A DNA stretch of 63,802 nt, the filler included, from Chrysochromulina tobinii (Eukaryota), in the NCBI GenBank assembly GCA_001275005.1. It is 12 parts of 12 records of this genome, joined end to end, with 100 filler letters (N's around TTAATTAATTAA, not from the genome) between each part and the next. Parts side by side here need not be neighbours in the genome. Positions count along the whole stretch, not along the records: positions 1 to 11,914 come from JWZX01000305.1; 11 more parts are not named here. One strand, written 5' to 3'. Positions 1-63,802 of this stretch are shown piece after piece. Within the stretch, counting starts at the first letter, position 1; every line of letters starts with the position of its first letter. The notes beneath the pieces are model-generated. The model ran no database searches. It was not told the origin of the DNA and was given only the letters and a program-made list of their open reading frames with translations. A program made the position numbers and the translations under genes.

Positions 1-2
1 TA

Positions 3-983
3 GCCGCCGCGGTCGCCGCCACCGTAGCCGCGGTCGCCGCCGCCGTAGCCGCCGCCGCCGTAGCCGCCGCCGCGGTCGCCGCCGCCGTAGCCGCCGCCGC
101 GGTCGCCGCCGTAGCCGCCGCCGTAGCTGCCTCGGTCGCCGGCGCGGTCGCGCTCGCCGCCGCTGCCTCTGCGGTCATCGGATTCGGATTTTGTGCTCCA
201 GCTGAAGGTGGTCGCCGCAGTGCCCGAGGGCGCGCCGCCGCCGACAGCATAGCTAGGGCGCTCCGTTGGGCGATCCGCAGGGCGTGCCGACGCCGCGGCG
301 GATGGCGCGGCGACTGTGGCAGCGCCGCTCGTACTGGCCGCAGCACGGCCCGATGCTTGGACAGCCTGGCCCTTGCCACCGGCGCGCGTCGAGCCGAGGC
401 CACCGCCGAGCCGGCGCGGCCGCCAGTTGCGCACCGTCCGGCCGCGCTCGACGTCGACGAGCACGCGCCGGCCGTCTATCTTCTTCGCGTCGCCTTGCTT
501 GTACGCGACCTTCATGTCGCGCTCGTGCTCATACTCGATGAAGCTGTAGCCGCGCGACTTGCCTGTGGCCGTGTCCTTGACGATCTGGACCGACTTGATC
601 GGGCCGGACTGCTCAAACTCCTTGCGCAGCGTCGCCTCCGTTGTCGAGTGGTCCATGCGTGCTACGAAGATGGTCTTGTACGGGTCCGCCGACTTGCCTT
701 CTACAGTGGCCGACGGGTCGTACGCGGCGATGAGCGGCTCGAGTCGCGCCTTGGCCGCAGCGGCCTTAGCCTCGCGCCTCCGGGCGCGCCGCTGCTCGAT
801 AGTTTCGACGGGCTGCGCAGGCGGTGTCTCCGCCGGGTCCTCAAACTGGTCGACATGCTGCGCAAAGCCCGTGTACGGCGGCATCTTGCGCTTCTCGAGC
901 GGCGGCTTGTAGTCGATTGGGACGCGCGGCGCAAAGAGCGCAAGGATGGAGGGCGGCAGCGCATGCGCGACAGCCGATGACAT
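3..983 (-). CDS. SNRNP70: U1 snRNP 70 kDa protein (3' end runs off the window)
   Basis: Translated by hand from the ATG at 983: LPPSILALFAPRVPIDYKPPLEKRKMPPYTG...DPYKTIFVARM...KSRGYSFIEYEHERDMKVAYK...IDGRRVLVDVERGRTVRNWRPRRLGGGLG, then a GGY/GGDR tail. Not in the ORF track because there is no stop in the window. Confidence 0.95.
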   Translation of the reverse strand, partial: MSSAVAHALPPSILALFAPRVPIDYKPPLEKRKMPPYTGFAQHVDQFEDPAETPPAQPVETIEQRRARRREAKAAAAKARLEPLIAAYDPSATVEGKSADPYKTIFVARMDHSTTEATLRKEFEQSGPIKSVQIVKDTATGKSRGYSFIEYEHERDMKVAYKQGDAKKIDGRRVLVDVERGRTVRNWRPRRLGGGLGSTRAGGKGQAVQASGRAAASTSGAATVAAPSAAASARPADRPTERPSYAVGGGAPSGTAATTFSWSTKSESDDRRGSGGERDRAGDRGSYGGGYGGDRGGGYGGGDRGGGYGGGGYGGGDRGYGGGDRGG

Positions 984-1377
984 CGCTTCCGGGCGAGCAG
1001 GCACGCACAAGCAGTCTTCCGAGCGCCTGAGAAGGACGATGCGTGGAGCGTGTCGTGAGCAACGTAGCCGATATGGGAAGCGTGGGTTAGTGGTCGCAGC
1101 AGCACTCAGCAGGCTGGGTGGGGGCAGGCAGCAGTAGGCTGTTCGCTGTGGCAGCCGGGCACGCGCGGGCGAGAGCACGCACGAGAAGCACGACGCTGCG
1201 AAGAGTGTGAAGTGCCTGTTCGAAACTTGATGCGAAGCTGCGAAGATAAAATCGACGTCACGTGGCACTCTTGTAGTTAGCGTGGCAATCGCTGGTACAT
1301 GTAAAAGTTTCCTCTCTGACGCTTGATTGCGCCTTTCGGGTTCCTCGTGGCTACAGCAAGCCTCGGAAGCCACGAAG

Positions 1378-2241
1378 ATGCGACTCTTTCGGACGCAAGC
1401 AGCTTCGCGCGCGCTGCTCGCCACGCGCTCGCCGTCGGCGCTCGCACGTCGACCCACACTGCTTTCGTGCGCTCGTCACTTATGTAAACCACCGACCGAG
1501 TCCAAGGCGGCCGCGGCTGCCAACGACAAAGCTGCCGAGGCTGCCGGCACTGCTGCCACGCCTCCGCCTCCGCCGCTGAACGATGAGCTCGCCACCACCC
1601 AGGAGGCCGAGGGCTCCGGTGGTGGCGGGCTCGCGATTCAGGATCATGAGGGCGCGAACCTGCCGCCGCTCGCCTTTGAGCCGGGCGTCGCCGGTGCTGC
1701 GCAGAAGGGCGTGTCCGCAATCGTGATCGCGTTTGGCGCAGTCGCGTTTGGCGCGTGCGCCTGGGGCATCTCGCTCGCACTCTTCCCGGGTGCCTCGTCC
1801 ACGCAGACCATCTACAGCGAGGCCTTTGAGAAGGTCAAGGTCGACCCGCTGATCGCCAACGGGCTAGGCTCACCACTGCGTGCGCATGGCATCGACCATG
1901 GCGGCGCCCGCGGCCGGCGCAACGAGATGGAGCGCTGGGACGACACCGAGGCCGGCCAGGATATCACGATCGTGCGCTTTGCCGTCTCGGGCCCCCAGGG
2001 CGCCGGCGCCGTGCTCGTGCAGGTGCCGCGACCGCGGCGTCGCGGCGAGTTCAAGTACATCATCTTCGAAAACCTGACCTGCCCCGCCTTCAAGCGGCGT
2101 CAGCTCGTGCACGTGCTCGACACGCGCGCCGACGAGGCGGCCGCGTACGAGGCCGAGGCGGCCGCTGCCCGAGCGGCCTCCGTGGCAGCCGCGGCGGCCA
2201 AGGCCGCGAGAGAAGCGCCGGCGGCAGCGCCAGCGGCGTGA
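1378..2241 (+). CDS. TIM21: TIM21-like mitochondrial inner-membrane import protein
   Basis: Arg/Ser/Ala-rich presequence, one TM segment (IVIAFGAVAFGACAWGISLALF), then IYSEAFEKVK...LGSPLRAHG...RGRRN...VRFAVSGPQGAG.V...EFKYIIFE. Confidence 0.75.
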   Translation: MRLFRTQAASRALLATRSPSALARRPTLLSCARHLCKPPTESKAAAAANDKAAEAAGTAATPPPPPLNDELATTQEAEGSGGGGLAIQDHEGANLPPLAFEPGVAGAAQKGVSAIVIAFGAVAFGACAWGISLALFPGASSTQTIYSEAFEKVKVDPLIANGLGSPLRAHGIDHGGARGRRNEMERWDDTEAGQDITIVRFAVSGPQGAGAVLVQVPRPRRRGEFKYIIFENLTCPAFKRRQLVHVLDTRADEAAAYEAEAAAARAASVAAAAAKAAREAPAAAPAA

Positions 2242-2420
2242 AATAACCTTCTCGTCGGAGGGGCCTCAAGTTTCTGAGAGAAGTCCTCAGTTGCGGGTTT
2301 ATCTGTGGTTTGTGATGACGTGTGGGCGTTCCAAACTCGAAAATCTCGCATGGCTTGACTTGAATAGTCTTGACGAGATGCCGTCGGAAGCCTTCGGACG
2401 CGACGAGGAAGCTCGTGAGT

Positions 2421-3221
2421 ATGGCCCAGCTGCCCATCGCCTTCGGTGGCCCACCAAATGCTCGTGGCCTGGCCGTATTGTGCGGTTGGGGAGGCTCGAC
2501 TCTCAAAAATGTCTGCAAGTACGCGAGCGTGTGGCACAAGCTCGGCTGGCGCACGGCGACTGCGGCCATGTCCATCGACATGACCTTCTTTCCCGGCTCA
2601 TGGACGCCCGCCAATGAGGTGGCGCGCACTCTTGCGAAGGAGTGCCGCTTGCATCGGGAGCGCCATGGACCCGACGCATTGATCGCGTCTCATGCGCTTA
2701 GCAATGGTGGTGTCATGCTGATGCTCTCTGTACTCGAGGAGGCGTCTTCGGACGAGCCCGTCCGCTTTGACGGCGCAGTATACGACAGCGCACCGTCATC
2801 GAAGCATCTTCCCCTGCCCATGGGGGCACCATTGATCATCATCTCTGCTGGCTTGCCAGCTGCGGAGACGGCCAAGTCGCTTGCTTTACATGTCCCCTAC
2901 TGCTTGTTCACGTCTTTGTTGTTTCCGATTCGCACACCGCCACCCCCGATTGGCCTGTTCCCGAAGCTCTTCGGCATCGAAACGAACCCTCCACGACCCG
3001 AGCTCTTCATCTACGGCGAGGAGGACCGGCTCATTCCGCCGGACCAGGTGGAGGCCTTCATCAGTCTGCGCGTGGCTCAGGGAAGTGCGGTGCAGACTAG
3101 CGGACGCCTCGCCTGCTCTCCGCACGTGAGCCATCTGAGGTCGTACCCTGAAGTGTACGAGAAGGCCTTGGCCAGCTTTGCTGCCTCCCTCGAAAACCCT
3201 CGCCCAGTCTCCAGGTTATGA
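2421..3221 (+). CDS. DUF829/TMEM53-like alpha/beta-hydrolase-fold protein
   Basis: VLCGWGGSTLKNVCKYA, HALSNGG, VYDSAP, LFIYGEEDRLIP and SPHVSHLRSYPEVY motifs. Confidence 0.8.
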   Translation: MAQLPIAFGGPPNARGLAVLCGWGGSTLKNVCKYASVWHKLGWRTATAAMSIDMTFFPGSWTPANEVARTLAKECRLHRERHGPDALIASHALSNGGVMLMLSVLEEASSDEPVRFDGAVYDSAPSSKHLPLPMGAPLIIISAGLPAAETAKSLALHVPYCLFTSLLFPIRTPPPPIGLFPKLFGIETNPPRPELFIYGEEDRLIPPDQVEAFISLRVAQGSAVQTSGRLACSPHVSHLRSYPEVYEKALASFAASLENPRPVSRL

Positions 3222-3530
3222 GTGTCGCATGTGGGGTGCTCCCTGGAGGAGAAGAGGCGCGGCGACTCGGGCGTCGGCGGGACGTTCCGCGCATTGGGCG
3301 GCGGGACGGGGAGCAGAAGGGGAGAGACTGGCGAGCCAAAAATACGTATAACATAAACCCCCATGTTCAACTCGTAGTGCGACTATCGGCGCCGTGTTGC
3401 GTGTACGTTGCCTAAATTCAAAATTGCAGCCGCCGCACGTGCGCATTGCGCATGGCCGCCGTGCGCCGCCGTTTCGTTGCGCGGCGTCATCCGTCACTCA
3501 TAATCAGAGCAATAAAAACATAATCACGGT

Positions 3531-4580
3531 TCACGCAGCCGGCTGCCGGGGGGCTCCATCCTCGCCATGTCTCCACCAAGTGCGGCTCCGACACAACGGA
3601 TGCCGTTCGGGTGCGTCGGCCTGCCTTCGGAGAGATGGATGACGCCACAGAGGAGCCGTGCACATCGTACGCTTCCATGGCCACGATTTGGGCTCCTGGT
3701 AGATGGCCCCGACCCCGGCTCCCTTGAGCAGCTCGAGCAGCGTGTGGCACGGCAGCCGGCCACCCGAGTGGCACTCCCACACCAACACATCGATCAGCTG
3801 AGCGACGGCCGGAAGAGCTGCGAGCGCCGGCACGAGGGTCTGCTCCGACCCTTCCACATCCAATTTGAGCAGCAGGAAATCCTGCGGCACGAACGAGCGC
3901 TTTATCCAGCGGACCAGGTCAATCACCGGAACCGAGTACAGTCGGCTGCCTTGATGCTGCCTTGATGCTGCCATGAACGCGCGGGGGGACATTAAACCAC
4001 CTCTCAGCAGAGCCTCCGATGACCCAGACAGCTCGATGGTGCCATTACGGTCGCCCACAGCGGCAGGTACGAATGTGTACGAGTTGCGCTCATACAAGGG
4101 GCATTTGTGCGCTGCGGAGTCCATCCGTGCCTTTATTGCCTTGTTGCTCAGTCGCCGTACTTGCGAGGCGCTGCGCTCTAGCGCGTGGAGTTGTGGCCGC
4201 GCCGCGGCCAAGATGCAGTCAAATCGAGCGTTGCCGGGCATCGTGCAATTGTAGGCGGCACCGGACCTGTAGAGCTCCGCGCTTGAGCCAGCCACTGAGT
4301 CGATAGGCGGCCTCGGCAGGGGTTGGCCTGCATCAAGTGCATCTGTGCAGTTCTGAGCGTACAAAGCAATGATCGGCGAGGCCTCAAACCCGAAGACTAC
4401 CCACGGGGTGTGTGCATGAAAGGAAATCTGCTGCTGCCGCATGTGCTCCTGTGCGAGAGTGCGGTTCTCCGGTCCCGGCAGCGCGTCATGAAGTTGGATG
4501 GTGTTGCACCAATTCACGCCGGCGTCGATGTACACGTTACGTGGCGAAGAGCACCTACTAGGTGGATGGAGGGCGCGCAC
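3531..4580 (-). CDS. FkbM-like SAM-dependent methyltransferase
   Basis: VYIDAGVN, VFGFEASP, AAVGDRNG and LLKLDVEGSE motifs; start uncertain. Confidence 0.65.
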   Translation of the reverse strand: MRALHPPSRCSSPRNVYIDAGVNWCNTIQLHDALPGPENRTLAQEHMRQQQISFHAHTPWVVFGFEASPIIALYAQNCTDALDAGQPLPRPPIDSVAGSSAELYRSGAAYNCTMPGNARFDCILAAARPQLHALERSASQVRRLSNKAIKARMDSAAHKCPLYERNSYTFVPAAVGDRNGTIELSGSSEALLRGGLMSPRAFMAASRQHQGSRLYSVPVIDLVRWIKRSFVPQDFLLLKLDVEGSEQTLVPALAALPAVAQLIDVLVWECHSGGRLPCHTLLELLKGAGVGAIYQEPKSWPWKRTMCTAPLWRHPSLRRQADAPERHPLCRSRTWWRHGEDGAPRQPAA

Positions 4581-4866
4581 TCAGCTCTGGGCAAAACTAC
4601 CTTAAAGGTGGCAAATAGATTGGCAAGTAGCATGGCATGTAGCCAACGAGGCGGCGCGTTGACGAGGCGGTGGCGCACCGCATTAATACTTGGGAGTTCG
4701 CGGGCAGCCGGACACTGCATGCAATTTTCCTCTCAATCACATCGTCTGCAACAAATTCTGGAACCGCGGGTGCACACAATTCGATGCGCGAGCGCTGCCG
4801 AGAGCGCTCGACGCGACGCGGATTCCCGCCGAAAGAGACACGACGAAAGACTTCCGCGGAGGCCGA

Positions 4867-6120
4867 ATGAAGCTCAAGCGCTTTCTGCTGCGCTACTTCC
4901 CGCCGGGCATCATCCTCGAGTACCAACGGGGCGAGGAGCTGCTGCAGAAGAACGTCGACCTGCTAGACCTCACGCCGGGGACTGACGTTGAGGACCTCAT
5001 CGACCGTATCGTGCGGGATGAGGAGCTCATCTCCGAGAATCGTAAGCCGCAGCTGCGCAAGCTCATCTTCAAGCTCATCGAGAAGCTGGACACCGAGGAA
5101 TTGCCGCAAAACTTCTATCTCTTCAAGATCCTGCGCGCGCACATCTTGCCGCTCACGAACTGCGCGTTCAACAAGTCGGGCGATCGCTTCATCACTGGCA
5201 GCTACGACCGCACCTGCAAGGTGTGGAACACGCTCACGGGCGAGGAGCTGCTCACGCTCGAGGGCCACAAAAACGTGGTGTACGCCATTGCCTTCAACAA
5301 CCCGTGGGGCGACAAGATCGTGACGGGCTCGTTCGACAAGACAGCCAAGATATGGAATTCGGAGACTGGCGAGTTGCTGCAAACGCTGCGCGGGCATTCG
5401 ACCGAGATCGTGTGCCTGAGCTTCGACCCGTCGGGCGACATCGTGGCGACGGGCTCGATGGACTCGACCGCCAAGCTTTGGAGCGTCGCCACCGGCGAGG
5501 AGCTCTACACCCTTATGGGTCACACGGCGGAGATAGTGTCGCTCAACTTCTCGTCCGACGGCACGCTGATGCTCACCGGCTCCTTTGACCACACCACGAA
5601 GGTTTGGGACGTGGCCACCGGCCAGTGCCTGCACACGCTCGCGGGCCACCGGGGCGAGATTTCGTCCACTCAGTTCAACTACACGGGCGACCTCGCGATC
5701 TCGGGCAGCATCGACCGAACGTGCAAAATCTGGAATGTGAAGACGGGGCAGTGCATCAACACGCTGCGCGGCCACAATGACGAGATCCTCGACGTGGCCT
5801 TCTCGACGAGCGGCGACAAGCTCGTGACAGCCTCCGCCGACGGCACCGCTCGAGTGTATAGCACGCTGCAGGGTGCATGCCAGGCCATCTGCATTGGCCA
5901 TGAAGGAGAAATCTCGAAGGTGAGCTTCAACCCGCAGGGCAACAAGATCATCACCGCGAGCTCCGACCGCACGTGCCGCATATGGGACGTCGAGACGGGC
6001 GACTGCAAGCAGGTGCTCGAGGGGCACACGGATGAGATCTTCTCGGCCGCTTTCAACTATGAGGGCGATACCATCATCACCGGCTCCAAGGACAACACGT
6101 GCCGCATCTGGAAATGCTGA
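4867..6120 (+). CDS. DAW1: Dynein assembly factor with WD repeats (ODA16/WDR69)
   Basis: [20 protein letters not shown]-terminus, [32 protein letters not shown], eight WD40 repeats ending [11 protein letters not shown]. Confidence 0.95.
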
Positions 6121-6852
6121 CACACACGAGAGGAGTCGCCCAGTGCAAGCAGCGCCCGCCGAGCGTGCGTGCTCGGGGCACGGCGAGACGGCGTGGGTGT
6201 CGACGTAATCTGCTCCCTCGACTCTCGTGCGGCGAGCCGACGACGCAGAGAGACACCGCACGACAGACTTACACGTCCTACGCACCTGTATTCCCCGAAA
6301 AGGGAAAAGTGAGCCGAGCGAGCTAGCTCGGCTCAAGAGTGTGACGTTGACCCAAGTGCTCAATGGAATACATGTTGCATGCTTGTGCGCGCGCAGTGGC
6401 GGGTGGTATGAAAAAAGAAAGTGAACACCGAAGTACATATTTAAGGTCACTGGTCTTCAACAAGACGGTCGGGGACGACACCCGCGGCAAGACCGCACGA
6501 CAACGTCAACGACACCACGCACATCGAAGCACGAATCCGCAGGGTCATTCACGCAATTTCGGTTTGTGAATGAACTGAACTGAACTGTGAAATGGCCTGA
6601 ATTGTATTGTATTGTCTTCACAGCTGTGCTGCTTACGTGTTGTGTGTATTAACATGAAATGAAGAGAGGCCGTTCAGGTTTGTGTGTCTGAAGAAAGTTG
6701 GTTGGATGGTGCTCCTTGAGGCGACGCAGACATCCGCGAGAGCGCGTCGAACCGACCGAACCGCCATCGGCTTGGAGGACCACGACTACCTCTACGCAAT
6801 CAGGTTCACCGCAAGCATACCGTGCGCTTTACGCGCGGCACGCAATTATTCG

Positions 6853-7767
6853 ATGCAGCTGCGGCCGGCCCCATCGGTGTCAGTGGGCCCGCCCGTGGTT
6901 GCTGAGCACGAGCAACTGCGCTCGGAGGTCAGCGATCTGGTGTTCAATGTGCTCAACTCGGCGAATGCCAGCAGTAGCAGTAGCAGCCCTCGCCACAAGA
7001 TGTCGCCACGGCGGACGCACTTTGTCCACACGATGCTGCCGCCACGGCCCGCTTTGCCACGCGTTGGCACGGCCGATGCCAAGGGCGGCTCACGACCATG
7101 GGTGCCCACGGACGCAGCCAATCGTGCGGTTGATGCCGTTCCCGTTCCCACCAACACCGCCAATTGTGTCGACGTCATCACGCCAACGCCGAGTGCCGTC
7201 GCCAATGAGGGCTGGGCAAACACAGCCCTCATCCACAGCCCCCGTAGCACGCATTGCTCGCGGCATCGGCTGGCGAGGCGGCCGCCACCGCCACAGCGCA
7301 GCATGGACGGCGTGCTAGCCATGCTACCAGCCGACGCCCCGGCCCATCTCCTCGTCGAGCTCGCCTCCAACCTCACCCGCGCCACCACTTCCGTCGGTGG
7401 CGAGGAGGCTTTGATGGGCATCCATCAGGGCATCCAGGCGGCCTACCGTCCTGCAGCGCTCGAGGAGGAGGGTGTGGGTGACGAACCTGACGAACCCCAC
7501 GGCAGCACTCCTCGCGAGTCCGTCGGCGCACTCGCGGCGCCCGCGTGCGCGGCGACTTTGAGTAGCGACGGCGAAGCCTCGCCGACCGCCTTCGCCGCCT
7601 GGTTGACACAGCTGCAGTCGCGGGACACGAGTCTTGTCGGGGCAGTCCGTGAACGCAAGGAAGGAGAGTTGAGAGGACGCGAGGGCTCGGTCAACTTTAC
7701 GCCCGGGCCGATCTCGCGATGGGGCGACTTTGAGATTGTGAATGGGGAGGTTCAGTATACAATCTAG
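6853..7767 (+). CDS. hypothetical low-complexity protein
   Basis: Long open frame (6682-7767) with first ATG in GC-rich sequence at 6853; no recognisable domain. Confidence 0.45.
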   Translation: MQLRPAPSVSVGPPVVAEHEQLRSEVSDLVFNVLNSANASSSSSSPRHKMSPRRTHFVHTMLPPRPALPRVGTADAKGGSRPWVPTDAANRAVDAVPVPTNTANCVDVITPTPSAVANEGWANTALIHSPRSTHCSRHRLARRPPPPQRSMDGVLAMLPADAPAHLLVELASNLTRATTSVGGEEALMGIHQGIQAAYRPAALEEEGVGDEPDEPHGSTPRESVGALAAPACAATLSSDGEASPTAFAAWLTQLQSRDTSLVGAVRERKEGELRGREGSVNFTPGPISRWGDFEIVNGEVQYTI

Positions 7768-7956
7768 ATTGGTGCGTTTTCAATCGTGCCGTGCAGCAGG
7801 ACGGTATCTAATTTAGTCGTCTAGAGGTAGCGGCGCGCAGTCCGGAGTGCGCCGGACGTTCAGTGACGCGGCTCGCGATCTTGTCGCGGCACGCGCACAG
7901 GCGAGGGGCGTCAGCGGGTCGACGTTAAGGTCGACGACGACGTGGCTGCTTGACCG

Positions 7957-8104
7957 GCGCGAGATTTTGACCTAGCAAGGGGGAGGGTTTCACTACTCAG
8001 GTAGTTACCCTATGGTGTTTCAACACTGTGGGGCGCGAGATTTTGACCTAGGGGGAGGGTTTCACTACTCAGGTAGTTACCCTATTAGGCGTGTTTCAAC
8101 ACAG
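7957..8104. repeat. imperfect ~75-bp tandem duplication
   Basis: GCGCGAGATTTTGACCTAG..GGGGAGGGTTTCACTACTCAGGTAGTTACCCTAT..GTGTTTCAACAC occurs twice. Confidence 0.8.
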
Positions 8105-8395
8105 TGTTGACGTGTGCTCCTCGTACCTCGAAACGAAACAACAAGCGTACAAGCTTCAACGTTCAAGCTCTAGAAGTTTACGACCACACTCTTTTTTCGC
8201 GTCGGCACGCGACCGGACCGGGTAGGTATTGCGCCGCCTTGAGGCACACACGTCACGGTCTCCAGTGACCGCGTCGCGCGTTTCGCGGATTGCGGGCATC
8301 TTACCGGTACACCCTGGGGTCCGACTCGCTCCCGAGTAAATGCGTAGTACCCCCCTCTCCCCCCCATTGGAGCGTGGACCACTGTCCCTGGTGAT

Positions 8396-9011
8396 CTACT
8401 TCACCTCGTGAACACCATATCGATCGATAACAACAGTAGTGCGACCATTTTCGACCACCTCAACCACGTCGTGAGCACTGTCGTCATCGCTGTCATCGAA
8501 GAGCTGCTCCTCGTGTGTTGTCGGGTGATGTCGCCTATATCCGTGGTTCAGCGCTGCATTCGAGGGCTCCTCCCGCCTCAAAGGTAGCGGGTTCAGCGCA
8601 GACGGGTCGTTGATCCGGCGCGAAGCAGCGCACGAAGGGCAGCGCAGGTCCTGTGTGGGGCACGCGCGTGAGCCACAGCAGAGGCATTGCGTCAAGTAGC
8701 CCTCCGAGCGAGTTGCATGGGCGAGCTGCTTGCGCCGGTTGAGTGCCTTCGCCATGGTGGCCTCATCATCCGAGGCGCCCTCGTTGTCGCCGCCGATGGC
8801 CGCCGCACCGCCGTCGGCATCGACGTCATCGCCCATGCAAGCCCCCTCCGGGATACCGACGCCGCCGCCACCTCCGCCTCCGCTGCCACCGCCGCCGCCC
8901 CCCCGTTTGTTCTTCTTTCCACCACGCCTGCTCTTCTTGGCCCCTCCGCCATTGCCGCCGCCGCCACCCTCGCCGCCGCCGCTGCCCTCACCTGCACCCT
9001 CGCTGATCCCG

Positions 9012-9049
<38 letters not shown>

Positions 9050-10066
9050 CGTCACGACGCCCATCTCGCTCAGCAGCCGCGCAGCGAGAGCGCTCTTCCC
9101 GCCCTGCTCGCGCGTCGAGTCCACAGCGCTCGGCACAGCGCTCGTCGCCACGATGGCCCCAGCACTCAGCGCCGCCTCTGCAAAGACCTGCTTGCCCTTC
9201 TTCTTGCCTCCCCCTCCGCCACCGCCGCCGCCGCCGCCGCGGCCGCCGCCGCCGCCGCCCTTGCTCGCTTGTTCCTCGACAGCAAGCTCCGCGAGCAGCG
9301 CCTCGGCCGCCGCGTTCGCCTTTGCCTCCTTGTCCTTGAGCATCGCTGCCAGCTTGCGCTCGTGCTCGGCTTTCTCGGTGGCATCGAACTCGCGCAGCAC
9401 CAGCTCGCATGCCTTGGCCTTGAGAGTGACGGCCTCCATGAGCGGCGTGCGCCCGTCGCGCTTGAGCGTCCGATTCGCGCCGGCCATGCACAGCGCACGC
9501 ACCGAGCCCTCGCGCTTACTCTCCACAGCAAAGTGCAGCGGGGTCGCCCCGTTGGGCTGCTGCGCATTGATGTTCGCCTTCGCACGCACCAGCAGCTTGA
9601 TCACCTTGGCGCAATCAGCCCATGCGGCCGCATGCAACGACGTGCTGCCCCAATCGCTCTGCGCGCTAATGTCCGCCTTGCTCTGCAGCAGGAACGAGCA
9701 GCAGTCGGCGTGCCCGTTGGCCGCTGCGAACGCCAACGCCGTGTTGCCATTCTCTCCGCGCGTGTCCGGGTTGGCCTTCTTGGCGATGAGGGAGGTCAAC
9801 GTCGCCAAGTCGCCGCGCTCCGCCGCCTCGCACAGTTCGGGCATCGGCTTGAAGTAGCAGCCCTCGCCCGACTCGATCATCTGAACCTTGCGCTGCATAT
9901 CGCGTTCCATCTTATCGACGGCCGCCTCGAGGTCACTCGCCGTACTCTGCTCCTTTGTAAGTGCCAGGTGGCTGAGAATTTCCTCGCGGGACACTGCCTT
10001 ACCTCGCCTCACGCGCTCGATGAAACCGAGCTCCTCGACGCCCTGCGCACTCGTGGTTGGCGGCAT
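8396..10066 (-). CDS. ankyrin-repeat protein with coiled coil, poly-Gly tracts and a C-terminal Cys cluster
   Basis: About four ankyrin repeats (NGNTALAFAAANGH, WGSTSLHAAAW, NGATPLHFAV, DGRTPLMEAV) and CLCC...C...CPSC; start could be 10165. Confidence 0.8.
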
Positions 10067-10302
10067 CGCGACCCCACAGCGGTGTGGCACCACGGTGTAG
10101 AGGTGGTGTCTTGGGTGTCGAATTCTAAACATAGGCTGTGAACGATGGCCTGGTTGAGCATACATGCTGGAGGAGCGCCTATTCGAATGACCTTATGCAA
10201 AGATTCCAACCGTTCGGTTTTTATAAAAAAGCGAGTAACGCGTGGCCGTGTCAGGAAAAAGCGAGCGAGACGAGCTGAAAAGCGAGCGTACCCTCTCGTC
10301 GG

Positions 10303-11355
10303 ATGCCGCTGCCCCCAAGCTGCCCCGGCGGGAGCTTTTATCCTGTGACGCTCACCACTCAAACCTGGGCGAATGAGATCAGCGTCAAGATCGATGGCGT
10401 TGCAATCACCTCGGGAACGCTGGCCGACTACCATATGTACACGTACTCGCGCTGCCTCACCCCTGGATCGCACACACTCGTCCTTGTAGACTCTGTGGGG
10501 GACGGCTGGCACGGAGGGTACGTGACGATCAACGGCGTCAACTACGGCGCGACCTTCACCGCTGGGTACTCGCAGACGCACACGTTCTATGTCGGCCCAT
10601 CGCCACCGCCGCCATCGCCCTCCCCCTCGCCGCCATCACCCTCACCACCGCCACCATCGCCGCCATCGCCGCCATCGCCGCCATCGCGGCCGCCGCCCTC
10701 GCCTCCGCCGCCCTCGCAGCCAGTTCCGCTCGTGTCACCGTGGGCACTTGAACTGGCAGTAGAGACGAGCGGCATCGATGTTTCAATCGTCATCATCATC
10801 GCCCTCGCCCTCGCCCTCGCCCTCGCCCTCGTCTTCATGTGCCTTCGTCGCCGTCTGGTGACGTTCGTTTCAGGGGGCACGAAGCTCTACCACCAAACAG
10901 ATGTTGCGACCGCCAAAATCATCCTTCAGACGCAGCAGATGAAGCCAGGGAATGTTGGGGTGGCTGGGGGTGGCATCTACTTTGCCACGACTCCTGAGCT
11001 CACGGGCCACAAGGCGCACAGGCACGGCGTGATCCTGGAGGCGACGGTTGCCCTAGGTTCGATCCACACCCTTGAGGCCGCCGGGGACCCCAACATGACG
11101 CTGCAGAAGCTCCAGTCCTTGGGCTATGACTCCGTATGCATCGCCCGGCCCGTTTCGAGAGGCCAGGAGTACGTCGTGTACGACCCGAAGCAGGTGTTGA
11201 GCATCCGCTGGCATGCACCAGCCTCTCCCCCTCGTGCGCGTGCGCCGTGCGCCGCCGGCTGCGGCTTCTTCGGCAGCACCGACACTGGTGGCATGTGCTC
11301 TAAGTGCTACGAGGTCAAAGAGATCGGAACCAATGTGAGACAACCGCATACCTAG
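10303..11355 (+). CDS. single-pass membrane protein: DSxGDGW beta domain, Pro-rich stalk, TM, PARP/Gig2-like ADP-ribosyltransferase domain, A20 zinc finger
   Basis: LVDSVGDGWHGG; SPPP stalk; TM about 10780-10845 followed by RRR; LYHQT...GGGIYFA...GVILEATVALG...GYDSV...QEYVVYDPKQV; CAAGCGFFGSTDTGGMCSKCY. Confidence 0.8.
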   Translation: MPLPPSCPGGSFYPVTLTTQTWANEISVKIDGVAITSGTLADYHMYTYSRCLTPGSHTLVLVDSVGDGWHGGYVTINGVNYGATFTAGYSQTHTFYVGPSPPPPSPSPSPPSPSPPPPSPPSPPSPPSRPPPSPPPPSQPVPLVSPWALELAVETSGIDVSIVIIIALALALALALVFMCLRRRLVTFVSGGTKLYHQTDVATAKIILQTQQMKPGNVGVAGGGIYFATTPELTGHKAHRHGVILEATVALGSIHTLEAAGDPNMTLQKLQSLGYDSVCIARPVSRGQEYVVYDPKQVLSIRWHAPASPPRARAPCAAGCGFFGSTDTGGMCSKCYEVKEIGTNVRQPHT

Positions 11356-12033
11356 CTCTCCAACAATGTGAGAAGTGTTGTCCGCTTGCTGCCACGCTTA
11401 AAGTGGTGCAGAGGGGCTGGACCTGGAGCGTGGCATCATGAGTGCGGCCGGTCGGGTCGACCGGTCGGGTACGCGGTAGAAACACACGAGAGTTCGGTAG
11501 CAGAGACGGGGTCTTTTGAGACGTTCAGATTGCGTTAAGTGTTGTGGCTTCGCCTTCGCTTCCGCACCACCTTCCGCTTACAGTTACACGTACATGTCGA
11601 GCGCCGTCAGTGCGCGATGGGCGTGGTGCTGATACGGCTGTTTTGTACGCCGGGTACGCATTCCGGAGTACAAGTCAAGTGACACACCGACCACCGTAGC
11701 TACAACGCAAGTGACGTCTCATCAACAGACCAAAGCAGCACATATGAGCCTCGCCCTCTCCGACAGGACACACTCTCATCCCTTTGCCTTCAAAACTAAG
11801 TCACAAGGCCCTCTCACTGGGGGCGTCGCACCGGCATTGGTGGCGGCGGCTTGCCGCGGCCCGCGGGCACCGGCGGCGGCGGCGCGGCCCGCGGCCCTCC
11901 GCGGCCCGCGCCGGNNNNNNNNNNNNNNNNNNNNNNNNNNNNNNNNNNNNNNNNNNNNTTAATTAATTAANNNNNNNNNNNNNNNNNNNNNNNNNNNNNN
12001 NNNNNNNNNNNNNNCACGACGACGTTCGGCGCG

Positions 12034-15000
12034 GTGCCGGCCTGCACGCGCGGCTCTCTCGAGGCCCTCAAGGCGCGCGTCGCGGCCAAGTCGCTCTCCG
12101 ACATGACATCGACGGGCGCCAAGTTGCACCCGACGCTCGATGACATCCAGACGACGCTGATGGTCTCGATCAGCAGCTATCTGGGCTGGCTGCCTGAGAC
12201 CGATGCCTTCAAGGCAAAGAACACCATCGACTTTGCGGGGGCCGCGCACGAGACGGATCCGGCTTCCATGCCGCAGACGTGCTCGTCCACGATGGGCGCC
12301 TCCCTTGTCGCGACGGCCCCGGCCCCTCTTCCCGGTCTGCTGGCGGTGCTCGGTCTGCTCTGCGCCTGTGGGGAGAGGAGCGGGGGGGGCGCCGTGGGGA
12401 GCACTTGCATGCTGGCACTGCTCGGTCTGCTCTGCGCGGTACTGTACGGTGCCGTCCAGGCCTTTGCGGCGCACGGCGCCTCGGCCCTCGCCTCAATCCC
12501 GGGGGCGCCGCTGCCCGAAGGCCGCCGTGCCGTCAGCGCTACCTCTCCCTCGTGCCGACCCTCTGCTCGGCGCGGCTCGGTGGGCCGCTTTGGGTCCGCG
12601 CCTCGGCTCGTCGGCGTGCTCTTCCTCACCCTGGTGGTGGGCTTCGCCAGCCCGCAGACATCACCGTCACCCGAGCCATCCCCATCGCCATCACCCGAGC
12701 ACGACCAGACCTGCACGGAGACGTGCATCTACGCCTTGGATGGTTGGTGCGACGATGGCGGAGCCGGAGCCGTATATTCGGATTGCAGCCTCGGCACCGA
12801 CTGCACCGACTGCGGCCCTCAAATGTCGCCGCCGCCTCCCTCGCCATCTTTGCCCCCGCCCCCGCCATCACCGCCTCCTTCGCCACCATCTCCGCCCTCG
12901 CCACTCTCGCCGCCATCACCACCACCCTCGCCGCCCTCGCGCCCGCCAGCGCAGCCCCCCAGACCGGCTCAGCCTGGCTGGGGTCTTGAGGCACGGAACG
13001 TAGCTGGTCGCCAACGGCGCACCCCTCCACCGCGGGACTATGCACAGGACCTCCGGCCTAACGGCCACCCGACGGCGTTCGCACCGCCCAACTGCTCGGC
13101 GCCAGGGCGCGTGGGCTGCGTCGCCATGCCCAGGCCCGCCCGGGCGAAGCCCGCACCAGGAGTCAGAGCTGCGCTCCTGCCGCCGACGTGCCACTTGAGC
13201 AACGAGACCGGATGCCTGCGCCTGCCCAAGCCAATGGTGAGGACGGGAGGAGAGCTGCTGCCCAGTAGTGAGGTTGTCATCCAGTTTCGCAGCTCCGACC
13301 TGCCCCACGGCAGCACGAACATGGCGATCGCGGACGTGGACGGCGACGGCGACCTCGACGTGCTGCTTGGGAACTCTCCCAGCCAAGTGCTGCTCAACGC
13401 GGGCGATGGCACCTTCCCGACGAGCATCACGCTGCCCGGCGGCGGCGCGTACACGAGCTCGATCGCGGCGGCGGACGTCGACGGCGACGGGGACCTCGAC
13501 GTGCTGCTTGGGAACTATGGCAGTCCCAGCCAAGTGCTGCTCAACGTGGGCGGCGGCACCTTCCCGACGAGCATCACGCTGCCCGGCGGCGGCGCGGACA
13601 CGTTCTCGATCGCGGCGGCGGACGTCGACGGCGACGGCGACCTCGACGTGCTGCTTGGGAACTTGGGCAGTCCCAGCCAAGTGCTGCTCAACGCGGGCGA
13701 TGGCACCTTCCCGACGAGCATCACGCTGCCCGGCGGCGACACGTACACGAGCTCGATCGCGGCGGCGGACATCGACGGCGACGGCGACCTCGACGTGCTG
13801 CTTGGGAACTTGGGCAGTCCCAGCCAAGTGCTGCTCAACGCGGGCGACGGCACCTTCCCGACGAACATCACGCTGCCCGGCGGCGGCGCGGACACGTACA
13901 CGAACTCGATCGCGGCGGCGGACGTCGACGGCGACGGCGACCTCGACGTGCTGCTTGGGAACTCTCAGAGTCCCAGCCAAGTGCTGCTCAACGCGGGCGA
14001 CAGCACCTTCCCGACGAACATCACGCTGCCCGGCGGCGGCGCGTACACGCCCACGTTCTCGATCGCGGCGGCGGACGTCGACGGCGACGGCGACCTCGAC
14101 GTGCTGCTTGGGAACTATGGCAGTCCCAGCCAAGTGCTGCTCAACGCGGGCGACGGTACCTTCCCGACGAACATCACGCTGCCCGGCGGCGGCGCGGACA
14201 CGTACACGAACTCGATCGCGGCGGCGGACGTCGACGGCGACGGCGACCTCGACGTGCTGCTTGGGAACTTGGACACTCCCAGCCGAGTGCTGCTCAACGC
14301 GGGCGGCGGCAGCTTCCCGACGAGCATCGAGCTGCCTGGCGGCAGCGCGCCCACGAGCTCGATCGTGGCGGCGGACGTGGACGGCGACGGCGACCTCGAC
14401 GTACTGCTTGGGAACTGGGGCAGTCCCAGCCAAGTGCTGCTCAACGTGGGCGGCGGCACCTTCCCGACGAGCATCACGCTGCCCGGCGGCGGCGCGAACA
14501 CGTTCTCGATCGCGGCGGCGGACGTCGACGGCGACGGCGACCTCGACGTGCTGCTTGGGAACTCTCAGAGTCCCAGCCGAGTGCTACCCTTCATCCGGTG
14601 CTCCGAACGTGGCACCGCACGCAGCCGCTACGGCAACGGATGCGTTCGCTGTCCAACTCCGTCCACTCGCCGCGACGACATGATCGACGTCTGTTACGAG
14701 TGCGACGAGCACACCCAGCTCGATGCCTCCGGTGCGTGCGTCGCTTGCACGGAGGGCAGCGAGCGCGTCCTCGGCGCAAGCCGGTGCACGCGCTGCCCCG
14801 CGGGCAAGCGCCACGCGGCCACGGGCACCGTCTGCATCCCCTGCTCTCCGGGAGAGTACGTGAACTTCCAGGGCCTCTTTGATCCAACGACGTGCTTGCC
14901 CTGCCTCCCGGGCTCGTACAACCCGACGTCTGGTGCGAGCGCATGCACGCCGTGCCCACCTGCGACGTTCTCGTCAAACTTGCGCGCGGTCGAATGCTCA

Positions 15001-15878
15001 GCGTGCCCTCGCGGCGGCTTCTGCCCTATGGCGGGCGCAGCCGCGCTCAGCCTGACGTTTTCGCCGTGCCCCGCTGGGACCTACAACCCGGACGAGGGAT
15101 CGTCGACAAATACCTCGTGCCGCTCTTGCCCCGCTGGCAAAGCCAACTCCGTGCCCCAATCGACTGCGGCCTCGGCGTGCAGAGCATGCCTTCCCGGGTC
15201 TTTTGCTGCACAAAACGGCTTTGCCATATGCGACCTCTGCCCAGCAGGCAAGTTCACGTCGACGTCGGGCAGCACCGCCTGCCAGCCGTGCACGCCGGGC
15301 TACTACTGCGCCGAGGGCGCAGCCACCCCTGTGCCGTGTCCTCGCGGCAAGTACAACAACCGGACGGGTCTCGAGTATGCCGTTGGTTGCGAGCCGGTCG
15401 GTTTTGGATTTTGGGCTCCGACGGGGAGTGATTTCCCCATCCCGTGCCCGTCGGGCTTCTCGTGCCCTGGGTACTTCAACGACAACGTGACGTTCGGCTC
15501 CCAGCCCCTCATCCTCCCATCGGGCGGCCTGACCCCGGTGGTCGTGGTCGAGACGCAGACAGTCGAGACGGCCACGGGCTCTCTCTCCCTTAGCGCGCCA
15601 CTCTCGTCCTTCTTGAACAACGCGTCCCGTCAGATCCAGTATCGCCAAACCATCGCCGCACAGCTCGGCATTCCGTGGCAGGACCTGCAACTCGACTTTT
15701 CGGCGGCTCCGCCGTCTGCTGGGCGTCGGCTGCAGACGAGCTCCACCATCGTCACGTACACCATCGTTCGGACGGTGACCACGAATCCCGCCACCAGCAT
15801 CGCCACCAGCAACGCGAGCGGTCCACCCGTCGTGGCCCCATCTTTTGCTCTCAACAACCTCGATCCCGCGGTCCTCGG
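12034..15878 (+). CDS. large surface protein with nine FG-GAP/VCBS repeats and Cys-rich TNFR/GCC2-GCC3-like repeats (partial at both contig ends)
   Basis: Nine ADVDGDGDLDVLLGN repeats (about 13320-14580), CxxCPxGxY repeats (14640-15480), CDDGG..C..GTDC.DCG module, RRLQ motif. Confidence 0.85.
13321..14586 (+). repeat. coding tandem repeat, ~145-155 bp x9 (FG-GAP units)
   Basis: Near-identical nucleotide units GACGTCGACGGCGACGGCGACCTCGACGTGCTGCTTGGGAAC. Confidence 0.95.
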
Positions 15879-16661
15879 NNNNNNNNNNNNNNNNNNNNNN
15901 NNNNNNNNNNNNNNNNNNNNNNTTAATTAATTAANNNNNNNNNNNNNNNNNNNNNNNNNNNNNNNNNNNNNNNNNNNNGATGAAATGCAATGAAAATGGA
16001 GAAAATGCATCAGAATGCATTAATATGCATTAGAATGCGTATGTTAAAAAACAACACCACTTTCGTTAAAAAACAACACGTATCCCAGCCCGACACGATA
16101 CTCGAGAGGCAGCAACGAGCCGCCTCTATATACACACCCTACAGTCGCATCAACACTAAGGCCCTCTGTTGCACTCATCGAGACTGCCTCTGTGCCTGAG
16201 TGTATCTTGACATATGCCACCAGCTCCACTCCTCGACCTCCACATGCGGCTCTCCGGCTCTCGCGCGTCGTGCAGCTGCCGGTTTAAAGGAACGCGGTTG
16301 GACATGGAAGTGCACGGCCTTGATGACATTCAAGCATCGAAATTTACGGCGGTCTGTCATTCTACAACGAGTCCTAAAGCTGCACGGACAGACACGGGAT
16401 TGCACGGACTGACACGGGATTGCGCACTGCTTCAACGCGTGAATGCTGCCGGAAAATGCTGCTCCGCGTACGGGGCTCCAGCACGTGCAGCGGTGCAGGA
16501 CGTGCTGCTCGCAAGGTACTTTTATTAGGATCCCCGTATCATATCCAGTTGGCAGGGTACCAGTTGGTAGGGTAGTTTTAGTAGGATCCCCGGTAGTTTA
16601 AGGGTAGTTTTGTCAGGTGCCAGTTGGTAGGGTAGCTTGGTCGAACTTACAAATCTCTCTC

Positions 16662-17510
16662 TCATATCCAGTTTGCCTCGACATGCACTCCAGCCGCGCG
16701 CATCGAAGCCAAAGCACTGTTTAGCTGGTGCTGCCGCTGGAGTGAGACGTTGTACATGTGATCGTGCCGTTCGAGTAGCAGCTGATCAACCAAAGCTAGT
16801 GAGGGTGAGCGCGCCAGGCAACCCAGGAGCTCGTATTCAGACGCCTCCACATCCACCTTGAGCACAACATAGTCTGCCCTTGTGACGGTCTCTTTGAGTA
16901 GCCGATTGAGTGAGAGAGCGCGCACCTCCGTCGCTTGCTTGCTTTCCGCAAGCGAGTCTGACGCTCCTAAACCCACGCGTTTGCGCCACTGGTAATTCAT
17001 TGTATTTCCAGCAAGCGTCTTTGAAGGGCCGTTGAAGCTTAGGGCCTTTGCATCACATTGGTAAATGGCGGTGCGTTGGTGAACTGTGGCGTTTGGATAA
17101 TCGAGACGAAACTGCTCGAGTACCCGGTCGTAGCCATATTTCACGTTCGGCTCAACCAATATTGCTCGGCAATGATGACGACGGAATCCAGCCGCATGCA
17201 GACGTGGCCACGTGTGCCGCGCCATAAGAGCAGCAGCGCGCTTTACCTGCCCTGGGCAGATGCGTTTCTTGAACCACTCCTTCGTGAAGTGGCCACTATC
17301 TGTCAGATTGGCATATCGGCAGGCATCTTCGCCTCTCAGGCCATAGAAAGCAAGTGTGGACTGCACAATCTCAACGCCCAAGTCCATGAAATAGCAAGAC
17401 GGCTGCTGCGCTGATGGAGCCGTTAGCCAGTTTGGGCAGTCAGGAACACATGAGGAGCATGAGGTCGGAACTGGGAGGCAGCCCTCAGTGTTTGCGCTAG
17501 CTACATGCAT
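16662..17510 (-). CDS. FkbM-like SAM-dependent methyltransferase
   Basis: YFMDLG, ILVEPN, VVLKVDVEASEYELL and VDQLLLERH motifs. Confidence 0.65.
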   Translation of the reverse strand: MHVASANTEGCLPVPTSCSSCVPDCPNWLTAPSAQQPSCYFMDLGVEIVQSTLAFYGLRGEDACRYANLTDSGHFTKEWFKKRICPGQVKRAAALMARHTWPRLHAAGFRRHHCRAILVEPNVKYGYDRVLEQFRLDYPNATVHQRTAIYQCDAKALSFNGPSKTLAGNTMNYQWRKRVGLGASDSLAESKQATEVRALSLNRLLKETVTRADYVVLKVDVEASEYELLGCLARSPSLALVDQLLLERHDHMYNVSLQRQHQLNSALASMRAAGVHVEANWI

Positions 17511-18140
17511 GAGACTCGTGCCGAGGCCGAGGACGAAGAGCCGACTTGGGGGCTTCTGTACCGGTACCGGTACTTTCCTGCGCAGCGCACAGTGCTCATA
17601 CAGAACGGTACCCGGTACCGGGCCCGTGTGTGAACGTTAACACGACAGACGCGACAACCGGTGCTACGGCACTGTTACTGCCCGCTCAGAATACACACAC
17701 CTTACATGATCCCATACGAGACACGGAGCATGCGCGCGCTGGCGGCGTTGAGGATGGATTGGGCGTCGGCGGTTTGGATGGCGGTGGAGATGTTGGCAAC
17801 GTGGTGCGTGAGGAAGCTGCGGGGGGACGCGTGTGTGTCCCGTGTGTGTCCCGGCTCCCCCCGGTGTCTTTGAAGGTTTGAACCGGGTACGGTACCGGAT
17901 ATCCCCCAGGAAATCTGCCGCTCGTGGGCTCCACACCGGGGCGATATATCCTGTTGTGGTGAGCGCGGGGGGACCGCGACGAAACTGACTGGCTGACTGA
18001 CTGTTATGAACCCGTATATACATGTATGAACGCGAGGCGCGTGTGTCGTTCTTCACGTGTGAACGTTAACACGACAGACGCGACAGCCGGTGCTACGGCA
18101 CTGTGTGCAGGACCCCGATCGCTGAAAAAAGAACGCGGAA

Positions 18141-18989
18141 ATGGCGGGCGCTGTCCACGCTGTCGCCGCGGTACTGCTCATCGTTATTGCCCATCGTGTC
18201 GCGTCAAGAGCTTGTGATCCCAATCGATACGAGCCGAGCATTGCCTCAGCCCTTCTCGCAGCACCACGAAATGGCAGCGCGGCTGCAGAGGCCTTCATGT
18301 CCGGGTGCAGTCGGAAACCCAGATTGTGGACAGCTTACGATACCAAAAAGTACGTGCAGAACAACTGGCACGCTGGCGAGCCTACGGGTGCTAGCTGCGG
18401 CCATTTGCAGCGCATCGGGCTGTACGGAGACGGCGGAAAGATGCTTTGTGACACAGCGCAACTGCTTCCAATCAAGCAGCCCTGCCGTGTCATCTCGGTT
18501 GGCAGCAATGGCGAGTTCTCCTTTGAGCGCGGGATCCGCGATATAGCCCCACACTGCTCCATCGATGTGTTTGATGGCACGCTCATCAATGAGCGAGCCG
18601 CTTTAGCAGCGAAGCTCCCGTCGTATGTGAAATTCGTTGCGAAGAACGTGGATTCTAGCACGTGGCGGCAGTACCAAGGTGACACTTCCATCCGCATCTT
18701 GAAGATGGACTGTGAGGGCTGCGAGCTTAGAGCTCTTTTGCCCTTTGTTGAAAACGTCTGCGTGGAGCAGCTGCTGCTGGAAACGCATCTGTGCCTTAGA
18801 CCATCGGACGTCGACCGGCGTCGGCGGTCCATATGCGTGGTTTTCGAGAGGAACGTATGTCTTCCGGCGCACTGGTCCGTCGACTGGGCGCGGGTGCAAG
18901 CCGAGCGACCAACGAGCGGTCTAGAAAAGCCGGGAAGCGCCCCGGAAGCATGCCCGGAAGCCGCGCAGCCGCGATCGCGGACGGCCTGA
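18141..18989 (+). CDS. secreted Methyltransf_22/METTL24-like methyltransferase (C-terminus possibly aberrant)
   Basis: Signal/anchor sequence, RIGLYGDGGKMLCD, CRVISVGSNGEFSFE, ILKMDCEGCE, EQLLLETH. Confidence 0.75.
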   Translation: MAGAVHAVAAVLLIVIAHRVASRACDPNRYEPSIASALLAAPRNGSAAAEAFMSGCSRKPRLWTAYDTKKYVQNNWHAGEPTGASCGHLQRIGLYGDGGKMLCDTAQLLPIKQPCRVISVGSNGEFSFERGIRDIAPHCSIDVFDGTLINERAALAAKLPSYVKFVAKNVDSSTWRQYQGDTSIRILKMDCEGCELRALLPFVENVCVEQLLLETHLCLRPSDVDRRRRSICVVFERNVCLPAHWSVDWARVQAERPTSGLEKPGSAPEACPEAAQPRSRTA

Positions 18990-19396
18990 TCGCGCTCTTG
19001 GTCTGATCGAAGATCGCAACGGAGGAGCCATGGGAGGAGCGATCTGTGTGTCGATCTAAGCACTGCACACGGTCAGTCAGTCAGTCAGTCAGTTTCGCCG
19101 CGGTCCCCCCACGCTCACGACCGAACACGACTGTCTACCGATGCGCACAACCGCGCAACACAGTACCGCCTCCCGAAGCAGAACTGTAGTCTACGCAAGT
19201 ACTGAGTACTCGTTCTCTCGGGCTACTCAATTTTGCTAGTGTTACACACGGAGACTTGTCTTTGTGGTACTTGTAGTTCTCGAAAGTTGTGAATCCGATG
19301 GGTCTCGATTCCGACACGTGTCAGCTGTACGGTGTATGCCGTCGCAGCGTCGCTTCGCCGTACCGCTGCCATAGTTCGTGTATCAAGCCCGGCAGC

Positions 19397-19975
19397 TCAG
19401 ACGACGGACGAAGGCATACTCGACACAGGTCCCATCGCCGTATGCAAGATTGGGCTCAACATGGAAGATTTCGTAGAAAACGTCGAGCCCAAGAAACAAG
19501 TCATGAAATCGTCGCACTTGATCTTGAGTGCTTTGATTTCACGCTTTGCAAACACATGCTCAAAACGCTTCCGCTCGGACTCATGATTTGTGCGGGCATG
19601 CCGCTGACGCAATTGTCTGGATGCCTCGGCATCGAAGACATACCCTAGTTCTTGAAACAGCTTCTCGATGTACACATTGCCGTGATTGTTCACGTGCCCC
19701 CGCCCCCATTCTTTCAGGTAGCCCCAACACAAGACGATGCCGCGGCAGTTGTGAACATGGATGTTGCGGACAAAGCTCTGTTCCAGTGGGTTGGGGACGT
19801 GCTCGCCAACTGCGAGGGACACGACCCAGTCCGCCTTTGGCAGTGACAGATTCGCGCTTGATAAGTCGACCCATCGGATGAAATTCTTGGTGACGAACTT
19901 TCTACGCCCTTGTTTCTACGTTCCCTGCGCCGTCGTAGCCGCGGTATTGATGAGCTGGGTCAATAGCCAGCAATC
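19397..19975 (-). pseudogene. disrupted SAM-methyltransferase
   Basis: YRGYDGAGNVE is followed by a stop/frameshift at a small CGTAGAAA duplication (about 19900-19920), then ADWVVSLAVGEHVP...GIVLCWG...GHVNN...Y; no clear N-terminus. Confidence 0.6.
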
Positions 19976-20499
19976 CCCAGCCTTAACCGCATGCTGACGC
20001 TCGTGCCACTAGCAGCCGTGCACCAGCTCAACCTCGAACAGATGCTACGCCTCGTCGACACACACACAGCTCCGGCAGAGGGGTACGAGTACGAGCATGG
20101 ATGGCTAGCAGCGCCGCCAGGTATCAACACCCCCGACTTTGTAGAGCGCGTACAGCTCGCGGACCCGGGCCCAGAGCCCCAGTCCCCAGACGTGGACGCA
20201 GACATGTAGAGAGGGTGCCCAATGGGCCCTCACCTCTGGCCATGGGCTGCTTTCTTAGAGCCCCAGGGCACTTTTTCTTGCCGTAGTTTCTAACATAACG
20301 CTTTCTTAATGGGGGGGAAGACTGTAAGAAGACTGAATGTAACCTCTCTGGATAAATTTGAGAGGTATGAGTGAGGTATGTAGGTTCGCGAAGGCACGAA
20401 GAAAGTCGTTTCGTACGGTGCTACAGTACAGAATTGTACCGGTACCCCGAGTTGGCCGCGGCTTCGGTCGTCGCGCTGACGTGCGGGTTGGTGGGTGAC

Positions 20500-21092
20500 G
20501 GGGGGTTTGTTATCGAATTTGGGGGGGGTTGTTATCAGGATACGTATCCCATGTATCGTGCATGTATCGTGCATGTATCGTGAACGTATCTTGATGTGTC
20601 CCGTTCATATACAACAAGATACATCAGGATACAACAAGATACATTTGCAGATACGTACATCTCTGGATACAATTGAGATACATGTATCTCATTATGTATC
20701 TCTCATGTATCCCGCATGTCTCCTCAATGTATCCTCGAACCTCTGCAGATACATGTATCTCATATGTATCCCGCATGTATCCCGCATGTATCCCACGTGC
20801 AAGACACATATATCCTGATGTATCTGATATGTATCCCAAAATGTATCCCGGATCTTCATGGACTCGTTTGGGATACGTGTAAAATACATGCAAAAAATCA
20901 AGATACATGTATTCTCTTGGAATGTAACAGGGCATTCAAGATACATTTAAGATACATCAGGATACATTAGGGATACATGTATCCTTCAGGAATCAGGATA
21001 CACGCAGGATACATGCAGGTTACATCAGGATACGTTGTTACGTTCTAAATCCTGATTTAACAACCCCCCCCAAACTCGATAACAAACCCCCC
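20500..21092. mobile_element. MITE-like element with 35-bp terminal inverted repeats and GATACAT/ATGTATC filler
   Basis: GGGGGGTTTGTTATCGAATTTGGGGGGGGTTGTTA (20500-20534) is the reverse complement of 21058-21092 with one mismatch; interior is AT-rich GATAC repeats. Confidence 0.8.
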
Positions 21093-21429
21093 CTAACCCC
21101 CGGGGCTGCGGGGGTGAGTCGGCCGCGGATTCGGTCGTCGCGCGGTCGTGCGGGTGGCCGCTTGGGTGGCCGGGTGCATTGGTCTGGGTTGTGCGCGGTT
21201 GGGATGGTTTTGATTAGGTTTTGAGGGATCGTCTGTGTGATCCGACATCCGTGTGCCCGTGTGTGCCCGTGTGTGCCCGTGTGTCCCCGTGTGTCCCCGT
21301 GTGTCCCGTATGTGTCCCGGCTCCCCCGGTGTCTTTTAACCAGTACTTGTCGGCACCCAGATGTTTCACGTAAGTTTAAGGGGTTTGGGCAAGGGTGCAT
21401 GCCTGCAAAGGGCAGGGCGTGTGAACCGC

Positions 21430-22230
21430 ATGCAAGATGCTCCCACCACCCACAAGGCGGAGGTGCTTGATCTAAACGCTGAACCGCACATGGCGACACA
21501 GTATGTGGAAGCGCTGCTCGCCAAACCACCGAAGCCGCCGCACAGCTGTCCACAAGTCACGACGCTGTGGCTGCAGGGCAAGGAGCTCAACGACGAGTGC
21601 GCCGAGGTGCTGGCATACGCGATGCGGCGAGGTGACGTGAAGCACCTCACTGATCTGGTGCTCGGCATCAACAGCATCTCTCCGCGAGGTATGTGCACGA
21701 TCGCTAGTGCAATCTCACAGAGCGCGCTGCCAGCGCTCAGGTCACTGAACCTTCATAGGAACCCCATCCTCGACGAGGGCTTTGCCGCGTTGTGTGCCGT
21801 GGCCAGCCACATTCCCCTGCTGCAGACCGTTGAGCTCATGGAATGCGGCTTGACGGCGGCGGGCGCTTGGGCATTGGCGGCTGCTGCCAAGGCGGGCAAC
21901 ATGCGCAACCTGCAGTCGGCGTACTTGCGCGGCAACCAGCTCGGCGACGTTGGTCTGAAAGCACTGTGCGAGGCACTCGCCGAACCCAAGGTGAATGCGA
22001 GCGCTGTCGAGGGCGCCGGATTTCCGAAGCTGCAGTGCGTGCACTTGAGCGACAACCAGATTGGCGATGATGGGTGCCTCGCTCTGGCCGAGGCCATCGA
22101 GGCTGGGCACGTCGATCACGTCCGCTTGATTCAGATGAGCAACAACGTGCAGACGCGCGACGGCTTCGAGGTTGTCCACGACGCGCTCGAGGAGTTCGAA
22201 AAGAAGAGATTGATCCAGGTGCATTTTTAG
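21430..22230 (+). CDS. leucine-rich repeat protein (ribonuclease-inhibitor-like)
   Basis: Repeated LxxLxLxxNxIxDxGxxxLA units. Confidence 0.85.
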   Translation: MQDAPTTHKAEVLDLNAEPHMATQYVEALLAKPPKPPHSCPQVTTLWLQGKELNDECAEVLAYAMRRGDVKHLTDLVLGINSISPRGMCTIASAISQSALPALRSLNLHRNPILDEGFAALCAVASHIPLLQTVELMECGLTAAGAWALAAAAKAGNMRNLQSAYLRGNQLGDVGLKALCEALAEPKVNASAVEGAGFPKLQCVHLSDNQIGDDGCLALAEAIEAGHVDHVRLIQMSNNVQTRDGFEVVHDALEEFEKKRLIQVHF

Positions 22231-22977
22231 GAGGGATTTTCGTGGGTTCGTGGCATTTTCGTCTCGCCGGTCTCGACTCTCGAGTGACGTGTGTTATGAC
22301 ACCCTGTCCTGTCCGCGTGCGGCGTACGCCGGGTCGTGGGCCGCTGGGCGCGCGGCTCCGCGCGCCCCTGCGAGCCGGTCCGAAGGATTTTTCCTCTGAC
22401 GTCTCACAGTCGTACGTGAGTCGGGGGCTGTTTGTCTATATAACACTCTCTGCGCACTCCGCGCGTACGACGATCTAACGTGTACTCACTACTACTCAAG
22501 TAGTCACTCTTTTCCACGCGAGCTGGACAGCCCGTCAGAGCTGGGAGAGCTCTCCGCGTGCTGGAGGGTCGCAGGCACAGCAGTCGGAAGTCGCGTGAGA
22601 ATCTGCGTTCTCCGATGACGAACCACAGGCGGGCAGGAAACCTATCCAAAGCAAGCAAGCTATAATTAGTCGAAGCTTGCTTGCTTGCTTGCTTGCTTGT
22701 TTGCTTGCAGGCTTGCAAACCTCACGTATTCAGTTTTAAGAGCTTGCGCGAAAATTTGGTCGCATTTTGACGGAACGTGCGTTTCGGCAACGTGTGAGGT
22801 TCGGCAATGAGTGTGCATCTCTTCGTCATTTTGAGGTCAACCGCTCCACGTCACGGAAAAATTAAGGCCATGGGAGATGGGCTTCGAGCCTTGCTCAACA
22901 CCACGTGGGATCGCGAACGTACGCTCGGCCTGAAGGCGGGTGGGAGTGGGCTGGAATAACAAGCCATCCTTAGGCTC

Positions 22978-35133: not shown

Positions 35134-38100
35134 CCCCTGGTCCACCCCCGGCAAGGACATCTGCTTGGAGACGTGCTTCTGCGCCGATTGCGACGACGGC
35201 GGCTCCAGCTCCGAGATGACGCTGTGTGCGTACAGCACCGACTGCGTGGGCTGTGGACCGCGCCAACCTTTGCCACCATCGCCTCCGAGGGCCCAGCCTG
35301 GGCCACCATCGCCAAGGGCCCCGCATGGGCCACCGTCGCCTCCAAGGGCCCCGCCTGCGACCCCATCGCCTCCAAGCCTGCGCTCAACTGCTGCGTGCCT
35401 TGGAATGCACGCTCGCGGCTCCAATTGCAACGACAGTGGCCCCTGCGACAAAGGTGGCGCCAGCACCGAGTTCTCTGACTGTCAGTATGGCACAGTCTGC
35501 GCGGACTGCGGCCTGCGCGCACAGCCGCCCCCGATGCTGCTTTACAATATGTCAGAGCTGCGCTCAGGCAACACCGGCAAGGTCGTGCACTATACCGGCA
35601 AGCGCGCTCGCCCCACCGTCGAGGAAGCGGCGCATATGGTCAGCGACGGCAGCGGTGTGCCTTGGGATGCGGTGGAGTGGCTCGACTTTGGCAACGCACT
35701 CTTAAGGCTGGGGTCGCTCGTCTTCGCCGTAAGCTGGAGGCGAAATCGGTCCAACCGTAACCAGTGCCTCACCTTGGCATTCCTCATGCTCTGCATCCCG
35801 AGGGTCATCGCCATGGAATCGACACGGCCTGATGGCGATGGAACTGCTGCGCATCAGACGGCGTCGGCGCCGCCGCCGAAGCCTCCGCCTCCTCCACCTC
35901 CTCCGCCGCCGCCGCCTCCGCCGCCGCCGCCACCGCCTCCGCCGCCGTTTCTCAAATTGTGCACGGATGATTTGAGCAGTGGCGCCTTCTACTTAAATGG
36001 CGCACCCATGCTGTGCTCCTACTTCTCAGCACAGCCCTCTGCTTGCGCTTCCTATTCCATCGCGCGGACTACTTGCCCGGTCGCGTGCGGAACGTGCTCG
36101 CCTCCCCCGCCTGGCCCCTCGGACCTCATGGTCTTGGCAGGCGCCGTAACGAGCCACCCTGTTGCCATGGCGCACGCAGTACAGTCACATCTACCGATGC
36201 CACTCGCCCGGCCATCGCCGCCACCGCGATCGCCTTTGACGGAGCTCGGACGAGCCCTCCCAAGCAGCCAGCATGATGGGCGACAGCTCGCGCCATCCAC
36301 AACGATCGTGGGCTCCGGGTCGATCGTGGGCAGCGTCGCCTCGGCGTCCCTTGTGCCGAGCCACCGCCGTGAGCTGCAGACCCAGGTGAGCACCGTCTCC
36401 AGCCTGACCAATGCACTTGCCAACACGGCGGTTGTACATATTGTCCTCGCCTCCGGCACCTACTACCTCAGCGTCGAGCTCAGCATCACCAGGAGCGTCA
36501 TCCTCCAGGCAACGCCGGGAGCCACGGTCGTGCTGCACGCTCAAGCGAGCTCCTCCAGTCGGCGTCGTGTGCTGAAGATCGACTTGGGCTCGTCGGACGT
36601 CGTGCAACTGATCGGGCTCAGCATCACGGGAGGCTACGCGGATGAGGATGGCGGCGGTGTCCGTGTCTCTGGAGGCACGGTGACCATGTCGTCGTGCACC
36701 ATCAGTGGGAACACGGCTGGTGGCACTGCGAACGGAGCGGATCGGCGGGGTGGGGGTGTCTGTGTCTGGTCCGGCACGGTGACCTTCTCATCGTGCACCA
36801 TCACTGGCAACACGGGTAGCGATGGCGGTGGTGTCTATGTCAGGGGTGGCACAGTGGCCTTCTCATCGTGCACCATCACTGGCAACACAGCAAACAGTGA
36901 AGGCGGCGGTGTCTATGTCTTTGGAGAGACAGGCACAGTGGCCGTCTCATCGTGCACCATCAGCGGGAACACTGCTATCGGTGCATTGGGCGGTTCTGGG
37001 GGCGGCGGTGTCTTCGTCTTTGGTGGCACAGTGGCCATCTCATCGTGCACCATGAGCGGGAACACAGGAAGCCCTGGGCCCAATGTCTATGTCTATGCCT
37101 GGGCCAACTGGGGAGCCACCGTCTGTTCCTGGCCAACGACCCCCACAGGCGTCTCTGGCTCAGTCTCAACTTGCTCGCAGACCCAGGTGAGCACCGTCGC
37201 CGGCCTGACCAGTGCACTCGCCAACACCGCCTTCGGCCGCATTGTACTGGCTTCGGGCACCTACTACCTCAGTGCCACGCTCAGCATCACGAGGAGCGTC
37301 GTCCTCGAGGCGGCGGTGGCAGGCTCGGTCGTGCTGGATGCACAAGCAAGCTACTCGAGTCAGCGCAAGGTGGTGAGCATCAACCCCGGGTCGTCGGGCG
37401 TGGTGCTCCTGAACGGGCTCAACGTCACGGGAGGCTACAACAGTGATATCAATGATGATATGGGCGGCGGCGTGCATGTCTTGAGTGGTCTCGTGACCTT
37501 CACTTCGTGCAACATCTACTCCAACTTAGGTGATTGGGGTGGTGGCGTCATGGTGTCCATGGTTGGGAATGGTCTCGTGACCTTCCTTTCGTGCAACATC
37601 TTCTCCAACAGAGGTTATGGGGGAGGCGGCGTCTGCGTCTTTGGTGGCAATGCTACATTCACCAACGTCAACATCTACGGAAATCAAATGCATGGAGATC
37701 AACTGCGTGGAGGTGGCGTCTACATCTCTGGTGGCACCGTGACGTTCACGTCTTCTAACATCTATTCCAACGTGGCCAATACCGGAGGCGGCGTCTTTAT
37801 CGCCTACTTCCAGAATCAAGCGTCAGGCACAACCTCAAGAAGCACAAGCATTGCGCTTGTGGCCAGCACCATTCACACAAACACAGCTGCGCAGGGGCCG
37901 AATGTCTATGTCGAATCAAGTGGAGCCTCCGTCTGCTCCTGGCCATCGACCCCCACTGGCGTCTCCCCTGAAGGCTCAGTCTCAACTTGCCCGGCACTGC
38001 CGGCGCCGCCGCCACCGCCATACCCTCCTGGGGGAGCGCCGTTGCCGCCGCCGCCCTCGCCGCCGCCACCACCGCCATACCCTCCTGGGGGAGCGCCGTT

Positions 38101-39216
38101 GCCGCCGCCGCCCTCGCCACCGCCGCCGTCGCCGCCGACCGCGGCGGTGAGCACTGTCTCCAGCCTGACCAGTGCACTCGCCAACACGGCGGTTGGCCGC
38201 ATTGTCCTGGCCCCCGGCACCTACTACCTCAGCGCCACGCTCAGCATCACCAGGAGCGTCGTCCTCGAGGCGGCGGTGGCAGGCTCGGTCGTGCTGGACG
38301 CACAAGCGAGCTCCTCGAGTCGGCGTCGTGTGCTGAACATCAACCCGGGCTCGTCGGGCGTCGTGCACCTAATCGGGCTCCACGTCACCAGGGGGTACGC
38401 ACAGAATGGCGGCGGTGTCTATGTTGAGGGGGGCACAGTGACCATCTCATCGTGCACCATCAGTGGCAACACGGCAGCCTTGTATCTTGGATATGATGAT
38501 AAGGGCGGCGGTGTCTATGTCCAGGGTGGCACAGTGGCCATCTCATCGTGCACCATCAGTGGCAACACAGCTGGCACTGGATGGGGTGGCGGTGTCCATA
38601 TCCAGGGTGGCACAGTGGCCATCTCATCGTGCACCATCAGTGGGAACTCAGCTCGCAATGGCGGCGGTGTCCAAGTTGAGGGTGGCACAGTCACGATCAC
38701 GTCTGCCTCGATCACCGGGAACACAGCTAACAACTTGGTTTCGGGTTCTGGAGGTGGCGGTGTCAATATCAATTCCGCCACAGTCTCAATCGTCAACTCC
38801 CAAGTGTATTCCAATCTAGCCAATGGGGGGGGGGTGCTCATCTTGTGGCGGTGGCGGTATAATCGTCTTCGGAGGCACAGTCTCGATCGTGAGTTCCCAG
38901 ATCTACTCCAACACAGCAAATATCGCTGGCGGCGGTGTCTATGCCCATTCCGGCACAGTCACGATCACGTCGTGCACCATCAGCGGGAACACAGGAAATC
39001 CTGGGCCCAATGTCTATGTCGTACAAGCCACCGTCTGCTCCTGGCCAACGACCCCAACAGGCTGTTTTTGCTCAGTCTCAACTTGCCCGTCACCGCCGCC
39101 CTCGCCGCCTCCGCCCTCGCCGCCTCCGCCCTCGCCCTCACCGCCGCCTCCGCCCTCGCCGCCCCCGCCCTCGCCCTCGCCGCCTCCGCCCTCGCACCCC
39201 CCGCCGCCTCCGCCCT
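35134..39216 (+). CDS. modular surface protein with Cys modules, ShK-like domain and three right-handed beta-helix modules (partial; frameshift near 38825-38845)
   Basis: CTDD...C...C...ARTTCPVACGTC; three STVSSLTSALANTAVGRIVLA modules with GGGVYV repeats; the repeat frame switches to ORF 38823 at a G run. Confidence 0.85.
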
Positions 39217-39929
39217 NNNNNNNNNNNNNNNNNNNNNNNNNNNNNNNNNNNNNNNNNNNNTTAATTAATTAANNNNNNNNNNNNNNNNNNNNNNNNNNNN
39301 NNNNNNNNNNNNNNNNGCTCTCCCCGTCAACTTTGACGTGGCCGAGTCGATCGCACGGCCAACAAGGGGCTGCGGCGTTCAGTGGAACCCACAGTGTCAA
39401 GCGGAATACTCGCTTCGACACTTGTGTGTCGCACTCGCTCTGCTCCTGTGCCACAGGCCCGCTGTGCAGACGCAACGTGCACAATGCCACAATCCATTGT
39501 GATTGTCGTATGTCGAGGATCACCAGCATGTAGATGTACCATGGCTTGCCGCCGCGCCACCTTGCTGCCGCCTTGTGCGCCTACTACACTGTACGACACG
39601 TCTCCGCTGCCCTCGTGTGCGAACGCTTCGTCCTGGGCGTCATGGGCACCATGTACTACTGTTGTATTGTGGCCCTTCCCACCGCCGCGATTAGAGAGCC
39701 GCGGCTCGGCGACGCGCCATGGTGAGCACGTGAGAGAGCGCCATGGTGAGCACATGAGCGCCGTGGTGAGCACACGAGAGAGCTGCGGCTCGGCGACGCG
39801 CCGTCCCGGCGATGGCGATCACACGCTCACGCGCTCACGCGCCGTCCCGGTCGGCGACGCGCCATCACGGCGCCATCGTTCACCCGCTCACCATGGCGCT
39901 CACGTGCTCACCATGGCGCTCTGACGTGC

Positions 39930-42535
39930 TCACGCGCCGCCGCCGGGCTGATCGTAGATATCATCACGCGGCGTCTCGGGCGCCATCGGGGCGGCGCGGG
40001 GCATGCCCATCACGGCCAGGTCGCGGCCCGCGACCACGAAAGTGATCGGGTCGGGCGCGCGGGCGAGGTACCTGATGAGGAGACCAATCAGAGACCATCA
40101 GAGGCAATCAGCCTTCGGGCGAGGTACCTGATGAGGAAACCAATCAGAGACCATCAGAGGCAATCAGCCCTCATCAGTGGCCCTCATCAGCGTACTTCAT
40201 CGTCTCCTTGGCTGATTCGGTCACTGCGCCGTCCACTGACAAGATGACATCTCCGACCTCGAGATTGGTCGCGCCGGCAGGCAGAGGGATGCGCGGCTTC
40301 TCGTACTTCTGCGCGGGGACGCAATCAGTGGCAATCAGTGGCAATCAGTGGCAATCAGTGGCAATCAGTGGCAATCAGTGGTAATCAGTGGTAATCAGTG
40401 GCAATCAGTGGCAATCGGTGGCAATCAGTGGCACTCAGTGGCACTCAGTGCGTCCTTGCCTGGACGTAGACGCCCACGCCGCATGCGGTGTCGGCAAGGA
40501 GGAGAGTGCCGTTGTCTTTGGTGGACCAGGGGTTTGGGATGGTGACGAGCCTGGAAGGGCTGTTGCCGGCCACCTCAAGGATGATCTCCCCGCGGAGATC
40601 GGTGAGCTTGTCGATGATCACCTGCCATCAGGGAGGTCATCAGGGAGGTCATCAGGGTGGTCATCAGGGAGGTCATCAGGGAGGTCATCAGGGAGGTCAT
40701 CAGGGAGGTCATCAGGGAGGTCATCAGCTCGCGCACATTGGTATCGACGATGCACTCCTCGCCCACGGATAAGATAATGTCGCCGACCAGCAGCCCTGAT
40801 CGATGGGCTGGGAATCCGGGCTCGAGCTCAAGGACGACAACGCCGTCCGCCCGTTGCCCACAGTTGGCGAGGGTCATGCCGAAGCCGTCGGTGCCTGATG
40901 AGCGAGGCCATCAGGGAGGTCATGAGGGAGGTCATGAGGGAGGTCATGAGGGAGGTCATGAGGAAGGTCATCAGAGAAGCCATCGGGAGGCCATCAGGGA
41001 TGCGGCCATAAGGGAGGCAATCAATAGGTCATCAGAGGCAATCAATAGGTCATCAGAGGTCATTAACGTACCGACCACAGGCCGAACGAAGTGGGTACCC
41101 ATCTCGGTGCTCAGCCCGGCGCCCGTGATGCCGATATCTCGCTCGATCTCCTGCCACGCGCCGTTTCGAGCACATCGGAGGGTGAGCGCCGTGTTGAGCG
41201 CATGCAGGCGCACTCGGGCGCACTCGTTGCTGACCTCATTATCGATTTGGAGCGACTGCAGAAGAAGGCGGCGGCGAGGGCGGCGGCGAGGGCGGCGGCG
41301 AGGGCGGCGGCGAGGACAGCGAGGAGCCCCAGGCACAACAGGAGAGGAGAGAGTGCATGCATGCAGCGAGGGTACGGAGGGCACAGGTGAGAGAGCGCGC
41401 GCCGTATTGGTCACCGGGGGGAGTGGGGAGCTGAGAGGGAGCTGAGAGGGAGCTGAGAGGGAAGGATACGGGGAGATGCGGGGAGATGCGGGGAGATGCG
41501 GGGAGATGCGGGGAGCTGCGGGGAGCTGCGGGGAGATGCGGGGAGATGCGGGGAGCTCAGAAACGGCGCGTTCAAGAGCCTAATCGATCGTCCGCATCCC
41601 TAATTTGGGTCGGATTCACGAGAAACCGAATCTTCACAGCCGACCGCTATGGGAATGGCGCCGCAGTGGGATGGCGCCGTCGTGGGCATGGCGCCGTCGT
41701 GGGCATGGCGGGTTCGCGGCGGGCGATGGGCGCCGTCGTGGGCGGTGGGCGCCGTCGTGGGCGGTGGGCGCGTACGTAGTTGAAGCCGTGCGACCGCCCT
41801 CGTGAAATGGTAATGGTGGCGGGGCGGCCTCCGACCTTGAATTGGTGTTGCGAGCCATTGTCCACAAAGTAGCCGAAGAGCGTCTTCGTGCGCTCCACCT
41901 GGTGGGGGAGGCAATCGGACGTCATGCGAGCCATTCAGAGGCTCCTCAAGGGTCGGGCACACCATCTCCTTGTTGACGTAGATCTTGCGGATGCCTGAGC
42001 GGCGTCCGTGCCGTAGAAGGATCTGGTAGTACTTGTCGTTGAGCGTGTAGACCCATTTGACCTGGATCATGTTGAAGTTCTCGTGCTCCTCGGACTGCAC
42101 GACGCGCACGGAGCGCGGCGTGCCCAGCTCGTCGCGCAGCGTGATGGTCCCGGCAGCGTTCGACGAGTCCAAGCTCGACGAGCTCGCGTTGAGCACCTCC
42201 TTCTTGAGCTTGCGCGCCGAGAGCGGTCCCGAGCCGGCGCTCGGCACCGAACCTAAGGAGAGGGCGGGGATGGCCGGAGCGCCGCTGCTGCCGGACCCGC
42301 CGCCGCCCAAGCCGGCGGCCGGCAGGTTGAGCGAGAAGCCCGTGCTGCTCGCCCTCGGAGCTGGGTCAGCCGCTGCCGGCTCAGCCGCTCCCGGGTCAGC
42401 CGCTGCCGGCGGCAGCCCTCGCGCCGCGCGGAAGGATTCGAGCCGGCTCCGCGTGCCGTCGAGGGGAGCAGGAGCTGTGGCCGCCACCTCCGCTGCCTTC
42501 GCCTGCTCCTTCCGGAATGATTCGAGACGTGACAT
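39930..42535 (-). CDS. 8-exon gene (~456 aa): FAIM1-like domain plus two PDZ-like domains
   Basis: Manual splice, exons 42535-41963, 41898-41776, 41255-41235, 41150-41072, 40894-40737, 40621-40460, 40308-40196, 40071-39930, all phases consistent. KWVYTLNDKYYQILLRHGRRSGIRKIYVN...FNYSLQIDNE; GFGMTL...PAHRSGLLVGDIILSV; LEVGDVILSVDG. Confidence 0.75.
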
Positions 42536-42690
42536 TCGTCCTTGCTCTGCTGCGCAATTCGTGTGAACTGGCCGACTCGACAATTTGGTTACTGTCGCTT
42601 CACACGCAAATGAGGAGGGGCACGGGCCTCCAGGGGATAGATTTGGGGCTCGTTGAGGTAGTCGGCGGTCGGAAAGTATTTGCGAGAATG

Positions 42691-42726
42691 GACTTGACTT
42701 GACTCGACTTGACTTGACTTGACTTG
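42691..42726. repeat. (GACTT)n microsatellite in a divergent intergenic region
   Basis: About seven pentamer units between the ATGs at 42535 (-) and 42898 (+). Confidence 0.8.
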
Positions 42727-42897
42727 TCTTGTGTCGACATACAGACCAGACGCGTGGATATCGCAATCGTATTGCGCGATCTTTTGCTACACGCGCCCTA
42801 AGGCCACGCGGGCGCTATCCCCCCCTTGCCGTCCGTCCGCTTCGCGAAAGTCGCTCGCCGCCAAGCGCGCCGCGCAACTCGCCGCCGCGTCGACGCC

Positions 42898-51258
<8,361 letters not shown>

Positions 51259-51282
<24 letters not shown>

Positions 51283-51404
51283 CGGCCGCCCAAGACGACG
51301 CGGAGTTGGACGAGTGGGAATAACGGCCGCCCAAGACGACGCGGAGTTGGACGAGTGGGAGTAACGGCCGCCCAAGACGACGCGGAGTTGGACGAGTGGG
51401 AGTA
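51259..51404 (+). repeat. 41-bp tandem repeat (~3.5 copies) spanning the CHD stop codon
   Basis: GCGGAGTTGGACGAGTGGGAGTAACGGCCGCCCAAGACGAC units. Confidence 0.9.
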
Positions 51405-51776
51405 AGCTGTCAGGCCTCTTAGGGCGTAACGGCCGCCCGAGACGACGCGCCTACCGTATGCATCGAGTTTAAGCTGTCAGGCCGCTGTGGATATCAGTCG
51501 GAGCGTAAGGAGACGTGGAGATAGCTATTGCCTCCCGGGTGCGATTGGCCTCGTGCTGGCCCGTGCGGCCTGCGGGTGCGCGCGGCGCTCGCCGGGGCGG
51601 GGACAGGCGCGCGTCGGCACGCTGGGGATTGACGAAGATCGTACGCGTGGCCGCGTACACACCGGAAAAAGTTGCGCATTCGTCCTATCCAGGGCATAAA
51701 GTCCACCATGGTGCCGGGTCCCGGGGTGCGGGAATCGCTTGCATGCTACTATACGTTTCCTACTAACGACGAGTCC

Positions 51777-52230
51777 CTACATCGCGTGGTACACCGCGCC
51801 CTCCGCTGCCGCCGCCGCCGGCACCTTGAGTGGTCCGCGCAGCACCGCTCCAGCACCTCGATTGCCGAGGACGCCCACGGCGAGGCCGAGGCCGAAGAGG
51901 ACGATGAAGCCGAGGAGAGGACCGAGGGCTTCGGAGATCCCTTCCGCCAACGAGCCGATCTCCTCGACGGACTCGGTGGCCCAGTTCGGCGGTGGAGGTG
52001 AGGGCGGTGGAGAGGATGGAGGTGGTGGCGCAGGTGGCGGAGGCGTGGGTGGGGGAGGGACGGGCGGAGGTGGCGCGAGGGCGGGGGGGCGTGGGGCGGC
52101 GGTGGCGTGGGCGGGGGTGGGTGTGGGTGGGGGTGGGCGTGGGCGGCGGCGGCAGCGGCGGAGATGGGCTGGAGAACATCGCTTGGCTGGCGATGGGCTG
52201 GACGAGACAGATGACTAGCACCAGCGACAT
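51777..52230 (-). CDS. small Pro-rich single-pass membrane protein (1-nt frameshift in a C-rich tract, error or pseudogene)
   Basis: MSLVLVICLVQPIASQA signal, Pro tract, TM LGPLLGFIVLFGLGLAVGVL, ends AVYHAM*; span 454 nt. Confidence 0.5.
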
Positions 52231-53103
52231 CCAATGGAGGCTGTGGCGTGGTGTGGCATAAAACAGCCGACGTCGGTGAATGTCGTGAATGTGAGGCGTC
52301 ACCTGTTGCTCGCCGAAGGGCGGCATTGTCGTGATTTTTCAATGCACGTGAGTGTGCTTGAGCGGAGTGTGCGGAGCGTGCGGTGAGTGCGGGATCACGG
52401 GGTGCCGACGACGGCCTCCATGAACTCGCGATTCCTCACGCCGCCTTTTGCGGCGTTAATTGTTCATAATGAATCGGCGTTTGTTCACACCAGACTGGTG
52501 CGTTAGTTCGCTCCCGGCGTTGAGCCCCAAAGCTTGGGGGGGGATGCGGCTCCCTGCCGTGTGCGCCCGTAGCAGCACTCCCATCCTTTGGTTCCTTACA
52601 GACTGTCTCGATGTATGATTCTTTGGGCCGACAATCGGATCATGCGTGTGTGGTGACAAGCCCGTACTCTTCCCGCCACGACGCGGCCGCCCACCCCGGC
52701 CCGCCGACCGCTCATATGTAAATATGTGCGATCCCGCCGCCGTATGGATACGCTATGCACTCGTGTGCACCGTCCACTGTCATGCCATTCGGTCGTACAA
52801 CCAGTCGTACCGAAACACGCGAACAGGCCAGTCCAGAGCCCCTCTCCAATGTCAAGTCAAGTCATGCCTCGAAGTGACTTGACTTGACTTGTCCAATGTC
52901 ATGCCGTCATGCGCAGCGCCTGCGACTCACATGCCTACCGTATGTTGATTCCAGTCGGCCGTCGAGTCGAGGCGCGCCCAAGACGGCGCTCGCGGTGGGA
53001 GGAGCGCCGAGTCGAGCGCCGGCGGTTGATTCCAGTCGGCCTGGAGAGAGAGAGGGAGAGACCGCGATCAGGCCAGACACCGCGCTCGGCTCGGCGCTTG
53101 CTC

Positions 53104-53238
53104 CTGACCTGAGCCGGTAAGGGCGTGCGCGAGAGAGGGCGCGAGCTTGCTGCTGACCTGAGCCGGTAAGGGCGTGCGCGAGAGAGGGCGCGAGCTTGCT
53201 GCTGACCTGAGCCGGTAAGGGCGTGCGCGAGAGAGGGC
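53104..53238. repeat. 49-bp tandem repeat, ~3 copies
   Basis: CTGACCTGAGCCGGTAAGGGCGTGCGCGAGAGAGGGC starts at 53104, 53153 and 53202. Confidence 0.9.
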
Positions 53239-53244
53239 TCACTG

Positions 53245-54014
53245 CTAGCCGAGCCGGTGGTACATGGCGTCATCGGAGGCCGACGATGGCGGCGGGGCGG
53301 AATCACGGTTGGAGAGGAAGCAGCACACGACGATGCCTACGACGGCGCTTATGGCGGCGATCAGGACGGCGAGAGCGTTGGCGGCGACGAAGCTGGACAG
53401 GAAGCCAAGGCTGCCGGCGAAGCTCATGAGCTCATCAGAAGGCTGTGGAACCGAAGGCTGTGGAACCGAAGACTGTGAAACCGAAGGCTTTGGAACCGAA
53501 GGCTGTGGAACCGAAGGCTGTGGAACCGAATGCGGCAGCCTTGGTGATGGCGGCGAGGTCGCCGGCAAGGGCGGCGAGGGCGGCGAGGTCGAAGAGGTCG
53601 AAGAGGGCGGCGAGGACGACGAGGGCGGCGAGGACGACGAGGGCGGCGAGGACGACGAGGACAGGGGCAGCCTCTTTGGCGGCGGCGAGGTCGCCAGCGA
53701 GGGCGGCGAGGACGGTGGCGGCGGCGGCGGCGGCGGTGAGGGCGGTGGGGAAAGCGGCGGTGGGGAAAGCGGCGGTGGGGAAAGCGGCGGTGGGGAAAGC
53801 GGCGGTGGTGCTGGTGAGCTCAGCGGTGGCGGTGGAGAAAGCGGCGGTGGTGCTGGTGAGCTCAGCGGTGGCGGTGGTGAAAGCGGCGGTGGTGCTGGTG
53901 AGCTCAGCGGTAGCGGTGGTGAGCGCGCCGGATGTGGCGCCTTACGTGGTGATGGAGGGCTCGGGCGAGGGCGCGGGTGGGGGCGCGGGCGTGGCGAGGG
54001 CGGGGGAGGCGGCG
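53245..54014 (-). CDS. Pro/Ser-rich single-pass membrane protein, C-terminal part (5' cut by gap)
   Basis: SPPP and VPQPS repeats, TM ALAVLIAAISAVVGIVVCCFL, ends DAMYHRLG*. Confidence 0.6.
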
Positions 54015-54308
54015 NNNNNNNNNNNNNNNNNNNNNNNNNNNNNNNNNNNNNNNNNNNNTTAATTAATTAANNNNNNNNNNNNNNNNNNNNNNNNNNNNNN
54101 NNNNNNNNNNNNNNGTCAGTGGCTGCACCCCATCTTTCGTTCATTGCGAGGCCAACGTCAACGGCCCGTCATTCTCAATGACGAGCCGGAGGTCGATCAT
54201 GTTCTACGGCCGCCACGCGACCCTCGAGTGGTCGCGTACCAGCTCGCCCGCCTCGGAGCTGCGCGGAGCGTTGCCGCCAGTCAATCCACAAGCGACGAAC
54301 GCGAGTGG

Positions 54309-56231
54309 TTAATCCTCTCGTTCATCATGTGCTTTATCGACGACTTCGGCGCTTGCAGCATCGCAGATCTTCTCTTCCGCATTGACGGAAGTCCCGTACG
54401 CGACGCCGCTGGTATTCGGGTGTGGCCAGGATAGGTCGTGGCAAAGCCTCCAGGAACCTTTCCGCTCGACCATACTCGTAGGACAACACCGTTGAGGCCA
54501 GTAGGCAAGGCCTTCCGACTTTTGAAAGTCGGTGCGGGCCCAGCCACGTCGGACTTCGGCGGCCATCTGGCTGCACCATGGCGTAACATGTAAATAAGAG
54601 CTGCCATGAGGAACGGAGTAAAACGAGATGGGATGTGCCGGCTCGCCGCAGTACGCGCCATGCGAAATGAGGCCGCGCAGCTGCCGATCGCCGTAGTCAG
54701 GGTGAGCTCGGAACTCGCGACGGAACCGTCGAATGTCGATCTCTGCGTTCGGCGGTCGGTCGGGCCAGCGTGATGGCTGGAGAGAGCGAAATGGATAGAC
54801 GGTCAGATCCATAGGAATGCCTTGAAAGGCTGCCTTGGTATTGCGAGTCCATTTCAGACGAAGATCGTCTGGGCGGGCGGCTCTTGCTGCGCGGGCATCA
54901 CCGCTTTTCGCCAGGGCAATGGAGCGGTTGGCCCGCTTGGCCCATTGGCGCAGCTGCCGCAGGGCTGCGCGAGAGATGATCTCCTCGAGACTAAAGGCCA
55001 CACGATCGGGCTGGTCAGGAGGGGGTGGATCTTCGCGAGGGGCCCACGTAGGTAGATTGCACTTGGGGAAAGGCATGATAAGCAGTTCTCCAGAAGTGCA
55101 CGGCTCGAGACGCCGATGGGAAAAGGGCGTCGGCGCTTCCGTGGCGCTCACGACGGGCGGTGCGGAAAAGCCAAAGAACGCGCTGCTGGGAACGAGTGCC
55201 ACGCCACGGGATGAAAGGAGCTCCCGCGGCGCTTGGGCGACTGCCGCGACAAGTGACGGAGCCGGTTGAGCTTCGATGTCGCGGAGATGTAAGTCGATCG
55301 GCAGAGGGGCGCGTTTGACGTGCAATCTCGAGTTTTCGAGCCTAACGGCTGCCGCTTGCGAGCGAGATGCTAGTTGTGATGGATGATAACTCGACTCTGC
55401 AAACGAGGCCGGAAAGGATGCCTCAGGGCGTCTGAGGGCAAGCCTAACGCGAGCGCGGATCGCCACTGCGATGCCAAAGATGTGGCAGAGGGCGTCTGGA
55501 TCGCGTCGTCGTCGGGCGGCGCACGAGGCCGAGCAGCGGAGGTGAATGCCTCCCCCATGGCTGATGTAAGAGGCGAGATCGCACAATAGGGCTTCTCGCC
55601 TCTCATCTGCCGCCTCGGGCAGGTAAGATTCGTCGATACGAAGCGGCGTAGCGGCGGCGGCGCCTCCAGAGAGCATGAGCTCATCGCAGGCTGCGCAGAC
55701 GACCGCCACATCCTGATCGTCGCCGACGGGGAAGGGATTCCCGAGAGGTCCCGGGCGTGTGCAGTCGACAATCCGCACGTGTGCAACGCGCTCCAGGCAG
55801 GTAAAGACGGCGCCTTCCGCCTCGAGCACTAGAGGGGCGAGGGGAAGGCGCGTTGGAGCGAACAGCTCAAACCATCCCGAGTCAACGATAACGCTGAACC
55901 ACATCGGAGAGGGTTCTCCGTGCGCTTGAACGAAGAGATTTCGAAGCGCACGCACGGAAAGGCCGTCAGGGCGACTGAGTAAGTCCCACGTCGCGCGCAT
56001 CTCGAACCATCGGTGTAAAGAGTCGCGCTGTAGCTCTGGCACTAGCGGGCGACGTGGAATCGAAAGTCTATCGGCTTCCTCGTCGCTCTCGGAAGACGAG
56101 TCTGAGATGCCACCATCCGGCTGGAAGCACAGCGGTAGTCCGAGGCTAGTAACGAGCTGACGGGAGTGCCCTGCGACGGGAGGATCGAAAATCAAGACTG
56201 TACGAATCGCAATCATAAGAAAGACAATCAT
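54309..56231 (-). mobile_element. DIRS-like retrotransposon ORF: DUF4326-like domain plus N-terminal reverse-transcriptase motifs (truncated)
   Basis: VDCTRPGPLGNPF...HLRC...C...CH; AEVRRGW...P...PTSMVERKGSWRLCHDLSWP. Confidence 0.55.
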
Positions 56232-56504
56232 ACGATCGAGTCACAGTATGCCGCCCGCTACGATGCGGCTGACACATACACAACCAGGTTGNNNNNNNNN
56301 NNNNNNNNNNNNNNNNNNNNNNNNNNNNNNNNNNNTTAATTAATTAANNNNNNNNNNNNNNNNNNNNNNNNNNNNNNNNNNNNNNNNNNNNCACCACTCT
56401 ATAACATACTTACTACCGAGAACAGGCGAGAGAATGTGTTTTGGAGCTCGAATTGTGGAGCTGTGTGGCCAAACGGTTCGCGGGTCGATATTCGAGGCGA
56501 AGCC

Positions 56505-57715
56505 GGATTTCGATGCACATCTCCAAAGATCGCGAGACAGCACATAGCTGGAGGGACCTAGATCGAGTCTAGGGACTATATGGACTCATACAACACAGAG
56601 AATCACGCCATACCAAGTCACTGTCGCCACTCAGATGTCACATTGTGACCCCGAGAACGGCATGTGACGTCGCGTTTTGGTCGCATTTCGGTACTAGTGG
56701 CATGCAGAGCGACCTGTGATGGTGTGATTCTCGGTGTTGGATGACACCATATGATCCCCAGACTCGATCTAGGGCCCTCCAGCTATGCACTATCTCTCGA
56801 TCTTTGGAGATGTGCATCACATTCCGGCTACGGCTCGCATGTCGAGCTACTTATTGTCTAAGGCCAATTTGATGCACATCTCCAAAGATCGCGAGACAGC
56901 ACATAGCTGGAGGGCTCTGGATCGAGTCTAGGGACTATGTGGAGGCATACAAGACAGAGAATCAGGCCAGTACAGGACACTGTCGCCACTCAGATGTCAC
57001 ATTGTGACGACGGTTGCCGAGTATGGACTGTGTGACCGTGTACTCGATCTCCAAAGATCGAGAGATAGTGCATAGCTGGAGGGCCCTGGATCGAGTCTGG
57101 GGATCATATGGTGTCATGCAACACCAAGGATCACGCCATTACAGGTCGCTCTGCATGCCCCTAGTACCGAAATGCGACCAAAACGCGTCGTCACAGGTCA
57201 TACTCGGGGTCACAATGTGACATCTGAGTGGGGAGAGTGACTTGTGATGGCGTGATTCTCTGAAGTTTTTGAGTCCATATGGTCCCCAGACTCGATCTAT
57301 GGCCCTCCAGCTATGCACTGTCTCGCGATCCTTGGAGATGTGCATCGAAATTGACCTTAGACGATAAGTTGGTCGACATTCGAGCTGAAGCCGGATTTTG
57401 ATGCACATCTCCAAAGATCGCGAGACAGCGCATAGCTGGAGGGCCATAGATCGAGTCTGGGGACCATATGGACTCATGCAACACCAAGGATCACGCCATT
57501 ACAGGTCGCTCTGCATGCCCCTAGTACCGAAATGCGACCAAAACGCGTCGTCACAGGTCGTACTCGGGGTCACAATGTGACATCTGAGCGGGGAGAGTGA
57601 CTTGTACTGGCGTGATCCTTGGTGTTGCATGACTTCATATGGTCCCTAGACTCGATCTATGGCCCTCCAGCTATGTGCTGTCTCTCGATCCTTGGAGATG
57701 TGAATCGAAATCCGA
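56505..57715. repeat. tandem array of ~360-bp palindromic (foldback) units
   Basis: Arm GATGCACATCTCCAAAGATCGCGAGACAG...TCACGCCAT forward at about 56512, 56871, 57048 and 57400, and reversed ending at about 56818, 57346 and 57705. Confidence 0.85.
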
Positions 57716-58473
57716 CTTCGCCGCGAATATCAACCCCAATTGNNNNNNNNNNNNNNNNNNNNNNNNNNNNNNNNNNNNNNNNNNNNTTAATTAATTAANN
57801 NNNNNNNNNNNNNNNNNNNNNNNNNNNNNNNNNNNNNNNNNNCTCAGCGCCATCGATTCGTGCTGCAGGCACGAGCTGGCCAGAGCTTGAGAGTCCGAGC
57901 GCAGCTCCTCCGTAGCGCGCGCGCGTCAAGGCGCGCGGCGAAAAGCGCGCGCAGGTCGATGGCAAATGGAGAGATGGTTGGGAGCAGCGCCGTCCTCCGA
58001 CGCGCCTGGAGCCGGCCGCAGCGGGACGCGGAGGCGCGCGCATCGCGCGGAGCGCAAAAAGGTTGCACGGACGCACGCACGCACGAATTAATGGGGGTCC
58101 GAGCCAGGACCCTGAAAGGCTGCTGCGCTCGCCTTTTTCAGGGTCCTCAGGATATAAAAGGAATATTTGAGAGAGGCGGCACCCATTGCGTGGGGGAATT
58201 TGAAGGGCATGTCGGCGTGAGAGTATGGCGGCATGCGACGCTTCTATGAATATCCTGGCCCGCAATGCCGGCCCGACGGCTCCAGCAGCCAGGGACCACC
58301 AGCAGGGTCCCCGAGCTAGTGGTTCTAACCGCACCACGTACGTACGCCTGTCCAGTGTCTTGGGTATCGAATTATAACCATTGGCCGTGAAAGACTAACG
58401 GAATCGGAAACCTCTTTGATCTCATCGTCCCCTCCGATCCCCGCGCCCTCGTTTTCCGCGCGGTCTGCATGCT

Positions 58474-59895
58474 TCAGCCAAATCTTGCCAGCGCAGCGAG
58501 GATCGCACTCACCATCCCTTCGGGTTTGCGGCAGAATCGCTCTTCGACTAGCGTTGCTGCACTCCGAGGCACACAATTCACTGCGTAGTTCTTTGGAAAG
58601 CACGCGACGACGTCGGAGGCACTGCCATCCTGCCGTCGTTCGGCCGCCGAGAACTCACCATCGACCACCGGCCAATTGCGATAGCTGTCACCGCGAGAGA
58701 GGAACCGCACGTCTACGACCGCAAGATCCTCAGCGGAATGCACCTGGTAAGGAATGCCGTACAGCGCTCCAACGCGCTTCCGCCACTGCTCAGACGTTAC
58801 GCACGCGAGAGCATCCGTCAGAACACCACCCTTGGATGAAGAGGCGTTGATGTGCCGAGTAGACTTCCACTCGGATGACGACGTGAGCGTGCCTGCGCGA
58901 CTACCAGGCCGGAGCCAGCATCGATTCAGTCGCCGCGGCGTGTGCAGCTCCAAGTAGCCGCTCAGCATCGGCTCAGCAAACTCACGCCAGATCAAGTAGA
59001 CGTGGTCATTCCAGCCGCCGTAAGTAGCGCAATCCTTGCCGTGCACGTAGCCTGGCTCGAACGCGCTCAAGTTGAAGGGCCTGAGCCAGTGAGCATCCTC
59101 GCGCATGAATAATATCCAGTCGTAGCGCTTGTGCTGGGCCTCCTCATCATGAAGAATCAGCCGGTAAGCCATGAGCTCCTTCTTGAGCCTGTTTGCGATC
59201 GCGCGACGGATTCTCTCGTCGTAGAGCAACAGGCGCCATCGCGGCCAATCTGATTCGTGCGGCAAGTTAGGGTCGTTCGACGGCGCCGACGGAAAGCGGG
59301 CATCGGGAGGTGATGGGTCCAGCACGATCGCGCCCACGCGCCCGCCGGCCTGCCTCACCTTGCGCTCAAGAGTCTCTCGGAGCACAGCTGAGGACATCGT
59401 GCGAAAGGTGGGATGGCCCTGCAGACTCCCTGCGTTGCCAGCAGCATAGTTCAAAAACGGCGCCATCATGATGCCTGTCTCGAGATACGCGAAAACGGCA
59501 ACCCGATGGCCTTGTCGCACATTGACCTCAATGACATGAGGGAGCACGGAGTCAAAGGCGAGGCGATCACGATGACCAAGGAGGAGAGCAGCCAAGTTCT
59601 TGCCGCCCCTCTCCGCTGTCGATGTGCGGGTGCGACTCATCCGACCACATATGCACTCGCGGCACTCCAAGTTTCCAATCAACACGTGCCCTGGCTCCCA
59701 AGGATACGTATGTAAAATTGAAGGCTCTTTGCGCTTGCCATGATTGGTGCAACACGGTTCAAAGAGCCTGGTGCCTTCGCGGTGATGCGGCGTATTGGCG
59801 ATCCTCAGCAGGTCGTTTGTATCATTAACGTGCAAAGCTGCAGCGACCGAGACCACGACGCTGGCAGCCGCCACTAAGTGCTCCATTGTGCGCAT
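58474..59895 (-). CDS. secreted/Golgi glycosyltransferase-like hypothetical protein
   Basis: N-terminal hydrophobic segment, YDWILFMREDAHW and GGWNDHVYLI motifs. Confidence 0.5.
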   Translation of the reverse strand: MRTMEHLVAAASVVVSVAAALHVNDTNDLLRIANTPHHREGTRLFEPCCTNHGKRKEPSILHTYPWEPGHVLIGNLECRECICGRMSRTRTSTAERGGKNLAALLLGHRDRLAFDSVLPHVIEVNVRQGHRVAVFAYLETGIMMAPFLNYAAGNAGSLQGHPTFRTMSSAVLRETLERKVRQAGGRVGAIVLDPSPPDARFPSAPSNDPNLPHESDWPRWRLLLYDERIRRAIANRLKKELMAYRLILHDEEAQHKRYDWILFMREDAHWLRPFNLSAFEPGYVHGKDCATYGGWNDHVYLIWREFAEPMLSGYLELHTPRRLNRCWLRPGSRAGTLTSSSEWKSTRHINASSSKGGVLTDALACVTSEQWRKRVGALYGIPYQVHSAEDLAVVDVRFLSRGDSYRNWPVVDGEFSAAERRQDGSASDVVACFPKNYAVNCVPRSAATLVEERFCRKPEGMVSAILAALARFG

Positions 59896-61586
59896 CTACT
59901 TCTGAAGTCGGATCGTCCGCAACCGCCACGTTTTTTACTGTGGGAAATCGGCGGCGTTTTTCTAACGGTTGGAGAAAAAAATAAAAAAAAAGGTGAAGGG
60001 AAGAAGAAGAAGGAAGAGAAGAGGGAGACTGTAGATGATATTGGCACTACAGTCGAAATTTTTGACATTGAGCGGGTGGGGGGAGGGGGGGGTAGGGGTC
60101 CTCGATTCTTTGTGTTTTTTGTATCTTTTGTCGCAGCGCTCGAGCCACTTCGCGATGCCGCGACACGCCGCTCTCGTACGGGCTCTGAGGTCGATGCGCG
60201 GCGAGCCCAGNNNNNNNNNNNNNNNNNNNNNNNNNNNNNNNNNNNNNNNNNNNNTTAATTAATTAANNNNNNNNNNNNNNNNNNNNNNNNNNNNNNNNNN
60301 NNNNNNNNNNGGCGGGAAGACGGCGGCGGCGAGGGCGGCGGGCGGCGAGGGCGGTGGCGACGACGACGTCGGCGGCCTGGGCGGCGGCGAGGGCGGCGGC
60401 GAGGGTGGCAGCGAGGGTGGCGGTGGCGATGGTGGTGGTGATGGTGGCGGTGGCGGTGGCGGCGGCTTCGGGTTTAGCGGCGTTGTAAGTACTGTCGGCA
60501 GACGCGCCCCCCGAAGGGAACGCAAAAGAAGTCACTCGACGCCGCCGTCGCGTGACGACGACGGTGTCGAGTAACGACAGTGTCGTGGCGACCGGCAGCT
60601 TGCCCGCCGCCTTATTGCTGCCTTCAAACCACTCGCCGTACGGGAACGTGCCAGTACTTGAACAGATCAATGTTCTCCTTGCGCATGATGCTGCGCGTTC
60701 GCACGAGCACTCGCAGCGAGAAATCCCGGCGGTTTTGCCTGTACCTCGCGATGCTCTCCGGGTAGAAGACCACTCTCAAGTCGAACGACGGCAGCGCTCA
60801 AAGCTGCGGTCTTGTTCTTCCGTGCCTTCTTCGTAGATTATTGCGCCGATCTTCGTCGACAGCAGCGCGAGCTACGACAAGCAGTTCCGCGATCTGTATA
60901 CGCCGTGCGACGGCAGCGTCGAGCGCTTTTTGAGCATCATCCATCGCCGACGTCGGAGAGCGGCGAACAATGCCAGCTAAAGGAGTGGCACCGACATTCG
61001 CGTTGCTCGAAAGTCGGTGTCACTCGCAGGATCCCACACTGCGGAAAAACCGCCGAACCCGGCTTTTGTTTTTTTCTTTTTTTTGCGCGAAGACGTCGTC
61101 ATGTCACATCTTGTCCGAGCTCGATCGTCCGCTGCGCTGGTGTCGCTGGGGTGAGTCGCGGAGCGGTTCGCGTCATAGGGAATCTGCTGTATTCCTGACG
61201 GGCGCTTTGCATGAGCGTCGGCGAATGTGAGCAGCATGGAAGGAGGGCGTGCAGGGCTCCAGAATCGGTAGTTGTTCGTGATTTGTCGAGACCGCAGCGT
61301 GGGGAAGCCCCCATGCTGCGTCTTCAAGAAGATGCTCGAGAGCATCCTTGAAGTTGGAACTCGTCGTTGAGGCCGAGCGTGATGGTGACCGCCGTCCGGC
61401 GAGAGTCGGGCTGTGAGAGGGGTGGGCTCGCGGCGAACCTAGGGAGGTCTCTGGGACCATAAGAAACCCAAAAAGGGCATGCGACGTTTTCCTAACACAT
61501 AACAAACTCATGCTGGGCCTGTGCAAGTGCTTCCTAATCTTCTCGTGGTTAGTCATACCGCTCCACCTGTGGTTCGGTTGGTGCCA

Positions 61587-62283
61587 TACGCAATACGCAA
61601 ATACGCAAAACGCAAAACGCAATACGCAAAACGCAATACGCAATACGCAATACGCAATACGCAATACGCAAGACGCAATACGCAATACGCAATACGCAAG
61701 ACGCAATACGCAATACGCAATACGCAATACGCAATACGCAATACGCAATACGCAATACGCAATACGCAATACGCAATACGCAATACGCAAGGCGGGTCAA
61801 AGCCCCAATACGCAATACGCATACGCAATACGCAATACGCAAGGCGGGTCAAAGCCCCAATACGCAATACGCATACGCAATACGCAATACGCAAGGCGGA
61901 TCAAAAGCCCCAATACGCAATACGCAATACGCAATACGCAATACGCAGTACGCAATACGCAATACGCAATACGCAATACGCAATACGCAATTCGCAATGC
62001 GGGTCATAGCCCCAATACGCAATACGCAATACGCAATACGCAATACGCAAGACGCAATGAGCGTCCTAACGCCAATACGCAATACGCGATTACGCAATAC
62101 GCAATGCGCGCCAAGGTGGCTCCTAGTGGCTTCGCCCATACGCAATACGCAATACGCAATACGCAATGCTGCTCAATGCGGGTGCCGTGGTACGCAATAC
62201 GCAATACGCAATACTCAAACCCTGTCAAACTGTATTGCGTAATACGCAACAGCCTGCCTCAATACGCAATTGGTCAATACGCT
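61587..62283. repeat. (CAATACG)n heptamer satellite with interruptions
   Basis: Dozens of CAATACG units; recurring GGCGGGTCAAAGCCC spacers. Confidence 0.95.
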
Positions 62284-62409
62284 GCGTATGGCGTATGTTG
62301 CATCTCTCTGTTTTGGTGCAAAATCAGCACAACGCTGTATCAGAGCTGTGTGTTGGTAGAACATGATATAAAGATTGGAGACACGCCCGACATCGGCATC
62401 CGATAGGCC

Positions 62410-62805
62410 GGGCTCTACGACACAGCCGGTGCGTCGCAGCGCAACAGCGGCATTCACTGTTCATCTCGCCCCAGGCCGCCCCCCACTCGCACCAGGCTTC
62501 ATGGTAGATACGCCCGCTGTCGGCCTCAAAGGCTCTCCGACAGCGGGTCAGCTGCACGCACATCATCACCCCAGGCCACCCCCCACCCACACCAGGCTTC
62601 ATGGTAGATACGCCCGCTGTCGGCCTCAAAGGCTCTCCGACAGCGGGTCAGCTGCACGCACATCATCACCCCAGGCCACCCCCCATCCACACCAGGCTTC
62701 CTGGTAGATACGCCCGCCGTCGGCCTCAGAGGCTCTACGACACAGCGGGTCAGCGGCACGCACATCACCCCAGGCCGCCCCCAACCCGACCCCACCAGGC
62801 TTCAT
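62410..62805. repeat. 100-bp tandem repeat, ~3.5 copies
   Basis: ACCAGGCTTC at 62491, 62591 and 62691 with near-identical intervening sequence. Confidence 0.9.
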
Positions 62806-63165
62806 TCAAAACACATCAATACGAGCACAATGAGTCTCGTCTCGACCCCCACCCCCCGCCCCACCGGCCGCGGTATCGGAGCGACGGTGGCTAAAGCGGC
62901 GGACAAGGCGGACAAGGCCGTGATGAGCCATCAGCTCCAAATTAATCCCACAGCTCTCGAAGCCGAGCTACGTAGCATGGGCGAGACGAATCGGGTCTCC
63001 GAGGCTCCTGGCTCCTCTGCCGGGTGTGAAGGTGGCGAGGAGTGTATCCGCAAAGGTCGCATAGAGCGACGGCGACGGCCCGTCGACGGCCGCCGCAGGG
63101 GTGGTCGCGGGGCCTTCATTGTTGCGGTACGACTTCTCGAGCATGCTCGCCTTCTGTGGCTCCTG

Positions 63166-63802
63166 TTACACCAGTTGTACAGTAACCAGTTGAACCAGTT
63201 CAACCTCTTGCTCCTTTGGAACCGGCGTCTCGTTGGCCTGCTTGGCTTTGCAGGCCGCGGTCATCGCAGCAGCTGCAAAGGCGGCGTTGGCCTCCTGGCT
63301 GGCTTCGTCGGCCGCGCGCACGAGCGTGTGCAGGGTGGGCGACGGCAGGTCTCCGCCTGCCTGCAGGACCTCTGCACCCTTATCTGTACCCCGCATCTTC
63401 GGCAACCCGGCTCCGACGAGCCTATCTGCTATTTCAACGGCGTGACGGCGGCAGGCAAGGATAAACTGGCCAGCGTTGCCATCCTTGTCGGGGTCGGTGA
63501 ACTCACGCAGGATCATGAGCAGCGGCGATTCGAAAATGAAGGTTAGGATCACGGGCACGACGAGAAGCGCTGGGAGCAAGACTTGCATGACCGGATCCTC
63601 GGGGAACGCGTTGGTCACCACGGAGCTGACCAACGAGAAGAAGATGATGACCTGGGACACCTGCGCAAGGAAGTTGTCGTCATCTCTGATGTAAGGAGAG
63701 TATACGCAAAAGGCGCCATAGCTGAGGAAGCAGATGATCAACCCGAAGATGAGCTGCGGCGGCGACCCCGGCGGGAAGAAGATGGGCAGCCCGATGAGAG
63801 TG
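63166..63802 (-). CDS. C-terminal multi-pass TM region of a large surface protein (5' off window)
   Basis: GLPIFFPPGSPPQLIFGLIICFLSYGAFCVYSPYIRDDDNFLAQVSQVIIFFSLVSSVV...LLPALLVVPVILTFIF. Confidence 0.7.
   Translation of the reverse strand, partial: TLIGLPIFFPPGSPPQLIFGLIICFLSYGAFCVYSPYIRDDDNFLAQVSQVIIFFSLVSSVVTNAFPEDPVMQVLLPALLVVPVILTFIFESPLLMILREFTDPDKDGNAGQFILACRRHAVEIADRLVGAGLPKMRGTDKGAEVLQAGGDLPSPTLHTLVRAADEASQEANAAFAAAAMTAACKAKQANETPVPKEQEVELVQLVTVQLV

Follow-up and report, generated by a model that had tools for sequence, protein, structure and literature searches.

An open reading frame in the genome of the freshwater alga Chrysochromulina tobinii, whose algal group has little-known antiviral defences, raises two questions: whether a single membrane protein joins an ectodomain to a cytosolic ADP-ribosyltransferase (ART) and a ubiquitin-binding zinc finger, and whether the frame that suggests this is a natural gene. 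The frame lies on the plus strand at 10303..11355 of the window, by which we mean the whole stretch of 63,802 nucleotides that was analyzed, and translation confirms that it encodes 350 amino acids. A sequence-only reading had described the product as a receptor-like ART with an A20 finger, with no evident signal peptide and little room for an exon upstream. Both of the latter observations held. Hydropathy over nine residues is 1.18 at the start of the frame, versus 3.17 for gene B described below, and the three forward frames of 10067–10302 contain no hydrophobic stretch (best nine-residue value, 1.47), so that an upstream exon supplying a signal peptide was rejected. Upstream of this interval is a divergent ankyrin-repeat gene on the minus strand (8396..10066), which anchors the locus and, in the locus comparison, gave no sign of a functional partnership with the ART frame. 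Downstream, the window is a join of 12 contigs with 11 N linkers of 100 bp, each with an all-frame stop spacer, one of them at 11915..12014 and the others at 15879, 24559, 28019, 32886, 35034, 39217, 54015, 56292, 57743 and 60211. Gene order across the linkers is artificial, and genes beyond 11914 are therefore not neighbours of the frame.

Probably two tandem genes behind a single frame

A scan of metagenomes for the locus yielded 68 loci, and the context of the start codon was checked in 71. In three other assemblies (L001, L005 and L011), which may stem from one culture campaign and so may not be fully independent, the DNA further upstream, ankyrin gene included, agrees with the window at 99.9%, and two tandem paralogs, A and B, occupy the place of the single frame, with the ankyrin gene upstream of A. 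Gene A, of 279 amino acids, starts at the window's ATG and encodes a β module, stalk, transmembrane (TM) segment, linker and A20 finger, with neither an ART domain nor a signal peptide. Gene B, which is whole in L001 and present minus its C-terminal end in L005, encodes 659 amino acids comprising a signal peptide, a Cys-rich CDDGG module, a β-rich domain, a Pro stalk, the β module and a C-terminal part with stalk, TM, ART and A20 finger. In L001 and L005 the match to the 3' half of the window restarts 2016 bp later, and those 2016 bp are missing from the window.

The alleles of the window are of A type over 10303..10371 (+), where an ATG stands in the place of a Pro codon and A alleles occur at 10338, 10359 and 10371, and of B type from 10620; the 248 bp between them (10372..10619, +) are a repeat with the same sequence in both genes, somewhere within which the junction lies. 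The A-type start context was found in 3 of the 71 loci (L001, L005 and L011), and all three run on into the ART-less A tail, whereas all four loci that carry a B tail and extend past the repeat (L001, L002, L003 and L005) have a Pro run in place of the ATG. Gene A is a copy truncated at its 5' end, with its ATG in the former Pro run. These contexts do not support the earlier view of 10303–11355 as one natural gene, and the 350-residue frame is probably an assembly collapse of the neighbouring paralogs, with the 5' end of A joined to the 3' end of B. The two-gene structure explains the absence of a signal peptide from the frame, and the odd, signal-less architecture, as a probable assembly collapse, makes a warning case.

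An alternative is that unequal crossing-over joined genes A and B into a true deletion allele, in which case the protein made by this strain would lack a signal peptide. The reading frame continues across the junction, and exactly the sequence of the window would result from recombination within the 248-bp repeat; moreover, contigs do not bridge the repeat, which leaves room for the joined form. For the same reason, the lack of any contig joining sequence across the 2016 bp is uninformative, since contigs cannot span the repeat. The DNA run X1 contains the two ART alleles private to the window and also, with zero mismatch, the skipped sequence (L001 2197–2693 and 3217–3358), the latter at depths of 60 and 53 with flanks at 47–83, a weak hint against a deletion given that contig depth does not equal copy number. 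Also against it, L004, which is identical to the window over 1400 compared bases, belongs to the same named assembly as L011, where A precedes the N-terminus of B, and RNA contigs (X11–X13) over 10338 and 10359 carry B-type letters only. On this evidence we regard a deletion allele as unlikely and take the frame for a probable collapse.

The combination of domains does not depend on the window alone, as the β module, TM, ART and A20 finger are linked at the DNA level in L001–L003, P0360 and P0361. Contigs from RNA libraries, in which DNA may also occur, cover most of the frame in all four studies examined. The sequence-only reading needed transcripts that link the TM part to the ART part, and this link was found in part: the TM-to-ART step is covered by an X13 contig (10845–11001) and the ART-to-A20 step by an X12 contig (10991–11277), with paralogs contributing, but no single RNA contig extends from the ectodomain to the A20 finger. 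The N-terminal part of gene B is covered by RNA-library contigs of X13, and gene B is likely transcribed as one transcript. RNA contigs over 10034–10301, upstream of gene A, were not found, an absence of cover that proves nothing.

A minimal PARP-like domain

The ART domain (10879..11211, +) models as a PARP core, as had been proposed. Its AlphaFold model has a pLDDT of 92.8 and its top match in Foldseek is PARP4 (TM-score 0.72). A VIA search ranks PARP13 first (Z 11.3, rmsd 2.5, 108 residues aligned) and PARP3 second (Z 11.0, rmsd 2.6, 113 aligned), followed by tankyrase 2, PARP2, PARP1 and PARP4, down to Z 10.3, and the top 15 rows are all PARP-type domains. The earlier description of the domain as PARP/diphtheria-toxin-like thus stands with respect to the H-Y-E ART fold, with the qualification that it is nearer to PARP cores (Z 10.3–11.3) than to diphtheria toxin (Z 8.5). 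A profile search with the domain found PARP3 at E 3e-7 and PARP4 at 2.5e-4, and the ESM Atlas returned PARP-labelled clusters at 0.94. Pfam scores for the isolated domain are weak, with 17.5 bits for the canonical PARP family PF00644, below its gathering score of 26.7, and 18.3 bits for ART-PolyVal.

The catalytic codons are where they had been read, with His at 10891, Tyr at 10978 and Glu at 11167. In an alignment of the domain with 114 relatives, mostly shorter proteins of 40–89% identity whose choice by similarity favours conservation, the triad His (strand 1), Tyr (strand 2) and Glu (strand 5) is each present in 115 of 115 rows and aligns to the motifs of PARP3 and PARP4; H, T, Y and E are invariant, and K49, R94 and a DSV motif are almost fixed. 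The resulting family signature is H-Q-T, YFA, T..K, DSV, R and EY. The H-Y-E triad and the YFA of strand 2 are described for PARP/ARTD enzymes (PMC7955679), and PARP1–4, the tankyrases and PARP13 share with this ART the fold, the triad and the YFA. Relative to them it consists of the ~110-residue core only, follows a TM segment in a type I protein, and departs from the canonical H-G-[ST] motif of strand 1, having H-Q-T in 113 of the 115 rows and H-E-T in the other 2. The second, nicotinamide-stacking Tyr also appears to be replaced by Lys, which lies 11 residues past the triad Tyr in 114 of 115 rows and, by residue count, at the site of the second Tyr of PARP3, although the HMM alignment is gapped there. 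Because of these two departures the NAD+ chemistry of the H-Q-T family may differ from that of PARPs. By fold model and triad, the domain is an ART of the H-Y-[EDQ] clade and a predicted enzyme.

Among minimal PARP-like proteins the closest comparison is with Gig2, to which the sequence-only reading had pointed. Gig2 proteins have minimal PARP-like domains, a lineage-specific expansion and algal members (PMC3617106), with a motif spacing that is similar by eye, and the weak N-terminal PARP likeness used there to define them is seen here as well (Pfam PARP, E 0.003, ART residues 8–72). However, the two algal Gig2 sequences that were compared, of 190 published, have HGT, a GVY strand and E-x-C where this ART has HQT, GIYFA and EYVVY, so that by eye the Gig2-specific C-terminal part differs in its motifs; Gig2 proteins are built of one to four basic units, in an account that, in the portion consulted, mentions neither a TM segment nor an A20 finger (PMC3617106). 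The domain thus resembles Gig2 as a minimal PARP-like unit without looking like a member, to judge from a comparison by eye with two sequences.

A profile built from 36 close relatives matched 1672 clusters (50% identity) at E ≤0.001 among 1.84 billion representatives; the descriptions of the family that follow rest on the best 150 of these clusters plus earlier matches. The ART, of 110 residues, is small and easy to assay, and it opens this large family, most members of which fall under the Pfam PARP cut-off where tested. Soluble forms predominate, as a TM upstream of the ART is missing from 98 of 111 new representatives. Fusion partners of ART relatives include WWE, PBZ and NUDIX domains (readers and erasers of ADP-ribose), a 3CxxC zinc ribbon, HeLo, a kinase and a MOV10-like helicase, which fits a role in ADP-ribose biology and conflict. 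In P0345, P0348 and P0350 the ART lies within or is joined to MOV10/UPF1-like helicases, possibly an RNA-defence context. A stand-alone H-Q-T ART of 55% identity is encoded on an AT-rich viral contig of 624 kb, the size of a giant virus (L069:2929-3417), and ARTs are known in large DNA viruses of microbes (PMC9503650). Prokaryotic relatives were absent from genome contigs in a search with one pattern (0 of 75 pattern matches), which is weak evidence.

Comparison of the ART with its paralogs, after removal of an identical copy and of three rows that contain indels, gave dN/dS values of 0.25–0.64 in six of seven comparisons and 0.95 in the seventh, over few sites. In a quick tree of 171 rows and 111 columns, in which 92 of 168 inner branches are open and which yields neither a donor nor an order of events, the TM-ART-A20 rows sit on very short branches and the TM-bearing members are scattered.

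The A20 finger, ectodomains and membrane topology

The C-terminal finger is a C4 zinc finger of A20 type (11245..11310, +), matched by Pfam zf-A20 (PF01754) at residues 315–336 with 41.7 bits and E 1e-10, well above the cut-off of 21.6, in agreement with the earlier assignment. Its matches in the PDB are ZFAND5 (the best), Rabex-5 and A20, and A20 fingers are counted among ubiquitin-binding domains (PMC7226360). The finger is shared with ZFAND5 and the A20/AN1 stress-associated proteins (SAPs), the AN1 finger of which is absent by Pfam from both the window frame and gene B and was found only in L007. Those SAPs are soluble. In L007 (3-1412) one open frame runs through TM, ART, A20 finger, linker and AN1, the finger having 4 differences in 63 nucleotides; either the receptor is fused here to a complete A20/AN1 protein or the contig is chimeric. 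The near identity of a finger that runs into AN1 suggests recent capture from an A20/AN1 gene, with the reservation that L007 could be chimeric. PARP10 likewise has an ART and ubiquitin-binding modules in one chain; in the portion of the account consulted these are UIMs and no TM is given (PMC10450202), whereas in the present membrane protein an A20 finger follows the ART.

At the other end of the frame, the DxxGDGW module (10315..10596, +), which belongs to no Pfam family, was modelled from 49 rows as a seven-stranded β-sandwich with a pLDDT of 95.3, bearing out the suggestion of a folded N-terminal β-rich domain. Foldseek found no match to it at E ≤0.001 and its ESM Atlas neighbours are all unnamed. 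The best VIA match is a calcium-dependent carbohydrate-binding module (Z 6.1, rmsd 3.0, 83 aligned), followed by PLAT/C2-like domains at 5.3–5.6, all under the tool's trust level. The module recurs, often in tandem, in proteins that have signal-like starts and vWA domains or domains that, from their motifs, we take to be astacin-like or C-type-lectin-like, and this company supports an extracellular location. The second β-rich ectodomain of gene B had no significant match by sequence in Pfam, NCBIfam or the PDB. Named relatives of the gene B ectodomain come from a Chrysochromulina genome, at 85–91% identity. A separate observation concerns the plus-strand gene at 12016–15879, which encodes a large, Cys-rich surface protein with FG-GAP repeats and also has a CDDGG module; a link between this gene and the ART locus was rejected, as it lies on another contig, past the artificial linker.

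A Pro/Ser-rich stalk (10597..10731, +; gene B alleles from 10620) leads to the one TM helix (10786..10854, +; residues 162–180, hydropathy 3.24), with RRR on its C-terminal side as first noted. The receptor-like topology that had been proposed fails for the window frame, which has no signal peptide, and is retained as a prediction for gene B, the hydrophobic start of which (3.17 over nine residues) is a predicted signal peptide by a hydropathy rule rather than a dedicated predictor and which, with one TM followed by RRR, is predicted to be N-out/C-in. Starts similar to that of gene B occur in L008, L015 and L017. The order TM-ART-A20 was present in 15 of 98 matches, from a query that favours such matches and with short metagenome contigs that may be chimeric. 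Among the ART proteins of this set of 98, a TM precedes the domain in 33 of 76, and in 30 of the 33 the net charge is higher after it; in the new representatives with an upstream TM (13 of 111), 9 are more positive after it.

Several paralogs carry differing ectodomains on a TM-ART tail. The same full-length sequence on contigs of 45 and 71 kb (L008 and L009, with a partial copy in L010) combines a signal-like start with a Cys module and has three TMs. In L017, whose sequence breaks off inside the ART, there are two β modules, a His-rich tract and one other domain. L015 has the ectodomains of gene B on a non-ART tail. In L015, L017 and L007 a domain of ~110 amino acids with a GSVI motif lies next to the membrane, before the last Pro run and the TM; this motif recalls the self-cleavage site of SEA domains, and Pfam SEA gave no match. 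In an environmental paralog (L021, L022, L024, L026 and L035) the TM and the ART are out of frame with each other, by a shared frameshift or an intron.

A proposed receptor function and its alternatives

The receptor-like TM-ART-A20 architecture is real and apparently undescribed, shown by the window through a frame that is probably misassembled. It was unknown to the sequence-only reading, and the open-access literature yielded no description of a receptor-type protein that combines an A20 finger with an ART in the cytosol; subscription papers might mention such fusions. Among known membrane-associated ARTs, PARP16 is likewise anchored with a cytosolic ART, but its TM is C-terminal, its luminal part is only a short helix and its triad is H-Y-Y, as described in PMC10450202, where gene B has a signal peptide, a large ectodomain and H-Y-E. 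The ecto-ARTs ART1–5 are surface enzymes of the R-S-E clade that act outside the cell (PMC7955679), whereas the H-Y-E domain of gene B is predicted to be inside.

Enzyme-linked receptors usually signal via kinases, phosphatases or cyclases, and receptor kinases follow a plan of ectodomain, TM and cytosolic enzyme. Gene B has its predicted cytosolic H-Y-E ART at the position where these receptors have a kinase or cyclase. We propose, at a probability of about one in two, that the gene B protein is a type I receptor in which clustering by a ligand drives cytosolic ADP-ribosylation, aimed by the A20 finger or coupled through it to turnover. In detail, it would be a single-pass surface protein with its PARP-fold domain and A20 finger predicted in the cytosol, the β-rich and Cys-rich ectodomains, held out on Pro stalks, would bind a ligand at the surface, for instance a glycan, a virus or a prey cell, and the clustering that follows would switch on or concentrate the ART. 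The enzyme could then use NAD+ to mono-ADP-ribosylate nearby proteins, as its stripped-down core suggests, and binding of ubiquitin by the finger would aim it at ubiquitinated membrane proteins or tie the receptor to endocytic turnover. The outside-in or antiviral signalling put forward in the sequence-only reading is a putative role of this kind. If true, the model would join sensing at the cell surface directly to ADP-ribosylation and ubiquitin through a PARP-fold enzyme in the cytosol.

The solubility of most of the H-Q-T family counts against this reading, as it means that the ART can do without a receptor. The protein might instead be a constitutive ART or NADase tethered to a membrane, with no outside-in switch and with an ectodomain that decides only where it sits (at the cell surface, or on a scale or food-vacuole membrane). 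Many relatives do have several TMs ahead of the ART or just a short TM anchor at the N-terminus, members with a TM are dispersed in the poorly resolved tree, and PARP16 is a known membrane-anchored PARP (PMC10450202); the full-length paralogs, however, retain big, varied, multi-domain ectodomains on stalks, beyond what an anchor needs, and we hold a mere tether to be somewhat unlikely. The shuffling of modules is heavy, as in the gene B ectodomains of L015 with their non-ART tail, and fits drift as well as design. At the far end, the protein would have arisen recently as a by-product of such shuffling, in a genome rich in repeats, and taken as a whole would have hardly any selected function, or none. 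The very short branches of the TM-ART-A20 group, the truncated gene A with its ATG in a former Pro run, the paralog with TM and ART out of frame and the modest selection on the ART all agree with a by-product, but the frames of gene B and of the L008 and L017 paralogs are intact and their topology is consistent, the triad is kept, and matching contigs occur in the RNA libraries of four out of four studies, although DNA can occur there. We judge such a by-product to be the less plausible of these two alternatives, and prefer the receptor reading of gene B.

A broader and more speculative extension, which we offer as doubtful, is that Chrysochromulina has a polymorphic family of receptor ARTs, which would stand as a class of enzyme-linked receptor beside the receptor kinases and cyclases. 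Swappable ectodomains would sense giant viruses or prey, the cytosolic ART and the captured finger would respond, ART-less copies such as gene A would be decoys or by-products, and a giant virus would carry its own copy of the ART.

Two minor features of these loci may be recorded. Long His/Pro-rich tracts occur in the cytosolic tail of one paralog (L015) and in the ectodomain of another (L017:1065-1450). A AAAGCGAGCG motif occurs twice upstream of gene A (window 10258–10288), with a similar motif upstream of gene B, and in DNA runs the summed depth of contigs is very high over the regions of this type in L001 (about 1774–1910 and 2870–3006), which suggests an upstream element repeated genome-wide.
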